DNA from: a virus | Lineage: Duplodnaviria; Caudoviricetes | DNA length: 64,000 nucleotides | Reading direction: 5' to 3' (one strand) | IMG/VR virus record: IMGVR_UViG_3300042010_000129 | Coordinates: 32,001-96,000 of that record | In this document: one piece after another, positions 1-64,000 of the stretch | Layout: every line of letters begins with the position of its first letter | How positions within the stretch are numbered: the stretch's first letter is position 1 | The notes under the pieces: generated by a model | What the model saw: only the letters and a program-made list of their open reading frames with translations | The model's database searches: none | Told to the model about the DNA's origin: nothing | Translations under genes and position numbers: made by a program

Positions 1-5
1 ATCCA

Positions 6-449
6 ATGCTGAACGACAATTTCGATCTGCATTCAATCGGCGGCTGCCCGGATGCGCAAGTTTCGCTGCCGGAATTCTTTCTGGATAACAGCAAAGCGTT
101 TTTGCATCTGCATCGTACCTGCATTCGTGCCCACTGGCGTAAAGCCGCTGGGTGCGAGCGCAGCACGTTGACCCTGACGTTCCATGATATTCAAGGTGAT
201 CAGGAATATCTGGATGCCCACGAAGCCTTCAACGCCGACATGGGCCAGCTGATTCTTCAGCAGTACAACCAAAAAGGCGAAGCAATTCGTCAGGTTATTT
301 TCTCTGACCTGAAGTTTTTCGACGCTGTGCAGAAACGTGATGCTTCCGAAGGCCGCGCCGCTGAACGCGATGTGACTTTCAAATACGCTTCCGAGCGAAT
401 CAGCACGTTTGAATTCGCCACTGTCAAAGAAATTGCTTTGGACAAGTGA
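6..449 (+). CDS. Possible tail tube/gp19-gp48-like fold protein (may begin upstream of window)
   Basis: TLTLTFHD...LQQYNQKG...VIFSDL...D.S...VTFKY pattern recalls the T4 gp19 fold; inference only. Confidence 0.35.
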   Translation: MLNDNFDLHSIGGCPDAQVSLPEFFLDNSKAFLHLHRTCIRAHWRKAAGCERSTLTLTFHDIQGDQEYLDAHEAFNADMGQLILQQYNQKGEAIRQVIFSDLKFFDAVQKRDASEGRAAERDVTFKYASERISTFEFATVKEIALDK

Positions 450-652
450 GCGTAACCCGTCCGCGTAGCACGCCTTGCATTGGCAAATGTTCTCACAACG
501 TTGGGGACGCCATTTGCAAGGGGTGCAAACGCACCATCGCAGAAGTCAGGGATTGGAATCGTTTTTCTCCCGACGAAAAAGTGCAACGGATGGAAGAATT
601 AAAGGTGCGCGACATTACGACATTCGTGATACCTATCGAACAACTTGATTAG
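446..652 (+). CDS. DUF1289-like small Cys-rich protein
   Basis: PCIGKCS...ICKGCKRTIAEVRDW motif; GTG start overlaps the upstream stop. Confidence 0.75.
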   Translation: MSVTRPRSTPCIGKCSHNVGDAICKGCKRTIAEVRDWNRFSPDEKVQRMEELKVRDITTFVIPIEQLD

Positions 653-661
653 CGTGAGAAT

Positions 662-823
662 ATGAAAAAATATCAGCGCGGCTATATTGACTTCAGTGGC
701 ATCGGAACTTTTCTGATTTGCTTGGGCGTCGTCGGTGGCATTTTGATCGGCGGCTTTATTTTCAAAGTCATTCCGTGGCTGTGGGATCTTTCGAAACCAT
801 GGCTGCACCAAATCACAGGGTGA
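662..823 (+). CDS. Small membrane protein (53 aa, not in ORF track)
   Basis: MKKYQRGYIDFSGIGTFLICLGVVGGILIGGFIFKVIPWLWDLSKPWLHQITG; fills the gap between flanking genes. Confidence 0.7.
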   Translation: MKKYQRGYIDFSGIGTFLICLGVVGGILIGGFIFKVIPWLWDLSKPWLHQITG

Positions 824-828
824 AGACT

Positions 829-1338
829 ATGCAACATCGCAGCATTACCGATGAAGACTTGCGCGACTTTCTGGAAGACGAAAATATCACCGACATTTCT
901 TTCGTGGCGCAGGGCCAAGTCCCGTACCACAACGGTGTGCAGCTTTTCGAAAAAGAATACGTCGGTCAAGGCCCCGACGTAGATTCCGCAATTGAAGGCG
1001 CCATGGCTACGTTCAGTGCTGAATATCGCGGCGAACGTGTCTACACTCGCGGCGTTCAGTTGTCCTCTACTGACTCCGGCATTCTCGCTGTGTTCGTCGC
1101 GGCGATTCGTCCGGCTCCGAAAAACTTCAGCCAAATCCTCAACGATTTGAAGAAAGGCGCACAAGCTCGCCGCGCTGGCTGGAACGGTGCAGGCCAGTGT
1201 GTTTATCTGGAACGCTTCGCAGATTTCGGCGTGAATTTCGAACCGTGTTTCGTTCTGCACAACGCGCAGGGCAAATTGCAACCGGGTTGGCTTCCGTCCA
1301 TGGGCGATCTGATGGCCGACGACTGGGAAGTCCTGTAA
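829..1338 (+). CDS. Protein with C-terminal DUF2829/Tad2-like domain
   Basis: FSQILNDLKKGAQARRAGWNGAG...WLPSMGDLMADDWEVL; start reassigned from 718 to ATG 829. Confidence 0.75.
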   Translation: MQHRSITDEDLRDFLEDENITDISFVAQGQVPYHNGVQLFEKEYVGQGPDVDSAIEGAMATFSAEYRGERVYTRGVQLSSTDSGILAVFVAAIRPAPKNFSQILNDLKKGAQARRAGWNGAGQCVYLERFADFGVNFEPCFVLHNAQGKLQPGWLPSMGDLMADDWEVL

Positions 1339-1580
1339 TGCTCAAAATCACCAGCATTGCCGCCTCGGAATTGAACGCACACATTGAAAAAATGAATGCC
1401 GAAACCCGTGACTGGACAGACCGGGCGGCACGCGGTGAATGCAGTTGGATTTGTGCCGACTGCTGCTGTACTTTTCCAAAGGGAATGCCTGACGATTGCG
1501 CACACGGGCACGACTTCTGCACACAGATAATCCATCGCGACAAACAGCGCGCCATGCGTGACGGTAATGAACCATCTTAA
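1338..1580 (+). CDS. Cys/His-rich hypothetical protein, possible zinc finger
   Basis: WICADCCCTFPKGMPDDCAHGHDFC; TAATG coupling at 1336-1340. Confidence 0.6.
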   Translation: MLKITSIAASELNAHIEKMNAETRDWTDRAARGECSWICADCCCTFPKGMPDDCAHGHDFCTQIIHRDKQRAMRDGNEPS

Positions 1581-1591
1581 CGGAGGAAAAA

Positions 1592-2605
1592 ATGTCTGCT
1601 GATAAAAACATGACCGGCGAACAAATTCAGCAGATTATGGATATGTTTTTGTACAAGGCACTCGAACCACTTGTCCTGTACACGAATATTTTCGATCCGC
1701 AAGTTGAGTATCTGTTGCTGCTGGTAGCGACCAACCGCAAACGCAAGCTGAGTTCGTTGGATCGTGGGGAAGCTGTGGAAAAACTCGCGGCCTATCTCAG
1801 TGTTCAGGATCGCAAGCAGAAATTCGAGTTCATTCGTGCGGCTCGCGTGGAAAGATTTTTCATCCACAAGTTTCTGATTTCGTTCACTGAGCAAAACATG
1901 GGCTACGTGAAACGCTACAAGGAATTCTTGCTGAATCCTACCAAGGAAAAGAAGATTGCCCTTGATCGGGACGCGGTGTTGATCGGGATGTGTGAGCGCT
2001 CGGCACTCTACAACACCCTGCAAATTTGCAACGCGTACCTGAAACGTTTTTACGTGTACCGAAATTCCGTCGTTGACCTGTACGTGAAGAACGCCAACAA
2101 GTGGGCGAAGGCCCACGTGATCGGTGCGCAAGGCCGGTCGAGTTTCAAAGACCTTGTGCAGTCGATTATCAAGGCTGTAATCACGGCGATGGATAAATAC
2201 GACAGTCGAAAAGGTGCCTTAACTTCCTACGTCACGTTCTGGACAAAAAACGCGATGAAGGCCAGTAAAGAACACGAATATGGCGTGGCTTACACTGTGC
2301 CGCAAGCACAGAAGAAAAAGCTTTTCGAGGGGACTAGCCACCACGTCAATTTCAGTGTGAGCCTCGACACGATTTATGGCGACGATGACGACGAAGGTTC
2401 AAGCATGGCCCTGCATTCTGTTCTGGCGCCGGGCCACACGCTGGAAAAAGGAATCGAAGTCGAACAAAGTCGCTCGCTTGTGCAGATGCTTGCGAAAAAA
2501 GTAGATCCGATGGGCATCGCTCGGTTGAGTCTGGATATTGGCGAGCATTTTACGCCAGAAGAACAGGCAATTATGCGCCAGCACATGCTCGAAGAAAAAC
2601 TGTAA
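1592..2605 (+). CDS. Sigma-70 family RNA polymerase sigma factor-like protein
   Basis: DLVQSIIKAVITAMDKYDSRKGALTSYVTFWTKNAM matches region 2 (DL.Q.G..GL..A++K+D...G..STYA.WWI+.A); GGAGG SD. Confidence 0.75.
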   Translation: MSADKNMTGEQIQQIMDMFLYKALEPLVLYTNIFDPQVEYLLLLVATNRKRKLSSLDRGEAVEKLAAYLSVQDRKQKFEFIRAARVERFFIHKFLISFTEQNMGYVKRYKEFLLNPTKEKKIALDRDAVLIGMCERSALYNTLQICNAYLKRFYVYRNSVVDLYVKNANKWAKAHVIGAQGRSSFKDLVQSIIKAVITAMDKYDSRKGALTSYVTFWTKNAMKASKEHEYGVAYTVPQAQKKKLFEGTSHHVNFSVSLDTIYGDDDDEGSSMALHSVLAPGHTLEKGIEVEQSRSLVQMLAKKVDPMGIARLSLDIGEHFTPEEQAIMRQHMLEEKL

Positions 2606-2608
2606 ATA
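2600..2608 (+). promoter_or_regulatory. CTGTAAATA candidate phage promoter
   Basis: Exact 9-mer recurring five times in the window, mostly at intergenic positions. Confidence 0.5.
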
Positions 2609-2617
2609 AACTGAGTG

Positions 2618-2809
2618 ATGTTCATGAAAGAAAAAAGCAACGTTGCAGTTGTCGATTTCCAAAATCCGCGTGACGCACAGGGCAACATCGTGCTTTTCCT
2701 GACGACTGAAGAACGCGCCAAACAGATTGCAGCAGAGGCCTACGAAAAGGCACTTAAAAACGTACTGGAACGCGCAGCCTCTGTTTACTGGCCGGGCGAT
2801 CCGACATAA
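2618..2809 (+). CDS. Hypothetical protein
   Basis: ORF with phage-like codon usage; start uncertain (2615, 2618 or 2624). Confidence 0.6.
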   Translation: MFMKEKSNVAVVDFQNPRDAQGNIVLFLTTEERAKQIAAEAYEKALKNVLERAASVYWPGDPT

Positions 2810-2821
2810 AGGGATTACACC

Positions 2822-3448
2822 ATGAGCAATTTGCTTGCACACGCTGACCGTGAATTCGCAATCACCATGCGGAACATGCGGGCCAATCCGGAAAACGACG
2901 AAAGCGATTTGACGATGCAGGAACATATGCATCAAAACGTGCGTGAAATTCTGGAAGTTGTTTCCCGTCAGGGGCACACCGGTTTCAGCATCAACTTTCT
3001 GTTCCAGATGGTTCAGAAAGTTGGAATGTTCGAACCGCTTTCTCCGATCCTTGGCACCGATGACGAATGGGTTGACGTTGCCAATATCAGCGGCGGGCAA
3101 CCGATGTTGCAGAACGCTCGCTGTGGTCACATTTTCCGTGATGGTGATTCGCAGGCTTACGATTCCACCGGTCGCGTTGTCGTTTGTGAAGACGGCCAGA
3201 CCGTGACGAATTATCAGAGCCGGGTTTACATCGAATTTCCGTATGTGCCGACTCGGGTTTACGCCCCGCATGGTGAAGACCTCGAACGTTTTATCCGCGC
3301 CGGTATTGTGGTTGGTGACGACTACAAAACTGCCGACGAAGTTCGCGAACTTTACAAGGTTCTGAAACGCACGGAAGAATTGCGCGAAGCTGGGCAAGCA
3401 TTTGTTGCAGAAGTAAAAGCAACCGGCCTACCCAACGTAGACGAATAA
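2822..3448 (+). CDS. Conserved phage hypothetical protein
   Basis: QGHTGFS...EPLSPILGTDDEW...QNARC pattern; SD upstream. Confidence 0.7.
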   Translation: MSNLLAHADREFAITMRNMRANPENDESDLTMQEHMHQNVREILEVVSRQGHTGFSINFLFQMVQKVGMFEPLSPILGTDDEWVDVANISGGQPMLQNARCGHIFRDGDSQAYDSTGRVVVCEDGQTVTNYQSRVYIEFPYVPTRVYAPHGEDLERFIRAGIVVGDDYKTADEVRELYKVLKRTEELREAGQAFVAEVKATGLPNVDE

Positions 3449-3450
3449 AA

Positions 3451-3459
3451 CTGTAAATA
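3451..3459 (+). promoter_or_regulatory. CTGTAAATA candidate phage promoter
   Basis: Intergenic, upstream of the SSB-RecA pair. Confidence 0.6.
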
Positions 3460-3516
3460 ATACTCAGGAGAGAAAAGCTTTCCGGGTATTCGACTTGAAT
3501 CTAGAGGAACAACCGC

Positions 3517-4773
3517 ATGGCGACCGCCGTTTTTAAAGGCATGGGCAGCATCCGCACCAACAGTGGCAAGGGTGATTCGCTCCGCTTGGACGAAGTTGTT
3601 GATATCATCCAGTGGCCGAAAAACAAATATTTCCTGTTCCGCATTTTGCCGATCATGCCGCTGCAAGTGCGTCAGGTCTGGATCAAACTGTGGGCCGGTG
3701 GCAAGGGCAAAGAAAAACGCGAAGTGAACATTCCGCGTTACGCTATCGACTTCGATCCGAACGATCCGGAAACCCCGAAAAAAGGCGTGAAGTGCCCGTA
3801 CATGGCGCTGGCCGACAAGTTCAAAGGCCAGAAAGAAAAGCCGGTGCGTGCATCCGACTTCTGGTTGTTCAACGTGATCGACCGTGACATGCAGGAAGAA
3901 GGCCCGCCGCGTAAAGCGTCGAAGCCAACCAAGGAAGAAAAGAATTCCGGTTTCAAGGATATCAATTCTGAAACTTGGACTCCGGTTCGCGTTGCCCGTC
4001 TGACCATGACTTCGATCAACCGACTGCAAGAATTGTCGGAAGAAAACAAAATCAAGTCGAAGAAAACCGGCAAAACCGCGCAGTACGACGTATCCGATGC
4101 GAAGTTCGGTTTCGATACCAAACTGAAATTCAAACCGGACGCAGCGGGCACCGACAAATATACCATCGACAAAGCGGACGGCCCTACTCCGCTGAGCGAC
4201 GAAGAGCAAGGCTATCTGACGTGGAACCTCACTGAAGAACTTCTGGACGCCACCGGTCGCATGACCGAAAAGGCTGCGAAGGAAGACGTCAAGCGTATGG
4301 AAATCATCGGCGGCGAAGAACTCGACGATGACGACGATGAAGACGAAGACGAAAAGCCGAAGAAAAAGAAAGGCAAATCCACTTCGCTCGACGACGATGA
4401 CGACGAAGACGAAAAGCCGAAGAAAAAGAAAAAGAAATCTTCCATCGACGATGACGATGATGAAGACGAAAAACCGAAAAAGAAAAAGAAGTCCAAGTCC
4501 ATCGACGACGATGATGACGAAGACGAAAAGCCGAAGAAAAAGAAAAAGTCTTCGGACAAAGACGCCAAGTCTTCCAAGGTGAAAAAGAAGTCGAAGTCGG
4601 ACGACGATGACGAAGACGAAAAGCCGAAGAAGAAAAAGAAAGCCAAGGAAGAAGAAGCTCCGAAGAAAAAGAAAAAATCTTCGGACAAGGAAGAGAAAGG
4701 CGGCGCCAAAAAGAAAGTGAAGAAAGCTGACAAGAAAGGCAGCGGCAAGAAAAAGAACGCGTGGGATGACTAA
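3517..4773 (+). CDS. Probable ssDNA-binding protein (gp32-like) with acidic/basic block-repeat tail
   Basis: FRILP motif, position directly upstream of RecA, long D/E/K low-complexity C-terminus; function inferred. Confidence 0.5.
   Translation: MATAVFKGMGSIRTNSGKGDSLRLDEVVDIIQWPKNKYFLFRILPIMPLQVRQVWIKLWAGGKGKEKREVNIPRYAIDFDPNDPETPKKGVKCPYMALADKFKGQKEKPVRASDFWLFNVIDRDMQEEGPPRKASKPTKEEKNSGFKDINSETWTPVRVARLTMTSINRLQELSEENKIKSKKTGKTAQYDVSDAKFGFDTKLKFKPDAAGTDKYTIDKADGPTPLSDEEQGYLTWNLTEELLDATGRMTEKAAKEDVKRMEIIGGEELDDDDDEDEDEKPKKKKGKSTSLDDDDDEDEKPKKKKKKSSIDDDDDEDEKPKKKKKSKSIDDDDDEDEKPKKKKKSSDKDAKSSKVKKKSKSDDDDEDEKPKKKKKAKEEEAPKKKKKSSDKEEKGGAKKKVKKADKKGSGKKKNAWDD
4324..4641 (+). repeat. Five imperfect coding repeats DDDD(D)EDEKPKKKK
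   Basis: gacgatgacgacgaagacgaaaagccgaagaaaaag units seen five times in frame. Confidence 0.9.
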
Positions 4774-4788
4774 TCGGTAACTGCCGAC

Positions 4789-4810
4789 TGGGCCTAGATT
4801 CTTAGGCCCA
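4789..4810 (+). other. Intergenic hairpin without U-tract
   Basis: TGGGCCTA/TAGGCCCA 8-bp stem upstream of recA. Confidence 0.55.
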
Positions 4811-4840
4811 CTTCCCTGATCTACCTGCTGTGGAGAATGC

Positions 4841-6403
4841 ATGGCAAAAACCGCCGTAAAGACCAAAAAGCTCGACCTTTCCGAAAAGGTTCTGAAGACT
4901 TCCAAGTCGAAAGTTCCAGCCGTCGTTGAGAAAAAGACTTCCAAGTCGAAAGCTCCGGCAGTGAAAGGCTCTAAGAGCAAGGATGTAGCCGTCGCGTCTG
5001 CAAAGTCCGACAAATTTGTCTTCAACCCTTACGCATCATTCGAAGACGAAATTGATAACATGGAAAAAAAGGTCGGCCTGACCTCCATGTCTGTCAACGA
5101 AAAAGAAGACCGATTGGGAACAGGCAGTCTCTGTCTCGATCTGCAAATGGCTGGTGGCCTTCTGGCCGGTGGCTGGTACACCTTCTACGGTGCGGAACAG
5201 TCGTGTAAAACCACGCTCGCCACAACCGTGATGGGTTCCATTGTTCGTAAAGCAGATTTCTTGGGGAAAGCGTTTTTCTTCGACTACGAAGGTTCGTTCT
5301 CCGCAGAATATGCGAACAACATGTGGAAATATAACGGTGGCGGTTCTGCCGGTACTGTTGAGCAGGTTTTCGGCCTGCAAGGTAAAGACGGCGAGTGGAT
5401 TATTCGCCCGCGTATTCGTAACTACGCGCCAGCAGTTGGCGAAGACTTTTTCGATGCGCTGGCTAGCACACTGAAAAAGCTTCCGTCTGTTCTGAAACTC
5501 GATGGTGATTTCTTCTACATTTACGAAAACACCAAAGCAAATCAGAAGCTGACCAAGGGTCACTACGACGTTAAATATTTCAAGAAGACCAACAAGTTCA
5601 AAGTCCCGGCGCCTCACGGTTTGCCGCAGGCTGTGTTCCTTGTGGACTCCTACCCGGCAATGCTTTCGCGTCGTGCAGATGACAGCGACGAAGGTAAAGA
5701 CGGTTTGGCCTCGCAAGCGCGTATGTTCTCTGACGGGATCAAACGTGTTAAAGGCCGCATGAAAGAAAAACGCGTTCTGGTTCTCGGCATCAACCAATTG
5801 CGTTCTGTTCCGATGGCGATGTACGGCCCGACCGAACAGGAACCTTGCGGTCAAGCGCTGAAATATTTCTCTGACGCTCGTTTCCGTATGTCTCCGATTG
5901 CGATTCCGCACGCGAAAGGCATGATGGAAGAAGAGCCGTCGATCAGCGGTAACGGTGTTGATACCTACCGTTACATCAAATGCCACGCATTCAAAAATAA
6001 ACTCGGTGGCCCGCAAAAATCCAACATGATCATGCGTTTGTATGTGTCGAACGAAGACGGCGAAGGCCTCGGTTTCGACCGCGTGTGGGATACGTGGATG
6101 TACTTGAAAGAAACTGGTCAGATTTCCGGCCAGCGCAACAAAATGAAATTCGCAGAAGGTACACCGTTCGCAGGTCACACCCTGTCGTACATGGATCTGA
6201 AGAAATTGGTCGATGGCAAAAAAGAATTGATCAAATCTTGCTGCGAAAAAATGAAGGTCAAGCCGCTGCGTATTTACGAGTGGTGCCGCAAGCAAATCGA
6301 ATCCGGCAAGGGTTACGATTTGTACCTTGAGCAAATCAAAGCAACCCACACCAAAAAGGCAGCGAAAGCCGCAGCCAAAGGTGACGGAGAGGACGAAGAA
6401 TGA
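4841..6403 (+). CDS. recA: RecA/UvsX-like recombinase
   Basis: LGTGSLCLD..GG, Walker A GAEQSCKTT, FDYEGS, Walker B LVDSYPAM, INQLR, G.ALK+FS.AR. Confidence 0.9.
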   Translation: MAKTAVKTKKLDLSEKVLKTSKSKVPAVVEKKTSKSKAPAVKGSKSKDVAVASAKSDKFVFNPYASFEDEIDNMEKKVGLTSMSVNEKEDRLGTGSLCLDLQMAGGLLAGGWYTFYGAEQSCKTTLATTVMGSIVRKADFLGKAFFFDYEGSFSAEYANNMWKYNGGGSAGTVEQVFGLQGKDGEWIIRPRIRNYAPAVGEDFFDALASTLKKLPSVLKLDGDFFYIYENTKANQKLTKGHYDVKYFKKTNKFKVPAPHGLPQAVFLVDSYPAMLSRRADDSDEGKDGLASQARMFSDGIKRVKGRMKEKRVLVLGINQLRSVPMAMYGPTEQEPCGQALKYFSDARFRMSPIAIPHAKGMMEEEPSISGNGVDTYRYIKCHAFKNKLGGPQKSNMIMRLYVSNEDGEGLGFDRVWDTWMYLKETGQISGQRNKMKFAEGTPFAGHTLSYMDLKKLVDGKKELIKSCCEKMKVKPLRIYEWCRKQIESGKGYDLYLEQIKATHTKKAAKAAAKGDGEDEE

Positions 6404-6618
6404 AACCCGACGACGTAGTAACAGAAAACACGGCAGCGCACGCGGCAGGTATGACGGCTGCGTCGTTGGAATTCCTCAAGACCAATCTGGAAGCGCTCCT
6501 AAAATTGCAGGCATATTTGCAGGCAAATAAATTGGGCGGCGGTCGGGAAGTCGCGTTGTCGATTACCAACCTGCAACAAAGCATCTTCTGGCTGACTGAA
6601 GCCAAAATCAAAATCTGA
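6400..6618 (+). CDS. Acb2/Tad1-like helical hairpin protein (candidate nucleotide sponge)
   Basis: GREVALSITNLQQSIFWL resembles the RE.++AIT.LE+A.+W signature. Confidence 0.55.
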   Translation: MKPDDVVTENTAAHAAGMTAASLEFLKTNLEALLKLQAYLQANKLGGGREVALSITNLQQSIFWLTEAKIKI

Positions 6619-6634
6619 TGCGGTAAAAGAGACG

Positions 6635-6656
6635 GGGGCCTTTTGGCCCCTTTCTC
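6635..6656 (+). terminator. Rho-independent terminator
   Basis: GGGGCC-TTTT-GGCCCC followed by TTTCT. Confidence 0.65.
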
Positions 6657-6679
6657 CATTCTTGGGCCTAGAACTGCAT

Positions 6680-6949
6680 ATGGAAAATCCGATAATCAAA
6701 CCCGGCACCGTTACGCGGATCGGGGAATTGATCGAAGCAGAAAATAAAACCTACGGCGAAGAAACACGGGAACGTAACGCCCGCGAACGCCGCTGGAAAA
6801 AACCAGAAGAGGAAACACGTAGACCATACCGACCGCCGCTGATCGCAATGGGTTTTGGCGACCTGCTGCTGTTTTTGACTTTCTTCGGTCTGTGCATTTA
6901 CGCCTTTCAGAAATTCCTCAACTACTTGGATACTCTCAATCCGATTTAA
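6680..6949 (+). CDS. Small protein with C-terminal transmembrane helix
   Basis: LLLFLTFFGLCIYAF hydrophobic stretch; ATG 6680. Confidence 0.6.
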   Translation: MENPIIKPGTVTRIGELIEAENKTYGEETRERNARERRWKKPEEETRRPYRPPLIAMGFGDLLLFLTFFGLCIYAFQKFLNYLDTLNPI

Positions 6950-6963
6950 TCGTGGGGTACAAA

Positions 6964-7449
6964 ATGGAACAAAAACCTAAGTCGAAAGAAATCATGATCC
7001 TGTTACGCGCCCATTCGGGTTTCGTCCTGAAGGCCTACCGGGTGATGGTGCCTGATTTTTCTGAGCCGGGCTTCTACCGGGAAATCCGCTCACGCCAAGG
7101 ATTCACCAACCGCGAACATAAGCGCCGTGCAATCAAAAAATCCTGCGCTTCGTACATCGTGCATCACGACCTGCGCGACTACGAATCTTTTCAAGGTGGA
7201 TGGGAACGCACCTGCGCAATTATTGACGGCAGTGTTCCGCAACGCAGCACCGATCCAAACTTTATCCGTATTCACAACGCTCTGATTCCCTACCCAACTT
7301 TCCAAGGCATTTTCGAATTCTACAAGGAAATCGGTTTCAACCATCGACTGAATAAATACGCGCCGGATTCCTACGCGATGAAATTGGAAAACGACAAAGA
7401 ATTTCAGCGCACGGAATTTCATCGGGCGTCGTTTAATGCGCGTGCATGA
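6964..7449 (+). CDS. Hypothetical protein
   Basis: ATG 6964 with GGGG SD; phage-like codon usage. Confidence 0.65.
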   Translation: MEQKPKSKEIMILLRAHSGFVLKAYRVMVPDFSEPGFYREIRSRQGFTNREHKRRAIKKSCASYIVHHDLRDYESFQGGWERTCAIIDGSVPQRSTDPNFIRIHNALIPYPTFQGIFEFYKEIGFNHRLNKYAPDSYAMKLENDKEFQRTEFHRASFNARA

Positions 7450-7590
7450 CCACGCCGCGTTCGTCGGATGCCGGGGCAACCTAGCGGTCGGGTAGTTGAC
7501 AGGCACGGCCCCAGTGTGCTAGGCCGCAGCCCTCCCCAAGGCCCCCGTAGTACGGGCGTCTCCGGGCATAACTTCCGATATCGCGTGAGC

Positions 7591-7619
7591 TTGCCTAAGT
7601 GCTTGATTTTCGGTAGAAT
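7591..7619 (+). promoter_or_regulatory. Host sigma-70-type promoter
   Basis: TTGCCT-N17-TAGAAT upstream of the GNAT gene. Confidence 0.6.
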
Positions 7620-7723
7620 TGACGGGTTCAGCGCGGTCGTGCTGAGCAACACACTAACGGAATATGGGAAGTTTCATTTCCCTGAATGCCATGCATACAA
7701 CCAGCAGTTTGAAGGATCGGTAT

Positions 7724-8197
7724 ATGGATATCGACTATCAGACATTCGAGTCCGGGGATTTTTCTTGCCTACTCGTTTTGTCTAACGGATGCGCAGATTC
7801 AATCGGTTATATTGCAGACCACATTCCACGCAAAGATAGCGTGCTTGTGGTGGCGTCTCATAAGAATATTGAGGCGGCGGAAAAGGAAGTGGCCGGGTAC
7901 ATTATGGCTACTGCAAACAAAGAAAGTATCTACGTGCATAACGTTTTGGTACTGGATAAGTTCCAACGCAAAGGCATCGCTACCAAGATGCTGATGGAAC
8001 TCGAAAAACTTATTTGGCAGGAGCGCGCTGAATACCCGATTATGCTTTTTACAGGCGAAGAAAATAAAGCGGCAATGAATTGTTATGCGAAGGCAGGTTT
8101 CACTATTGCCCTACGCATTCCGAATTGTCGCAACTCAGGCGAAGCACGAATAGCTCTGCGTAAAGACAGCAGCGTCGGCTATCATCTGGCGTCGTAA
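7724..8197 (+). CDS. GNAT (RimI-like) acetyltransferase
   Basis: YVHNVLVLDKFQRKGIATKML...NKAAMNCYAKAGF; GAAGGA SD before ATG 7724. Confidence 0.85.
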   Translation: MDIDYQTFESGDFSCLLVLSNGCADSIGYIADHIPRKDSVLVVASHKNIEAAEKEVAGYIMATANKESIYVHNVLVLDKFQRKGIATKMLMELEKLIWQERAEYPIMLFTGEENKAAMNCYAKAGFTIALRIPNCRNSGEARIALRKDSSVGYHLAS

Positions 8198-8280
8198 AAA
8201 GCAGTAGGAGCGAATGGTAATTTTATATTACCGGGGCAGTTTCTAGGCCCTTGCTACGTCTATAATCGGGGATTTACATA

Positions 8281-9531
8281 GTGGCTCATTCTAAATTTGA
8301 CGACCTGATCAAAGCGCTCAATGCCTTTGAATCCGGTATGGCAGAAAATACGCTCACGCGTAAAAGCGACATTATCAAACGGCTTGAAGAAATTTCGAAC
8401 CAAGCCACTATCCTGTTGAATCAGGGTAGCCTCCCAACGGGTAGCAAATCGACGCTTCTGAAGATCCGGAAACTGGTCAAAGAAACCGCCGAAGGTTTGC
8501 GCACCGACGTGTTCAGTTCCTTGGGGCCGATCCGTCGTATTTCTCGCGATCATTTGGGCACGCTTCACTCTGCATTGACTTTGCAGCTTGGCGGCGGTCT
8601 GACTGCTGAAGAGAAAACGCAAATCCGCGAAAGCTACGTCTCCGACGAAGATACGTCAGCCGAAGTCGAACGCCTCATTGAAGCATTCGATCCCGGTTCG
8701 TTGACCATCGGCGGCACGAAAGTTGATCTGCAATTGGCGCTGAATCATGTTCGCCAATTTCTGGATCAGAATTTCACGCTCTCGCAATTGCGCTCGATCC
8801 AGCCTTACAAATCCGGCGAATTGACTCCGGGCGGAAAGCCAGTCAAAAATCCTGACTCTGTTTGGAATGACCTCACGTACAGCGAAGTGCTGGCCGCGTC
8901 CGAGGAAACCCCAAAAGGCAAAACCCGTCTGGCCGCTCTCAAGCGCGAACTGGTCAAAAAACACGACGATGATTTGGCGACTCTTTCCGAGTCCTACAAA
9001 GAATTGTCGCGTCGTATGCCGCGAACCCTGAAACATCCCTTTGCCTCAATCTATTATCCCGTTGTTCCGATTTTCCAAGACATTGGCGTTTACAAAAATC
9101 CAACCCGTTTGGAAAACGCTGGCCTCAAGGTGACTCGCATTGGCGACCACTTTATCGTTCTGGAAAACCAACTGCTGCTGTGCATTGATCTTGATCGCAT
9201 CGGTATTAAAGACGGCATCCGTTTGACCAAAGACGGCCAGCGGATGAAAACTGTAAATAATAACAGTGCGTTGGAAACCGAAGTACACAAGATCGTTGGT
9301 CACATTAACGAAACGGCTCGCCACTCCGGCACTTCGTTTGCTGTTGCATCCGATACCATCGTGCGCAATCCGAACAACCCGCGAATCGCACTCGTCTGGT
9401 TGATTGAAGAAAAAGTTCGTAAGAAACTTGCCAACACGTTGACCAACACAAAAGTTCAGTGGGATATTCCGCGCCATCAAATGGAACCCACGCGTCTTAG
9501 CAAACGCCCTGCGCCAGCACGGACGAAGTGA
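8281..9531 (+). CDS. Hypothetical protein (416 aa)
   Basis: Long ORF, GTG start, phage-like codon usage; no recognised motif. Confidence 0.75.
   Translation: MAHSKFDDLIKALNAFESGMAENTLTRKSDIIKRLEEISNQATILLNQGSLPTGSKSTLLKIRKLVKETAEGLRTDVFSSLGPIRRISRDHLGTLHSALTLQLGGGLTAEEKTQIRESYVSDEDTSAEVERLIEAFDPGSLTIGGTKVDLQLALNHVRQFLDQNFTLSQLRSIQPYKSGELTPGGKPVKNPDSVWNDLTYSEVLAASEETPKGKTRLAALKRELVKKHDDDLATLSESYKELSRRMPRTLKHPFASIYYPVVPIFQDIGVYKNPTRLENAGLKVTRIGDHFIVLENQLLLCIDLDRIGIKDGIRLTKDGQRMKTVNNNSALETEVHKIVGHINETARHSGTSFAVASDTIVRNPNNPRIALVWLIEEKVRKKLANTLTNTKVQWDIPRHQMEPTRLSKRPAPARTK
9251..9259 (+). promoter_or_regulatory. CTGTAAATA candidate internal promoter
   Basis: AAAACTGTAAATAATA context identical to the 3451 copy; inside a CDS about 270 nt before the HNH gene. 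Confidence 0.4.
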
Positions 9532-10037
9532 CAGAAAAGTACAATGAGGGAGACTGCACGATTTGCGAAAAGTACCAGTCGCTTTTGCACTGGCACCACA
9601 CAATTCCGCAATCGCTTGGCGGTAAAAACAGCCTGCAAATCCCTCTTTGCGCTCAGTGTCATAACCTTCTGCATGCACATGCGTTGGCTATTTACGCTAG
9701 AACTAAAACAGGCCGAGCAATCCAGAAAAAATACTGGGCGACTCCGGCCATGGAACACAATGCAGGCCAGTGGTTAAAAATACTGGTAGAGGCAATTTTG
9801 TCTGACGAAGCTGTTGTGGGTAAACAGTACGTCATGCAATTCAAAGCGTCCCCTGCGTTGCACACAGCACTGCAACTGTTCAAATCGGACAGCAACGTAT
9901 CGTCGCTAGAGAAAGCGATGATATTAGCAATTAGTGATCATTTAAGAAATAGGGGCTACTTGGATAATGAGCGTTCAATCAGGGATCAAAGCACGGGTAA
10001 CAAAGGCACTTCGCGAAGTAAGCCCAACCTGTGGTGA
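9528..10037 (+). CDS. HNH endonuclease-domain protein
   Basis: CTIC...HWHHTIPQSLGG...LCAQCHNLLH. Confidence 0.8.
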   Translation: MTEKYNEGDCTICEKYQSLLHWHHTIPQSLGGKNSLQIPLCAQCHNLLHAHALAIYARTKTGRAIQKKYWATPAMEHNAGQWLKILVEAILSDEAVVGKQYVMQFKASPALHTALQLFKSDSNVSSLEKAMILAISDHLRNRGYLDNERSIRDQSTGNKGTSRSKPNLW

Positions 10038-10932
10038 TTGCAGCGGCCTACAAGACGACGTACTGGTCGAAGGAAATACGGTTCCATGTGGGGTGGTTCC
10101 GAAGGGTAATCTGACCAAGAAAAGTGCGACGGAAAAAGGTAATGTTTCGGCTAAAGAGTCCGCGAAAAACCGCGAACCAAAAACCGAGGCGTCTAGTATT
10201 TGTCCAAAGTTTTCGCCAAACACTCGCCCTGTCGGGGCGCTGGGCGATAACAAAATTGCTGAACTGGCTGACCTGATCGGCAGCATTGACGCTAAGGCCC
10301 TGCGTGCCCTTGGCGTCCTGATGTTTAACGAGCCTGCGACACGTGATCAAGGCATGACCTTTATGCAGAAGGTTTATGTTCGTTATCGCGGCGCAGCAAA
10401 CCGCAATTACATTTCCAATTTCATGCAAGCGTATGTCATGTACGCGACTTCACAGCAATACAAACTCATGAGCGCCGATGGCCGTTGCGTCCTGACTTAC
10501 GGGCCGCATTGCCGCCCGGTAATTCACACCGAAGCCGAATTTAAATCCATGTATGACAGCATGATGGCGAAAGGTGCATTGCTCGACCCTGATGCAACTA
10601 CTTTGATTTCCCGGCGCTGGCGCCACGAAGAGGAATTCAATCTCGGCATTTCTGATCTTGGCGATAAAATGGCTAAAGACGGAATCGGTGTTTCGACGAT
10701 TGACGATGTGTTTACCTCAAGTGGTGTTCGGAAAGGTCGCAAAAAAGGTTTGCCGGATCTTATCAGTCTGGTGGCCGATGCGGCAGCTGGTTACGACGTG
10801 GACAACATCGCCGCCAACTTTGTGGAACGCGACGTTAAGCGTGACAAAGGCGACGACGGTGATGATGACGCGCCGAAAAAGAAACGTGGTTCCGGGGTTA
10901 AAGTTCGTAACGTTCGTGGGGGTGCAGAATAA
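9967..10932 (+). CDS. Hypothetical protein with N-terminal Cys cluster and D/K tail
   Basis: CGDC...C...CPKF; C-terminal DDGDDDAPKKKR. Confidence 0.7.
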   Translation: MSVQSGIKARVTKALREVSPTCGDCSGLQDDVLVEGNTVPCGVVPKGNLTKKSATEKGNVSAKESAKNREPKTEASSICPKFSPNTRPVGALGDNKIAELADLIGSIDAKALRALGVLMFNEPATRDQGMTFMQKVYVRYRGAANRNYISNFMQAYVMYATSQQYKLMSADGRCVLTYGPHCRPVIHTEAEFKSMYDSMMAKGALLDPDATTLISRRWRHEEEFNLGISDLGDKMAKDGIGVSTIDDVFTSSGVRKGRKKGLPDLISLVADAAAGYDVDNIAANFVERDVKRDKGDDGDDDAPKKKRGSGVKVRNVRGGAE

Positions 10933-12038
10933 TGCTGGGTAAATACATCACTCAAATCGGAATTGATCCTCAGTCCCATGACGGGCAGCGCTTGATCGAG
11001 GAATGTATTCTCTGTTTGTCCGGCGTAAATTCTGCTTTCGATTTCCAGCGCAACGTCAAAACCATCGACCTGACCCCTACAGGTATGAGCGGAAAAGATG
11101 TGCGACTCGGCCTCATGGAAAAAAGCTATCTCACGGTCAACGTGAAATATGCAGCTTTGTTCCTCTCGCTTGTCCCAAACAATGCTGACGCCTACAACAA
11201 GCTCCAAGCGTATTTGAACGCGGAAGACATTGCGCTTTTCCGTCACTACTTTACGCGCCGTTCGTTCAAGGCCAACGTCAAGGCCTACGCTGTTGCGCGT
11301 GGTCTGATTGCCCGCGACGTTTCGATTGTGGCAATGCGTCGGGACAAAAAAGCGTTTGACGATCTTCTGGATAAAGCGACCCGCCACATTACATCCCGTG
11401 TGCGGAAAAAACTTAGTTTTGTGATGAAATCCGAAAACACCAGCAACAAGGATTTCAACGGCGACCTGACTTGCAAAGTCCTGCGCGCTTATCACTCGCT
11501 GATCCCGACAAAGCAGCCTGAAGCCTACATCGTGAATTACCTGCGCCGTTCCGCGTCCAATGAGACGACGAACCTGTGCAAGAAGCACACGACCGGCAAG
11601 CGGGGCCGTTTGGTGGCAACCGGTGATGACGGCTACGGCGGTCAGAATTATGAGGTTGTTTGCCGTTCGGAAAACCAGACTCACAAAGGCGCAGAAGGCG
11701 AGTCGGAATTCGACATGCTGATGGGTACTCAGGTTGAGGACTCGACGCCAACAATTGAATCGTCGATTTTAATGAGCCGTTTGTTCAGCAAGTTCAAAGG
11801 CCGCAAACTCAAAGTGCTGGAAATTTTGAGTGGGCACATCGACGAAGGTTTCACGCGGTTCCTGAAGCGCAATAATAAACTTGGCCGGGGCATCGACCAT
11901 ACCGACTACCAACGTCGTGTTCCGCACCAGACCTTTCTGAATACACTCGCTGAATATGTCGGCGTTTACCGGGAAGCGTTCATGCGTTTTGTGCAATACA
12001 TCGGTGGTGTACTGACTGCACATAAGGAGTTTGCTTAA
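10932..12038 (+). CDS. Hypothetical protein, possible divergent sigma-like factor
   Basis: TAATG coupling; DFNGDLTCKVLRAY...YIVNYLRRSASNETTNL weakly recalls ECF region 2. Confidence 0.55.
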   Translation: MLGKYITQIGIDPQSHDGQRLIEECILCLSGVNSAFDFQRNVKTIDLTPTGMSGKDVRLGLMEKSYLTVNVKYAALFLSLVPNNADAYNKLQAYLNAEDIALFRHYFTRRSFKANVKAYAVARGLIARDVSIVAMRRDKKAFDDLLDKATRHITSRVRKKLSFVMKSENTSNKDFNGDLTCKVLRAYHSLIPTKQPEAYIVNYLRRSASNETTNLCKKHTTGKRGRLVATGDDGYGGQNYEVVCRSENQTHKGAEGESEFDMLMGTQVEDSTPTIESSILMSRLFSKFKGRKLKVLEILSGHIDEGFTRFLKRNNKLGRGIDHTDYQRRVPHQTFLNTLAEYVGVYREAFMRFVQYIGGVLTAHKEFA

Positions 12039-12391
12039 TGGATGTGAAAGTCCACCTCAAGGACATGGAAGCAGACGCGCTGACCCTGTGGAAAGTGGAT
12101 GCTCCGATTACCTACAAGCGCCAGATTATGAAAGAGCTTTACAATCTGATCCGGCTGCAACCAAACCAAACTGACGTGCGCCTTTTTAATGATCTGAAGC
12201 GCACGTGCTACAACGTGACACGCGTCGAATTTGACTGTGCATTGGCCTCGCTGAAATACTTCGATGTGATCGGGATTCATCCCGTACCACTGGCAGAAGG
12301 CGATGTTTTCCACGTCAACCGGAAACGCCGCAGTGTCCCGCTTTGGAGAAAATACTTAAAACAACTTGGGGCCGCTTCCGTGGCATCGTAG
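12038..12391 (+). CDS. Hypothetical protein
   Basis: AAGGAG SD, TAATG coupling. Confidence 0.7.
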   Translation: MDVKVHLKDMEADALTLWKVDAPITYKRQIMKELYNLIRLQPNQTDVRLFNDLKRTCYNVTRVEFDCALASLKYFDVIGIHPVPLAEGDVFHVNRKRRSVPLWRKYLKQLGAASVAS

Positions 12392-12401
12392 TAGGTAAAC
12401 T

Positions 12402-13916
12402 ATGCAGATTCACAGTCAGACCGCTGAACTCCGGGCGTTGCTAACAGTAACGACCAAAAAGATGAACGAAGAACAGCGAACACTGTGGCTCGGCAAACTC
12501 AACAAGGATCATTTCTTCACGCCGGTGATGCGACAAGCTTTCGAGCGAATCACATCGCTGGCGCGGAAGCGTTTCCAAATCGTCAGCTGGAAAAGTCTGA
12601 TTGAAGACCCAAGCCTCGACGAAGACATTCGCGATATTCTGGCGGAAACCAAGGAAAAACCTTGCGTCAAGAAATCGCAAATGCGGGAGACGCTGGAAAC
12701 TCTTGAAGAGTTCCGCAAAATTCGAGTCATGCGGGACGTTGCGAATCTTATTTATGAATCGCTCGAAGGCACGGCAGTTGATGCTGAAAACCTTCTGAAC
12801 CGCGTCCAGCAGAACATTACGAAAGCCACCGCCGCTAAGCATCAAGACGTTTCTTTTCTGCGCTTCGGTAAGGATGCAAACAGTCGCGAAGTAACCGACC
12901 GTATCTGTCGTAACGAAACCATGCCCCGGATTAAAACGGGCATGGCCGCTTACGATTTGGCGAACGGCGGGTTTCCGGATTCTGGCGTGGTGTTTTTGGC
13001 CGCGACAACTTCCGGTGGTAAATCGACAGTCGCGATGAACATTGCGCTGCACATGTTTTTGAATGAAAAGTTAAGCGTCTTCCGCGTCTCCCTCGAAATG
13101 CAGGAGATTCAAGAAACGCAGCGGATGTATTCTCACTTAACAGGCATTCCGCTCAAGCGGTTCAAGCATGCCGTGTTGACTGAGGATGACAAACGCAAAA
13201 TCCGCAAGGTCGAAAAGGATCTTGCAAAGCATGGTGAAAAGCACGGTATCCACCAGACGATCCACTGCCCGAAAGGCGGATTGTCCATGGAAGAAACTCT
13301 GCAACTCGCCAAGCCGTTTGGCTACAAAATCATCGTGATCGACTACATCGGTTTGTTGAACGAAGACAGCGGCAAAGATCAGTGGAAATCTCTGATGGAT
13401 GCGGCGCGTATCGCGAAGAACTACACGCAAGAAACTGGCGCCCTCGTTATCCTGCTTGCACAGTTGGACGACGAAAAAGAAAGCATGCGTTATTCCAAAG
13501 GTATGAAGGAACACGCCGACGTTGTAATCCAGTGGAACTACACCCGTCCGGAAAGTCGCGAAGTGCGCCTGATTCCAATGTTCGTTTCCAAAGACCGGGA
13601 CGGTGAAACAAACTTCGGTTACGACCTCGAAGAACGTTTCGATATCATGACTGTATTTAACCCCGGCACGCAAAACGGCGGATCGGGCGGAGGAAACCTT
13701 GAGTTCGAAGATGACGACGGAGACAAAAAGCCGAAAAAGAAAAAGCTTAAAGACGGGTCAAGCAAAAAGCTCAAAGACTCCGACGACAAGCCGAAAAAGC
13801 TCAAGAAAAAAGGAACCAAGTCACTCAAAGAAGAACTCAACCCCGGCAAAAAGAAAAAATCTAAATCCAGCACCAAATCCATCGGGTATGATGATGGGCC
13901 TGCCGCGCTCTCTTGA
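12402..13916 (+). CDS. dnaB: DnaB-like replicative helicase with D/K-rich tail
   Basis: Walker A LAATTSGGKST, SLEM, IVIDYIGLL, LLAQL, KDRDG. Confidence 0.9.
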   Translation: MQIHSQTAELRALLTVTTKKMNEEQRTLWLGKLNKDHFFTPVMRQAFERITSLARKRFQIVSWKSLIEDPSLDEDIRDILAETKEKPCVKKSQMRETLETLEEFRKIRVMRDVANLIYESLEGTAVDAENLLNRVQQNITKATAAKHQDVSFLRFGKDANSREVTDRICRNETMPRIKTGMAAYDLANGGFPDSGVVFLAATTSGGKSTVAMNIALHMFLNEKLSVFRVSLEMQEIQETQRMYSHLTGIPLKRFKHAVLTEDDKRKIRKVEKDLAKHGEKHGIHQTIHCPKGGLSMEETLQLAKPFGYKIIVIDYIGLLNEDSGKDQWKSLMDAARIAKNYTQETGALVILLAQLDDEKESMRYSKGMKEHADVVIQWNYTRPESREVRLIPMFVSKDRDGETNFGYDLEERFDIMTVFNPGTQNGGSGGGNLEFEDDDGDKKPKKKKLKDGSSKKLKDSDDKPKKLKKKGTKSLKEELNPGKKKKSKSSTKSIGYDDGPAALS

Positions 13917-14643
13917 TAAGCTCACACGCGGCGAACACATCGACATTGTTGCAGGCAACACCCGCATAGGAACCCATGACGTTTTTCCAACGAAAAATGT
14001 TTTCCTTGTCGAACATCGACCGGTGCCAAACGGAGTCTTCCGTGCTGACCCGACCATCCCGCCATGGCGTTATGCAGACGCAATTGCCATGGACGTTCCC
14101 TACGATGCCCCGCGCACTCGCCACGAAAATATTCACTACTACGAAGAAAAAGAATCTCCGCTCGCAATGAACGAGTTCGAGGTTCCTGACTCTGAATTAG
14201 TGGATTTCAATTCGGAAGCATCGCGGGAACTGGAACGTTACAAAAAACTCTTTTATAAAAACGCCGCGTCTCTCAGTGCTTTGCACGATGCGGCGGAATA
14301 TGTTGAGGCTGCTTTGAGTAGCGGCCTCGATATCGAACTCGACATGGACTTGGCGTTGCTTAACGCCTTTGTCCCGCTGTCCCGGCTCGACGCAATCGCA
14401 ACCATGGCGCGTTCCACTTCTTTGACCGGAACGCAGCAAGAATCCTACATCGAAAAAGTCACTGCATTCCTTGCTGAAAAAACTGTCCACGCTCTCGATA
14501 AATACGACGCGGGTGTGGCTGCACGCAAGGGATTCGAACATGCTAAGGAACTGTATGCACGCGTACTTACGAAAGAACAGCAAACTACGCAGAATGCCGA
14601 TCATCCGCAAACGATGTGGGGCATCCGAGGTACACGCAAATAA
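13888..14643 (+). CDS. Hypothetical protein preceding terminase (small terminase possible but unsupported)
   Basis: Real start is likely ATG 13888-13894 rather than 13699; its stop overlaps the terminase start. Confidence 0.6.
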   Translation: MMMGLPRSLDKLTRGEHIDIVAGNTRIGTHDVFPTKNVFLVEHRPVPNGVFRADPTIPPWRYADAIAMDVPYDAPRTRHENIHYYEEKESPLAMNEFEVPDSELVDFNSEASRELERYKKLFYKNAASLSALHDAAEYVEAALSSGLDIELDMDLALLNAFVPLSRLDAIATMARSTSLTGTQQESYIEKVTAFLAEKTVHALDKYDAGVAARKGFEHAKELYARVLTKEQQTTQNADHPQTMWGIRGTRK

Positions 14644-17543
14644 TGAAGATGAAGAAATCGAAAGGGGGCTTATTAGTCCCCGACAAGCGCATCATGGTGG
14701 CGCAGGATAATCCGTTCGATTACCTTCTGAATTTGAAGGAACACGGACGGGTTCCCGCCCACGATGACATTGAACACATGGGCAAGTCCGCCGCATCCAT
14801 GATTACAAGTCTGGATGTGGATTCGGAAATCAATATTTCGAAAACCATCCGCGAATTGATGGACTCGAAAGTTGTAATCCCGAAGGACATGAAAATCGAC
14901 GACGGCGATTTGCCAGTCGCGAAAAACTTTTACGAATGGGTCACGCAAGACAAATTCGGCACCATCGGTGATGAACGTCCGTTCCTCGAACAATTGATTT
15001 GGGGCCTGATCGGATTCAACGACGTTTGTTATTCGTGTTCGGATATGCAGTGGTTGTTGCACGACCACAAAGTTGACGACACGTATTCGAAACTCGAACG
15101 GAAAGTCGCGCTGCTGGAAGAGGGCGTGTGTCCGCACTGTCACCGTGGGCGCTCTGAAGCCGTCAACGCGGGATTGATGCCGTACTACAACGAACTGGCA
15201 ATCAACGCCGGGCAACGTTGCGTAATCGGCAGCACACCAGTTCTATCGCAGCACGGCCTGCTGCACATCGACGAAGTTTATCCGGGGGCACCAATCGGAT
15301 TTACTGAATTCGAAACGCCAATTCACAACGGCCAACAATTTGAAACCACGTCGCATTATTTCGTCGCTGAGCCAGAAATGGTTTATCGGGTAGATACTGC
15401 ACGTGGTTTCTCTGTTACTGGCACAGCTGACCATCCTATCGACACGGAATTTGGTTTCGTGAAAATTGGTGAACTGGTGCCGAACACGCAGCTGGAAATT
15501 CACTACGGCCAACGGATCTTCGGCCAAGGTGTGTTGCGTGATGCTCGCCAAATGGGCAGCAACTTTTTCAATACAATTCTTCCGCTGCAAATACGCACAT
15601 CGTGCGAAGCGGATGTAATCAAATTTCTGCAAGGCCTCTTCCGCGAAGCGCGGCGCGTATTTGTGGGCACCGAAGCCCTACGCGACGTTAGCGCACTTCT
15701 CCTGAATGCTGGTTATCCTCACACGATTGACGGCCCAGCAATTCAACTCGAAAACGCCACGTTCGAAAATCTGAAAACAGATGCTTGGACTTCCGGCACA
15801 TTCACCGATCAAATCACAGAAATTTCTGAGTTCGGCGTTCTTCCTACCTACGATTTCACTCTGCCGGAAACGCACCAGTTCATCACTGGCGGTATTCTTT
15901 CGCACAACTCCGGTAAATCTCACACCGTGGGCACGTATCTAGCGCCCTATCACCTGCACCGATTGCTGAAACTGCAAAAGCCTGCGCAGTTCTATGGCCT
16001 GTCACGTACCACGATGCTGCAAGGCACGTTCGCGGCCCTGACCTACACGCAAGCAAAGGATACTTTGTGGACGCCGTTCTATGGCGCGCTCATTGAGTCC
16101 GCATGGTTCAAGCAATACCACGGGATGCTCAAGCATTACGAAAACGTTTATGGCGAACGTCTTTTCAAACTGACGGATACCTTCGTTGACTACCGTGTTC
16201 GGGGTTTGCAATATCACCCGATGGGGCCAGACAAACGGGTAATGCGGGGACGTACTCGCGTCTTTTTCTCAATCGACGAAATTGCATACTTCGACGCTGA
16301 AAAAGATTCCGGCAAAGTGAAAATCAACGCCTACGAAGTTTACGATGCATTGGCGAACAGCTTGCTTACCGTGCGCGGTGCGGCTGAACAGTTAATTCAA
16401 CGTGGCTTCGATGACGTGCTTAGTGCCTACGCGATGAACGTAAGTTCTCCGACCGCAAAAAACGACATGATCCACGTGCTGCTGGATCGTGCGAAAGAAT
16501 CCCAATCCATTTACGGGATTCACCGGCCAACGTGGGAAGTAAACCCGAACTTCAAACGCAATTCCAAGGTTATTGTCGATGCTTACCGCAAAGATCCGGA
16601 ATCTGCTGAAAAGAACTTCGGTGCAAATCCGCCGCTGATCGCAAACCCATTCCTCGCGAACCACAAGTTCATCATGAACACCGAGGATACGTCGAAAAAG
16701 AATGCGATCAAACTGGTTACGCGTTTCAAAAACAGCAAGCAACTCGGCCAGTCGTACATGTACGCCGAAATCGAGAAAATCAAGAAGAGCGGCAAGCCGT
16801 CTATTCTGGCAATCGACGCCGGGGAAAAGGACAACAGCTTTTCTGTTTGCGGCGGTACTCTCGACGAAGATTTTAATTTATGTGTAGACCTTGTTGGCGA
16901 GATTATTCCGCTGCCCGGCTACCGTTTGAATCATTCAAAGATTTACGATCACGTTATCCTGCCAATCATGCAGGCGCGTAATTGCAAGATACTTCTGGCC
17001 GACCGCTGGAACAGTATTAAACTTTTGGACGATGCACGCGGTGACATGAGCGATCCGGAAGCCGACGATGCAATGCCGGACTTTATCGCAAAGCAATACA
17101 GTCTGAAATACGTGGACATGGTGGGCGTCAGAACGCGAATGGAACAGGGCCAGATTATTCTGCCTAAATCCGAAATCAAGGTTAACACTTTGATCGACGT
17201 TATCGACTCGAACTATCGTGAGTTTTACCACGAAAAACCTGTAGCGCATTTGTACAAACAGATGTTTACCATTCGCGACCAACTAAAAGGTGTTGGTAAA
17301 GGCGATGGATATACCGATGATAACTGGCGAGCGATGGCCCTGCTGTTGTGGGGTTTGATGGAAGAGGAATACGTCGGAATGCTTATGGCAGAACCGATGA
17401 ACCTTACGCTTGCACGTCCTAACGCGTTGGCTGCTTCGAAACTTGGCGCAGGCGGTGGCGGATCGGTTGGCAATGGTGGCGGGGGCCTGACCACACAAAA
17501 CGGCGCACCACTCATGATTATGAGTTCCGGTCGCAGTCGTTAA
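14643..17543 (+). CDS. Terminase large subunit, intein-containing
   Basis: Reconstituted Walker A GQR/SGKS, FSIDEIAYF Walker B, ILAIDAGEKDNSF nuclease motif, DDNWRA; start coupled at TAATG 14641. Confidence 0.85.
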   Translation: MKMKKSKGGLLVPDKRIMVAQDNPFDYLLNLKEHGRVPAHDDIEHMGKSAASMITSLDVDSEINISKTIRELMDSKVVIPKDMKIDDGDLPVAKNFYEWVTQDKFGTIGDERPFLEQLIWGLIGFNDVCYSCSDMQWLLHDHKVDDTYSKLERKVALLEEGVCPHCHRGRSEAVNAGLMPYYNELAINAGQRCVIGSTPVLSQHGLLHIDEVYPGAPIGFTEFETPIHNGQQFETTSHYFVAEPEMVYRVDTARGFSVTGTADHPIDTEFGFVKIGELVPNTQLEIHYGQRIFGQGVLRDARQMGSNFFNTILPLQIRTSCEADVIKFLQGLFREARRVFVGTEALRDVSALLLNAGYPHTIDGPAIQLENATFENLKTDAWTSGTFTDQITEISEFGVLPTYDFTLPETHQFITGGILSHNSGKSHTVGTYLAPYHLHRLLKLQKPAQFYGLSRTTMLQGTFAALTYTQAKDTLWTPFYGALIESAWFKQYHGMLKHYENVYGERLFKLTDTFVDYRVRGLQYHPMGPDKRVMRGRTRVFFSIDEIAYFDAEKDSGKVKINAYEVYDALANSLLTVRGAAEQLIQRGFDDVLSAYAMNVSSPTAKNDMIHVLLDRAKESQSIYGIHRPTWEVNPNFKRNSKVIVDAYRKDPESAEKNFGANPPLIANPFLANHKFIMNTEDTSKKNAIKLVTRFKNSKQLGQSYMYAEIEKIKKSGKPSILAIDAGEKDNSFSVCGGTLDEDFNLCVDLVGEIIPLPGYRLNHSKIYDHVILPIMQARNCKILLADRWNSIKLLDDARGDMSDPEADDAMPDFIAKQYSLKYVDMVGVRTRMEQGQIILPKSEIKVNTLIDVIDSNYREFYHEKPVAHLYKQMFTIRDQLKGVGKGDGYTDDNWRAMALLLWGLMEEEYVGMLMAEPMNLTLARPNALAASKLGAGGGGSVGNGGGGLTTQNGAPLMIMSSGRSR
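15219..15908 (+). mobile_element. Intein (230 aa) in the terminase P-loop with a degenerate LAGLIDADG remnant
   Basis: Starts CVIGSTPV, block B VTGTADHPI, block F TYDFTL, ends ILSHN followed by Ser; FLQGLFREARR remnant. Confidence 0.9.
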
Positions 17544-17545
17544 AT

Positions 17546-17582
17546 ACGGCGCTCCATTTGGGGCGCTGTTTACTTTCTTTTT
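17546..17582 (+). terminator. Rho-independent terminator
   Basis: ACGGCGCTCC/GGGGCGCTGT stem followed by TTACTTTCTTTTT. Confidence 0.75.
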
Positions 17583-17635
17583 GCTGGTGACTATTATGAA
17601 AACTTTGCATCCCAAGATTTTCGAGGAATTCCCTA

Positions 17636-18652
17636 ATGTCACTAAACCTGACGCAGTTCAAATGGTTTCAGTATGACGAAAAAGCGGCGGAACTGGTTTT
17701 CGATCAGGATCGCCACAACGAAGACTACGTGCTGGAACTTCACCCCGGAAATATCTACGGTGTAAAGAAACGCGCACATGGCATTTTCGTCGTACACAAA
17801 AACAGTCCCGATATTCAGTTCTCGCTGAATGATCAGGAATACACGCGCATCGTTACGCACTCCAAAGGCTGGTCGGGAAAGATCAAACGCCAAGAAGTGA
17901 AAGCGGGCGTCGGTGGACTCGACAAACCAGTAACCGAACTGCCTGCCGGTTGGGTTCGGATGGAAGTCGATAGCTCCAACCTCAACACCGTTATTTACGA
18001 CAAGAAACGAAAAGTTTTGTACGTTGCATTCCACAACGGCGCGTCGTGGGCCTATGAGAATGTTTCGCTGAAAGAATACAAGGAAATGGAAGCCGCTGAA
18101 TCGCGTGGCCGTTTCTTTATTTACCGAATCAAATACGTGAAGCCTCAATACAAACTGGGGAACAACTTCGACCAGCCGCCGTATGACGTTGAGAAAACCA
18201 GTCCGAGTGTAATGCCTGTAAATCCAGCCGAGAAAAATAAACCGGTGGAAGAAAAATCTGTAAAGGAACCTAAGAAGACTGCGAAAAAACCGGCTGAAAA
18301 ACCGGGTCATGTAGCTTTGAAAGTTCCACGCGGCGCACTCGATAACTGGATGGGTTCCGAGGAAGGTTCGTTCGAAGATCACCACGTCGATAACAAACCT
18401 CCGGCCAAACACGTTTACAACCTGCTGAAGAGTGGCAAGATTGAAAGTGAGGAAGATATGTTCTCCCTCCTGAAATCTCTGAAAAACAATTCGCTGGTTT
18501 CCTACGATAAGCGCTCTTTCAACACCGCCGCTAAATCGTTGCTGTCCATTGCCGACCACTATCCGTTCTCGGAAAAAGGTTTGAAGGATTATAAACACGA
18601 CCGTGAACTGATCATGGAAATGATCAAGAAATCCGCACTCCATTTTATGTAG
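17636..18652 (+). CDS. KTSC-domain protein
   Basis: VDSSNLNTVIYD...VLYVAFHNGASWAYENVS...AESRGRFF..RIK. Confidence 0.8.
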   Translation: MSLNLTQFKWFQYDEKAAELVFDQDRHNEDYVLELHPGNIYGVKKRAHGIFVVHKNSPDIQFSLNDQEYTRIVTHSKGWSGKIKRQEVKAGVGGLDKPVTELPAGWVRMEVDSSNLNTVIYDKKRKVLYVAFHNGASWAYENVSLKEYKEMEAAESRGRFFIYRIKYVKPQYKLGNNFDQPPYDVEKTSPSVMPVNPAEKNKPVEEKSVKEPKKTAKKPAEKPGHVALKVPRGALDNWMGSEEGSFEDHHVDNKPPAKHVYNLLKSGKIESEEDMFSLLKSLKNNSLVSYDKRSFNTAAKSLLSIADHYPFSEKGLKDYKHDRELIMEMIKKSALHFM

Positions 18653-18659
18653 GAAGAAA

Positions 18660-19298
18660 ATGCCAATCCTAGCCGATGCACTGGTTGAACCAATCAAAGA
18701 AGACGAAGGCCGTTATTTGCAGATGATTGCAGACGGCGACCTTGAAGAGTCCGAGCCATTTGGTTTTATGGGAATCGGATACAAACTTTACGTGGGCACT
18801 GATCGTTATGTTCCGGGCCTGTCGAATTGTCGGTTGGTCGTCCTGTTCAAAGGCGAAGATTGTGTTTATTCCTGCTATTTCAAAATGGCGGAAAACCAAT
18901 ACTTCGGAAATCGCGTGGTGCAGGTTGAGGTTCGGCAGTCTCCAACGTTGCCGGGCCTTGCACGCTCCATGATGCGCAATTATTTCCTGCGTTTTTATGA
19001 TTCGATTCGCACGGATCTTTCAAGCACACCGCAAGGCCGCAATATGTGGCAGCAATTCTACACGGACTATCGGAAATCCGGTGACGTGTTTTTCTACCAA
19101 GGGTTGGTAAATATCGACCTGCGCAAATCGGACGGGTCGAATAATCAAGATGCATCCTGTCCAGAGGTGGTAACTCACTTGCGCGCCATGCGCAACGCCT
19201 GCACCGTACTGCGTGAAGGGATGTGGCACGACAATAAGCAGGGTAACGTTATTGTTATCTACGCATCCAACAAACCTCTATGGACAAAAGATCAATGA
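18660..19298 (+). CDS. Hypothetical protein, possible GNAT-like fold
   Basis: GLARSMM...IRTDLSSTPQGRNMW resembles the G+A..+Y...SD..QT..G..+W pattern. Confidence 0.55.
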   Translation: MPILADALVEPIKEDEGRYLQMIADGDLEESEPFGFMGIGYKLYVGTDRYVPGLSNCRLVVLFKGEDCVYSCYFKMAENQYFGNRVVQVEVRQSPTLPGLARSMMRNYFLRFYDSIRTDLSSTPQGRNMWQQFYTDYRKSGDVFFYQGLVNIDLRKSDGSNNQDASCPEVVTHLRAMRNACTVLREGMWHDNKQGNVIVIYASNKPLWTKDQ

Positions 19299-21235
19299 AA
19301 CTACGAAAAACGAACCGGGTTCCAATCGGTCAAGCGCCTGCTAATCGCGCCCCGCAAGCGATGGGTACTGCAAAGCAGTATTACCCGAAAACCAATCAGC
19401 AAAAGATCGACGATTATCTGGCAACGGCAGGCAGCGGCGGCAACGCGCAAATGTCTCAGATGCCTATCGAAATCGACATTGATCCGATGTTGAAAGATAT
19501 CGTGTTTTCCGAAGACCTTGAACAGAAAAAACTGGTCATGCGGATTTACACGGACATGTATTACAACGATTCCATCGGCGGTTCCATTGTCGATATCAAA
19601 TCGCAGCTGATGTTCTCCGACTTCACCATTTCCGGAATCATGGATCGCCGGGTGATGGATGATTTTATGGAAAACGTGGATCGTCTGGATATCCGCAACC
19701 TGATGCCCGACGTGGCAATCGACTACAACGTAAAAGGCGGTTTCATCGGATCGCTTTTGTACAACGAAAAATCGCAAGTGTTCTCGCGGATCATGCCGCA
19801 CGCTTACGAAAACACAAAGATCGACATGCTGCCTTTCCACGGCACCGATCCGCTGATCACTGTAGCGTTTCCCGAATACATCCGGGCGACCATGGCTTCC
19901 GATAGTCCGCGTGTAAAAGCACTGCGTGAATTCCTCGGCGCCGACGTGATGAAACAGCTTTCGAACGAAGCGCTGGAACTCGACCAGAAATCCACCGTTT
20001 ACGTTCCGCGCCGTTCTGGTTCCAGTTCAACCGGCACCAGTTATTATCGTCGAATCATGCCGTGGTATTTGCTGGAGAAAAACCTTTTCCGTGGCACGTT
20101 GGTACGAAGTGCAATGCGTCAAAAAGGTATTCTGCACGTAACGCTTGACGGCGCTGGCGAATGGGAACCGACACTGGCCGACATGCAGGCCGTGATGGAT
20201 ATGTTCATGAACGCCGATGCTGACCCGGTAGGCGCCGTGGTTGCAACGCGTGGCGGTATTTCCACTGAGGAAATTCGTGACCCACAAGGCGGTTGGACAA
20301 TCTTCGATAACAAAGACGCAATCGACTCGATTAAAATGAAAGCACTCGGAATTTCCGATGCATTCCTTTCGGGTGACGCGACTTATGCAAACGGCGATAC
20401 TTCGACCAGTTTCTTTATCGACGCAATTCGTACTGAACGTGATTGGCTGACCCGCAAGACTTTGTACAGCCGCATTTTCCCGATGATTTCCGCGTTGAAA
20501 GGCTACACGCTGAACCGCGACGGCAAATTGATTACTCGCGGTAACAGCCTCGACAAACTCGATCCAATGGGCAGCTTCGAACGACTCAACGACGGCACCC
20601 GTCTTTTGATTCCGACGATCCATTGGGAAAAGACTTTGCAGCCGGAAGGCGATCAGCAATACATGGATATGCTGCAAGCCATGTCGGATAAAGGCGTACC
20701 TGTTCCACTGCGCGTTATGGCGGCGGCTGGTGGCCTGAACCTTGACCGTTTGTTGGCCGGTCAGGATTCCGATTTGTTGGCGCAAGAATCGCTTTATCAA
20801 TACCAAAAGAAAATCAAAGATTTGAAAAAGAAATACGGTATTGATGACGCTGGCGATATGGGCGGCGGTGGCATGGGCGGTGGCGGTTTCGCTTCTACTG
20901 CATCCAGCTACGATCAGCAATTGATGCACATGGCCCGCACTAATCCCGGTTTGTTCGAAGCATTCCGCGCACAGGCACAATCCATTTATAACCAGAACCT
21001 CGACAATACGCATTCCGATGTATTGGCCCGCAACAATGGTCAAATCGTTGGTTTGGCGAATCGCCAATTCGGTGAAATGGGCGATGCTTACGGCTATTCG
21101 CATGACGGTAAAAAGAAACATTTGACCAATCAAAAGTTGGCGAAAGAACGTCAGAACGAAAAGATCGTTAAATTCCTTCGGGATCGTGATGCTCGTACCG
21201 GCGTCGGTGCAAAGCGTTCGCGCACTCGTTTGTAA
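19295..21235 (+). CDS. Probable portal protein
   Basis: About 645 aa, downstream of terminase, IYTDMYYNDSIGGSIVD pattern; inferred from synteny and size. Confidence 0.6.
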   Translation: MKLRKTNRVPIGQAPANRAPQAMGTAKQYYPKTNQQKIDDYLATAGSGGNAQMSQMPIEIDIDPMLKDIVFSEDLEQKKLVMRIYTDMYYNDSIGGSIVDIKSQLMFSDFTISGIMDRRVMDDFMENVDRLDIRNLMPDVAIDYNVKGGFIGSLLYNEKSQVFSRIMPHAYENTKIDMLPFHGTDPLITVAFPEYIRATMASDSPRVKALREFLGADVMKQLSNEALELDQKSTVYVPRRSGSSSTGTSYYRRIMPWYLLEKNLFRGTLVRSAMRQKGILHVTLDGAGEWEPTLADMQAVMDMFMNADADPVGAVVATRGGISTEEIRDPQGGWTIFDNKDAIDSIKMKALGISDAFLSGDATYANGDTSTSFFIDAIRTERDWLTRKTLYSRIFPMISALKGYTLNRDGKLITRGNSLDKLDPMGSFERLNDGTRLLIPTIHWEKTLQPEGDQQYMDMLQAMSDKGVPVPLRVMAAAGGLNLDRLLAGQDSDLLAQESLYQYQKKIKDLKKKYGIDDAGDMGGGGMGGGGFASTASSYDQQLMHMARTNPGLFEAFRAQAQSIYNQNLDNTHSDVLARNNGQIVGLANRQFGEMGDAYGYSHDGKKKHLTNQKLAKERQNEKIVKFLRDRDARTGVGAKRSRTRL

Positions 21236-21256
21236 TTTATTCATAGCAGCCAAAAA

Positions 21257-21265
21257 CTGTAAATA
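21257..21265 (+). promoter_or_regulatory. CTGTAAATA candidate promoter driving the ncRNA
   Basis: Ends 5 nt before the 5' arm of the long hairpin. Confidence 0.6.
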
Positions 21266-21269
21266 ATGT

Positions 21270-21480
21270 ACAAGGAGTTGAGAAACGTTCGACACTAGCC
21301 AGACCAAAGGGTTGGGGATCGGGTAACGACGCTACGGGCTTAGCTGGCCATTACATGATAGTCGTTGCCCACTTGACCGATAATGATATGTGGAACGTTC
21401 TCTCAATTTCTCCTTTGTTCAGGCAAAGGTGGTACAACCCAACCGCGCCCTGTGAGCAATTGCACGGCGCGGTTTTTTCG
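21270..21480 (+). ncRNA. Candidate 6S-like noncoding RNA
   Basis: 21270-21295 pairs with 21390-21418; unpaired bubble 21296-21309 / 21379-21389; inner stem 21321-21330 / 21361-21370; bounded by promoter motif and terminator. Confidence 0.55.
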
Positions 21481-21483
21481 TTT
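21441..21483 (+). terminator. Rho-independent terminator
   Basis: AACCGCGCC/GGCGCGGTT stem running into a T tract. Confidence 0.75.
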
Positions 21484-21496
21484 CTGGAGCCGAAAT

Positions 21497-21796
21497 ATGT
21501 GGGACGAATTAACATACGAAGAACAACTGAATTTTCTGATTGAATTGTGCGGAACATCTAGCGGATATCCGACGATTGATCACGAACTGGTTTTCCTGTG
21601 CGAAGCGGTATTGAATACCAAACAGCGCCGGGAATACGTGGATCATATGAGCGGCACAATTGCCGATCACACCTATCGCCGGATTGATCCTGAACACCCG
21701 GACGCCGCGACTCAGTATTACTTCAACATGATGCACGCTGCTGTTGAATTGCGTGCGAAAATGATTTGGTGCGCTGCGACAGGAAATCAACCGTAA
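21497..21796 (+). CDS. Hypothetical protein
   Basis: GGAG SD before ATG 21497 (MWDELTY); stop coupled to the gp5-like gene. Confidence 0.7.
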   Translation: MWDELTYEEQLNFLIELCGTSSGYPTIDHELVFLCEAVLNTKQRREYVDHMSGTIADHTYRRIDPEHPDAATQYYFNMMHAAVELRAKMIWCAATGNQP

Positions 21797-22572
21797 TGGC
21801 TGGTTCACCGCTTAACTCGACAAAGCATTTGCAACGGCAGGGCCTCGATTCGAAAATCATTCACGCGGGCGTTGTGGTTGATAACCTCGACCCACGAAAG
21901 AATGGCCGCGTGCGTGTGCGTATTCCCGGTATCTTTCCGGATGCAATCCCCGACAATCATTTGCCGTGGGCGTTGCCAATGAATCAGGACTACGCCACCG
22001 ACGACGATAAGCCTACGCGTTCCGGTTTTATCAACGTTCCGCCAGTCGGTGCAAAGGTTGGCGTTCGCTTTCCTAAAGGCGATCCGCACAAGCCGGAATT
22101 AGCGCCATATCCCGGTGATAAAAAGACGATTTCTTCGATTGCAAATACCAACTATCCGTTCCGCATGGTTATGGAATTGGAGAACGGTTGTGCAATTGTG
22201 GCCGACAAGAAAACGAACGAAGTATTCGTCACCAATCCGGGCGATGCTCACTTTGTTTTCCTCGGTGATTACAGCAAAACAATCGTTGGTTCCTGCACCG
22301 AAATCATCACTGGTTCGAAAGGCGATGTGCCCGGTTATTTGACCAATGCCAGCAATACCAAAATCAGCGAGATTCAAGAAAAGTCGGCTGGTGGTGTGAG
22401 CAAAGGCAAAGGCAATAAATTCGAAAAGATTACCGGCAATTACACGCTGGAAATCGGCGGCAATCGCATCGTAAAAGTGAACGGCAATGATCAATTAACT
22501 GTTGGCCGTAACCGTGATGAAAAGGTCGGCGGCAACCACAAAATTCAATCCTCCCGTTCTGATACGAACTGA
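21796..22572 (+). CDS. Baseplate hub/central spike gp5-like protein (OB fold plus beta-helix, no lysozyme)
   Basis: GVVVDNLDP..NGRVRVRIPG..LPWA..PPVGAKV.V.F.KGDP; C-terminal (I/V)GGN repeats. Confidence 0.85.
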   Translation: MAGSPLNSTKHLQRQGLDSKIIHAGVVVDNLDPRKNGRVRVRIPGIFPDAIPDNHLPWALPMNQDYATDDDKPTRSGFINVPPVGAKVGVRFPKGDPHKPELAPYPGDKKTISSIANTNYPFRMVMELENGCAIVADKKTNEVFVTNPGDAHFVFLGDYSKTIVGSCTEIITGSKGDVPGYLTNASNTKISEIQEKSAGGVSKGKGNKFEKITGNYTLEIGGNRIVKVNGNDQLTVGRNRDEKVGGNHKIQSSRSDTN

Positions 22573-22580
22573 GGCCCACT

Positions 22581-23201
22581 ATGCCAACACCAATTGCTTC
22601 GCGATTCACGCGCACAGGCGATACCTACCTGCTGGAAGATACCGATCTGGCCGGTGGTTATCGCAGCGTTTCAACAATTGCAGCACGCGACAATATTCCG
22701 CTTAGCGCCCGGCGTATCGGCATGGCCGTTTATTGTGTTGCGGATAAAACCGAATATTTGCTGCTGAATGCATTGACCAATGCAAGCTGGGCACAACGCC
22801 CGTTGTTCAGCGGTAAGGCCCACGCAATCGCACAGGTTGTGGCGGTTGATCCGTTGCAACAATACACGCCGCTGACGTTTGAGCAATACGCAATGGCAAA
22901 GGTGCGCGAATGGTTTAACGGCCTGCCGTCTGCTAATCGCGTACTGAATAAACCGATCTATTATTTCAAGATCGTTTGCGGAACCGGCACCGCTTCGCTG
23001 GCAGCAGGAACCATTCTCCCGCCGCCCGCTGAATACATCGGTGACGCGACTTTCATTTACGACAATGCTGCCAATACGCTCCCGGTAATTCTGGATAACG
23101 CGGCATTGGTTTGTATTTCGAAAACGTTGGTGCCACTCGGTGACGCAGTAATTCGAGCGATGGACGAATACGCAGACCGTAAAGCATCGGAGGCCCCGTA
23201 A
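22581..23201 (+). CDS. Virion/tail-associated protein
   Basis: N-terminal DTDL.GG+R.V..I..RD.IPL.AR..GM module shared with 23739. Confidence 0.65.
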   Translation: MPTPIASRFTRTGDTYLLEDTDLAGGYRSVSTIAARDNIPLSARRIGMAVYCVADKTEYLLLNALTNASWAQRPLFSGKAHAIAQVVAVDPLQQYTPLTFEQYAMAKVREWFNGLPSANRVLNKPIYYFKIVCGTGTASLAAGTILPPPAEYIGDATFIYDNAANTLPVILDNAALVCISKTLVPLGDAVIRAMDEYADRKASEAP

Positions 23202-23380
23202 TGGCAAACGTTGAATACACGCGCACGTTTCTTTCTGGTGAATTGCTGGCAGGTAATCGCCGCTCTGATCCCCATGGCGTGCGTTGGATTAAAGAACCTA
23301 TTCCGGCACAACAAAAACACAAAATGACTCGGCAGGTTGGGCGTTACCTTTCTGATGACCCATCAACCTATTTGAAATAA
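23201..23380 (+). CDS. Small hypothetical protein (59 aa, not in ORF track)
   Basis: MANVEYTRTFLSGELLAGNRRSDPHGVRWIKEP...YLK; GGAGG SD, TAATG coupling. Confidence 0.65.
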   Translation: MANVEYTRTFLSGELLAGNRRSDPHGVRWIKEPIPAQQKHKMTRQVGRYLSDDPSTYLK

Positions 23381-23408
23381 CCCACTTAATCGTGGGTTTT
23401 TGTGTTTT
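23379..23408 (+). terminator. Rho-independent terminator
   Basis: AACCCAC/GTGGGTT stem followed by TTTGTGTTTT. Confidence 0.7.
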
Positions 23409-23431
23409 CCCGCTAATTTAATGGTAAGTTT

Positions 23432-23749
23432 ATGACAAAACTATTCGAACCACGTGTGCTTGGTGCAGGCATTACAATTGAGGAAAAGCCAACGCAGCCA
23501 AACCATGGCGCTCGGCTGGTGGACGTTCAGAGCTATGCCACGATTACGAAGGCGACACTGACCAACGTATTGCAAGTGGATATCCCTGTTCGTTCTCCTG
23601 ATTATATTGTTCAGTGTTTCGATCAAACGAAGCAAATCATTTATCCGGATAGTGTCCAAGAAGTCGGGGAGAATATCGAGGTGAAATTCCTTGAACCTCA
23701 ATCTGGCGAAGTAAGGGTGCTGTTCGTCGGAGGCGACAGTGGCGACTAA
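23432..23749 (+). CDS. Small beta-rich virion-type protein
   Basis: YIVQCFD...IIYPDSV..VGENIEVKF..PQSGEVRV resembles phage structural beta modules. Confidence 0.6.
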   Translation: MTKLFEPRVLGAGITIEEKPTQPNHGARLVDVQSYATITKATLTNVLQVDIPVRSPDYIVQCFDQTKQIIYPDSVQEVGENIEVKFLEPQSGEVRVLFVGGDSGD

Positions 23750-24566
23750 TATTTCGCAGCGGTTTGTAAAAACGGGTGACTTTTACCTGTTGGTGGATAC
23801 TGACCTTCGCGGTGGTTTCCGGATTGTAAGCAGCATCGTAGAACGTGACGCAATTCCACTCGCAGCCCGTAAACAGGGCATGATGGTTCGCGTTATTGAA
23901 GCAACAGGAATTACCAACTGGGAACTGGGTCACGGCAAACCGATTACCAACGCCGGTTGGGTAGAAGCCAGTCTCGGTGGCGGCGGGGATTATATTCCAA
24001 TTGCTGGCGGGCCGTTGGAAGGCGAAATCAAAGCGAACGAATTCGGTTCGATCAATTTCAATGACACGTTGAAAATGGAATCGCTTGACGGGAATTTGCA
24101 GATGACGCGAATGACCCCGCAGGCCGTTGATGATCCGGAACCGCGTGGCATGTTGACCTTCAACAACGGTACGGAAAACACCGTTGAAATCAATACCGAA
24201 ATCGGCCAAATGGTTTGCAAAACCGAAGTGGCGCTGTCGTCTGATCGCACACTGAAAACCGAAATCACGCGTATTGAAGGCGCGGTGAAAAAGATTCGCC
24301 GTTTGTATGGTTACACGTTCAAGAAAGTCGGTGCCGGTAATCGCCTGTTCATGGGCCTGATTGCGCAGGAAGTAAAACAGATTATGCCGGAAGCCGTGAC
24401 CAACACCACGGACGGCAAACTGGCGGTGTTCTACGGATCGCTGGCTGGTGTATTTGTCGAAGCCTTCCACGAAATCGACGACCGCCTGAAAGCAATCGAA
24501 AAATCGGTTGAAGAAATTCGTTTGCATCTTGACCTCGATAAGAGCGACGAAAGCGATGGGGTGTGA
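23739..24566 (+). CDS. Tail fibre/spike protein with C-terminal Peptidase_S74 intramolecular chaperone
   Basis: SSDRTLK...LYGYTF...GLIAQEV..IMPEAV...V.Y..L..V.VEA. Confidence 0.85.
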   Translation: MATNISQRFVKTGDFYLLVDTDLRGGFRIVSSIVERDAIPLAARKQGMMVRVIEATGITNWELGHGKPITNAGWVEASLGGGGDYIPIAGGPLEGEIKANEFGSINFNDTLKMESLDGNLQMTRMTPQAVDDPEPRGMLTFNNGTENTVEINTEIGQMVCKTEVALSSDRTLKTEITRIEGAVKKIRRLYGYTFKKVGAGNRLFMGLIAQEVKQIMPEAVTNTTDGKLAVFYGSLAGVFVEAFHEIDDRLKAIEKSVEEIRLHLDLDKSDESDGV

Positions 24567-25014
24567 ATACGGCCCCAGCCCAATTTTTACGGTCGTTGCT
24601 TCGGAGATTCCTAACTCGGGCAAACGACCAGACACACCGAAACCAGAAATAAACGAAGTGGGCGAATCGGCTTGCGTTACCGGGCTTTCCAGTCTGGCAC
24701 AGCGCCTGACACAGGATATTCTTGTGGCCCATGAGCGCGTGCATTACGGATTTCCAATGCCGCAATTTCTTTTGCTCGCCCATGAATCGGAATTCGATCA
24801 TCCAGACTTGGCGATTGCGCAGCAGCTGCACCAATATGTGGAATTTCGGGATATCACAATCGGTTATCCGCTGTCGATCAATGCATATTTGTATATCACT
24901 GATCCAGCGGCCTACGGATTGCCACGCGGCTTAACTGAGGAAGAGGTACTGAATAGTTTTCTTCGGAATTCTGTGCGGATTACCTACATCGTCAAGAATA
25001 CGGATTTAAAATAA
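24556..25014 (+). CDS. Hypothetical protein
   Basis: ATG 24556; stop coupled to the sprT-like gene. Confidence 0.6.
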   Translation: MGCEYGPSPIFTVVASEIPNSGKRPDTPKPEINEVGESACVTGLSSLAQRLTQDILVAHERVHYGFPMPQFLLLAHESEFDHPDLAIAQQLHQYVEFRDITIGYPLSINAYLYITDPAAYGLPRGLTEEEVLNSFLRNSVRITYIVKNTDLK

Positions 25015-26339
25015 TGGCAAACTATCGCTACATGGGTGAGCGTGACCTCGAATACACGGACGCCAGCGACGAATACGATCTGCATTTTGTGCAAGGTGAT
25101 TTGTTCACCATGTACCGCCACGGGCAGGTCTACATCGTTCAGCATTCCGACGCACCTGAAGTTATTTTCAAACTGAAATTGAAGCAGGGTAACGACCTGC
25201 ATAACATGAGCGAAGAGCTTTTGTCGGTCGAAACCGATCCGGACAATCCGCCGTACATGTTGTTCAAACCGTCGTTCGAAATGATGCCGTTGCTGTACGA
25301 TTATTTCAACCGCACTTATTTCAACGGCGAATGCCCGGTTGTGAAATTCCGCAAGACCACGAAAAGCAGTGTGTGGGGTATGGCGCAGCTGGAATGGCTC
25401 CGCAATAAACCGGTCTACACGTTCTTCGTGAACGAAAGTGCAATGATCGACCGCGTGTTGTTTTCGAACACCGTTCTGCACGAACAGATTCACCTTCGTA
25501 ACTTCGCGAAGGGTTACAAACTGATGGACATTGATCCAAGTTCGTCGAAAGATTATTTGCACGATGACCACGGCCCACATTTCCAAGACGAAATGCGCCG
25601 CCTGAATGCAAAAGGTTTCCACATTCTGCTGGCCGCAACGCACGAAGAATTCAAACGTGATGCATCGGAAGAATTCTACGCAATCGTTGCGCAGGAAACA
25701 GCCGGTGGGCGTGTGCTGTCGTGGAACGCGTGGTACACGGCGAAAGAACTTACCGCCGATGACACCGAACGTCTAGCCGGGCAGTTGAAGGAAATCAACC
25801 CGCATGCGGAATACACGATTAAACTGATCAAGACAAAAGATCGGAACGTGACGCACGCGAACCACATCAAAGGCACGAAAACGTTTACCGATTCGACGTT
25901 GAAAAAGAAAATCCAAGGCGATATCGACCTGAAGAACGCAGAGGTTTTGTACACGACCTATTTGCGTCCGTCGATTGCTGTGGAATTGCCTGATTACAAA
26001 GACGTGCCGGATCTGTACGCGTTGCCGCTGGAAAACTTCTACCGTTCCATGCGTAGCTACACCGATGACCGAATGGTGTTGCGCGCAAAATGGATGAAGT
26101 TTCCGGGCAAGCTTTTGAGTTCCCAAATCGACAAGAAGTTCAGCACCTTGATTGGTCGCATGGGCCGGGATTCGATCCACGACGATGATGTGGTAAACAT
26201 CTTGAACGATATCCGCGCAGCGTATGCGGATCGTTTTTCGTACCAACAATATGTGGACGCCATGCATGCGTTCATCAAGAAATATGATCGCAAAGGCCTG
26301 CTTGCAGAGTACGCCAAAATTATGCGACTGATTGCGTGA
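25014..26339 (+). CDS. SprT-like zinc metalloprotease
   Basis: LYDYFNRTYFNG...TVLHEQIH...HGPHFQ (HExxH plus a distal His). Confidence 0.8.
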   Translation: MANYRYMGERDLEYTDASDEYDLHFVQGDLFTMYRHGQVYIVQHSDAPEVIFKLKLKQGNDLHNMSEELLSVETDPDNPPYMLFKPSFEMMPLLYDYFNRTYFNGECPVVKFRKTTKSSVWGMAQLEWLRNKPVYTFFVNESAMIDRVLFSNTVLHEQIHLRNFAKGYKLMDIDPSSSKDYLHDDHGPHFQDEMRRLNAKGFHILLAATHEEFKRDASEEFYAIVAQETAGGRVLSWNAWYTAKELTADDTERLAGQLKEINPHAEYTIKLIKTKDRNVTHANHIKGTKTFTDSTLKKKIQGDIDLKNAEVLYTTYLRPSIAVELPDYKDVPDLYALPLENFYRSMRSYTDDRMVLRAKWMKFPGKLLSSQIDKKFSTLIGRMGRDSIHDDDVVNILNDIRAAYADRFSYQQYVDAMHAFIKKYDRKGLLAEYAKIMRLIA

Positions 26340-26355
26340 TAAAAGGGGATTGACG

Positions 26356-26931
26356 GTGGCTTACACAAAGCGACGTAGAAGCAGCACGAAACAATCGCGT
26401 GCCAAAAAGGCATACGAAAAGAAAACAGCCCTTCCGGAAACAACAGTGAAAATGTCACGCAGTGATATCACCAGCGCATTGATGCAGGCGCTGACTTATT
26501 ACTACGTGAAGAAAACCTGTTCGGTTCACAAAGAAGTGGGCGTGGTGCCGTGGGGCCGGTCGCGACTGGATGCATTGGTTATCGACTATCCCGGCAATTT
26601 CCACGGGGTTGAAATCAAAAGCTGCTTGGCAGATTTCCGCGCTGATAAAAAATGGCGTGATTATTTGCCACACGTGAACAAGATGTATTTCTTGTTCGCA
26701 CCGTCAATCACCCAATCGCGGTGCTATCCGGAAATTCGCGCAGAACTGAAAGCAGAGGGTGTGGGCATTCTGGTTCTGAGCGAAACCACCGGGCGCATTT
26801 CGTGCAGTCAGAAAGCGAAGCATCGGCCTGTCGCAATCACTGCAAAGTATCGCATGTATCGCAAACTGGCTTGGCTCGCGGGTGACGCTAAGCACACCAT
26901 TACCAGAACGCAGCGGGTGTTTTTGAAATGA
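26356..26931 (+). CDS. MmcB-like PD-(D/E)xK nuclease
   Basis: RLDAL...GVEIKSCLADFRADKKWRDYL..V.KMYF. Confidence 0.75.
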   Translation: MAYTKRRRSSTKQSRAKKAYEKKTALPETTVKMSRSDITSALMQALTYYYVKKTCSVHKEVGVVPWGRSRLDALVIDYPGNFHGVEIKSCLADFRADKKWRDYLPHVNKMYFLFAPSITQSRCYPEIRAELKAEGVGILVLSETTGRISCSQKAKHRPVAITAKYRMYRKLAWLAGDAKHTITRTQRVFLK

Positions 26932-27539
26932 TCGGGAAATTCATCGCACTGGAATCCATCGAAGCAGCGGGCAAAGGAACAGCTTCCGTTTATGTTGGTG
27001 ATCATGCCAAGAAACGCGGGTTGGAAATGATCTTTACCCGTGAACCGGGTGGCACTCCGTTTGCCGAAGCTATCCGCGCCCTAATGCTTGATAACGAAGG
27101 GAAAATTCCCGCGTTGTGCCAACCTTTCCTGTCGTATGCTTCCCGCATTCAACACACCGAACATTTGATTCGTCCGGCGCTGGAACGTGGCGCGCACGTT
27201 TTCAGTGAGCGCTATTACTGGTCGGCACTCGCTTACCAAACGCGCACCTGTGATCAGACGTGGGCCATTCACGAAATGTGTTCGGAACATTTGATCAAAC
27301 CGGATCTGACAATTCTGTTGGATCTGCCGCCAGAAGTCAGCTTTCAGCGTATGCACGAATCTCGCGTTGCAAAGGGAATCGCTCTCGATGAATTCGAGAA
27401 AAAACCTTTGTCTTATTTCGCTGAAGTGCGTGAGGCCTACCACAATCTGATTGATGATTCGTGGGTTGTGATCGACGCACAGCAACCCCTTGAAGAGGTA
27501 CAGCGCCAAGTATTGGCACTGATCGACCGAACGGTGTAA
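26928..27539 (+). CDS. tmk: Thymidylate kinase
   Basis: FIALESIEAAGKGT, TREPGGT, ERY..S.LAYQ, PDLTILLD. Confidence 0.9.
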   Translation: MIGKFIALESIEAAGKGTASVYVGDHAKKRGLEMIFTREPGGTPFAEAIRALMLDNEGKIPALCQPFLSYASRIQHTEHLIRPALERGAHVFSERYYWSALAYQTRTCDQTWAIHEMCSEHLIKPDLTILLDLPPEVSFQRMHESRVAKGIALDEFEKKPLSYFAEVREAYHNLIDDSWVVIDAQQPLEEVQRQVLALIDRTV

Positions 27540-27541
27540 AA

Positions 27542-27967
27542 ATGAAAATGATGCTCGCATTAGCGGCCAGTGGTAAAAAGTATTTGTCGGGCGGGCTGAT
27601 GATTCGGTTGGCCCGGAATTACCCGGATATTCGCGACCTCGGTAATCGCCTGCTGCGTCTGCCCATTATCCCGCGTGGGAATTTCGTTCCCAAATTGCCG
27701 AAAGGCGATGACCAACTGATCAAGTTTGCAGAGCAGAATAAGTTCTCGCTTTATTACGGTTATCGCGTGTACAAAAACGCAGAAGGCAAAGACCAGATGG
27801 AATCTTTGCTGATGTGCGTGGACGACAAGGGCCGCGTAGTTGAAACCGAAGAAAGCCGGTTGGATAACACGTCGAGTTATGTAGGAATGCGTATCCCGAC
27901 CGACGATATCAAAAGCCGTCGCTACGCCAACAAATTCAACCGGATGGATTATCTAAAGGCCCAATGA
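27542..27967 (+). CDS. Leader-family hypothetical protein
   Basis: Starts MKMMLALAAS. Confidence 0.7.
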   Translation: MKMMLALAASGKKYLSGGLMIRLARNYPDIRDLGNRLLRLPIIPRGNFVPKLPKGDDQLIKFAEQNKFSLYYGYRVYKNAEGKDQMESLLMCVDDKGRVVETEESRLDNTSSYVGMRIPTDDIKSRRYANKFNRMDYLKAQ

Positions 27968-29649
27968 TGGAAATGACAATTGCAGCCTCAGTATCGCCGC
28001 CCGGTGCAGCGGATGCGTTCATTAAACTTTTGATCGCGATCTACAAGGCGCCCGAATTCGACTATGGTACGAATTTTCAAACGAAATTGAAGAAGTGGAA
28101 CGAGCAGGCGCAGCCGTTCCTTGAGCAATACGCGATCAAGCGCACCTTTGCCAAAACTTTGTCGATGTTGGTCAATGGCGAAGACGTATCGAACGAGAAA
28201 TATTCGATCATCGTAAAGGGCTGTTTCGACTCCCTGAAAAAGAAAAAGAAATCGTTCGATAAAGACAAAGGTTTGTCCAAGCTGCAATTGAGTTTCCTGA
28301 ATGATGTGCGTCTGGCCTACAACGGATCGTCGGGTGCGGGTAATCGCATCATGCAGAACGTTGGCTACTTCAAAGATTCGCATATCAGCAAAATGTTTTT
28401 GCACGAAGGCGAACACGTTGATACTTCGGTGCAGCAATCGCTGTATGATCGCCTCGAACAGCACGTGAAAACTCACGGCAAAGTGAAGGGCCACGTGATG
28501 CCGAATACCACGCTTGAGAAATGGCGTGATAAGGCAAAAGAAGTGGGCACCAATCTAACGGAACACCAAGACTATTTGGACATGCGCCGCCAGCGTAAAG
28601 CCATCGCAGATAAAGCGATTGCGAATATCGTTCGTGCATCCGGTGAACACATTGTGGACGTGGACGTAATCCGCGAACAAATGAACGGCGTGCAGCACGA
28701 TATTCCTGATTGGTTCGTAGGCAAGATCGACGACAAAGGGAATTACTTCACCACTGACGGTTTGCAACTGCTGAATAAACCGATTGGTGAAGGTTCGATG
28801 AACCCGAATTACAAACCGGGATCGACCGTTTACTACTGCCAGTACAAAGCACCGTTTGCTGCAAATCTTTCGAATGTCTACACGATTGCAGCCCGTACCG
28901 AAGGCCGCGTGCAGTCCTTTAACGTCGTGCAAAACATGCTGCCCGATGTGACGAAGTATGTGAAAAAATGGTTGCCTGATTTGGCTAAAGGGCCGGGATC
29001 GTTGCGCGGTGTTGCTGCTGCCGTTTGTGAGACGATTTACCAGACCTCGGCGCGTATCGGTTCGACCCGTGGCAACACTGCCGGGGAAACGACCTACGGC
29101 ATTTCTACGCTGCTGCGCAAACACATTCTGTTCAATGATCAACGTGCGATTTTCAAGTACATCGGCAAGAAAGGCGGTGCGCAGAAGCACGTGATCAAGT
29201 TCGAAGATCAGCGGACGCAAATGCTGCATGCGGCCCTCGACGAATTCCTGTACGAGAAAAAGCCAACGGAATATGTTTTCACTTTCCGTGGCAAACCGTT
29301 ATCGAACAGCCAAGTGAACGGCTACCTGCGCGACCTCGGATTTCCTGAAGGTTTCAGCATTCACAAATTCCGTAAGTTGCGTGGTACAGCGATGGCGAAA
29401 TTGCTGATGGATAAATGTCCGTTCGGTGCCCGCGCTCGCGATGCTGACGTGAATAAATGGATCGAAACGCAGTGTTTGAAAATCGGTAAGGAACTCGGTC
29501 ATTTGGCCGGGGAGAAAGTGACGGCCACCACGGCAATCGCCAACTATATCGACCCTTCGGTATTCCTGCCGGTCTACGAAAAAACGAACACGCGCCCGAA
29601 CTCCAAAATCCAAAAAGCGATTGACCTCGCGACGAAGAGTGCAGAATAA
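27964..29649 (+). CDS. DNA topoisomerase IB with N-terminal extension and leader
   Basis: Catalytic pentad motifs SARIGS, YIGKKG, HKFR, LGH, ANYIDP; starts MMEMTIAAS. Confidence 0.85.
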   Translation: MMEMTIAASVSPPGAADAFIKLLIAIYKAPEFDYGTNFQTKLKKWNEQAQPFLEQYAIKRTFAKTLSMLVNGEDVSNEKYSIIVKGCFDSLKKKKKSFDKDKGLSKLQLSFLNDVRLAYNGSSGAGNRIMQNVGYFKDSHISKMFLHEGEHVDTSVQQSLYDRLEQHVKTHGKVKGHVMPNTTLEKWRDKAKEVGTNLTEHQDYLDMRRQRKAIADKAIANIVRASGEHIVDVDVIREQMNGVQHDIPDWFVGKIDDKGNYFTTDGLQLLNKPIGEGSMNPNYKPGSTVYYCQYKAPFAANLSNVYTIAARTEGRVQSFNVVQNMLPDVTKYVKKWLPDLAKGPGSLRGVAAAVCETIYQTSARIGSTRGNTAGETTYGISTLLRKHILFNDQRAIFKYIGKKGGAQKHVIKFEDQRTQMLHAALDEFLYEKKPTEYVFTFRGKPLSNSQVNGYLRDLGFPEGFSIHKFRKLRGTAMAKLLMDKCPFGARARDADVNKWIETQCLKIGKELGHLAGEKVTATTAIANYIDPSVFLPVYEKTNTRPNSKIQKAIDLATKSAE

Positions 29650-29651
29650 AT

Positions 29652-29933
29652 ATGGAAATGGTACTGGCAGTTGCCAATGATAAAAACCCGGTTTCGGTAG
29701 ACAAATTGCCGAAAGGTTCCAAGGTCACTCATTTTGTGCTGTATCACGCAGGCACCTTCAACGTCTTGGGGCGTGGCCGTGCCGCTACCGCCAAACAGGC
29801 GACAAAACAAATGGATCGCCTTATGTCGCTGGGGATGAAAGCTGATCTTGCGCTTTACGCAGAAGACGGCGACCGCACGGTTTTGCTGCGCGAAACTTAT
29901 ATCCTGAAACGCACCGGCCCTGAGAAGGTTTAA
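29652..29933 (+). CDS. Leader-family hypothetical protein
   Basis: Starts MEMVLAVAN; paralog of 31206. Confidence 0.7.
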   Translation: MEMVLAVANDKNPVSVDKLPKGSKVTHFVLYHAGTFNVLGRGRAATAKQATKQMDRLMSLGMKADLALYAEDGDRTVLLRETYILKRTGPEKV

Positions 29934-29936
29934 CAA

Positions 29937-30506
29937 ATGGAAATGATGCTTGCGTTGGCTACGACTAAGCAACAACAAACTGCCTCATTTTTCCGGTGGT
30001 TCAAACACAGCAAAGTCGTCGATAAAAACTACCAACCGTTGCGGGTTTACCACGGCACGAAACACGAATTCAAAGAGTTCAGCCGGGCGCACCATGGCAA
30101 ACAGGACTTTGGTTATTTGGGCGAAGGCTTTTATTTCACAGCTTCGCACAAGATTGCCAGTTCCTACGGTACGGGCGGCGATGGTGGTCACATCATCCCC
30201 GTTTATTTGAGCCTGCAAAATCCGTACATAATCGACAAACACAATTGGCAAGATCAGTCGCAGGGTTATTCCCGCGTCGTTGCAATTAGCCAAGAATTCC
30301 AAGCGAAGGGTGACAATTTCAGTGTCGCCAATGCGAAGGCCGCGAAACAATATCGGCAAGAATTGGAAGACGCTGGTTACGACGGAATCATCGACGACAG
30401 TGACGGCGCTATGACGCAGATTGTTGCGTTTTATCCGAACCAAATCAAAAGCGCCATTGGCAACACTGGCTATTTCGATTTGCACAATGACGAACTGACG
30501 GAATAA
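29937..30506 (+). CDS. ART-PolyVal-like ADP-ribosyltransferase domain protein with leader
   Basis: FFRWF..SKVVD...PLRVYHGT...G.GFYFT...A..Y...PVYL.LQNP...GYDGI; starts MEMMLALAT. Confidence 0.75.
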   Translation: MEMMLALATTKQQQTASFFRWFKHSKVVDKNYQPLRVYHGTKHEFKEFSRAHHGKQDFGYLGEGFYFTASHKIASSYGTGGDGGHIIPVYLSLQNPYIIDKHNWQDQSQGYSRVVAISQEFQAKGDNFSVANAKAAKQYRQELEDAGYDGIIDDSDGAMTQIVAFYPNQIKSAIGNTGYFDLHNDELTE

Positions 30507-30509
30507 CCG

Positions 30510-30800
30510 ATGGACGCATACGAAAGCGGTGTTTGTACTGGTCAGCGCGGCGAAAAAGGCCCGGAAGGCCCACGCGGTGCCTGTGGCCCTAATTGCAAGG
30601 GGCCTGAGTGTGGATGTGGGAGCGTATGCGGGCCTGTTGGGGTTCCCGGCCTGCTTGGCCCCGGCCCGCACCCGCAAGGTGTTCCCGGCCCCGACTACGG
30701 CGGCAATAACGCAGGCCTTTCCAAGAAAGAAGCGCACGCGATGCCGTGGTATGTCGCTCACGTAATGCGGCAAACGCGCCGCCAGAACAGGGTGAATTAA
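30510..30800 (+). CDS. Small Cys-rich collagen-like protein
   Basis: GQRGEKGPEGPRGACGP...GPVGVPGLLGP with six Cys. Confidence 0.65.
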   Translation: MDAYESGVCTGQRGEKGPEGPRGACGPNCKGPECGCGSVCGPVGVPGLLGPGPHPQGVPGPDYGGNNAGLSKKEAHAMPWYVAHVMRQTRRQNRVN

Positions 30801-31187
30801 ATGGAAATGCAATTGGCTTTGGCTGGCGACCGCAACGACACCGAGAAATTCAAAGCGGTGCTTGTGGCGCAAGGTTACGAAATTCGCACCAAAGATAAAG
30901 ACACCATTCAAGACGGTCAGATTGTTGTCTTGCCCGGTGATCCAGATTCCAAAGACCTCGCGGCCTACAAAACTTTCAAAGATAGCGCTGGTGTGGTTCG
31001 CGCTGAATTGCAAATGTCTTTGGACGACGGCGGAAACGTCGAATACAGTGGCCGGGCGCGGATTAACATTGGCGAGCCTGATCAAAAAACTGCGTACTGG
31101 TTTAGCGTTCACCAGCACAACGTGGACGATAAACTTGAAGTCATTGACGCCCTGATGACCAAACTTTACGGCCAACCAAACCAATAA
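30801..31187 (+). CDS. Leader-family hypothetical protein
   Basis: Starts MEMQLALAG. Confidence 0.7.
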   Translation: MEMQLALAGDRNDTEKFKAVLVAQGYEIRTKDKDTIQDGQIVVLPGDPDSKDLAAYKTFKDSAGVVRAELQMSLDDGGNVEYSGRARINIGEPDQKTAYWFSVHQHNVDDKLEVIDALMTKLYGQPNQ

Positions 31188-31205
31188 CGCACGGGACTAA
31201 ATTTA

Positions 31206-31481
31206 ATGGAAATGATTTTGGCGGTAGCGGCTGCAAACATGGCCCCGCGTGGTTACAAGATTATCGGCTACGAAATTCGTGACACGAAGCACGGCAACCC
31301 GCTGTTGAGTCGTGGCAAAGGCGATAAGCAAGAAGCCATCCGCAACAATATCAACCAGTACGCCGAACAGATGGATAAGATTGATTTTATCCTGTACCTC
31401 GAAGGCAAAGACGGCGAACAGCAAATCCACAAACGCTTCGAATGGGATTCCAACGAAGCCGTCGAAATTCCGGTGAAATAA
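31206..31481 (+). CDS. Leader-family hypothetical protein
   Basis: Starts MEMILAVAAA. Confidence 0.7.
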   Translation: MEMILAVAAANMAPRGYKIIGYEIRDTKHGNPLLSRGKGDKQEAIRNNINQYAEQMDKIDFILYLEGKDGEQQIHKRFEWDSNEAVEIPVK

Positions 31482-31658
31482 ATGGTACGCGCTTTCGATC
31501 TGAGCAAACTGCACGACCAGTACGCGAACGAAACGCCTGAGCAAAAGGCGAAGCGTTACGCGGAAAACAAAGAACGCACCGAACGCTTTCTGAATCGCTG
31601 GAAAGAGTTCGAGGCAAAACATCCTGAGCTTGCAAAAACAATGGTGTGTGCCGCATGA
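31482..31658 (+). CDS. Small hypothetical protein (58 aa, not in ORF track)
   Basis: MVRAFDLSKLHDQYANETPEQKAKRY...; abuts both neighbours. Confidence 0.65.
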   Translation: MVRAFDLSKLHDQYANETPEQKAKRYAENKERTERFLNRWKEFEAKHPELAKTMVCAA

Positions 31659-32086
31659 AAATGGAAATCGCAACCGCTGCTGAACCTACGCTGCTGCCGA
31701 GCCGCTACGCCATTGGCGAGCCTGTGTTTTTTCACCCGGCAATTCACGATTTCACGCCGGATCAAGTACAGAAACATGCACTGAAAGCCAAAATCATGGC
31801 TGTGCGTTTCACGAAATCGAAAGTGTTGTACGAATTGGCGCTGGATACCGCACTTGATCCGGGGCCTGCCGAATATTACGAAGCAATCCCGCTGGCTGAT
31901 GTGGATTCGTATTTCGTCCTGAACGCAGCCGATGCAATGGACGGCGACCGTTTGCTGGCCGACGTTTCCTACATGGCGACCGGTTCCAACCAATCCCGCA
32001 CGCCGCAAGAAATCCGCAAGTTCGCTCAATTCTTTTTGGCGGTTGCGGCTGACCTCCCCGAACTGCGTAAAGAACAGAGTAAATAA
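31655..32086 (+). CDS. Leader-family hypothetical protein
   Basis: ATGA overlap start MKMEIATAAE. Confidence 0.7.
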   Translation: MKMEIATAAEPTLLPSRYAIGEPVFFHPAIHDFTPDQVQKHALKAKIMAVRFTKSKVLYELALDTALDPGPAEYYEAIPLADVDSYFVLNAADAMDGDRLLADVSYMATGSNQSRTPQEIRKFAQFFLAVAADLPELRKEQSK

Positions 32087-32088
32087 AC

Positions 32089-32391
32089 ATGGCTAAATCC
32101 CATTGGTTCCACGCAAAAGCTTCGAACGCAAAAAGAAAATACCTCAAGAAACATCCGGGTTCGATTTACGCGGGTGCCCGTACCGGTGCGGCCAATGGGA
32201 ATGGCGCCGCTGCATACCGCGCACAAGTTGACCACATGCGTCAGGAAATCGCACAGATTAAAAAGCAGTTGCAAGCTCTGCACGAATCGGACTCTGCACA
32301 CGACGGCCTGCTGCGCCGTCTGATGGCCCTGCAACGCAAGCTCACGATGTTCAAACGGGCCGCAATGGCAACCGCACGTTCGAGGAAATAA
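32089..32391 (+). CDS. Basic coiled-coil protein
   Basis: K/R-rich, MAKSHWFH...YLKKHPGS. Confidence 0.7.
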   Translation: MAKSHWFHAKASNAKRKYLKKHPGSIYAGARTGAANGNGAAAYRAQVDHMRQEIAQIKKQLQALHESDSAHDGLLRRLMALQRKLTMFKRAAMATARSRK

Positions 32392-32392
32392 A

Positions 32393-32782
32393 ATGGAAGT
32401 GATGATCGCCCTCGGGGCCTCAATTAAAGTCAGTGACCGGGGCGAACATTTCGGTAAAGAATTTCGTTCCGAACACGGTTACATCTGCGTGAAAACTGGC
32501 GGGCAATTCTCGCCGTGCAAACACAGCGTAACCGATTACGTGGTCAACGAAGAATCTCGCGGACAGGGCCACGGTGATTTTCTGCTGAAGGGAATTGTCC
32601 GCACGTACAAATCGGATATCGGCGGTCAGGTCAGCAGCATTGCCAGCCTGCACGTGTTCTACAAAAACGGATTCCGACCAGCACTCAAACTCGATGCAAC
32701 TTTGGAAGAGACGAAAAAGCTTTTCAAAGATGAATGGGGTAGCCTGCTGATGGTTTATAAACCGGCGAAGGATTTCACTTAA
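32393..32782 (+). CDS. GNAT-like acetyltransferase with leader
   Basis: YVVNEESRGQGHGDFLL...SLHVFYKNGF; starts MEVMIALGAS. Confidence 0.7.
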   Translation: MEVMIALGASIKVSDRGEHFGKEFRSEHGYICVKTGGQFSPCKHSVTDYVVNEESRGQGHGDFLLKGIVRTYKSDIGGQVSSIASLHVFYKNGFRPALKLDATLEETKKLFKDEWGSLLMVYKPAKDFT

Positions 32783-33705
32783 TGGAAATGGAAATTGCGC
32801 TGGCGGGTAGTTCTGTTCTGTATCATTTGATCCCGATGGAATACGCGATCCCAGCCCTGCAAAACAACCGCTTCAAACTCGCTGCAACCAACGAAGGCGT
32901 TGAATCCGAATTCGGAAAGCAGCAATACTTCTTGAGCCTTGCGCGCTCGAAGCACAGCCACTATTTCAAAAGCGAAATCGGTTTTACGCACGTGGTGTTC
33001 GTCCTCGACGGCCAGAAGATGGGCCAGAATTACCAGATTAAACCTGTTGATTACTGGGCCAGCCAGAAGCATGTGACCTCCGATGAAATGGAAGACCGTT
33101 TGTTTGCCGACAAGCTGTATATCCCTTGCGTAAAATACGTGAAGGAAATTCATTTCATGGCCGAGCGCGAAGCCAAATACAAATCGAATGACAGCCTGAC
33201 ACTGGCGCTGTTGGCGAAACGTAACGGCATTGAGCTTTTCCAGTACGAAAAGTTTGAAGACTTCGTGAATCTGGACAAGCGCAAGAAAATCAAGCTGGAA
33301 GTCAGCGACAAGAAGAAACCGAAATTCGGTGCGAAGAAAGGTTTTGACCCCGGCCCGGATGGCGACCTGCAAGCTTGGTACGTGGCGTCTCAAATCGTCT
33401 TCAAACCAAACGAAGATTTCGGCACGCAATTTGTCAAAGGGGCCAAGCACAAAGAAGAACGCAAGGCCCGCGACCGTATACGTCGCCAGATTAACGACAT
33501 GAAGCGTTATATCGACGTAGAAAAACGCGCCGTCTACGATTTCAACAAGCTGCTTGGGTACGCGAAAGGCGGCGAAGATTTGGAATTCCTCGAAAAGATC
33601 AAACGCGTAAAACGAAAACTGCGCGTGGATACCAAAGGCTTTCTTGACTACGTGCGCAAGCGCTGGATGACTCAAGAAGAAAGAGAAATGCACGGCTTGG
33701 AGTAA
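32782..33705 (+). CDS. Leader-family protein, possible ADP-ribosyltransferase fold
   Basis: Starts MEMEIALAG; VLYH / FLSLARS / DEMEDR triad pattern. Confidence 0.6.
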   Translation: MEMEIALAGSSVLYHLIPMEYAIPALQNNRFKLAATNEGVESEFGKQQYFLSLARSKHSHYFKSEIGFTHVVFVLDGQKMGQNYQIKPVDYWASQKHVTSDEMEDRLFADKLYIPCVKYVKEIHFMAEREAKYKSNDSLTLALLAKRNGIELFQYEKFEDFVNLDKRKKIKLEVSDKKKPKFGAKKGFDPGPDGDLQAWYVASQIVFKPNEDFGTQFVKGAKHKEERKARDRIRRQINDMKRYIDVEKRAVYDFNKLLGYAKGGEDLEFLEKIKRVKRKLRVDTKGFLDYVRKRWMTQEEREMHGLE

Positions 33706-33709
33706 CCGC

Positions 33710-35518
33710 ATGGAAATGCAATTGGCTGTGGCCGCAGTACGACTTAGTGTTGCGCGCCCATTCGTAAAGGGTTGGGATAAAAACGGAGTCGGCGTGAAAG
33801 CCATCCGTAAATTCCTGCCTAAAAATAGCAAAGGTTATCGGCTGTATATTCCGATCAAGAAAACGAAGGCCGACCGCGTTGTGGTGCCGAGTGCGGTATT
33901 CCACGCAATCCACGAAGCCGGGTATTCCATCGAAGATTACATCAACGGAATCGCGGTGGCCCCGGACGGTAAACGCCGCGTGCGTATCGGCAAACTTCTG
34001 CGTGATGCTGAAGCCATTAAAGAATTCGCAAACGATCCACAACGTTCGGCACACAAAGACGAATACACCTGCGTGATTTCTGCGCATCCTTACGATGTGA
34101 TCGGAATGTCTACCGGGCGCCGTTGGGATAAGACAACCTGCATGCGCCTAGCAACGCCTGAGAACAAAGGTGACGCGGGCGAAAAGGCTGTTGAGTTCAT
34201 GCCGGGCACCGTTGCGGAAGGCACGTTGGTTGCCTACGTGATCAGCCCCAAAGATAAAAACATCAACAAGCCGCATGCGCGCCTGTTGATCAAACCGTTC
34301 AAGAAAGCTGACGATCAATCTTTCGTTTATTTCAAAGTCGAAACCGCTGTTTACGGCCAACCGATTCCCGGTTTTAAACGCACGGTCGAGAACTGGTTGA
34401 AGCGCGTGAACAAAGGCGCACAGGCCGGTATTTATAAGCTGCATAAAAGCGTTCACATTGACCGCTCTGATGATTTGCGCACAGCGATTATCGCGGACTA
34501 CGAAAAGGTTGATGATAAAGACCAGTTTATCCTGAAAAATATGTACCCGGCTGGCGGGCCGAAAGTCTGGCTGAACGCCGACAAACGTTGGTTGCCCGAC
34601 ATGCTGCGCGTCACGACCGATACTCACAATCTGGAAGAAATTGTGAACGCTGCACGTGGGGCCGGAATTCATGCAAATAAAATCGGTGCGATTTACGATC
34701 AGGTAATTCCAGCCGACGACATGCGCAATTACGACCTGTCGGAATTCCTGTTGGGCACGCATGCGCAGGAATTGTTTGAAACCAGTAAACACCTTGGTGC
34801 CGCCGCCCGCGAACAATTCGAATGGGCTGACGACGAAGAAACCAACGCCGAACACGCGATGAAATACGGCCTTTACGATTCGCGCTGGCTGTCGTCCGTG
34901 ACCGATATCAGCCCGGATCTTTTGCGTCAATTGGCACAGAAATTCATTTACGGTGCGTACCGCTGGACGCCTGAATTGCAGGTATCGAAACTGCGTGGCG
35001 CCAAGCACATTCGGCTGTATCTGGCGTTTGTTGCAAACGGTTTGCTGGCCGACACCGGTTGGCTGACGCAGCGCGTAGACATTCGCAACCTGAAAGACTA
35101 CGTTAAGAAATCTAAAATCCCGGCCAGCTGGGATGAAGAAATTGTCGATCTGATTAAAACGATTAATTGGAACGCGAATTTCCGCAACTCCACGTCGAAC
35201 AGCATCAACGGTGAAGCCTGCGTACTCAACGTGGCGCCGGACTGGGCAGCGGTGTTCCCTGAATGGATTCCCGAATCGCGTCGGTTCCTTAGCGAAAAGG
35301 CGGTTGGTGTTCTGGCTAAAATGGCCCGGCACAATAAAACGATTCGCGACCAACTGGTTTACTGGGCATACAGCCAAAACCGCGATGCGCTTGCCAACGG
35401 TTATACGTGGTTTGCAGTTCGTAAAAACGTGCGTGATTTTATCCATCACGTGGCCGCGCAGAAAGGCGACGACGAAGCGATTACTTTCGCCCAACGCATT
35501 ATGTCTCTACAGAGTTAA
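33710..35518 (+). CDS. Leader-family large paralog 1
   Basis: MEMQLAVAA; HPYDVIGMSTGR.WD..CMR domain. Confidence 0.8.
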   Translation: MEMQLAVAAVRLSVARPFVKGWDKNGVGVKAIRKFLPKNSKGYRLYIPIKKTKADRVVVPSAVFHAIHEAGYSIEDYINGIAVAPDGKRRVRIGKLLRDAEAIKEFANDPQRSAHKDEYTCVISAHPYDVIGMSTGRRWDKTTCMRLATPENKGDAGEKAVEFMPGTVAEGTLVAYVISPKDKNINKPHARLLIKPFKKADDQSFVYFKVETAVYGQPIPGFKRTVENWLKRVNKGAQAGIYKLHKSVHIDRSDDLRTAIIADYEKVDDKDQFILKNMYPAGGPKVWLNADKRWLPDMLRVTTDTHNLEEIVNAARGAGIHANKIGAIYDQVIPADDMRNYDLSEFLLGTHAQELFETSKHLGAAAREQFEWADDEETNAEHAMKYGLYDSRWLSSVTDISPDLLRQLAQKFIYGAYRWTPELQVSKLRGAKHIRLYLAFVANGLLADTGWLTQRVDIRNLKDYVKKSKIPASWDEEIVDLIKTINWNANFRNSTSNSINGEACVLNVAPDWAAVFPEWIPESRRFLSEKAVGVLAKMARHNKTIRDQLVYWAYSQNRDALANGYTWFAVRKNVRDFIHHVAAQKGDDEAITFAQRIMSLQS

Positions 35519-35522
35519 ATAA

Positions 35523-38282
35523 ATGAAATTAGAAATGGCATTGGCCGCCGTGTCCATGAAAACGGCACTGAAATATCGCCGCAATTGGGATCGCAATGCA
35601 CCGATTGTGAAGCTGTTGCAATCCATGATGCCGTTCGGGCCGGGCAAGAAAGGTTATCGCCTGTATTTCGATATCGGCGTGAATCATAAAGCGCACTTCA
35701 CGGTTCCACCGGCTGTGCGTTCGGCTCTGCAAAAAGCAGGCTACGCGCCAACCGATTATCTGGCGAAGAAATGCGTCAAGATCGGTGACAAAGAACAGAA
35801 GAACGTTTTCAATATCGGCAAAGTAATTGCGAAAGATCCACACGCAAAAGCGGCGTTCGATAATGATCCACAATTGCAGAACACCAAACAGGGTGCTTTG
35901 CAGGTCGTGATCAGCTGTCACCCGTATGACGTAATCGGTATGAGTACCGGGCGTGCATGGGACAAAATGTCGTGCATGCGCCTTGCTGACGGCGAACACC
36001 GTCTCGATCCCGGTTCGAACGCGCATTACGTGCGCAATGACGTTTCGGAAGGCACGTTGGTTGCGTATGTCGTCGGCGCCGATGATTCGAATATCCAGCA
36101 CCCAAAAGCACGCTGCTTGCTGAAGCCTTTCTACAACGAAAAAGGCGAAGTGCTTTATCGTCGCGAAACCCGCATTTACGGCAATCCGGTTCCCGGTTTC
36201 GATATTATTCTTTCGCGTTTTCTGCGTAAGATTAATGCGCACCTTCCGGAAGGCACGTTCAAGATGGGCCGTGGCCTGTATGACGATGGCATGGGGCAGG
36301 AGCATTATCACAAAGCATCGCACGACGATAACCTGTCGATTGAAGACGTAACGACCGACACAGCGCACGCCGTGCAATTTGTGCAGCAGCAAATCAAGGC
36401 CATGCCTGACCACGATATGCGCGACGAACATATCGACAATATCATCACCTATCTGAACAACGACGAAATTCAAAGTCGTTTGAAAGAAACGCAAATTGAT
36501 GAAATCGTCGAAACCCTAAAAGGCGTGAAGGCCGCAGTTAACGGCATTCATTTGCTGGCCTACAAGGATCAGCCTTTGGGTACGGTGCTGGCTGAAGTCG
36601 GGCGCCGCATTGGCTCATTCGATAAAACGAAAGGTTTCACGAAAGAAATTCTGGCCGGTCTGGATGACGACCGCGTTCACAACCTTTCGCACGGTGGCGG
36701 CAATCCGGTAATCGAAGCGCTTAGCCGCGTGGAAGAATTGAGCGATTATGAACTGCGTGATAACTCGCGCATTTTCAAAATGATCCTCACTGGCAAAACT
36801 CCAGTACCTTCGAAAGAGGAATTGGAAACCTTGCCAAATTGCGCACGCATTTTGAATACCGCTGCGCACGCTGCCCGCCACATGACGATGCTCAATGATG
36901 ATTCGATGCAGAAAGGTGCATATGCAATTATCGACCTCGGAATTGACGTGGAAAATGCAATCTGGCTCGGCCCGGATGCAGCAGACATGATGTACGCAAC
37001 TGGCGGCATTAATCTTTTCCTCGGTTACGTGATGGATAACGTCGGCAAACTGAGTTCGGATGCGTTGTGGGCCGCTGACCCTGCCGTAACTGCAATGGCG
37101 CTCGCGAATCGCCGGGTGTTCCGCTTCCTCGATAAACAGGAAGATCGCCAAATTGCATTCATGATGGATCATGTGAAAATGGAACAGGTTAAATACCTGA
37201 TCCTGAATCCACGGCAGGAACAACTTTTCAAAGACAACAAAGCGGCGCTCATTAAATACCTCGACGATAACGAGGAAGTTATTCCGTCAATCCTCGGTAA
37301 TGGATGGGAACCGCAGTACGTGAAAAACTTGGCGAATCTCCATTTGCCAGCCGTAATGCATTTGACCGAAAGCGATGGCATTTTCACTTCGGGACTTGCC
37401 GATACGATGCAGGGAATTATCCCGGCGTTGATGGCATGGGACGGCCCGAAACTGGAACCGCTGACCACCGATGTGGAAAACGCATTGCAGATTATCGTGC
37501 AGGCCGGAAACCTTCTGGAAAAGCCGTTGCATCTGGAACGGAAAATCGACGAAGATCAATTCGAAATTCGCGATATCACGGACGTATCGGACAACTACGT
37601 GCAACGGGCCAGTGCCAATCGGTATACCCGTATTAAATCGTTCCCTGAATTGCTGTATAAGCTGGATTTCAACGGCGAACGTGCGGACATTACACATTCG
37701 ACCGAACTCATGGAACATTTGGGCGGCGATGCATTCGGTTGGGTTCCTACCGATAAGCTTCCGGGCGAAATGCGTAGCATGCTGAAACTGGTGCGTGAAA
37801 TGGATTTGGGGCCTGCAATTGATGCGCTCTACAACCTGATCAACGCAACGCGTTTGCTTCCATTGGAAGAGGTGGATGCGGGCGTTGAACGACGCATGAA
37901 TGACCGCGAAATTTTCATGCCCGACGATGACGTATTGGACGAAGACGCCTACGAAGAGGCAGACGCTGCGTACAATGAAATTCGTGAATCAATTGAAAAC
38001 GAAATCATTGAGAACAATTACAAAACCATTCGCCTCAATCGTAAGCTGTTGGAAGCGTTGGAAAAAATCAAAGACTTCGTGGGCTATGACGAAGACGTTG
38101 ACTATTTCGAGGACGACGCTCCACTCGCCACATTCGCCACCGATTTGACGAACGTTTCCGAAGACGATTACGCCGACAATGAAGACCGCGTGCGCGATTT
38201 GCGGGCTGAGTTGAAAAGTGAATGTGAAAGCCGTCCGAACGAACAGCAGGAAATGGAAGACGACGCTGGTTTCAGCGAATAA
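35523..38282 (+). CDS. Leader-family large paralog 2
   Basis: MKLEMALAA; same ~250-aa N-terminal domain; acidic C-terminus. Confidence 0.8.
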   Translation: MKLEMALAAVSMKTALKYRRNWDRNAPIVKLLQSMMPFGPGKKGYRLYFDIGVNHKAHFTVPPAVRSALQKAGYAPTDYLAKKCVKIGDKEQKNVFNIGKVIAKDPHAKAAFDNDPQLQNTKQGALQVVISCHPYDVIGMSTGRAWDKMSCMRLADGEHRLDPGSNAHYVRNDVSEGTLVAYVVGADDSNIQHPKARCLLKPFYNEKGEVLYRRETRIYGNPVPGFDIILSRFLRKINAHLPEGTFKMGRGLYDDGMGQEHYHKASHDDNLSIEDVTTDTAHAVQFVQQQIKAMPDHDMRDEHIDNIITYLNNDEIQSRLKETQIDEIVETLKGVKAAVNGIHLLAYKDQPLGTVLAEVGRRIGSFDKTKGFTKEILAGLDDDRVHNLSHGGGNPVIEALSRVEELSDYELRDNSRIFKMILTGKTPVPSKEELETLPNCARILNTAAHAARHMTMLNDDSMQKGAYAIIDLGIDVENAIWLGPDAADMMYATGGINLFLGYVMDNVGKLSSDALWAADPAVTAMALANRRVFRFLDKQEDRQIAFMMDHVKMEQVKYLILNPRQEQLFKDNKAALIKYLDDNEEVIPSILGNGWEPQYVKNLANLHLPAVMHLTESDGIFTSGLADTMQGIIPALMAWDGPKLEPLTTDVENALQIIVQAGNLLEKPLHLERKIDEDQFEIRDITDVSDNYVQRASANRYTRIKSFPELLYKLDFNGERADITHSTELMEHLGGDAFGWVPTDKLPGEMRSMLKLVREMDLGPAIDALYNLINATRLLPLEEVDAGVERRMNDREIFMPDDDVLDEDAYEEADAAYNEIRESIENEIIENNYKTIRLNRKLLEALEKIKDFVGYDEDVDYFEDDAPLATFATDLTNVSEDDYADNEDRVRDLRAELKSECESRPNEQQEMEDDAGFSE

Positions 38283-38307
38283 AAACAGTAATTTTATAGT
38301 ATGTTAC

Positions 38308-38343
38308 GCCGGGAAGGTTTAGGCTGACCCGGCTTTCTTTTTT
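38308..38343 (+). terminator. Terminator-like hairpin
   Basis: GCCGGG/CCCGGC stem with long loop, then TTTCTTTTTT. Confidence 0.55.
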
Positions 38344-38357
38344 ATGGATCAAAAAAC

Positions 38358-41021
38358 ATGCTAATTGACTTGGCTTTCCTCGGTACAGCAGCGGTTTCAA
38401 TGCGTAGTGCTTTGAAATACCGCCGCAATTGGGATAAGAACGGGCCTACCGTTCAATTGCTGCGCAAATTCATGCCGCGTGGTTCCAAAGGGTTTCGCGT
38501 TTATGTTCCCATTGGACACGCACAAGTTACGAACAACGTGGTTATTCCGTTGCCAGTTCGCTTGGCCGTTCGCAAAGCCGGTTTCCGTATCACTGATTAC
38601 CGGGCAAAGCGTTGCGTTAAGCTGAACGACAAAGATCAGAAAAACGTATTCAATATCGGTAAGGTTATTTCGAAAGACGCCGTGGCAAAAGCCGCATTCG
38701 ACAATGACCCGCAATTGCAGAACAGTTCTACCTCCGAATTCACAATGGTTATTTCCTGTCACCCATACGACATTATCGGTATGTCTACTGGCCGTGATTG
38801 GGATGAAACCAGCTGCATGCGCATGGGAGATTATCGCGACGATTACAGCGATGGTTCCAACGTCAGCTATTTGAAACATGACGTGGCCGAAGGAACGTTG
38901 GTTGTTTATGCCGTGCGTTCTGACGATACGAACATCACGAAACCATTGGGCCGTTGCCTGTTGAAACCTTTCCTGCGTGACGATGGATCGGGTTCTATTT
39001 TCTATCGTCGTGAAACCGATGTTTACGGCAACCCGGTTCCCGGTCTGGCTGAAACGTTGGCGCGCTTCCTGCGCAAATTGAATGCCGGTGTGCCTGCCGG
39101 GATTTATAAGCTCAACGAAAAGCTTTACAACGACGGCCTTGTACCGCGTGCAGAAAACGATGGTTCTTCCGAAGGGCCAACCGTTGACTGGGCAGTGGTT
39201 GACGATCAGCAGAAGCTGAAAGAACGTCCCGAAATGTTTGCAGATTTTGCGAACTATTTGATGAAACGAAACGCGGAAGGAATCACCGATACCAGTGTGG
39301 TGATCAACATCCTGATCGACCACGCAAAAACGATCAACGCACGTTTCGTCAAACCAGCGGCCCGCGTAATTGCCAATCCAAAATTCGCTGCTGCATTCCT
39401 CGAACATGCTGCGTCTTCATTCTCGGATTCCGATTCGGATAGCATCGCTAAATTCATGGCATCGCCTGAGTTCCGCCGTGCGCTGTTGCGTGCTGAACGC
39501 GAAGCAGAAGAGGCGCCGGATACCTACCGTTCGCTTTCGTTCCTGAGTCCGAAAAACGCACATCGTTATTTCGTGCGTGAAGTAAAAGACAATCCGGACA
39601 ATTACAACTATGCGGCAATCAGCTACGCGTGCGGCACCGTTGACCTGTTGCCGGACGATGTTGAATCCATTCCAGAACTACACAAACTCGTATTTAAATA
39701 TGCAGAGTTGATTCGTGAAAGTTCTGTGTTTGGTTCGACTGCTTATCAGGAATCGGCACACCGCGTGCTGTCTACTGTTGAGCCGTACAAAGGCGAATAC
39801 ACGCGTGCAGAAATCGAGGATATTGCCGCGACGTTGGCCGGTGATAAACAGACGTATCGCGCAATCATGGCGTGGTATATCAATTCGAGTACAGCAAACG
39901 ACCGGATGACTTCTGATTTCCTTGCCGATTTCATCAAGGAAGTCCGGTTCCGTTGGGCGCTACGTGATCGTCGGATGCGTAAACGAATTCTCGGCCTGAA
40001 AAACATTTCCGACAATGCCCGCCGCATGATTACAAATGCTATCGTGGAATTGATGGATAACCACGAAGCGCAGGATGCCGCCAGTATCCAACGTGACGTG
40101 ATAGCTCACATTCGCCGCACAGGTTTTGACTGCCTGACTGCCGGTAACTACCTGAGCATTTTGGGTAATGCCCCGCAGTTGTTTAAATCGCTGTGGTATT
40201 CGGAAGGAAATGAAATCGGTGCGGAAATGGTTGAGGCCCTGTTGGCCCGGCCTTCGATGCTGAGTGAACGCATTCGTGAAAATCCTGATGCAGTGCCACA
40301 AAACGATTTCCAACAAAACATTTTCCGCGTGGCAAAAACGTTCGTGGTTGTGATCGGTAATCCGACAGAACAAGACAAGGAAATTGGCGCTGTCGATCCG
40401 GACGTGATGCGGGTTCTGGTTAAATTCGGTGGTGCAATGCGTGCCCTCGGACACTTCATTATCAACCTCGCTGATTATCCGGAATTGTTGAACGGTTCGA
40501 CCTACGTTGGTGCCGGTATTTTCCCACTGGATTTGATCGGTGAAGACAACGGCCACAAGTTCCTTGATTCACTGCGTGAAAAAGATATCGACGCAACGCA
40601 AACCCTGTTGAAAGCTGTAGCGCACGATTTTGCGCAGATGGGTTTGTATGCGGGCGCAGCTACCCGGCAGAATCGCGTTCTCAGTAATGCCGGTGCCCCT
40701 AGCGGTATTGCAACGATGGCGAAATCCCCGCCAGAATTCGCAGTCGCTGCCCAAGGGCGTTACGTTGCGGCAATTCAGAAGGTGAACAGTTTTATCGAAA
40801 ACTTCCCGGTAAGCGGAACTATCGAAGACTGGGAAAAACTTCTGCCTCAAATGGATATGGAACATCTGCCAGCCTTCAACGAAATGGTGGACGGCATGCT
40901 GGATAATCAGCGTCAAGTTCAGCAGACCGCGCAGATGTTTGCGATGTTTGCCCAAGGCGAAACGAAAGAGGCATTGAAGGCCGCACTTCCGCCCGAATGG
41001 CTCACGATAAAGGATTTGTAA
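38358..41021 (+). CDS. Leader-family large paralog 3
   Basis: MLIDLAFLGTAAVS; same N-terminal domain. Confidence 0.8.
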   Translation: MLIDLAFLGTAAVSMRSALKYRRNWDKNGPTVQLLRKFMPRGSKGFRVYVPIGHAQVTNNVVIPLPVRLAVRKAGFRITDYRAKRCVKLNDKDQKNVFNIGKVISKDAVAKAAFDNDPQLQNSSTSEFTMVISCHPYDIIGMSTGRDWDETSCMRMGDYRDDYSDGSNVSYLKHDVAEGTLVVYAVRSDDTNITKPLGRCLLKPFLRDDGSGSIFYRRETDVYGNPVPGLAETLARFLRKLNAGVPAGIYKLNEKLYNDGLVPRAENDGSSEGPTVDWAVVDDQQKLKERPEMFADFANYLMKRNAEGITDTSVVINILIDHAKTINARFVKPAARVIANPKFAAAFLEHAASSFSDSDSDSIAKFMASPEFRRALLRAEREAEEAPDTYRSLSFLSPKNAHRYFVREVKDNPDNYNYAAISYACGTVDLLPDDVESIPELHKLVFKYAELIRESSVFGSTAYQESAHRVLSTVEPYKGEYTRAEIEDIAATLAGDKQTYRAIMAWYINSSTANDRMTSDFLADFIKEVRFRWALRDRRMRKRILGLKNISDNARRMITNAIVELMDNHEAQDAASIQRDVIAHIRRTGFDCLTAGNYLSILGNAPQLFKSLWYSEGNEIGAEMVEALLARPSMLSERIRENPDAVPQNDFQQNIFRVAKTFVVVIGNPTEQDKEIGAVDPDVMRVLVKFGGAMRALGHFIINLADYPELLNGSTYVGAGIFPLDLIGEDNGHKFLDSLREKDIDATQTLLKAVAHDFAQMGLYAGAATRQNRVLSNAGAPSGIATMAKSPPEFAVAAQGRYVAAIQKVNSFIENFPVSGTIEDWEKLLPQMDMEHLPAFNEMVDGMLDNQRQVQQTAQMFAMFAQGETKEALKAALPPEWLTIKDL

Positions 41022-41447
41022 ATGGAACTGTTTATTGCACTGGCTGCCGAGGATGTGAGCGCACGGATTTCTGATGGTGTGCGTTCCATTCTGAAAAAGT
41101 CGTATAGCTCACTGTTCGCGAATGTGTTTGTGCGGGTTTTCGATATTGAGGATCGGCACAAATCGGATATCAAAATCGTTCGTGAAATGCCGAAAGAATA
41201 TGCACCGGTTTGGGTTACGGTCGAGAACGCGCAGCACGATATTGTGACGTTCGTTTTCGCGGTGCCTACGCTTGCGCCAGTGCTGCACATTCCAAACCCG
41301 CCGCTGGCCTACGTGATCCACAACGAAAAAGTCGAGCAATTCAAACTCGAACCACGCGTTGTGCAGGTTCGCGGGGCTGACTACGCAATCGCTGCTGCTG
41401 TCGCACGCCGGGCACCGAACTTTATTGAAATCGGAGTGAGCAAATAA
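41022..41447 (+). CDS. Leader-family hypothetical protein
   Basis: Starts MELFIALAAE. Confidence 0.7.
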   Translation: MELFIALAAEDVSARISDGVRSILKKSYSSLFANVFVRVFDIEDRHKSDIKIVREMPKEYAPVWVTVENAQHDIVTFVFAVPTLAPVLHIPNPPLAYVIHNEKVEQFKLEPRVVQVRGADYAIAAAVARRAPNFIEIGVSK

Positions 41448-41671
41448 TGGAAATGATCCTCTCGCTTGCGCGGGCTGGATCGGCGGAACGGTGGGATGCA
41501 ATTCCGGAAGTACGCTTTGACAAAGCAAAGGAAGGGCACTCACTGAATGCGTCCGGCAAACTCTCAAAAAAGCGCCGCAGAAAACGCCTGAAAAGCGGAC
41601 TGATCGACACGCCTCTAAAGGGCGCAGAGAAACGGCAAATGGATATTCAGGACACGGTTAGATGCCCGTGA
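41447..41671 (+). CDS. Leader-family small basic protein
   Basis: Starts MEMILSLARA. Confidence 0.65.
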   Translation: MEMILSLARAGSAERWDAIPEVRFDKAKEGHSLNASGKLSKKRRRKRLKSGLIDTPLKGAEKRQMDIQDTVRCP

Positions 41672-41678
41672 GGTAGAT

Positions 41679-41942
41679 ATGCCAAAGCTAACAATTAAAG
41701 GTCGTGCCAAACAATCGGATGGCGTGCAAAAACCAGAACACGATGGCGCTCGCATTTTGCGTTGGGAAGACGACGACAAAATGATGCACGATGTACCGAA
41801 GGCTAAAAAAGCTTCGTTGCTGAAAGATCGCACGCGTTCCGGGCAGCAAGGCGCCATGGCTTTCCCGCACGATTACATCGACAAAATGCACGTGTCCAAA
41901 TCGAACTGGTTGGGCCGTCGTGAACGGGGACGCCAACGATGA
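41679..41942 (+). CDS. Small basic hypothetical protein
   Basis: GAGGT SD; ATGA overlap with the next gene. Confidence 0.65.
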   Translation: MPKLTIKGRAKQSDGVQKPEHDGARILRWEDDDKMMHDVPKAKKASLLKDRTRSGQQGAMAFPHDYIDKMHVSKSNWLGRRERGRQR

Positions 41943-42544
41943 CCGAGATTATCATTGACGGTTTTGCCGCTGATAAACCTACCGGCGATTTGCGGGATGT
42001 TTTCGGTGATCCGTTTAAAGACTTTCGCGAAATGCAGGAAGCGAAAAAACAACGGCAGTGGCAAGAAATCGAAATTGATTTGAATCCAGAAGTGAACCCG
42101 CTGTCACCTGAAGGATTTGATCAGACTTTCCAGCGTGTTGCGGAAGCGTCGAAGCCGCGACCGAAAGGGATTGGTGAAGACTGGTTTCGTTCGTTGCTGC
42201 GCAAAGGCCTTCAGAACGCGCAGGCCAACAAAGAGCGCAACGCACTGGCAACCGCTAGCGATCCAACTGGAAAGCAGCAGCACGGCGACCACAAGGCCGA
42301 TGGCAAGCTCGCACGCACGGCGAAAGTGGCACAAGACCACAAGATGAAAAAGCAGCAAGCACTTCGCGAACTTCAAAAGCGTTTGGCAGCAGTAAACAGC
42401 AAACGCCCGAAAGATCCAACGAAGGTGCAAGCGTGGTCGGATCGTCGCCAAGCGCTGGTGAAAAAGATTGCAGAAAAACGTGAGTCGATGCGTTTCTCTG
42501 ACAAGCGTGTGGCGAGCCTACGGGAGGAACGCCGTGGAAATTGA
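41939..42544 (+). CDS. Hypothetical coiled-coil protein
   Basis: Charged helical C-terminus; contains ALATAS. Confidence 0.7.
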   Translation: MTEIIIDGFAADKPTGDLRDVFGDPFKDFREMQEAKKQRQWQEIEIDLNPEVNPLSPEGFDQTFQRVAEASKPRPKGIGEDWFRSLLRKGLQNAQANKERNALATASDPTGKQQHGDHKADGKLARTAKVAQDHKMKKQQALRELQKRLAAVNSKRPKDPTKVQAWSDRRQALVKKIAEKRESMRFSDKRVASLREERRGN

Positions 42545-42920
42545 AATGGAGTTCAAAGATCCGAACGGGCTTGAATTAAGTACGCTGCACAATTTGGGGC
42601 AGATGCTTATCGAGTACATGCCGGACTGGTCGCCCAAATACATGCGCTGTGATTCGCCTGTCGATCTTCGGGGTTTCTTCCTGAATGGCAAAATGTTCAC
42701 CCGCGCAACGTATCAGTTTTCCAAGTACGGAAATGAATTCTTTATTCACGTAGATTTCAAAGACACCGTGGAAGTTTACGTGGTAGAGAAAAAAGTCGGG
42801 GAAGTTATCCGGCGCAAACTTTATACTGTGGATAGGCCGGATAGCCTGAAACTTTTCCGCATCATTACAGACGAATTGGAGACGGCTACTAATGCCTATC
42901 AAGAAAGCGAAGCCAATTAA
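42534..42920 (+). CDS. Hypothetical protein
   Basis: GGAGG SD before GTG 42534 (MEIEMEFK). Confidence 0.6.
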   Translation: MEIEMEFKDPNGLELSTLHNLGQMLIEYMPDWSPKYMRCDSPVDLRGFFLNGKMFTRATYQFSKYGNEFFIHVDFKDTVEVYVVEKKVGEVIRRKLYTVDRPDSLKLFRIITDELETATNAYQESEAN

Positions 42921-43332
42921 AAAGTCCAGCACCAAGTCTGGCAAAAAAGCAAAAGTTAGCGCGGTTGCAACGCGGGCGCGTAAGCTGGGCCTGACCTCGC
43001 ACGGTTATGGTCGGTGGGGTAAAAACGGGCGTATCACGCACCGTACCGCTGGCAATAAACTGGTCGAAGTTAAAGACAGCAAACACAACCGGGTAATGAC
43101 TCGCGAAGGCAAAAGCAAAGCCAGTACCTTGCTTGCAAAAATGAGCGCCGATTACACGCAGAAAGCCGTGAAAATCAAAATGGCACTCAAGAAGGCCGAA
43201 GGCCGCGACGACAAAGAACAGGTTTCCCATCTGAAACAGTTGCTCGCCAAAGCTCAGAAAGAAATGGAAAAGGCGCGTGAGCGTACTTTGAAACTGCATG
43301 GCCGTCCGAAGAAACAAGCGGGCGCCGCGTAA
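42892..43332 (+). CDS. Lys-rich basic (histone-like) protein
   Basis: KKAKPIKKSSTKSGKKAK N-terminus; very K/R-rich. Confidence 0.7.
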   Translation: MPIKKAKPIKKSSTKSGKKAKVSAVATRARKLGLTSHGYGRWGKNGRITHRTAGNKLVEVKDSKHNRVMTREGKSKASTLLAKMSADYTQKAVKIKMALKKAEGRDDKEQVSHLKQLLAKAQKEMEKARERTLKLHGRPKKQAGAA

Positions 43333-43344
43333 TTGACCACAAAC

Positions 43345-43390
43345 AAAAAAGCCCCCGAATCCATTGCGGAAACGGGGGCTTTTTCTTTTC
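43345..43390. terminator. Bidirectional terminator between convergent blocks
   Basis: AAAAAA-GCCCCCG...CGGGGGC-TTTTT. Confidence 0.8.
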
Positions 43391-43392
43391 TG

Positions 43393-43695
43393 CTACTCGA
43401 CAATCAGCGCATCTTTTTCAACGAGCCGGATATAACACTCGACGCCACGACTGCTGTCCGTCGAATGAATATACATGTGCAGGGCATTCATATGTTTCGG
43501 AATGCCGTGTTCATTTCCCAAGAAAATGTAATTGCTGAAATCTTCGTGGGGAATCCACTCGCTGACCAAACGTTTCAATTCAGCTTCCATTTCTGGCGTA
43601 CTGCGAAACGTCAACTTCGACCGGCCCCACAAATGCTTAAACGACGGGCCGAGTTTTCCACCTTCGAGAATTTGATGCGTGGGCAACAATTCCAT
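43393..43695 (-). CDS. Hypothetical protein
   Basis: GGAGG SD before ATG 43695. Confidence 0.65.
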   Translation of the reverse strand: MELLPTHQILEGGKLGPSFKHLWGRSKLTFRSTPEMEAELKRLVSEWIPHEDFSNYIFLGNEHGIPKHMNALHMYIHSTDSSRGVECYIRLVEKDALIVE

Positions 43696-43703
43696 GACGC
43701 CTC

Positions 43704-44009
43704 CTAGATCGGGTAATTGCCGCAGCAACTGACAATCAGGGTCTGGCCGTTTTTATCGCCGCTGGTGATAATCACGTCGTTGTTACGCAGGCCGTGAGAA
43801 CCAGTCGCCAAGTTACGGAAATCGTCTTCACCGAATGCTTTGCAATTATCGAATTGCTTCGTGAATTCTGCGCGTGCGTCGAGACGTTCGCTGACCAGCA
43901 TCTGCACATCTGGAATACGCGCAATATAACCGCGAAACAGTTCCTCGATTTCGTCGAAGCACATGGCGCCCATCTGGAAAAAGCATTGATACGTGTCGAT
44001 TTTCTTCAC
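43704..44009 (-). CDS. Hypothetical protein
   Basis: Coupled to the DHFR stop. Confidence 0.6.
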   Translation of the reverse strand: MKKIDTYQCFFQMGAMCFDEIEELFRGYIARIPDVQMLVSERLDARAEFTKQFDNCKAFGEDDFRNLATGSHGLRNNDVIITSGDKNGQTLIVSCCGNYPI

Positions 44010-44521
44010 ATCAAATACTCGATGACGTTGTAGCGTTCATGTTCCGTAACCGTTTTCCATTCCAGCCGGTTGACCATGATGTGATGGAAGAACGACGGGT
44101 GTACTTTCGCATCACATTCGAACACGTCGTGAATGTGCGTCACGCGGACTTTATGCGCCCGTGGCAACGCGCCTTGAATCAGGCGCACACCGCCGATAAC
44201 CCACGCCCATTCCAGATTGGATGCTTCACACAAAACGGTCGCGATTTGAATTGCTTCCTCAAGCGAACGCGCAACGTGGAAATCCGCACGGCCTTCAGGA
44301 ACCACGAAACTTTCACCGGGCGCAGAAGTGACCACGATATGCGGGCGACCGGGCAGCATACGCCCATCGAAAGATTCCCACGTCTTGCGGCCCATGATCA
44401 TTGGCAGGCCCATCGTCTGATCTTTGAACTGCTGCAAATCCCCCGGAAAGTGCCACGGCATTTTACCGTCTTTGCCGATACCGCCCTCTTCGTCACACGC
44501 GAAAATAATACCGAGTTTCAT
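44006..44521 (-). CDS. folA: Dihydrofolate reductase
   Basis: IFACDEEGGIGKDGKMPWHFPGDLQQFK..T...IMGRKTWES...GG. Confidence 0.95.
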   Translation of the reverse strand: MKLGIIFACDEEGGIGKDGKMPWHFPGDLQQFKDQTMGLPMIMGRKTWESFDGRMLPGRPHIVVTSAPGESFVVPEGRADFHVARSLEEAIQIATVLCEASNLEWAWVIGGVRLIQGALPRAHKVRVTHIHDVFECDAKVHPSFFHHIMVNRLEWKTVTEHERYNVIEYLM

Positions 44522-44808
44522 TTCAGAATCTCCGGATTGAATTGACCCACGAAAATGTCACCGGCATGCTGATTGATCGGGCGCTTTATACGCACGTGCA
44601 ACATGCCGCGTTGAACATTGGCCGGTGTGGATTTTGGCACTTCGAAGTTATCCGAAATATTCTTCCGGAAATGTTCGACGTTTACGGGCGCACCGCTAAC
44701 CTCGACCAAGAAGTGTTTCGAATCACACATGGCGCGCAGAAAAGCAACCGATGCGTCGATTACTGGCTGCTTGGGATTCTTGAACGGATTGTGATGGTCG
44801 TCACTCAT
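44518..44808 (-). CDS. Hypothetical protein
   Basis: Part of an ATGA-coupled minus-strand chain. Confidence 0.6.
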   Translation of the reverse strand: MSDDHHNPFKNPKQPVIDASVAFLRAMCDSKHFLVEVSGAPVNVEHFRKNISDNFEVPKSTPANVQRGMLHVRIKRPINQHAGDIFVGQFNPEILK

Positions 44809-45134
44809 GCCGCAGCCTGAACCTTACGGCGCTTGGACTTCGGCACCGTGACGTATGCGGTTTCCCAATAGCTGCTGATCTTTTTGTATTCTTCCGGAAC
44901 GTTTACAGCAGTGAGGAAACGCATCGGATTATCGCCGCAGAAATGTTTGATTTCTTCGGTGTACGAAGTCTTCGCCTGTGGCATACGCGGCGCGCATTGC
45001 TCAATGATCGAATGCAGTTCGGCAGTCTGGCACGGCAGTTCTTGCCAGTTGGCGCTTTGGCCGTCATTCAGCCAATCAGTGTGGCCGATGGCTAAGGCAC
45101 GTTTGGTTTTGTCGCAAACGAGGTAAATTTTCAC
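44805..45134 (-). CDS. Hypothetical protein
   Basis: Part of an ATGA-coupled chain. Confidence 0.6.
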   Translation of the reverse strand: MKIYLVCDKTKRALAIGHTDWLNDGQSANWQELPCQTAELHSIIEQCAPRMPQAKTSYTEEIKHFCGDNPMRFLTAVNVPEEYKKISSYWETAYVTVPKSKRRKVQAAA

Positions 45135-45463
45135 TGGAATTTCTCCAAGATATTCAGAGCTTGGCGATTCACGGCGGTGATCAGGCGGATCGGTGCGCCG
45201 GTTTTGAAAGCGATGCTCGGATTGAAAACCGGAATGCCTTTGAAATAACCGACGTGGCCTTCTTCCAGCGATTCAGCTTCGAAGTAAACGTGGTTCTGCA
45301 TTTCCTTGAACAGCGGAGAAATGCGGCAAATCACGATTGCCTTCACCGGCATATCCGGCTTGTCCAGTTGCTCGGCGTCGGGCAGTGCGTAGGTCTGTGT
45401 CCAACCGTTGGTGTGTTCGTAGAGACGGTCGGAAATGTGGCACGGCATCGCGTAATGTTTCAT
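45131..45463 (-). CDS. Hypothetical protein
   Basis: Contains GHVGYFKGIPVF, shared with 45729. Confidence 0.6.
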   Translation of the reverse strand: MKHYAMPCHISDRLYEHTNGWTQTYALPDAEQLDKPDMPVKAIVICRISPLFKEMQNHVYFEAESLEEGHVGYFKGIPVFNPSIAFKTGAPIRLITAVNRQALNILEKFQ

Positions 45464-45466
45464 GAT

Positions 45467-45727
45467 TTACTCCAGTGTGATTTTGCGTTCGTTTTGAAAC
45501 GTGATTGAAGTTTTTGCACAGCCCGTAACGATCCGGGTTTTGCCGAGATTAAAACTGGGCTGTGACAGCATGTGCTTTTTCTGAATCAACTGAAAGCAGC
45601 CCTTGGGCCAGACATTCAGACTCAACAGGATTTCTTCGTAGTCCGCCGAAAGCTCAACTTCAAGCGGGCAGAAAATATAATGCAGCAGAAATTCTTTACG
45701 CTTTTTGTCGAACAGTTCGGCGTCCAA
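45467..45727 (-). CDS. Hypothetical protein
   Basis: TTG start; fills the gap in the operon. Confidence 0.5.
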   Translation of the reverse strand: MDAELFDKKRKEFLLHYIFCPLEVELSADYEEILLSLNVWPKGCFQLIQKKHMLSQPSFNLGKTRIVTGCAKTSITFQNERKITLE

Positions 45728-45728
45728 T

Positions 45729-46433
45729 TTATACGTCCTGTTTAGGTTGGCCCATTTTCCACGGGTAGTGGATTTCGATCAGGTCATTGGGGTTGATCAT
45801 GCGGCGGTGCATGAACGAATCGGTAAAAACCGGAATTCCTTTGTACCAGCCGAGGTGCCCATTGAAGTGTTTTTCAATGTCCTGTTCCCGGCGCATTTCC
45901 CAAACTTCGGAGTTCATCGCTTCGTTAAATTTCGGCACCAAACGAGCGGGAATCAGGATGTGTTCCGGACGACCATGAACGATGTTGAAAAGCTTTTCAT
46001 CCCACTGTTCACCAGTCACCGGGAAGTAACTTGTGCGATCATATTTCGCCCGGTAATACGGTGTGCGTTGGTATTCCAGTTGACGGCTGAACTGCCCGCC
46101 CCACTGGCCGAAAATGATAGGCGCACCGCGCACATAGGAGCGCTTCGGATCGGCGTAAACATCCGAAAAGATTTCAACCGAATTAACGGTGCCGATGAAA
46201 CCACCTTCAAGGTTTTCCGGGGTCATTGGTGCCAGCTGAATGCAGGCTGTTTCCTTTTCCCACTTCACCAGCAAATCCATGTACGGCGCTGGCAGCAGAA
46301 CGTAGGTTGCGTTCGACGACATGTCGAGAAACAACGCCAAAGATTCGAGGTTGTCTTTTGCGAAGAACGTCTGCCCATCACGCGGCAAATCCCAGTGGTT
46401 GAAAATATCTTCGACCGCTACATCTTTATTCAC
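45729..46433 (-). CDS. Hypothetical protein with internal duplication
   Basis: GFIGTVNSVEIFSD and GHLGWYKGIPVFTD. Confidence 0.65.
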   Translation of the reverse strand: MNKDVAVEDIFNHWDLPRDGQTFFAKDNLESLALFLDMSSNATYVLLPAPYMDLLVKWEKETACIQLAPMTPENLEGGFIGTVNSVEIFSDVYADPKRSYVRGAPIIFGQWGGQFSRQLEYQRTPYYRAKYDRTSYFPVTGEQWDEKLFNIVHGRPEHILIPARLVPKFNEAMNSEVWEMRREQDIEKHFNGHLGWYKGIPVFTDSFMHRRMINPNDLIEIHYPWKMGQPKQDV

Positions 46434-46445
46434 AGTTTTTGTCCC

Positions 46446-46880
46446 TTACAGAAAATAGTCGGAAAGGCGGGCCTGTGACTGGCGCATTTCCACCTTGTGT
46501 GGCGTCGGGTCTGCAACGCATGCAGTGATGTACGCGTTCCAGTTCATAAAAATATGATCGACTTTGATTTCCGGATCGCCCCTGTCACTTAGGCGCTTGT
46601 GGTAATCCGCCCGCAGGTCACGGCTCGGGTAGAAAACGACGTATGGAATTCCAGCAGCATGCAACGCACGGCGCGTAGTCAACCATATCGGCAACATCAC
46701 GGTAACGCCGGGAATTTTCAACGCTTGGCGAACGCGATCAATTTCGGATTCATCCTGCAACGGTAAATTCAAATCCACGAACGAAAGGTTTTGCTGATTC
46801 AACATGGATTTTCCGATACCGGGAAAACCGCAGATAACGCGCACGCCTTCGGGCATCCTGTATTTTTCATGCGCTGTCAT
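46446..46880 (-). CDS. Small P-loop NTPase/kinase-like protein
   Basis: VICGFPGIGKS. Confidence 0.7.
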   Translation of the reverse strand: MTAHEKYRMPEGVRVICGFPGIGKSMLNQQNLSFVDLNLPLQDESEIDRVRQALKIPGVTVMLPIWLTTRRALHAAGIPYVVFYPSRDLRADYHKRLSDRGDPEIKVDHIFMNWNAYITACVADPTPHKVEMRQSQARLSDYFL

Positions 46881-47401
46881 TCGATTGGCTCCCCGTCGTA
46901 ATCCTGAAGTGGTGCTTTCTCGGCCACTGGCTGTTTTGGAATGTCTTCGTCTGGCGCCATTTCACGCACAAACAAATCCATCGAATACCAGACCGACATG
47001 TAATATTCTGGAACGTCTTTCCATTCATCGCCATCGCGAATTTGACGGTGCGCGTCGTCGTGAACTTCTTTCCATTCATACAGGAAACGCCCGGTGGCCC
47101 CTGCAAACATTTGGTCGAGGATTTGCACCATCGTCCGATGCATGTGCTGGGCCTTCGGTATATGCGCAGTCAGCAACTTTTTATCGAAGTTTGCGAACGC
47201 TACAAACTCCGGCATTACACGGTCGTGGAACTGCACAATCCAACCCGTTTGTTCAAGCATTTCCTGCCATGCCCAAATGTCGTTGGTGAACTCGCCACAA
47301 TCGCCGCGTGCCTTCCAGCGCTTTTTGAAATCAGCGTTGAATTCATCACGTGTTTTCTGTGCGCGTTCTTCTGCTGTCGGGAAATTCGATACGTTGATCA
47401 T
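46877..47401 (-). CDS. Hypothetical protein
   Basis: Start MINVSNF at an ATGA overlap (47401), rather than 47590. Confidence 0.6.
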   Translation of the reverse strand: MINVSNFPTAEERAQKTRDEFNADFKKRWKARGDCGEFTNDIWAWQEMLEQTGWIVQFHDRVMPEFVAFANFDKKLLTAHIPKAQHMHRTMVQILDQMFAGATGRFLYEWKEVHDDAHRQIRDGDEWKDVPEYYMSVWYSMDLFVREMAPDEDIPKQPVAEKAPLQDYDGEPIE

Positions 47402-47787
47402 TGTGAATTCTCGGTGTTCTTCGTTGCGATATAACGCGTCATGGGAACCGGATTTAATTCCGGGCAATCCGTGTGCATTTTCCCGTGACCCGCAGGCGTG
47501 GCGAATAACCAACCTTTGAGCGTCACCAGAACCGTGCCCTGATCGCACACCGAAAAGCTTGGCGTATGGTCGTGGCACGCTTCGCCCCAAGTGGTTGGAA
47601 CGCCTGTGATGGTAATGCCGTATTCATCGGCAACCAGCATCACGTTTTCCCAAAGGTTTTCATGCGTGCAATTTTCAAGTCGCTGCTGCACACGGATGTT
47701 CGTTTTAGAATCCGGCAAATGACGGTAAAGGATGGAACCGAAACCGATCAGCAGACTCAAGAAATGCACGTCTTTGGAAAACTCCAT
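47398..47787 (-). CDS. Hypothetical protein
   Basis: TAATG coupled to the thyA stop. Confidence 0.55.
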   Translation of the reverse strand: MEFSKDVHFLSLLIGFGSILYRHLPDSKTNIRVQQRLENCTHENLWENVMLVADEYGITITGVPTTWGEACHDHTPSFSVCDQGTVLVTLKGWLFATPAGHGKMHTDCPELNPVPMTRYIATKNTENSQ

Positions 47788-49178
47788 TAGTTCCCCGCAA
47801 TCGGCGCTTTGATCGTGTCGTAGGATTCGTAACCGACCAGTTCGATATCTTCGACTTTGATATCACGAATCGAATCGACGGGGCCACAATTGATTTTCAG
47901 TTTCGGCGCCTTGTGGATAATCGGACGCTGCAATTGTTTTGCGACTGCATCCATGTGGTTCAGGTAAATGTGCGCATCGCCTTCCGTTACGTGGAAGAAA
48001 CGAGCGGTCAGACCGTGCGCGTGCGCCAGCATTTCGGTAAGCATTGCGTACTGCGCAACGTTGAACGGCATGCCGAGGAAAATATCGTTCGAACGCATGA
48101 ACAATTTGCAGTCGAGGAAATGTTTCCCTTCGCGGTCAGTAACCGAACTGACGTTCCACTGGGCCAGCGTGTGGCACGGCGGCAATTGCATTTCGTCCAG
48201 CTGCGCAACGTTCCAGCCGGTCAGGATAATGCGACGGCCTGCAATGTGTTTGTCGATTTTCCCTTGATGGAAAAGCACTTCGTTTTTGATCGCTTCTTCA
48301 ACCAGTTTAATCTGGTCGATTTCGCGGCGGATCGCTACGTGCCCATGACCGTTTTCAAAACCGGTATGCGAGAAACCACGCGAACCGTATTTTTCCCACG
48401 CGTTATCGTAAAGTTCGCTGGCCGGAATAAAACGAATGTCTTCCCACGCGCACCATTGCTTGCCATAAAGCGGCCCCAAATAACCGTCACTCAAAGCATT
48501 TTCCGGAATGCCCCAGTTATTCAGCTTGGCTTCGATTGCAAACGTCTGATCTTCGGTGCGCTCGCTCAACTGAAAATGACGGCCCCCGCCTTCCATGTGG
48601 CGAATGAAAGGGACGCCGATTTCTTCCATAAAATCGTTCATTACTTTTCGCTGATTTTCGCCCAACATAGTCAGCCGCTCGAACAGTTCGAGCGGGGCGC
48701 CTTCGTAAACTTCGGTGCCGGGCTTAACGTTGCCGTCCCAAATATTTACGTTCATTTCTTTCAGCGATTTCAGGTCGCATTTGCCTTCGAGCATCCAGCG
48801 AATGGTTTCCTTTTTCATCGTAAGGAACATCAAACGCTTGCCGGTAATTGCCGGGAAATTCTGACGCAAATCGAATTTCATATTCACGTCACCAAACGCG
48901 GACAGGGTTCCGATTTTGGTACGGTCTACGCGGCGCTCGCCGTTTTCCAGAATGAAACGCAGCCAGTCGTTGTACTGATGATCGAACGGGTTGTCTTCGA
49001 AGCTGACTTTTTCACCGCCGACGAACATCAATTTTTCGATAGTGGTGTGCGTGATTTCACGCGGGCGACCATCGGCCAGCGTCTGATCACCAAGATCAAT
49101 CGCATATTCTTTGCCTACGACGGTGTAACCCTTCTGTTCGAAGGCTTCAACGGAGAGTTTCTGTTTACCGATGTGCAT
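47787..49178 (-). CDS. thyA: Thymidylate synthase with insertions
   Basis: DRTKIGT, PLYGKQW, MQLPPCH, RSNDIFLGMPFN, GDAHIY.NH. Confidence 0.95.
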   Translation of the reverse strand: MHIGKQKLSVEAFEQKGYTVVGKEYAIDLGDQTLADGRPREITHTTIEKLMFVGGEKVSFEDNPFDHQYNDWLRFILENGERRVDRTKIGTLSAFGDVNMKFDLRQNFPAITGKRLMFLTMKKETIRWMLEGKCDLKSLKEMNVNIWDGNVKPGTEVYEGAPLELFERLTMLGENQRKVMNDFMEEIGVPFIRHMEGGGRHFQLSERTEDQTFAIEAKLNNWGIPENALSDGYLGPLYGKQWCAWEDIRFIPASELYDNAWEKYGSRGFSHTGFENGHGHVAIRREIDQIKLVEEAIKNEVLFHQGKIDKHIAGRRIILTGWNVAQLDEMQLPPCHTLAQWNVSSVTDREGKHFLDCKLFMRSNDIFLGMPFNVAQYAMLTEMLAHAHGLTARFFHVTEGDAHIYLNHMDAVAKQLQRPIIHKAPKLKINCGPVDSIRDIKVEDIELVGYESYDTIKAPIAGN

Positions 49179-49235
49179 AACAACTCCTTTAAAAAGGCAT
49201 TAATTGCCTGTTGTGCGTAATTTACTTATATACAA

Positions 49236-49244
49236 TATTTACAG
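49236..49244 (-). promoter_or_regulatory. CTGTAAATA candidate promoter for the thyA block
   Basis: TATTTACAG on + strand, 58 nt upstream of the thyA start. Confidence 0.6.
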
Positions 49245-49271
49245 TATTCCATGCACTGGGGGGAACCACAC

Positions 49272-49565
49272 ATGGGCCAACCTAACGTTCGTATCAATAC
49301 TGACCTTTCCAGCGGTCACGGCTGCTGGCCTCCTACGTTGCCGATTCAGGCGTCAATGAACGTCTTCTGCAATGGGCTGGCTGAAGTGCGCGTAGGCGAT
49401 GCGTACATGGTTCACCTTTGCCCCGGTAAAGGCGCACACCAAGGCAAGGCATTAACCGGCGCCACAAAAACATTCACCAACGGCAAATTGGTTCACACCG
49501 TGGGCGGCGCTATTGATTGCGGCGACTTCGCGCAGAACGGTAGCCCTAACGTTTTCTCGGGATAA
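49272..49565 (+). CDS. PAAR-like spike tip protein
   Basis: GHGCWPP..NVFCNG...RVGD...H.CP...TNGK..HTVG..IDCG...GSPNVF. Confidence 0.9.
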   Translation: MGQPNVRINTDLSSGHGCWPPTLPIQASMNVFCNGLAEVRVGDAYMVHLCPGKGAHQGKALTGATKTFTNGKLVHTVGGAIDCGDFAQNGSPNVFSG

Positions 49566-49568
49566 ATC

Positions 49569-49955
49569 ATGGTTGATAAAACATATCGGTTCTCGGACGT
49601 AAGTCTGTACGCCGAACAAATGCAAAACGCTTTGGTATTTGACGAAGATTCCGTCAACCAAAACATCCTGATGATTCTGGCTACACCGATTCGCAGTGCA
49701 TGGTTTAACCCGTCGATTGGCTGCTTGATTCCTGAATACCTTTTTGATCCGGTGGACGAATACACCGCTGACAAAATCAAAGACGAAATCATTAGCGTAT
49801 TGCCGCGCAATTTTGAAACCCGTGTGATTGTTACCGGGTGCATTGTTGTGCCGATGCCTGATGATGGGCTGTTCTACGTCACCATCCAATACGATGCGCC
49901 CGACCTGAACAAAACCAAAATCGTTTTCAACTTTAACTTGGGCCGGACATTATGA
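49569..49955 (+). CDS. Baseplate wedge gp25-like protein
   Basis: V.QNI..IL.TP..S..FNP.IG..I..YLFDP...I...FETRV. Confidence 0.85.
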   Translation: MVDKTYRFSDVSLYAEQMQNALVFDEDSVNQNILMILATPIRSAWFNPSIGCLIPEYLFDPVDEYTADKIKDEIISVLPRNFETRVIVTGCIVVPMPDDGLFYVTIQYDAPDLNKTKIVFNFNLGRTL

Positions 49956-51415
49956 GTGAACGTGACGCTTTTCCTACATCGGTCGTTGACCTCGACGAAT
50001 CTGCACTTTTCTTTGCAGAAAAATTGCGTGAAACCGGCGTGTGGGATGACATGCTGCCGACGAACGTTGGTGCATTCATTCAGCGTATTTTTGCGGGTTC
50101 TGCTGTCGGCCACCAACACGGTATCCACACCGCCGCACGTAACGCGTTTTTCGGAACTGCGCAGCGGGATTCCTCGATCTACGCATTGACTCGCGGCCAC
50201 GGTGTTTTCATGGAACGTCGGGCCGGTGCGTCGGTGACTGTGCGCATGCGTAACGGTTATCCGAACACAATGTTTGTGCCGCCTTTCAGCCAGCACGTTG
50301 TGGACAGCACGCCGTTTTATAATCCGGCGCAATATTACGTTGTTTCCGGACAGACCACCGATATCATCCTGACGCAGGGCGTTATCAAAACCAAAACGTT
50401 CGACCTCGACGCGATTCCAAATCTCGACCTGTTTGAATTCCTTTTGGGCGAACCGGGTTTCAATGTCAGCACCGATCTTTATGTGACGACCACTGATAAA
50501 AACACCGGCAACCAACGCACGTGGGAACCAACGGAACGCGGCCTGTACGAATACACGGCTGACGATTACGTTTATTTCCATAGCACTACGGCCAGCGGCG
50601 ACGTGTCGTTGATTTTCGGCACTGGTGAATACGGCGCGAAATTGCCGACTAAAACCACGCTGACAATTCGCTACGTTGTGAACGAAGGCACGAAGCACAA
50701 TGCGAAACTGCCGGGCATTCGCACCAGCTACATCGCCAGCCCAATGATTCAAGGCGAAACGCTGGAAACTACCAGTGGCGGCGCCGATCCAAAAACCGCA
50801 GCGTACTACCGCACTTATGCGCCGGTTCTTTACCGGGCAAAAGATAAGTGGATTTCCGTTGAAGAAATTGCGGCGGGTATTCGGAAATATCCGGGCGTTG
50901 CTGACTGCGCAGTTTTGGGCCAGCGTGATATCGCACCAGAAGATAAAACGTGGATGAACACAATCCGCGTTTGTGTGCTTCCGGAAAACACCGATAACTG
51001 GGGCGGATCGAATCCAAATCCTAAATCGGCAAGCTGGCAACAATTCGTCACGTGGCTGCAACCGAAACTGCATGGCTCGCTCGAAGTGCAGGCGTGGAAC
51101 CCTAGCCAAGTGCTGGTGAAAGTTCAGGTGCAAATTGCGTTCTTCAGTTGGGCTGCACCGAACGTAGAAAACTTGATGCAACAAATCGAAGAACGGATTT
51201 ACGCACTGTTCAAAAAACGTCACGGAATTCTCAAACGTCGCGTGTCGAAATCCGACATTGAAAAGGCCTGCCGTCTGCCGACCGGTGAAGTGGATTACAT
51301 CGAAGTTCTGTCGCCAATTGAGCGGTCGATTGTTTTGGAAGATCCGACTTCCTATTGCGTGTTGGCTGAAAAGCCTTTGCTGATTCCTGTGATTTCGGAG
51401 CGTGTGGATGAATAA
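49952..51415 (+). CDS. Baseplate wedge gp6/J-like protein
   Basis: +.FG.G..G..P...I.Y....G..HN; TSGGADP; position after gp25. Confidence 0.8.
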   Translation: MSERDAFPTSVVDLDESALFFAEKLRETGVWDDMLPTNVGAFIQRIFAGSAVGHQHGIHTAARNAFFGTAQRDSSIYALTRGHGVFMERRAGASVTVRMRNGYPNTMFVPPFSQHVVDSTPFYNPAQYYVVSGQTTDIILTQGVIKTKTFDLDAIPNLDLFEFLLGEPGFNVSTDLYVTTTDKNTGNQRTWEPTERGLYEYTADDYVYFHSTTASGDVSLIFGTGEYGAKLPTKTTLTIRYVVNEGTKHNAKLPGIRTSYIASPMIQGETLETTSGGADPKTAAYYRTYAPVLYRAKDKWISVEEIAAGIRKYPGVADCAVLGQRDIAPEDKTWMNTIRVCVLPENTDNWGGSNPNPKSASWQQFVTWLQPKLHGSLEVQAWNPSQVLVKVQVQIAFFSWAAPNVENLMQQIEERIYALFKKRHGILKRRVSKSDIEKACRLPTGEVDYIEVLSPIERSIVLEDPTSYCVLAEKPLLIPVISERVDE

Positions 51416-54400
51416 GATTGATTTTTCCGAATTGGATGTTGAATTCATCCGTTCGGAACCATTGTGGGGCGCCTTTCTCGAAGCCGTGCAGGAATTCCTG
51501 ACGGCGCAAGTTCGTGACCCGTTGTCGCAGGTAATGGATATTCGCGATATCAAGGCCACGACGCCGCTTGTGTTTGTTAAACAGGCGTTGAAAGACCTCG
51601 GAATTACCCTGCCGCCCGATATGATTGTTGACCCGGAACGTTTGTACAATTCCATGTACATGATTCCGCTTCTGCACCAAGTCACCGGCCTCGAATCTGC
51701 CACGCGAATGATTGCCTACATCTTGGGCCGTCGCGTGGTTTCGCGTGACCTCTACACCGAGGATTACATTTCGTTTTATGAGGAACCGTTGGGCGCTCTG
51801 CGTATCGACGGTGGCACGTGGTACAAAACAACGCACATCAATCTGGAAATGCAGAAAGTTCCTGCTGACCAGCGCATCACTTTGCCTACCGGCACAACGC
51901 TGAAAGATCGTTTTCTTTCGGCGTTTTTCTCGTTGGCGCCCGTGAACCTCGTTATCGACCAATTCTTTTTCAGCATTGAAATCGAAAACATGGATGATTT
52001 CGCGATTCAAGGTGTGGTGTATCGCCAGCCAATGCGCCGCCTGATTTGTGATGCGGATTATTCGTTGGATTCTGCTGTGTTTGCAATCGACGGCCCGGAC
52101 ACCGTGAACACCGGGGAATCGGCAAGCTATCGCCTGATCACCAAGGGCCAAGAATTCGAATCGAACGAATGGACTTCCACGCATCCCGGTTTGGTTTCGG
52201 TTAAACAGGGACACGCGACGTTCTCCGGATTTCAACAGGATACTTTGATTACTTTGCAGGCCACCATTCGCGGCCAAATCGTCACCAAAAACGTGACGGT
52301 TAAAATGGGCATGCAAGATATTCGAATGCTGGTTATCGACGGCCCGGATGAAATCCTTTCGACGCAATCCGGCGATTATCGTGTGGTGGTTTATCACTCG
52401 ACGGGCAACGACGTTATTCCGGTTGACCTGAAAGTTTTGAGTCCTTACGCGTATTTCGTGGGCAGCACTTTGCACGGTCGTAACCTGACTGAGGATCAAG
52501 AAGTTTTGGTCAGTTGCAAAGTCGTAATCAATGGCATTTCTTACGCGGCTTCCAAGCACGTGAAAATGCGTTTCGTTGATCCGAATGTGCATCTGATCGG
52601 CCTCAGTATTTCCGGTGCGAACCGTTTGAAAGAGGGAACGGCCAGCCAGCTTTATGCGACTGCGTTTTTCTCTGACGGTAGCAGCGCCGATGTATTGTCT
52701 AACTGGGGTTCGAGTTCGCCTGTCGTTGCAATTGATAACGGGCTGGCTTCGACGATGTTGGTAAACGGCGAAACCGATGTGGAAATCACCGCTGAATATG
52801 GTTTCCGTCAAATCGTAATGACCGCGCAGCACGAAGCCACGGTTTATCCTGAATTCCTGCAACAGGCGTCACTTTCGATCATCGGCCCAACGCTGGTTAG
52901 CGAAATGGAACGTGCGCAATATACCTGTCTGGCAATTATGTCTGACGGCACTTCGACCACCGTTGTTCCTGAATGGTTTGTAACGGAATTTCAAATCAGT
53001 CCTACCGGTGTTTTCACAGCCGGTTATGTGGACGATCAAATCAACATGGAAGTGCGCGCACAATACGGCGGAATGACTCAAATTCTTCCGATCACCGTAG
53101 AACGCCCACCGGTCACGCTGCAACAATTGCTGATCGTTGGCCCCGACACGGTAAAAGAAGGAAATATCAATCGCTACGAAGCTTTTGCACAATACACAGA
53201 CGGGCACATTGTACCAATCGAACCGATTTGGACTCTGAACCCTGTAATGGATTGGGCGACGTTGATCGACGGCGAATTGCTGATTGATACGCCAGAAGAA
53301 CCGCTGATCAATATGCAGGTTTCTTATGCAGAGGGTACGCGGGTTTATCAGCAGACAAAAACAATTGTTTGCATCGGTGCAACGAACAGCATTCAAGGCC
53401 TGATGATCACCGGCCCGAACGAAGTAAATGCACTGGATCGAATTGTTCTCACGGCAACCGCGATGTATGAGGATGGTTCTTTTGCAACGGTGCATCCGCA
53501 GTGGGAAGTTTTCACGCTCGACGTTAACGCGGAATTCATTGCTGCTGACATTGCAGGTTACGGCGTCGTTACCGGGCGCAACGTTGATTTCGATATGCCG
53601 GTGACTGTGCGTGCGACGTACTTCCAAGAAACCGCAGAATATACGGTGCTGGTGAAATACGTTGCGACCAAAGGCCCCGACGTTCCTGTCAGCAGTCGCA
53701 TTATCGGTAACGCAGTTATTTATTCGACGCAAATTGCATCGTTTAGTCAGGCAATTCTGTTTAAACAATGCACGAATGAATTGCTCGTTTCTTCCGATTG
53801 GACTGTCGATAATCCGAACGTCGTTGTTGATGAAAACGGATTCGTTACCTGCAAACTGAATCAGGATATGACGTTCACAATTACTGCCGTTTGGTCGTGT
53901 GGCGGATACACCGTTACCGATTCCATGGCGGTGACAGTTGTTCCGGTTGATGCTGCATATATCGGCCTTGGAATTACTGGCCCCGACACGATTCAAATCG
54001 GGGTAAAAGAACGTTACTCGGCTGAAGCGTACACGCCTGATTCTGGAATCGTTGCGGGCCAAGGTGTGCCAGTCACGCCGAAATGGCAAATCATTACGGA
54101 CAGTCTGAATATTCACATGTTCGACGATGGTCAGGTGATGGTGCAAAACGCCGTAGTGAATCAGACGTTCACAATCAGCGGTGAATTCCAGTTCGAAAAC
54201 ACGATTGTAACCGGAACAAAAACGGTGCGTGTGTTGGGTAGCGGGCCAATCTATTGCACAGGCCAAGAAGAAACCGTAGATTTCTCTACGTTGTTCTCGA
54301 AAAGCATCATGATTTCCGAACAGCAGTTCCGCGATGATTTCGTGGGTTACGGTTACATGATGGTGCCAACTGTTTTCGGCCCCGTGAAGTTTTACGACGC

Positions 54401-54557
54401 GGTGACAAATACCGAAGGCGGATGGGGCGGGCCTGATGGTTCGAATATTCCAGCCATTCACAAAGAAACAGCCAATGGCGTCGAAGTCAGCTGGTACGTG
54501 TATCGCACAATCGGTCACGACCTCGGCCAGAAGTCCTACAGGATTACATTCGGATGA
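51402..54557 (+). CDS. Baseplate wedge (gp7-like) protein with about 8 Ig-like repeats
   Basis: Repeated L.I.GP..V.E...Y...A...DG...W units. Confidence 0.7.
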   Translation: MWMNKIDFSELDVEFIRSEPLWGAFLEAVQEFLTAQVRDPLSQVMDIRDIKATTPLVFVKQALKDLGITLPPDMIVDPERLYNSMYMIPLLHQVTGLESATRMIAYILGRRVVSRDLYTEDYISFYEEPLGALRIDGGTWYKTTHINLEMQKVPADQRITLPTGTTLKDRFLSAFFSLAPVNLVIDQFFFSIEIENMDDFAIQGVVYRQPMRRLICDADYSLDSAVFAIDGPDTVNTGESASYRLITKGQEFESNEWTSTHPGLVSVKQGHATFSGFQQDTLITLQATIRGQIVTKNVTVKMGMQDIRMLVIDGPDEILSTQSGDYRVVVYHSTGNDVIPVDLKVLSPYAYFVGSTLHGRNLTEDQEVLVSCKVVINGISYAASKHVKMRFVDPNVHLIGLSISGANRLKEGTASQLYATAFFSDGSSADVLSNWGSSSPVVAIDNGLASTMLVNGETDVEITAEYGFRQIVMTAQHEATVYPEFLQQASLSIIGPTLVSEMERAQYTCLAIMSDGTSTTVVPEWFVTEFQISPTGVFTAGYVDDQINMEVRAQYGGMTQILPITVERPPVTLQQLLIVGPDTVKEGNINRYEAFAQYTDGHIVPIEPIWTLNPVMDWATLIDGELLIDTPEEPLINMQVSYAEGTRVYQQTKTIVCIGATNSIQGLMITGPNEVNALDRIVLTATAMYEDGSFATVHPQWEVFTLDVNAEFIAADIAGYGVVTGRNVDFDMPVTVRATYFQETAEYTVLVKYVATKGPDVPVSSRIIGNAVIYSTQIASFSQAILFKQCTNELLVSSDWTVDNPNVVVDENGFVTCKLNQDMTFTITAVWSCGGYTVTDSMAVTVVPVDAAYIGLGITGPDTIQIGVKERYSAEAYTPDSGIVAGQGVPVTPKWQIITDSLNIHMFDDGQVMVQNAVVNQTFTISGEFQFENTIVTGTKTVRVLGSGPIYCTGQEETVDFSTLFSKSIMISEQQFRDDFVGYGYMMVPTVFGPVKFYDAVTNTEGGWGGPDGSNIPAIHKETANGVEVSWYVYRTIGHDLGQKSYRITFG

Positions 54558-56005
54558 TTGCAAATACTCCAAATCTTCGGTTTGTTAAACCGTTGTCGAA
54601 ATATATGCAGCTGCGCATTCGAATGTTTGGGCGCCAGCGCTTCGCAAAAACCTATTCGGTAACAGGTTCTAACCTGAATTCCGTAACGCTGCCATTCACG
54701 CCGTGGTCTGCGCAAACGCTTGAGATTTATTTGGATAGCGTGCGCGTTCTAAGTGGCTATAACGTAAACGGGGCGGTGGTTAGTTTTACACCGCCTTTGG
54801 CTGGTCGTCTCGAATTTGTCGATGATGACGAATTGGTGGATACGGGCCTGAAATGGTTGCCCGTTCCACTACCAAACCTTTTGCAATCGAATGACACACA
54901 AAACACCGCATATGGCACGGATCGCCGCGAAGGTCAGCAGATTGCAACGCACGCACAACCGGTATGCATTACACAGGGCGCATTAGGCTTTGCGCGCCCC
55001 AGTCCGGATAATGATCAGTTGCTTTATTGCCCGTATTACGGGATGTATGGCCGCGATTCGATTACCTACGCAATTAAAACGGATCTTGGGCAATTGTCCG
55101 ATTTCCGTTGCATTGATATTCGCGTGCGTGACCCGAATTATATTCCGACCATGCGCCTAGCCTGTTTGTCGTCTGTGAGTAGTCCTGTGCAGGTTGACGG
55201 AAACCTAAAGGATATTGTTCCTAATGGTGCCTATCAAATCTACGCGGATATTCCTACAGGCGGCGGAATTCAATTGCCGAACAAGGATGGCAACGGCCCC
55301 CGCGAATACCATTTCGTTATTCAGGGCGCGGATGAAAACGGCGATTGGTTTGAGCCTGAAGAATACTTCGATCCGGGCACGTTCGAAATCATTGCAGAAA
55401 CGCAACAAGGATTCACTGTTACCTTTATCGGGAACGCAGAGGATTACGGGTTTGCAAACGCCACACGCGTCTCTGTAATGACGGAATTCGACGGTGAAGA
55501 ACTGCCGATTAAACTGCGTTACATGGATACGGATTTGTTGTCGGTGAAAATCGCCAGCAATAAACCGATTCCAATTGAAAGCCTGCCAGTCAGTGTGGCC
55601 GATCCGTTGATTGAACTGGATAACGGCGGGGCCGGAACTGCCGAATGGATTTACAACGACGATTGGATTTCTGATACCGGAATTAACCTCGATATGTTGT
55701 GGGAAAACCCGGTGTTCGAAGAGCGTGACGTTTCTGTCACCATGTCGTTCGGCGTTCAATTCAACAAATACAATCCGCAAACGCAGTTGCCGACGATGCC
55801 TATCCCGTATTCCAAGACTGTAACCGGGAAATTCATTACGGCAGAAGACGTTGCAAATAACGAAGTTGTCCAACCAGAAGATACCCAAGAAACGCTGCTT
55901 ACTGGCCTGTTTTGGGAAACCTCGAATCAATTCTCTCCAGTGTACGAAGGAAATCTCGTATTGAATTCGACATTCGATTGGCAGATTGTGGTTGCGACTC
56001 CATAA
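54554..56005 (+). CDS. Virion structural protein
   Basis: In baseplate operon; beta-rich. Confidence 0.65.
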   Translation: MIANTPNLRFVKPLSKYMQLRIRMFGRQRFAKTYSVTGSNLNSVTLPFTPWSAQTLEIYLDSVRVLSGYNVNGAVVSFTPPLAGRLEFVDDDELVDTGLKWLPVPLPNLLQSNDTQNTAYGTDRREGQQIATHAQPVCITQGALGFARPSPDNDQLLYCPYYGMYGRDSITYAIKTDLGQLSDFRCIDIRVRDPNYIPTMRLACLSSVSSPVQVDGNLKDIVPNGAYQIYADIPTGGGIQLPNKDGNGPREYHFVIQGADENGDWFEPEEYFDPGTFEIIAETQQGFTVTFIGNAEDYGFANATRVSVMTEFDGEELPIKLRYMDTDLLSVKIASNKPIPIESLPVSVADPLIELDNGGAGTAEWIYNDDWISDTGINLDMLWENPVFEERDVSVTMSFGVQFNKYNPQTQLPTMPIPYSKTVTGKFITAEDVANNEVVQPEDTQETLLTGLFWETSNQFSPVYEGNLVLNSTFDWQIVVATP

Positions 56006-56065
56006 TTTAAAGGGAAAGGGCATTCTTAAACGGATGCCCAAACTCTTTATAAAGCGGGGAAACAA

Positions 56066-56308
56066 ATGACTGAATTCATCAATCCGCTGACCGTATTGCG
56101 TCAGCAGAAAGAAGCCAAAGCACAACAAATCGCCGTCGCTTCTGCCGCAGAAATGGAAGCGCAGGAATTGGCTACGGCCAGCGCGTTGACGAACGTTGAT
56201 CCGTCGATGTGCCCTAAATGCGGTCGTAGCATGGGGTTCGGTTTTTTGTTTGATCGTACCCGTGTTTACTACTGTGATGTTGATCGCGTTTCGCAGCCGA
56301 TGGAATGA
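56066..56308 (+). CDS. Small zinc-ribbon protein
   Basis: CPKCG...YYCDVD; contains ELATASA. Confidence 0.7.
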   Translation: MTEFINPLTVLRQQKEAKAQQIAVASAAEMEAQELATASALTNVDPSMCPKCGRSMGFGFLFDRTRVYYCDVDRVSQPME

Positions 56309-56313
56309 ATTAA

Positions 56314-58629
56314 ATGACTGATAAGCTGGTTTTACTCGACGCCGGGGAGCAGGCGCTAAATAACGCTAGCGCCGGTGGCATTCTGATTAAACCTGCATCG
56401 TTCCGTATGGGCGATTCGGATTTGTACGCCACCAGTACCCAACACACTGATATCGTCGGCAACTTCATTTGTGGTGGAACAATTCACCACGTAGAAACTT
56501 TGAGTGCCCGCGTTTGCCGTTTCGTTCTGACCATTGATACCCGGCTGCTGACCGAGCCGACTGAAGTAAAAGAAGTTGTTGTTTTCTTCGAAGGAAATGT
56601 CGCTTTTGGCCGTGCTGTTTTTGCCGAAGCGTATATCCTGAATCCAAACGAACCGACTCGCCTTTCTGTTGTGCTGGCAACCAGCCGCGCAGACCTGACC
56701 ACAATCAATGTGAGCGTGGGCGAATATGAGTCGATTCCAAGCACTGCATTTCTTTACCGCTTACCATCCCCTGCGCAAACGGATTTCGCCGCTATTTCTG
56801 TATTGAATGGCAAACGAAATCCTGACGGCACATCCAGCCCTGTAATCGCAACGCGGTACGGGGCAGGTTCGTTTCAGTGGGGTTTCACCGATCACAATCG
56901 GGTATTTAATGGCAAGCCAACTTCTGCCACCAGCACCACGTTTAAAATCAGTAGCTCGCTGCAATGGGCCGCTGACGAACAGGTAATTGTTCACGTTGTG
57001 GCTGGCAGTGGTGAAGGACAAACCCGGCGTTATCGCTGGAACGCAGGCGCCCAAGAATTCCGCGATCCCGATGCACAAGCGTTGCCGAATTTGGCGAATT
57101 CCACGATTGGTATTTGGAAACTCATTACCAGTTCGACCGGTACAGGTTCTGGCCCCGGTGACGGCAATCTGGTTATTCCGCCAACCACGGAAATTCCGCA
57201 AGATTGGGTACTCACTCCCGGTTCTGACGGCACGCTGGTTTGGCAACCGCCGAAAGCTGCTTCGCGTATTATTTCCACGCTTTACACCGGGCCTTCCAAG
57301 CTCGATGTTAACGCCCTGAACTTTATGGGCACTGGCGACATTGCGCGTTACACCACTGGTGAATTGGTCGCAGAAAACGCGAACTACATTTACCCGGCTG
57401 TTGGTTTGACCACGCAGCACCGTTCGGCCTTCCAATTGTCGGCCAGTGAACTGGAATTCGCAGAGAATATTCCGTCGAGTGTTCCAATTGATTTGCGTGT
57501 GTTTACTAAATCACCTTCGACCGGTACGCGTGCAGTTTTCACCACGTTGGAATTCGTCGGTGACGGCCTGCAAGTCGAATATGATTTGGGCCAGTCGGTA
57601 GAAAGCAATTCGCACGTGTTCTGTTTCGTGCAATCCACGCTGCAACCGATCACCACCTACAGCATTGATCAAACGACCAATAAGCTGCGCATGGTGGCCC
57701 CGGTTGAAGCCGGTTTGGATATTGAATTCAAACTGCTTTCGTACATTCAGGAAACCGGCTACAGCACGCGGATCGTCACGAAGACTTACAGCATTCAGGG
57801 CGAGACTTATTTCCTGAAATTGCCGACCAGTCCGCAATCCATCGAACAGGTTTTTGTAAGCCAGTCCGGTGCGCACATTCATGAGAAAAACTTCAGCCTG
57901 ATCGACGACGCGTTGGTGTTCACCGCAACACTCGAACCAGACGTAGAAGTTGAAGTGATGGTATTCGAAAATATCCAAAGCCAAGGATCGGAACAAACCG
58001 GTTTGAACGGCATTGTGATTGACGGATATGTTTCGCACAAAAACCTCACGCTGTTGCGTCACAATGCGCCGCCTGTAGAGCTTCCAATTCCAGCGCCGAA
58101 AATCGCGGTTGGTGATGGCCTGACCATCGACAATTCGACAGGCACTGCAATGATTTCTTTGAACGAAGATGCATTTCCGTCGCTGCGCAAATCGCGTTCG
58201 TGGTCGGTTGAACAATCGTTTAAAGTGGCGAGTGGTGCAGCGGCTCAAACCATTACCCTGACGCAGGGCCAAGCGTCGATGTATGTTGTGCATGTGGATT
58301 TCATTGCGAAACTCGGCCCCGGTTATCAGTCGGCAGAAGGAACGGAAAATATCGAGTTTGTTGTCGGTGTTCGTTCTACGCAATCTGTTGAACCTGATTT
58401 CGGTCGTCAGATTCGCGGTACAGGCACAGCCGGTGTGATTGCCAACAATGCGAAGGGCGGCACGGCTTATGCTAACGCCAGCTTTACGCAAATCTTTAAA
58501 ATTGACCCGGCGAATCACAGCGCAGAAACAATCGACCTCGTTGCAAAAATGCGCGTGAACAATGCGAACACTGCACAATTTGGTGTGCTGCTTTCGATCA
58601 ACCTGAATATTATCGAGATTCCAATATGA
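56314..58629 (+). CDS. Baseplate/tail-fibre attachment protein
   Basis: N-terminal L.DAG..A..N...I.P..FR.GD pattern; repeated F.GDG...Y.T/L units. Confidence 0.65.
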   Translation: MTDKLVLLDAGEQALNNASAGGILIKPASFRMGDSDLYATSTQHTDIVGNFICGGTIHHVETLSARVCRFVLTIDTRLLTEPTEVKEVVVFFEGNVAFGRAVFAEAYILNPNEPTRLSVVLATSRADLTTINVSVGEYESIPSTAFLYRLPSPAQTDFAAISVLNGKRNPDGTSSPVIATRYGAGSFQWGFTDHNRVFNGKPTSATSTTFKISSSLQWAADEQVIVHVVAGSGEGQTRRYRWNAGAQEFRDPDAQALPNLANSTIGIWKLITSSTGTGSGPGDGNLVIPPTTEIPQDWVLTPGSDGTLVWQPPKAASRIISTLYTGPSKLDVNALNFMGTGDIARYTTGELVAENANYIYPAVGLTTQHRSAFQLSASELEFAENIPSSVPIDLRVFTKSPSTGTRAVFTTLEFVGDGLQVEYDLGQSVESNSHVFCFVQSTLQPITTYSIDQTTNKLRMVAPVEAGLDIEFKLLSYIQETGYSTRIVTKTYSIQGETYFLKLPTSPQSIEQVFVSQSGAHIHEKNFSLIDDALVFTATLEPDVEVEVMVFENIQSQGSEQTGLNGIVIDGYVSHKNLTLLRHNAPPVELPIPAPKIAVGDGLTIDNSTGTAMISLNEDAFPSLRKSRSWSVEQSFKVASGAAAQTITLTQGQASMYVVHVDFIAKLGPGYQSAEGTENIEFVVGVRSTQSVEPDFGRQIRGTGTAGVIANNAKGGTAYANASFTQIFKIDPANHSAETIDLVAKMRVNNANTAQFGVLLSINLNIIEIPI

Positions 58630-59045
58630 GGCACTGGGTCGTCAACGGCGCTTTGCGAAAAGGTGATTGTGTAGAAGGTGGCGTGGAAATCAGCGAAGAA
58701 CAATATCGTTATTTCCTCGACAATTATGAGCTTCTCACAATCGAAGTCGTAGACGGCAAGGTGCGCACCCGTGTTGATATGGTTGCGTATCGGCGGGCCG
58801 CTCTTGCGAGACTTGAAAACGTGAATTACATCGTCGTGGACAACAGGAAATATTTCGACGATGAACTTCCGTATTTGAGTGGGGATTATTTCCTGCGCAG
58901 CGGTGGCCCTTGCCTACTCACAAAGGAACAGATGATTAAAAAGGTGACGGAAAGAAATCGTGATTACACCATGCGGCGTTCGGGCATCCAAACTGCTAAA
59001 ACGCCTGAAGAGGTGGATGGGTATCTGATATGTCGAATGACTTAA
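58626..59045 (+). CDS. Hypothetical protein, possible fibre assembly protein
   Basis: Lies between fibre genes; ISEEQY motif. Confidence 0.55.
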   Translation: MRHWVVNGALRKGDCVEGGVEISEEQYRYFLDNYELLTIEVVDGKVRTRVDMVAYRRAALARLENVNYIVVDNRKYFDDELPYLSGDYFLRSGGPCLLTKEQMIKKVTERNRDYTMRRSGIQTAKTPEEVDGYLICRMT

Positions 59046-59830
59046 CGATTGCGGTACTGGATAATAAATCGGTATCGGTTCCAATTGGTAGAACAGTCCT
59101 GACGAACATCAAACGTCAGAACTCGCTGAAAGTTCAAAGTGCAATGACCGGCACTGAAGTTGTGGCCCCGAATTACACGGCTATCGACGCACCCGGTTAT
59201 GACGGCGAACAGGCATACCGAACCGATGCCGATGTGGTTTATTTCGATACGCCGGTAGACCGTGACGCGCTGCGCATTGCGGAAATTGTCTTCGATGACA
59301 AAACTGGTGTGCTGACTTTTTATCGCAAAAACGGATCGCATTTCGAAGTAACTTCTTTTCTGCGTCAAATTGATTTCGGTGTTGGGCCAGCTGGCACGCG
59401 TGGTGATCCGGGTAAAGACGGAACCATGGGCGACGACGGAATTGATGGAAAAGACGGTGAAACGGGATGCGCCGGATTGCAGGGAATTGAAGGGCGTCCC
59501 GGCCCTGTCGGTGATCCGGGGAAAGAGGGCGAAGTGGGCAGCGCCGGGCCGTATGGTGCATTAGGCCCCACAGGCCCACGCGGTGATATTGGCGCAATGG
59601 GTGTGCCCGGTTTCGAAGGTAAACGCGGATTGTGTGGATTCAGTTGTCCAACTACTTCGCGTGGCCCGTGCGGCCCTCAAGGTAAAACCATGAACGGTTA
59701 TGTTCAGACCGGCCCTTATCCGAAAAATAACGATTTGATTTGGGCCGCTGCTGAAGACTGCATGGAACCACGTTGCCCCGCAACCTTTGACCTGACCGAC
59801 GTAGGCACCCGACCAGTGTCGTATGTGTAA
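59030..59830 (+). CDS. Collagen-like fibre protein 1
   Basis: About 28 uninterrupted Gly-X-Y triplets. Confidence 0.85.
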   Translation: MSNDLTIAVLDNKSVSVPIGRTVLTNIKRQNSLKVQSAMTGTEVVAPNYTAIDAPGYDGEQAYRTDADVVYFDTPVDRDALRIAEIVFDDKTGVLTFYRKNGSHFEVTSFLRQIDFGVGPAGTRGDPGKDGTMGDDGIDGKDGETGCAGLQGIEGRPGPVGDPGKEGEVGSAGPYGALGPTGPRGDIGAMGVPGFEGKRGLCGFSCPTTSRGPCGPQGKTMNGYVQTGPYPKNNDLIWAAAEDCMEPRCPATFDLTDVGTRPVSYV

Positions 59831-59849
59831 CGAATTGAAGGGATAAAAA

Positions 59850-62348
59850 ATGAAAGATTGCAGTTCGTTACCGGTCATTGCGCCCCAGTCGGTTCCCGTG
59901 CGAAAAATCATCGCACAGTGCGGCGAATGGATTACGCTTTGCGGTAAAGGAAAACACCAGATTTCCTATTTCCTCGGATTGCTGCAAGGGCCTGTAACCA
60001 TTTGGTTCCAACGCGAAAGTATCGAGGATGAAATCTACGTTTATCAGAACGGGGAAATCATTGCAGCGGCGCCACTGAAAACCGAAAGCGGTTCGTTTAC
60101 GTTTGATTATTCGCCACTCGACGAAAAGCCGGGTAACGATGAAATCATTCTGACCCACGAAGGTGCGACAGTTGGCGCCCGTGCGCATATCCATTTTCTG
60201 TGCCCTGTTGATCCATGCTTGCCACCAGTTGTGGCCGAACCGAACCCGGTTGAAACTACGCTGATTTGTGGCAAGTCGTGGCACCAAGCGGGCTATGTGA
60301 AAAAGAACACAATTTTGCTCGGTGACAAACCGGGCCGCGTCGATATTATTTGGTCGGTTGTAGGTAATGGATTGGTGCAGGTTTTCCAAGACAAAACTTT
60401 GCTGCTGACCATGACGCCGGATCGCGAAGCTCTGACCAGTTTCGAATACGATCCTGAACTCGGTGACGTTTATGTGTTGACCCAAGGAACGGGCGCCGTG
60501 GATTACATTTTCACGTGCCCTTTCAAAGAAGAAACACCAGAAATTCCGAGCTTCGAATTCGTTTGTGATGCGACTGAGGATTATGTTTTCAACGCACCGC
60601 AATTAACCGAATTGATGCTGCCTGTCTTGATCGGCACCATTGATTTTCGTGTGCAGTTGGTGGAAACGGCGCAGCTGACGTTCTCGCAAAACAACGTTCC
60701 GTTTTATGTTGTGAGCGGGCACACGGGGGAAGTGAATTTCTCCTACGATTACAATCCGGATAAAGGCAAAGTCACGGTTAACGCCGAGGGCTACGGGGAA
60801 ATCGCGATGTTTGCGAAATGCCCCTACAACGCACCCGATCCTGACCCGGTTGATATCGACGCAGATTGCGGAACCACGCTGAACACGTATCCCGGCTATT
60901 CGAATATCACGATGGATATGGACGCAATCAGCGGCCAAACAATTCTTGATTTAATCCTGACGGAAACAACGATTGAAGTTATCCACACCGGTACTTCGCG
61001 ATTCATCACAGAATCCGGCAGCTATCCGATGCAGTATGACCGTTCGGTTCCCCTGATTATCAAAGGGCGCGGAAACGATTTCCAAATGCGCTTGAGTTGC
61101 CCGGTTCGCACGCCTGTAACAGGCACCATTGATTGCGGCGTAATTCGCAACTTCGATTCCTATTCGAATATCACTGTTCGTTACGGATCGACCGCAGGCA
61201 ATACCACGATTACCACCAGCCAAGACGTGAGCGTTTACCGCGATAATGTTTTGGTCGGATTTGGGCGTGACGTCACGTTCTTTTATCCGGGCACTGGTAC
61301 GGTTCTCGTTAAGTGTGATGTTCTCGACGAATACCTGACGATTTCCGCAACGTGTCCAGCGGTGAAAACCCTGCCATGCGGTGATCAGTTCGTGCAGTTC
61401 AACGCTGGCGACATTATCGACCTCGCATTTAATACGCCGCTTATTCGTGGGCATGTTGATGTGTCGATTGAAATCACGGGTAACGTGAGCGCGGTTTTCC
61501 GTCTCGGTTCGAATGACGTTCACACCAGTACGCAAACCGAAACGTTTACGAATATCTGGAACACTGCAAACGGCCTTCGTGTTGTTAGCAGCGGCACCGG
61601 ACAATTCAAACTTTTCGTGAAGTGTGCGGTTCCGATTTATATCGTCAGTGAAGAAACGAAAACAGAGCAAGTTGATTGCCAACCGGGCGAGACTGCCGGT
61701 GGTGTTCCGGGCGGTAATACGTTCGTGACCGCAACGTGGAAAGTAATCACTTATTCAGACGGTTCGGTTGTGACAACGACCAAAACTTATGACGGTGTGT
61801 GTATGCCAGCAACAGCAGTTCCAATTCGTGCCCCGCGCTGGGGTGTGGCGATGTTTGCAAACCGTTTGTTTACCGGTGGCCCTATCGCCGCAGAAATCAC
61901 CAGCGAAGAACAATCGTATGGTGTGGTCGCAAACCCAAGTCCTAGCGGGCGCAATTACACGCATTGGACTGGCATTCAACAATTCGCTGATCAGGTGATG
62001 ACCAACACGTTCGCGATTACTCCGGAATCTCCGGGGATTATCACGCCGACAATTTCCGTGGACGATTTCGTTTACGTGATGTGGGATAAGCGCGCTGGTA
62101 CGCAGCTGAAAATCATTAACCTCGGCAACAATTTCGAGGTGGTGTTTGAGGGCATTTTGTGGCGTAACGATCTTTTGGGTAACTACGAAGGATTGCCCGG
62201 ATATAATCCAAATCTTCCGATCTATTTGACCGTGCAATACGACGACGGTACAGGTGTTCGCGACTGGATCATTGTTCGGCAGGAAACCACGACGCTGCCT
62301 GAATTCAGCCCACGGACTGATAGCTATTCCATTCAATACGTGCCGTAG
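59850..62348 (+). CDS. Virion protein with six Cys-flanked tandem beta repeats
   Basis: Repeats open with C(G/D) and close with CP/CA. Confidence 0.7.
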
Positions 62349-62356
62349 GAATTCTC

Positions 62357-63382
62357 ATGACAGGATTAACAAGAATCCCGACGTACATGATCCGTGCGAA
62401 GGGCGAGAAAGATTCCAGTATTCTCGAAGTAAAAAACGAACGCCTTTCTGCAACAGCGCCGTCCGATGCCGACGTAACAGAAATCGAATCCGCGATTTAC
62501 GATGAAACTCAGGGCACGCTTACTTTTCGTTTTTATAACGGACAGGAAATGCGTGTTCCGGGTTTCCCGGTTCCTTCGAAAATTCCAGCAGGCCCTACGG
62601 GGCCGCAGGGACTCGCAGGCATTGACGGAAAAAACGGAAAAGATGGGCGCGATGGTGCAGTAGGCAGCGCAGGTTGTGCGGGGCCTCAAGGTGTAATTGG
62701 TCAAACGGGGCCAAAAGGTGAAACCGGTCGCACTGGTCAACCCGGCCCCGCTGGCCCAACAGGCCCCCAAGGCCCACAGGGATTGCAAGGCCCATTAGGC
62801 CCCACCGGCCCACAAGGCCCACAGGGGCCACAAGGCCCACGCGGTGAACAAGGCCCGCAAGGTCGCCCCGGCCCGAAAGGCCCTGAAGGTTTTATGCACA
62901 TTGTGGTTTCCACTTCGGAACCGGAAGAAAAAGATCGCGTCGATGGTTTGTTGTGGGTGAATCCTGCAATTGATTATTTGTGCGGTGTTTATAATCCTCC
63001 GGTTTGTCCGGAACCAGAACCGTGCCCGCCGCTCGCATTTAAAGAGCAAACTTTCCAACTGAATGCGACTATCGGAAAATCCAGCAACGTGCATTATCTC
63101 GGCCCTACGGCGGGCGTTGTGAAAATCACGTATGCAACTGCAAACGCAGATGCGCCGGGTGATCCAGCTGGTGGTTATGTCGGCAATCGGATTGATGTTC
63201 GCCATCGCGGAATTGTGGTTGCTACCAACGGTGCAGATGAAATTGTTTTCCGTGATCAACCGAAAGCTTTCGAATTTGCATACGAGCCGTCGAATGGTAA
63301 CGAATTCATCACGGTGGAAATGTCGCACAGCGATTCGAATTCCGATTGGTGGTCGTACAAAATCAGCGGCCCTACTTTGTAA
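62357..63382 (+). CDS. Collagen-like fibre protein 2
   Basis: About 33 Gly-X-Y triplets; LLWVNP. Confidence 0.85.
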
Positions 63383-63400
63383 AAATATTCAGGGTGATTT

Positions 63401-63916
63401 ATGACCGAGCTTACGCGGATGCCCGTTTCGATGTTGCACGCCCGTGGAAAAACTGGCGGCAATCTCAAAAACACGGGCACGAAAGTTCAAGTCGCAACAG
63501 AAGCTGAAAATGCGGTTCCTTCCCTTGTGGCGGGTACGCTGAATCAGAACGGTTTGTTGCGCTTGAGAATGTCGGACGGAACCTACGTCGAAGTTGATGG
63601 TTTTTATACAGCGAATTCAATCATTCAAGGCCCTGCTGGCCCGCGTGGTTTCGCTGGTGAAAACGGTCGTGACGGAACGAACGGTCGCGATGGGGAACAA
63701 GGTGCAACAGGTTGCCAAGGGCCAGCTGGCCCACGCGGTGATACTGGCCCGGAAGGCCCTCGCGGCCCACAAGGTATTCAAGGCCCACCGGGGCCAAAAG
63801 GTGAACCGGGGCCACGCGGCTCTGACGGTTTTGTTCAAGTGTTTATCCAATCAGCCGATCCCTCGGCAATGGAAGGTACGACTGTGAAAGCTGGCGCACT
63901 TTGGGTGAAACCGTAA
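63401..63916 (+). CDS. Collagen-like fibre protein 3
   Basis: About 22 Gly-X-Y triplets; ALWVKP. Confidence 0.85.
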
Positions 63917-63932
63917 TCGGAAATATGCAGTA

Positions 63933-63964
63933 AAAAGGCTCCTTTAATGGGGCCTTTATTGTTT
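63933..63964 (+). terminator. Rho-independent terminator
   Basis: AAAGGCTCC/GGGGCCTTT stem followed by ATTGTTT. Confidence 0.7.
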
Positions 63965-64000
63965 CTAAGTAATTTAAATACAGAAACTAAAATTGATGGT

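Follow-up and report, generated by a model that had tools for sequence, protein, structure and literature searches.

The gene at positions 829 to 1338 (plus strand) of the window, by which we mean the whole 64,000-nucleotide stretch of viral DNA analysed here, encodes a two-domain Tad2-like protein that is probably an anti-Thoeris Tad2 sponge of a Lu11-like jumbo phage, equipped with an accessory N-terminal domain. The window itself comes from a Pseudomonas jumbo phage of the Lu11 type; over the first 8 kb, its nucleotide identity is 81% to HRDY3 and 78% to Lu11. The reading frame runs from an ATG at 829 to a TAA at 1336–1338 and contains 169 codons plus the stop. We regard the ATG at 829 as the real start, because all 19 of the 19 full-length homologues (38–98% identical to the 169-aa protein) start at the equivalent position, and because the upstream alternative, a TTG at 718 that would yield a 206-aa product, overlaps a conserved gene of 53 aa that is read in a different frame; the TTG start was ruled out on both counts. 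An earlier note, made from the letters alone, had pointed to two motifs in the C-terminal ~70 aa, and both are present in the translation: F..IL..LKKG....R.GWNG occupies residues 100–120 and W.PS..D..A.DW residues 154–166 (that is, from F100, and from W154 to W166), with bases 1180–1188 reading TGG AAC GGT and bases 1288–1308 encoding WLPSMGD.

Residues 99–169 (1123..1335, plus strand) constitute a Tad2-like sponge domain. They match the Pfam family PF11195 Tad2-like, previously named DUF2829, over profile positions 2–73 of 73 with 72.6 bits and an E-value of 4e-20, far above chance given the family cut-off of 25 bits. A sequence search of the PDB with this domain returned SptTad2, SPO1 Tad2, HgmTad2/AcrIIA7, ModTad2 and pdAcrIIA7. 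The AlphaFold2 model of the full protein, built on 20 full-length homologues, has a mean pLDDT of 87.9, and Foldseek superposed its C-terminal half on solved Tad2 chains with a TMt of about 0.8 and an rmsd of 1.8–2.5 Å (probability 1.00 to the 8sme, 8smf and 8wje chains). VIA-align gave the same picture, with Z-scores of 11.7 to 8kbi and 11.1 to 9eib at an rmsd of 2.3–2.5 Å over 71–73 residues. The earlier note had assigned the C-terminal ~70 aa to Tad2/DUF2829 and had proposed a Pfam HMM comparison and a structure model as checks. The profile match proved significant over the full domain (E 4e-20) and the model superposes on Tad2 (Z 11.7, rmsd 2.5 Å), so that the assignment is now backed by HMM, structure and, as set out below, pocket residues.

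To compare the pocket, we transferred the published ligand contacts onto the protein through HMMER alignments with 8sme and 8kbi. SPO1 Tad2 contacts gcADPR through W25, N26, W73, S76 and D79, and its T78 hydrogen-bonds the adenine (10.1101/2023.05.01.538930); the contacts in HgmTad2 are W21/N22/G23 and S90/T92/D93 (10.1101/2023.11.15.567273). The five SPO1 residues align to W118, N119, W154, S157 and D160, Hgm W21/N22 and S90/D93 align likewise to W118/N119 and S157/D160, and all five positions are invariant in the alignment of 20 homologues. W118-N119-G120 (1180..1188, plus strand), also invariant in the 20 homologues, is the counterpart of the SPO1 W25/N26 and Hgm W21/N22/G23 elements that provide ligand stacking and phosphate contacts, and W154-L-P-S157-M-G159-D160 (1288..1308, plus strand), in which the W, S and D are conserved, is the predicted second half of the gcADPR pocket. 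The adenine side is different. At the position where SPO1 T78 or Hgm T92 hydrogen-bonds the adenine, the 20 homologues have an invariant Gly159, and the water-coordinating and adenine-side SPO1 residues T65/D67/H71 correspond to N145/Q147/Q151 in the window protein. Since Gly159 is invariant and the residues at the SPO1 T65, D67 and H71 positions have changed, the ligand could differ from gcADPR.

A reported sponge helps to interpret the Gly. Among characterised proteins, a Thr at the adenine position goes with type I Thoeris (SPO1, Hgm, Tad2_70, 71 and 83; 10.1101/2025.08.24.671296, Table S2, and related papers), a Ser with type II (ModTad2 and Tad2_76) and a Gly with both, as seen for Tad2_68 (same preprint and related papers). 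[quoted passage not shown] Because the same change occurs in this protein, which is reported to be active, we read Gly159 as a specificity variant and not as a disqualifier; by analogy with the few proteins tested, it may open the pocket to His-ADPR besides gcADPR. The pattern NAQG...QPGW(L/V)PS(M/I)GD defines a Tad2 subclade that comprises 70–97-aa stand-alone proteins as well as fusions in which various unrelated domains precede or follow the Tad2 part. Other members of the NAQG...PSMGD subclade (L010–L013, L017, L019–L022; P0021–P0026) carry at least four further unrelated extensions: a ~118-aa N-terminal domain on 195–314-kb contigs, an LPQYKCHK-type N-terminal domain, an acidic N-terminal domain and a Cys-rich extension at the C-terminus. 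Databases contain many fusions of Tad2 to additional domains, and a large sponge survey left out some multi-domain members.

The Tad2 domain of the window protein is also minimal. The beta2-beta3 loop (residues 129–138, RFADFGVNFE; 1213..1242, plus strand) falls opposite gaps in the alignments with SPO1, Spt, Hgm and Mod Tad2, the insertion at this position being about 10 residues long, where SPO1 Tad2 has 24 aa and HgmTad2 has 41 aa. Long-insertion proteins of the HgmTad2/SptTad2 type act as dual sponges for gcADPR and cyclic dinucleotides. When the alignments are taken segment by segment, Hgm residues 33–69 correspond to about 7 residues of the window protein and the 24-aa SPO1 insertion to about 13. 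In HgmTad2 a ~40-aa insertion between beta2 and beta5 builds the cyclic-dinucleotide pocket (10.1101/2023.11.15.567273), and in MoTad2 cUMP is bound at the interface equivalent to that pocket. Since the pocket-forming insertion is missing, the second, cyclic-nucleotide pocket is probably absent, and judging from the alignments we consider cyclic-dinucleotide binding by the Tad2 domain unlikely; a pocket of this kind was accordingly dropped as a candidate feature. F133 within the loop is kept and aligns with SPO1 Tad2 F44, a residue stacked between the alpha2 helices in each V-shaped dimer, and helix alpha1 is conserved, both of which hint at a tetramer. The truncated alpha2 region might nevertheless alter the oligomer.

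The same loop stands out in the closest IMG/VR relative (L003, positions 5001–5507), the N-terminal domain of which is 86% identical to that of the window protein, while the Tad2 domain is 69% identical. The differences between the two cluster in the beta2-beta3 loop, with YLERFADFGVNFEP against WLTTLGSSALPYLP, and this concentration identifies the loop as a local hot spot. In other Tad2 proteins, this is the element that builds the dimer interface and the second pocket.

We then considered the N-terminal domain (residues 1–98; 829..1122, plus strand). Modelled alone, residues 1–98 adopt an alpha/beta fold with a pLDDT of 87.3 and a pTM of 0.79, and the domain is confidently modelled in the full protein as well. 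It consists of a helix (8–17), a strand (23–25), a long 12-residue strand (37–48), a 15-residue helix (51–65) and a hairpin (71–81/84–95), and carries the conserved motifs FEKEYxG, GExxYxR and AAxRxxP. Profile searches against Pfam, NCBIfam and PHROG returned no family match, DUF2173 being rejected with E-values of 0.05–0.085, below threshold. Comparison with about 48,000 PDB representatives likewise yielded no convincing relative: the best Z-scores of 5.5–5.7, to HK97-type capsid P-domains, CAP/SCP proteins, dodecins and the archease-family protein MTH1598, lie in the range, up to 5.7, that the structure-comparison tool calls common for unrelated chains. We therefore assign no fold to the domain; HK97 P-domain, CAP/SCP, DUF74, dodecin, archease and SIMPL all score at noise level (Z of 5.7 or less, or TM about 0.5). 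For dodecin and SHS2-archease the values were Foldseek E 0.3–0.7 at a probability of about 0.5, VIA Z 4.4–4.6 and Atlas TM 0.47–0.55, again in the noise range, and a sequence signal to either was absent. A feature search of the ESM Atlas brought up no usable match. The lack of a clear fold match does not prove a new fold. The earlier note had set apart the N-terminal ~100 aa as a separate, unexplained domain, and this view holds, as the region folds alone, matches no family and reaches a best Z of only 5.5. Its description as acidic applies to the window copy, which has a pI of 4.5 with 16 D+E versus 8 K+R among its 98 aa, but not to the family; homologous N-terminal domains span pI 4.4 to 9.3, so acidity is not a family trait.

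The distribution of this domain is narrow. A profile of six N-terminal domains searched against 1.84 billion cluster representatives returned ten proteins, six of which are Tad2 fusions of 169–180 aa; the other four are 600–2500-aa Ig or beta-propeller repeat proteins matched over stretches of 20–40 residues, which we consider spurious. A tblastn search of 50,697 phage genomes with the N-terminal domain alone found HRDY3 only. By sequence, the domain thus appears private to the family and is never found apart from Tad2. Two further candidate relationships were rejected by hhalign. The idea of gene fission, with either gp043, which lies upstream of tad2 in SP-10/SBSphiC, or PaBG gp303 being equivalent to the N-terminal domain, had arisen from tblastn alignments crossing the gene boundary and received a probability below 1%, and homology to the ~118-aa N-terminal domain of the 186–189-aa Tad2 fusions on jumbo-phage contigs (L010–L013) received 0.04%.

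Structure comparison reached somewhat further. Among viral proteins, a Tad2-like one of 216 aa from phage PaBG matches the N-terminal domain best (Foldseek TMq 0.78, E 7e-5), followed by a 213-aa protein of the Dickeya phage JA11. In hhalign the N-terminal domain alone aligned with the PaBG protein at an E-value of 1e-4, and the two domains together at 90% probability. The PaBG protein, including its N-terminal domain, is a member of phrog_1048, a two-domain Tad2-like family of unknown function; the C-terminal domain of the window protein matches profile positions 111–193 of 211 of this family (E 4e-17), and its N-terminal domain has no direct match to any PHROG, phrog_1048 included. We regard the PaBG protein as a remote relative, and as the sole relative of the N-terminal domain detected outside the family, apart from the weaker structure match in JA11. 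The PaBG link of the N-terminal domain together with the phrog_1048 membership indicates that the two-domain architecture probably predates the Lu11 group. PaBG has two DUF2829 genes: the two-domain copy (L032, 119448–120098) and a 77-aa stand-alone copy located beside the clamp loader (L025, NC_022096 131548–132346).

What, then, might the N-terminal domain do? Within the family it evolves faster than the sponge domain, with mean pairwise identities of 46% and 66%, respectively, as would be expected for a surface tracking a variable host protein, and despite this divergence the polar and aromatic strand residues E41, K42, E43, Y44, E69, Y72, R74 and R94 remain invariant or near-invariant. Together with the confident folding of the domain on its own, these observations can be taken to suggest a bifunctional inhibitor, in which the N-terminal domain is a second counter-defence module that binds a host immune protein or a second signal while the Tad2 domain sponges gcADPR. 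Phage sponges often have more than one pocket, Tad3–Tad8 bind ThsB or ThsA, and the beta-alpha-beta-beta core is weakly similar to dodecin and archease/SHS2 proteins, whose oligomer interfaces accommodate ligands or partners. We nevertheless consider this reading doubtful. Neither sequence nor structure searches related the domain to known anti-defence proteins or ligand-binding families, and all of the structural likenesses are in the noise range (Z of 5.7 or less). Among the 1.84 billion representatives it occurs in about six clusters, all of them Tad2 fusions, and never alone or with another sponge family. Moreover, the head of pdAcrIIA7, the sole studied precedent for an N-terminal add-on, masks activity instead of adding one. 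An undescribed, fast-evolving counter-defence module that binds a Thoeris or other host immune protein, or that forms a new ligand pocket at an oligomer interface, is similarly unlikely. If it were true, a single polypeptide would both sequester the signal and impose another block that differs in mechanism, the two-domain proteins of PaBG and Dickeya JA11 would fall within a new anti-immunity domain family, and so possibly would ~100-aa stand-alone phage proteins that show weak structure matches only.

The pdAcrIIA7 precedent also bears on whether the N-terminal domain could be a regulatory lid, masking or gating the Tad2 core so that the full-length protein would gain activity, or change its specificity, only once the domain had shifted or been taken off. 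The two-helix 48-residue head of pdAcrIIA7 sits on a core of the same fold that is tetrameric either way and active only without the head. In the window protein the two domains are joined by a short linker of high model confidence (pLDDT above 90 around residues 91–100), which in the model suggests a fixed position of the N-terminal domain near helix alpha1, at the tetramer core. However, a two-helix head and a 98-aa alpha/beta domain are unrelated add-ons, and it is not obvious how an inhibitor that is permanently fused in all relatives would be released. In addition, the Tad2 domain of the window protein is acidic (pI about 5), so an AcrIIA7-like RNA-binding groove is unlikely, which counts further against a lid. 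On balance we find it improbable that the domain acts in this way. An accessory part of the sponge is the most likely role, ahead of an independent second activity and, behind that, a lid of the pdAcrIIA7 type; a free-standing second inhibitor is the less likely option. N-terminal add-ons would, by analogy with pdAcrIIA7, be compatible with the Tad2-fold tetramer.

The genomic context of the gene was compared across eight related Lu11-like phages and contigs, including Lu11, HRDY3 and L003–L008. The Tad2-like gene lies within a tight same-strand run, with the conserved 53-aa gene ending 5 bases upstream, and the gene order is kept in all eight relatives: DUF1289, 53-aa membrane protein, Tad2-like, Cys-rich ORF (where present), sigma factor, 64-aa ORF, Tad3-like (where present), SSB and RecA. 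The first gene of this series encodes a 68-aa Cys-rich DUF1289 protein (PF06945, E 7e-16; 446–652, plus strand), lies two genes upstream of the Tad2-like gene and is 72–96% identical in all relatives. The 80-aa Cys-rich ORF (1338–1580, plus strand; phrog_31156, unknown function, E 2e-34) starts on a TAATG overlapping the stop of the Tad2-like gene; it occurs in four of the eight relatives (HRDY3, L003, L004 and L005), and tblastn found no match in Lu11 or L006–L008. The Tad2-like gene, although present in 8/8 relatives, has diverged far more than the genes around it: its product in L005, for instance, is 55% identical to that of the window, compared to 94% (sigma factor), 95% (SSB) and 88% (RecA) for the neighbouring ones. 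This always-present, fast-diverging pattern fits that of arms-race genes.

About 1.5 kb downstream of the Tad2-like gene is a gene for a 208-aa Tad3-like protein (2822–3448, plus strand; Pfam PF25185 over residues 2–130, E 4.7e-28), which extends beyond the match by about 78 residues at the C-terminus. Of the eight relatives, six have this gene; Lu11 and HRDY3 do not. Tad3, a type I Thoeris inhibitor, is described as forming homodimers that bind the TIR enzyme ThsB and block it. The Lu11 middle/late promoter motif AACTGTAAAT occurs exactly at 2598, upstream of the Tad3-like gene, and at 3449, right after its stop; we found no Lu11-type promoter motif directly upstream of 829 and no sigma-70-like sites in window positions 1–3000. 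Overlapping the end of the RecA-like gene is a 72-aa ORF (6400–6618, plus strand) with a weak match to Pfam Acb2_Tad1_hairpin (E 5.9e-4, 20.4 bits against a 27-bit cut-off), which is kept in Lu11 and HRDY3 at 32–40% identity and, going by its sequence, may be a third anti-signalling gene of the block. Replication genes downstream of RecA are interspersed with a GNAT acetyltransferase (7664–8197, plus strand; PF00583, E 1e-12) and an HNH endonuclease (9528–10037, plus strand; PF14279, E 2e-6). In N4-like phages, according to a recent preprint, Tad2, Tad3, Acb4 and Sequestin lie among SSB and RecA homologues in an anti-signalling hotspot, and the arrangement in the window is reminiscent of it.

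The fixed slot between the DUF1289 gene and the sigma factor, near SSB and RecA in every relative, has a second possible meaning: the Tad2 fold might bind some other nucleotide-like molecule or RNA and serve the phage replication or late-transcription module, with no part in Thoeris inhibition. The adenine-side pocket residues are indeed unlike those of SPO1 Tad2, and some DUF2829 proteins inhibited none of seven systems (10.1101/2025.08.24.671296). Yet none of the five core pocket residues varies, and the great majority of reported Tad2 homologues retain a functional gcADPR site; divergence is much faster in this gene than in the housekeeping genes around it; the block also contains a Tad3 homologue and the weak Acb2/Tad1-hairpin match; and N4-like phages carry anti-signalling genes among SSB and RecA. 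We therefore judge this the most improbable of the readings weighed here. The location of the gene does count against an anti-Thoeris sponge to the extent that a conserved core slot in a replication/transcription module is not obviously a variable island, and so does the lack of a Lu11-type promoter motif directly upstream.

For the preferred reading, an anti-Thoeris sponge with an accessory domain, we propose the following mechanism. Residues 99–169, as a minimal Tad2 domain, would assemble into the homotetramer typical of the family, composed of two V-shaped dimers; W118/N119 and W154/S157/D160 would line the ligand pockets formed between protomers. ADP-ribose-derived signals made by TIR enzymes (3′cADPR/gcADPR) would be sequestered there, and as a result the Thoeris effector would never be switched on. 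Gly159 could widen the pocket toward His-ADPR, the type II Thoeris signal, as in Tad2_68. The N-terminal domain would act as an accessory part, either stabilising the oligomer, given the truncated alpha2 dimer element, or forming a cap or gate on the pockets. In phages that also have the Tad3-like gene, the Tad2 sponge would be carried alongside a putative direct inhibitor of ThsB.

Few phage counter-defences are as widespread as Tad2 sponges, and functional work has centred on short single-domain forms; here a two-domain form is conserved across a group of soil Pseudomonas jumbo phages. The Tad2 assignment as such is ordinary, and nothing in the protein is categorically new. What is particular to it is the combination of a private alpha/beta N-terminal domain, a minimal core with a Gly variant and a fixed position in the replication block beside a Tad3 homologue. 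The Gly-for-Thr pocket variant may mark broadened specificity. If the N-terminal domain alters oligomer state, gating or specificity, it would point to wider rules for sponge tuning, and if it has its own target it would represent a new module. More broadly, in Lu11-like jumbo phages Tad2-like and Tad3-like genes, and possibly Acb2/Tad1-hairpin-like genes, sit among sigma factor, SSB and RecA.

SPO1 Tad2 (gp34.65; 8SME/8SMF/8SMG, 8WJE) has the same fold as the window protein (TMt 0.8, rmsd about 1.9 Å, about 30% identity), and has the five pocket residues and the alpha2 Phe, F44, in common with it, but is a single 89-aa domain that has the 24-aa insertion and T78 and no N-terminal domain. Tad2_68 (IMG/VR 3300014659; 35% identical) shares GWNG.GQ ... 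NAQGK ... W.PS(I/M)GD and the Gly at the Thr position; unlike the window protein, it is an 87-aa single-domain protein with a longer insertion. The DUF2829 core is likewise common to HgmTad2/meAcrIIA7 (8KBI–8KBM; Z 11.7 to 8kbi) and pdAcrIIA7 (PDB 9KZR). The window protein lacks both the 41-aa insertion that forms the cyclic-dinucleotide pocket of Hgm and its basic tracrRNA-binding groove, and pdAcrIIA7 also carries an N-terminal add-on, but one unrelated to the 98-aa alpha/beta domain; this protein is a tetramer with or without the 48-aa head, and the head blocks tracrRNA binding by the tetramer groove. The ligands of the Tad2 family are diverse and include His-ADPR, N7-cADPR, cUMP, cyclic dinucleotides and tracrRNA. 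Among two-domain proteins, the window protein is the orthologue of Lu11_0169 (38% identity) and HRDY3 XDJ15117 (43%), which are annotated as hypothetical proteins and share its architecture and its slot upstream of sigma factor, SSB and RecA, in phages without a Tad3-like gene. The PaBG 216-aa protein (UniProt S5VZM3), likewise from a Pseudomonas jumbo phage, shares this two-domain order, but it is about 25% identical, the WNG motif has been lost from its Tad2 part and its gene occupies another genomic location.

Follow-up and report, generated by a model that had tools for sequence, protein, structure and literature searches.

A conserved rod-shaped RNA structure follows the portal gene in Lu11-like jumbo phages of Pseudomonas

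A folded RNA is encoded between the portal gene and the next gene

Comparison of related phages revealed a structured RNA in the gap after the portal gene of a Lu11-like jumbo phage. Compensatory base changes show that the fold is under selection and that it is a real and conserved structure of the plus-strand RNA. On this comparative evidence it is a folded RNA of a new family, to which we assign no function. The reading we favor, at a probability of about 0.45, is that of a trans-acting, stand-alone small RNA gene nested at the junction of the portal and tail genes. To our knowledge, a function is known for only a few of the structured non-coding RNAs of phages, and the literature searched describes no such RNA from the Pseudomonas giant phages of the Lu11/PaBG group. 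The comparative support for the rod-shaped RNA after the portal is unusually clean. Since natural deletion variants and cultured members (Lu11 on P. putida, HRDY3) are at hand, its function is directly testable.

The analyzed stretch of 64,000 nt (the window) belongs to a Pseudomonas jumbo phage of the Lu11-like kind; the portal protein encoded at 19280-21235 shares 86% identity with its counterpart in HRDY3, 76% with that in Lu11 and 52% with that in PaBG. A gap of 261 nt (21236-21496) separates the portal ORF from the next ORF, which starts with an ATG at 21497. The order from 5' to 3' is GTAATTTA, AAAACTGTAAATAA, the rod, the small hairpin P5, the terminator, GGAG and the ATG. The features are as follows.

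21232..21239, plus strand: GTAATTTA motif, overlapping the portal stop codon; candidate for a second promoter class
21253..21266, plus strand: phage promoter motif AAAACTGTAAATAA, with the core CTGTAAATA at 21257-21265
21273..21294, plus strand: outer helix P1, 5' strand, pairing with 21389-21411; covariation
21295..21309, plus strand: central bubble, 5' strand CTAGCCAGACCAAAG, containing the conserved GCCA[AG][AC]AC block
21310..21378, plus strand: inner arm, made up of P2, a GAUC bulge, P3 and the apical hairpin P4
21310-16 with 21372-78, plus strand: helix P2 (GGTTGGG/CTTGACC)
21321-30 with 21361-70, plus strand: helix P3 (GGGTAACGAC/GTCGTTGCCC)
21337-49, plus strand: apical hairpin P4
21379..21389, plus strand: central bubble, 3' strand GATAATGATAT, with invariant A21380, A21382, T21384 and A21386
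21389..21411, plus strand: outer helix P1, 3' strand; covariation
21412..21429, plus strand: small hairpin P5 (CCTTTGT-TCAG-GCAAAGG), conserved in sequence and absent together with the rod in rod-less relatives
21441..21478, plus strand: intrinsic terminator with a 9-bp G+C stem, an inner 5-bp stem, a GCAA loop and T6
21484..21499, plus strand: GGAG ribosome-binding site and ATG (21497) of the next gene (99 aa)

The rod comprises 139 nt (21273-21411) with an asymmetric central bubble. Including P5 and the terminator, the predicted primary transcript has a length of ~207 nt. A first-pass annotation of this DNA had described two helices, a bubble, an apical hairpin, a promoter motif and a terminator, and all of them are present where it had placed them. 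The layout also supports its proposal of a discrete RNA unit, a rod with a central bubble that is predicted to be bounded by the promoter motif and the terminator. The terminator has a single copy within the window. Its T-run lies 19 nt from the ATG of the next gene, which leaves no space for a promoter in between. A putative additional helix, P0 (21267-71 with 21432-36), had one-sided support only, in two subgroups, and is not claimed here.

Two small ORFs in the gap (21355-21543 on the plus strand and 21351-21557 on the minus strand) were dismissed because relatives carry 1- and 2-nt indels and substitutions track the helices. No tRNA or tmRNA was found in the window.

The fold is kept by compensatory changes

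Folding of the plus strand gave an energy of -83.8 kcal/mol (z = -4.6), and none of 200 shuffled sequences was as stable. For the minus strand, z was -2.9. The first set used for covariation consisted of the window and two close relatives with portals 95-96% identical to its own (95-100% among the three phages), aligned with MAFFT. In these three sequences, 11 of the 42 proposed pairs were changed on both sides and still paired, and 97.6% of the cells were paired compared with 34-50% when the partners were slid by 1-3 columns. A larger alignment of seven sequences was fitted to a covariance model, so that its numbers lean towards the structure; here compensatory changes were found in 30 of 41 pairs, and 90.6% of the cells were paired compared with 29-44% after sliding. 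The three-sequence MAFFT result is free of such bias. The check for covariation in related phages that the first-pass annotation had proposed thus came out in favor of the fold, with pairs kept through compensatory changes in both sets.

Changes on both sides were seen in 13 of the 17 pairs of P1. The sequence of this helix is wholly different among four subgroups, and pairing is always kept. P3 and P2 had compensatory changes in 9 of 10 and 4 of 7 pairs, respectively. RNAalifold recovered the same helices unprompted from the seven-sequence alignment. When MAFFT and RNAalifold were applied to nine raw sequences, the rod was missed due to misaligned helices, which was fixed by the model-based alignment. 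Paired columns contained 30 G-U cells compared with 10 A-C cells. This excess of G-U over A-C cells indicates that the selected molecule is the plus-strand RNA and not a DNA cruciform.

Conserved bubble strands and terminator

The 5' strand of the bubble follows the pattern GUCG..(C/U)(A/U)GCCA[AG][AC]AC..AA, and its GCCA[AG][AC]AC block was kept in alignments A1 and A5, in contrast to the variable helices on either side. On the 3' strand the pattern is n-A-U-A-n-U-G-A, with the four invariant positions listed above being identical in 9 sequences. A more distant relative, L020 (portal 67% identical), has the rod fold as well and carries AAUACUAAA on the 3' strand of its internal loop, with the same motif (AATACTAAA).

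A 36-nt terminator element is 100% identical in the window, L001, L012, L016 and L018, while the flanking genes are 67-73% identical at the DNA level. The terminator stem is without covariation, and the element is kept at 92-94% in rod-less relatives. As judged from these identities, the conservation of the terminator far exceeds the needs of termination, and we offer no explanation for it.

Presence and loss of the rod in related phages

Related portals were collected from 20 IMG/VR loci and 3 phage records. The rod was found at the same place in 9 distinct sequences. A covariance model built from the window subgroup (three sequences) found the RNAs of HRDY3 and L012 at full length with an E-value of about 1e-6, that of L018 at 0.05 and that of Lu11 at about 1. 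A second model found exactly one copy each in HRDY3, Lu11 and a 308-kb record (G002), and none in PaBG. L013 and L016 were recovered neither by model R1 nor by model R2, and R2 with filters off also missed L020 and PaBG. L013, L016 and L020 were joined to the family by position and shared motifs only. A blastn search of the gap against phage records matched the terminator end only, in HRDY3 and Lu11; the rod is too diverged for blastn. A pattern scan of metagenomes returned 3 loci, all of which were already in the set.

Several relatives lack the rod. L008-L011, whose portals are 87-88% identical, have neither the rod nor the small hairpin, and their CTGTAAATA is separated from the same terminator by 12 nt. 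L019 and L022 lack the entire gap. The neighboring genes are kept in all of these loci. We infer from this pattern that the rod is dispensable and probably serves an accessory function that was lost in some relatives. Yoloswag, NCTB and several relatives with 48-49% portal identity have no gap or the terminator only. The presence of a nearby KTSC-domain gene was considered as a possible link, which was rejected: the gene is present in all relatives and does not co-vary with the rod.

Other structured RNAs occupy the same position in more distant phages. PaBG and four PaBG-like contigs have, in this order, TAATTT, a Y-shaped RNA, a small hairpin, the terminator, CTGTAAA and the ribosome-binding site of the next gene. 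L072 (portal 49%) has TAATTT, a multi-branched RNA, the terminator and then a GTGTAAATA promoter motif.

L003 3359-3455 (PaBG), and after the portal in L065, L067, L068 and L070: Y-shaped RNA, a three-way junction of ~100 nt with invariant loops UUGCUGCGAGCUU and UUACUCCUUUC and a compensating closing helix
L072, about 3285-3470: multi-branched RNA of ~160 nt with the flanking motifs given above

The next gene of the PaBG-like phages and of L072 has its own promoter motif after the terminator (CTGTAAA and GTGTAAATA, respectively), and the RNA unit is thus self-contained there. Judged from the compared gaps, the Lu11/PaBG supergroup as a whole is characterized by a structured RNA after the portal, and the rod with a bubble is specific to the Lu11-like branch.

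Two details of the L072 RNA may be added. It is closed by a perfect helix of 14 bp, and near its 3' side it carries AAUAGUG and UAUACUAGG, resembling the bubble motif of the Lu11-like RNAs.

Promoter motifs and transcription layout

The motif CTGTAAATA has 5 copies in the window, with 0.2 expected. The 4 copies other than the one at the rod all share the same wider context. Three copies are located directly upstream of genes (a Tad3-like gene, a 418-aa ORF and, on the minus strand, thymidylate synthase), and the copy at 9251 falls within a listed ORF. The homologous 16 nt in the Lu11 record bear the annotation 'putative middle/late promoter'. A second motif, [GC]TAATTT[AT] (STAATTTW), has 6 copies in the window (8217, 21232, 23413, 38288, 49217 and 63969). 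All of them are on the plus strand, intergenic and just upstream of plus-strand genes, which makes the motif a candidate for a second promoter class. TAATTT follows the portal stop in every Lu11-like, PaBG-like and L072 relative with a post-portal RNA. With both GTAATTTA and CTGTAAATA located 5' of it, the rod is preceded by two promoter-like motifs.

The gene at 1592-2605 encodes a protein of 337 aa with a sigma-70 region 2 domain, in line with the published observation that phages of this group carry their own sigma factors, in addition to relying on the host polymerase (PMC7412058). The stop codon of this gene sits within a CTGTAAATA motif. The next gene (2822-3448) matches the Thoeris inhibitor family Tad3 (E = 5e-28).

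The Lu11-like phages have no promoter between the terminator and the next gene. Transcription must thus pass the terminator to reach that gene, in which case the rod belongs to a leader as well. The succession of promoter motif, terminator-like hairpin with a U-run and ribosome-binding site was observed again at 38283-38357 and, on the minus strand, at 49179-49250. The same layout, with the promoter before and not after the terminator, follows the portal in the rod-less L008 and L009. It is reminiscent of the promoter/stem-loop cassettes of T4-type phages. Since the layout recurs and remains in rod-less relatives, the 'terminator' may not define the end of the RNA. For transcription in this phage group, two more features thus call for an explanation, namely the order of promoter before terminator and the invariant terminator hairpin.

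A tentative reading as a stand-alone small RNA

According to the favored reading, transcription would start at the CTGTAAATA motif, possibly also at GTAATTTA 25 nt upstream, and would end at the intrinsic terminator. The resulting RNA would have about 205-245 nt. Its fold into the 139-nt rod, the small hairpin and the terminator hairpin is shown by the comparison, with helices that drift fast and stay paired and with both bubble strands keeping their sequence. The RNA would act in trans, and the conserved bubble would be the docking site for a partner, most likely a protein. The RNA would then work as a decoy or scaffold.

We counted in favor of a stand-alone RNA the plus-strand structure, the covariation, the homology, the single copy, the conserved bubble strands, the promoter and terminator, the self-contained counterparts in PaBG-like phages and L072, and the dispensability. 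Counted against it were the terminator of the Lu11-like phages, which must be read through and makes the rod part of a leader as well, and the recurrence of the promoter-hairpin-RBS layout at 38288 and 49244(-). When the window was searched for possible targets that could pair with the bubble strands or the apex, only chance 9-10-mers were obtained.

Possible cis-acting roles

The main rival is a cis-acting role, which we regard as somewhat unlikely. The structure would be an intercistronic element, namely a signal for the processing or stability of the portal message at its 3' end (a long helix of RNase III type or an exonuclease barrier) combined with a tail-gene leader that depends on read-through of the terminator. 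Such an element would explain how these phages separate the expression of portal and tail genes. Across the Lu11/PaBG supergroup a structure lies right after the portal stop while its interior varies (rod, Y-shape, multi-branched), and a long, nearly perfect closing helix followed by the terminator is always present. Between P5 and the ATG the identity is 86-100%, compared with 67-73% in coding DNA, which is what a regulatory leader would show. The lack of a promoter behind the terminator of the Lu11-like phages and the recurring layout of promoter, hairpin and RBS in the window point in the same direction. However, a stability or RNase III signal needs no sequence-conserved unpaired motifs on both bubble strands. 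Moreover, the PaBG-like downstream gene has its own promoter after the terminator, rod-less relatives retain the same neighbors, and no antiterminator pairing was seen by eye.

The RNase III hairpins of T7-type phages are intergenic and irregular, and consist of two helical segments around an asymmetric internal loop within a polycistronic unit. The rod shares this intergenic shape of two helices and an asymmetric loop. With P1 of ~21 bp and P2 plus P3 of 17 bp, it has the ~10 bp or more on each side of the internal loop that an RNase III site takes, a correspondence in shape only. In contrast to the T7-type hairpins, the rod is 2-3 times longer, has sequence-conserved loop strands and is preceded by its own promoter motif.

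A similar layout is known from the lambda '6S RNA' (the pR'-tR' transcript) and StxS. These are short RNAs that run from a phage promoter to a terminator directly before the structural genes, whose expression needs read-through; the lambda RNA is a leader transcript unrelated to 6S RNA (10.1101/2024.10.31.621285). The Lu11-like unit likewise has a promoter motif, a predicted short RNA and a terminator directly upstream of structural genes, with no other promoter. The likeness is in layout alone: there is no sequence relation, and in the PaBG-like phages the next gene has its own promoter after the terminator.

Comparison with 6S RNA

The first-pass annotation had viewed the rod as a 6S-like decoy for the host sigma-70 holoenzyme and had named sequence segments shared with E. 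coli 6S. The Rfam scan gave no family match in the window at gathering thresholds (46.4 bits for RF00013). At E<=10, RF00013 did not match the 411-nt region, where the only matches were chance miRNA and lncRNA matches on the terminator. At the same threshold, RF00013 had no match in G001, G002, HRDY3, Lu11 and PaBG, while the control bacterial genomes matched. The search that had been suggested as a check thus came back empty for the gap and for five related genomes or records, and membership of the 6S family is not supported. The proposed sequence likeness was at chance level. Local alignment to E. coli 6S scored 15 compared with a shuffle mean of 15.7 (307 of 500 shuffles scored as high), and the phage RNA model gave 1.5 bits on E. 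coli ssrS. By these profile and sequence searches, the rod is not a member of the 6S family.

The 6S-type shape is present and supported by covariation: the closing helix has ~21 bp, the bubble strands measure 15 and 11 nt, and the inner arm consists of 17 bp and an apex. Like 6S RNA (SsrS; RF00013), the phage RNA is a rod with a closing helix, a large central bubble and an apical arm, and it carries a candidate -10-like pattern on the 3' bubble strand. This working resemblance is real but unspecific. In contrast to 6S RNA, the phage RNA has no sequence or profile similarity to the family, is phage-encoded, would end at its own terminator and not by processing, and was lost in close relatives. 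With 139 nt the rod alone is shorter than 6S RNA (~180-200 nt); the predicted transcript has ~207 nt, with ends as predicted from sequence.

6S RNA binds the housekeeping holoenzyme and serves as the template of product RNAs, the template start being on the 5' strand of the bubble. In 6S RNA, the '-10-like' region lies on the 3' strand of the bubble, next to the inner helix (PMC8876501). The GATAAT that had been singled out as -10-like in the phage rod is as such not conserved (variants are CATACT, AAAACT, AATAGT and others). What is conserved is a -10-like pattern that borders the inner helix and in which A, A, U and A are invariant. On the 3' strand the distance between an invariant A and an invariant U is 4 nt, which is the spacing of -11A and -7T, and both lie at the end of the bubble that adjoins the inner helix. 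In E. coli 6S, single changes in the -10-like bases barely affect binding (PMC8876501), so that a conserved motif at this place is not a hallmark of 6S.

An open-promoter mimic that is similar to 6S RNA but unrelated to it would be a special case of the trans-acting reading, and a decoy for RNA polymerase of this kind appears improbable. Made from a phage promoter, it would bind through its conserved bubble in the active-site cleft of a holoenzyme, containing either host sigma-70 or the phage sigma protein encoded at 1592-2605, and would shift transcription between phases. Its 3' strand (A-U-A-n-U-G-A) might take the place of a -10 element or of the ACTGTAAA promoter of the phage itself, and the RNA might time a host/middle/late switch, a detail that we hold to be equally improbable. 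The geometry of the rod is right for this role, and the 3' bubble strand opens with the conserved n-A-U-A-n-U, in which the A-U spacing and the placement are as in 6S RNA (PMC8876501). The dependence of the phage group on host polymerase and own sigma factors (PMC7412058) would also fit. In addition, part of the motif (ACUG..AAA, or ACTG..AAA as DNA) resembles the phage's own ACTGTAAA / CTGTAAATA promoter, which we take as a lead only. Against this mimicry speak the missing matches to RF00013 or any other Rfam family, the missing likeness to E. coli 6S and the small effect of single -10-like changes there. A rod with a bubble is also a common shape, and a sequestered holoenzyme would take away core polymerase that the phage itself needs. 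A decoy function is made less likely by the loss of the rod in close relatives and by the Y-shaped RNA that PaBG-like phages carry at the same position. In the literature searched, no phage 6S analogue has been described, and the rod would be the first one if it binds RNA polymerase. A negative feedback loop would arise if the RNA titrated the phage-sigma holoenzyme by which it is made.

Unlikely roles in base pairing or packaging

Still less probable is a small RNA that acts by base pairing. Its C/U-rich, anti-Shine-Dalgarno-like CUCCUUU (21408-21416) or its 5' bubble strand would target the ribosome-binding sites of host or phage messages. CUCCUUU is conserved in the Lu11-like RNAs, a similar ACUCCUUUC is found in the hairpin loop of the PaBG-like RNAs, and a terminator with a U tail would fit a small RNA of the Hfq type. 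However, in the RNA of the window CUCCUUU is paired (base of P1 and P5), complementarity in the window does not rise above chance, and conserved letters in an internal loop shut by stable helices would be unusual for a seed. In the window, CUCCUUU pairs with AAGGAG at the 5' end of the RNA.

The phi29 packaging RNA (pRNA, RF00044) is likewise a structured phage RNA of similar size, and the rod is encoded next to the portal gene. A packaging RNA of this type was rejected: neither RF00044 nor any other Rfam family matched, and a packaging RNA, being essential, would be retained in close relatives, some of which lack the rod (L008-L011) or the whole gap (L019, L022).

Occurrence in metagenomes

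The stretch occurs in metagenomes from food, plants, rhizosphere and soil. Public runs labeled as RNA consist of contigs only, which are of doubtful RNA origin and whose boundaries follow strain variation and not RNA ends. One contig of 12.9 kb from a peat metatranscriptome (run X26), an 83%-identical relative, spans the portal, the rod region and the next gene, and neither shows nor excludes a discrete RNA. In this contig the interior of the rod (window 21322-21414, 88 letters) is replaced while the flanks are kept, which adds one more variant of the RNA.
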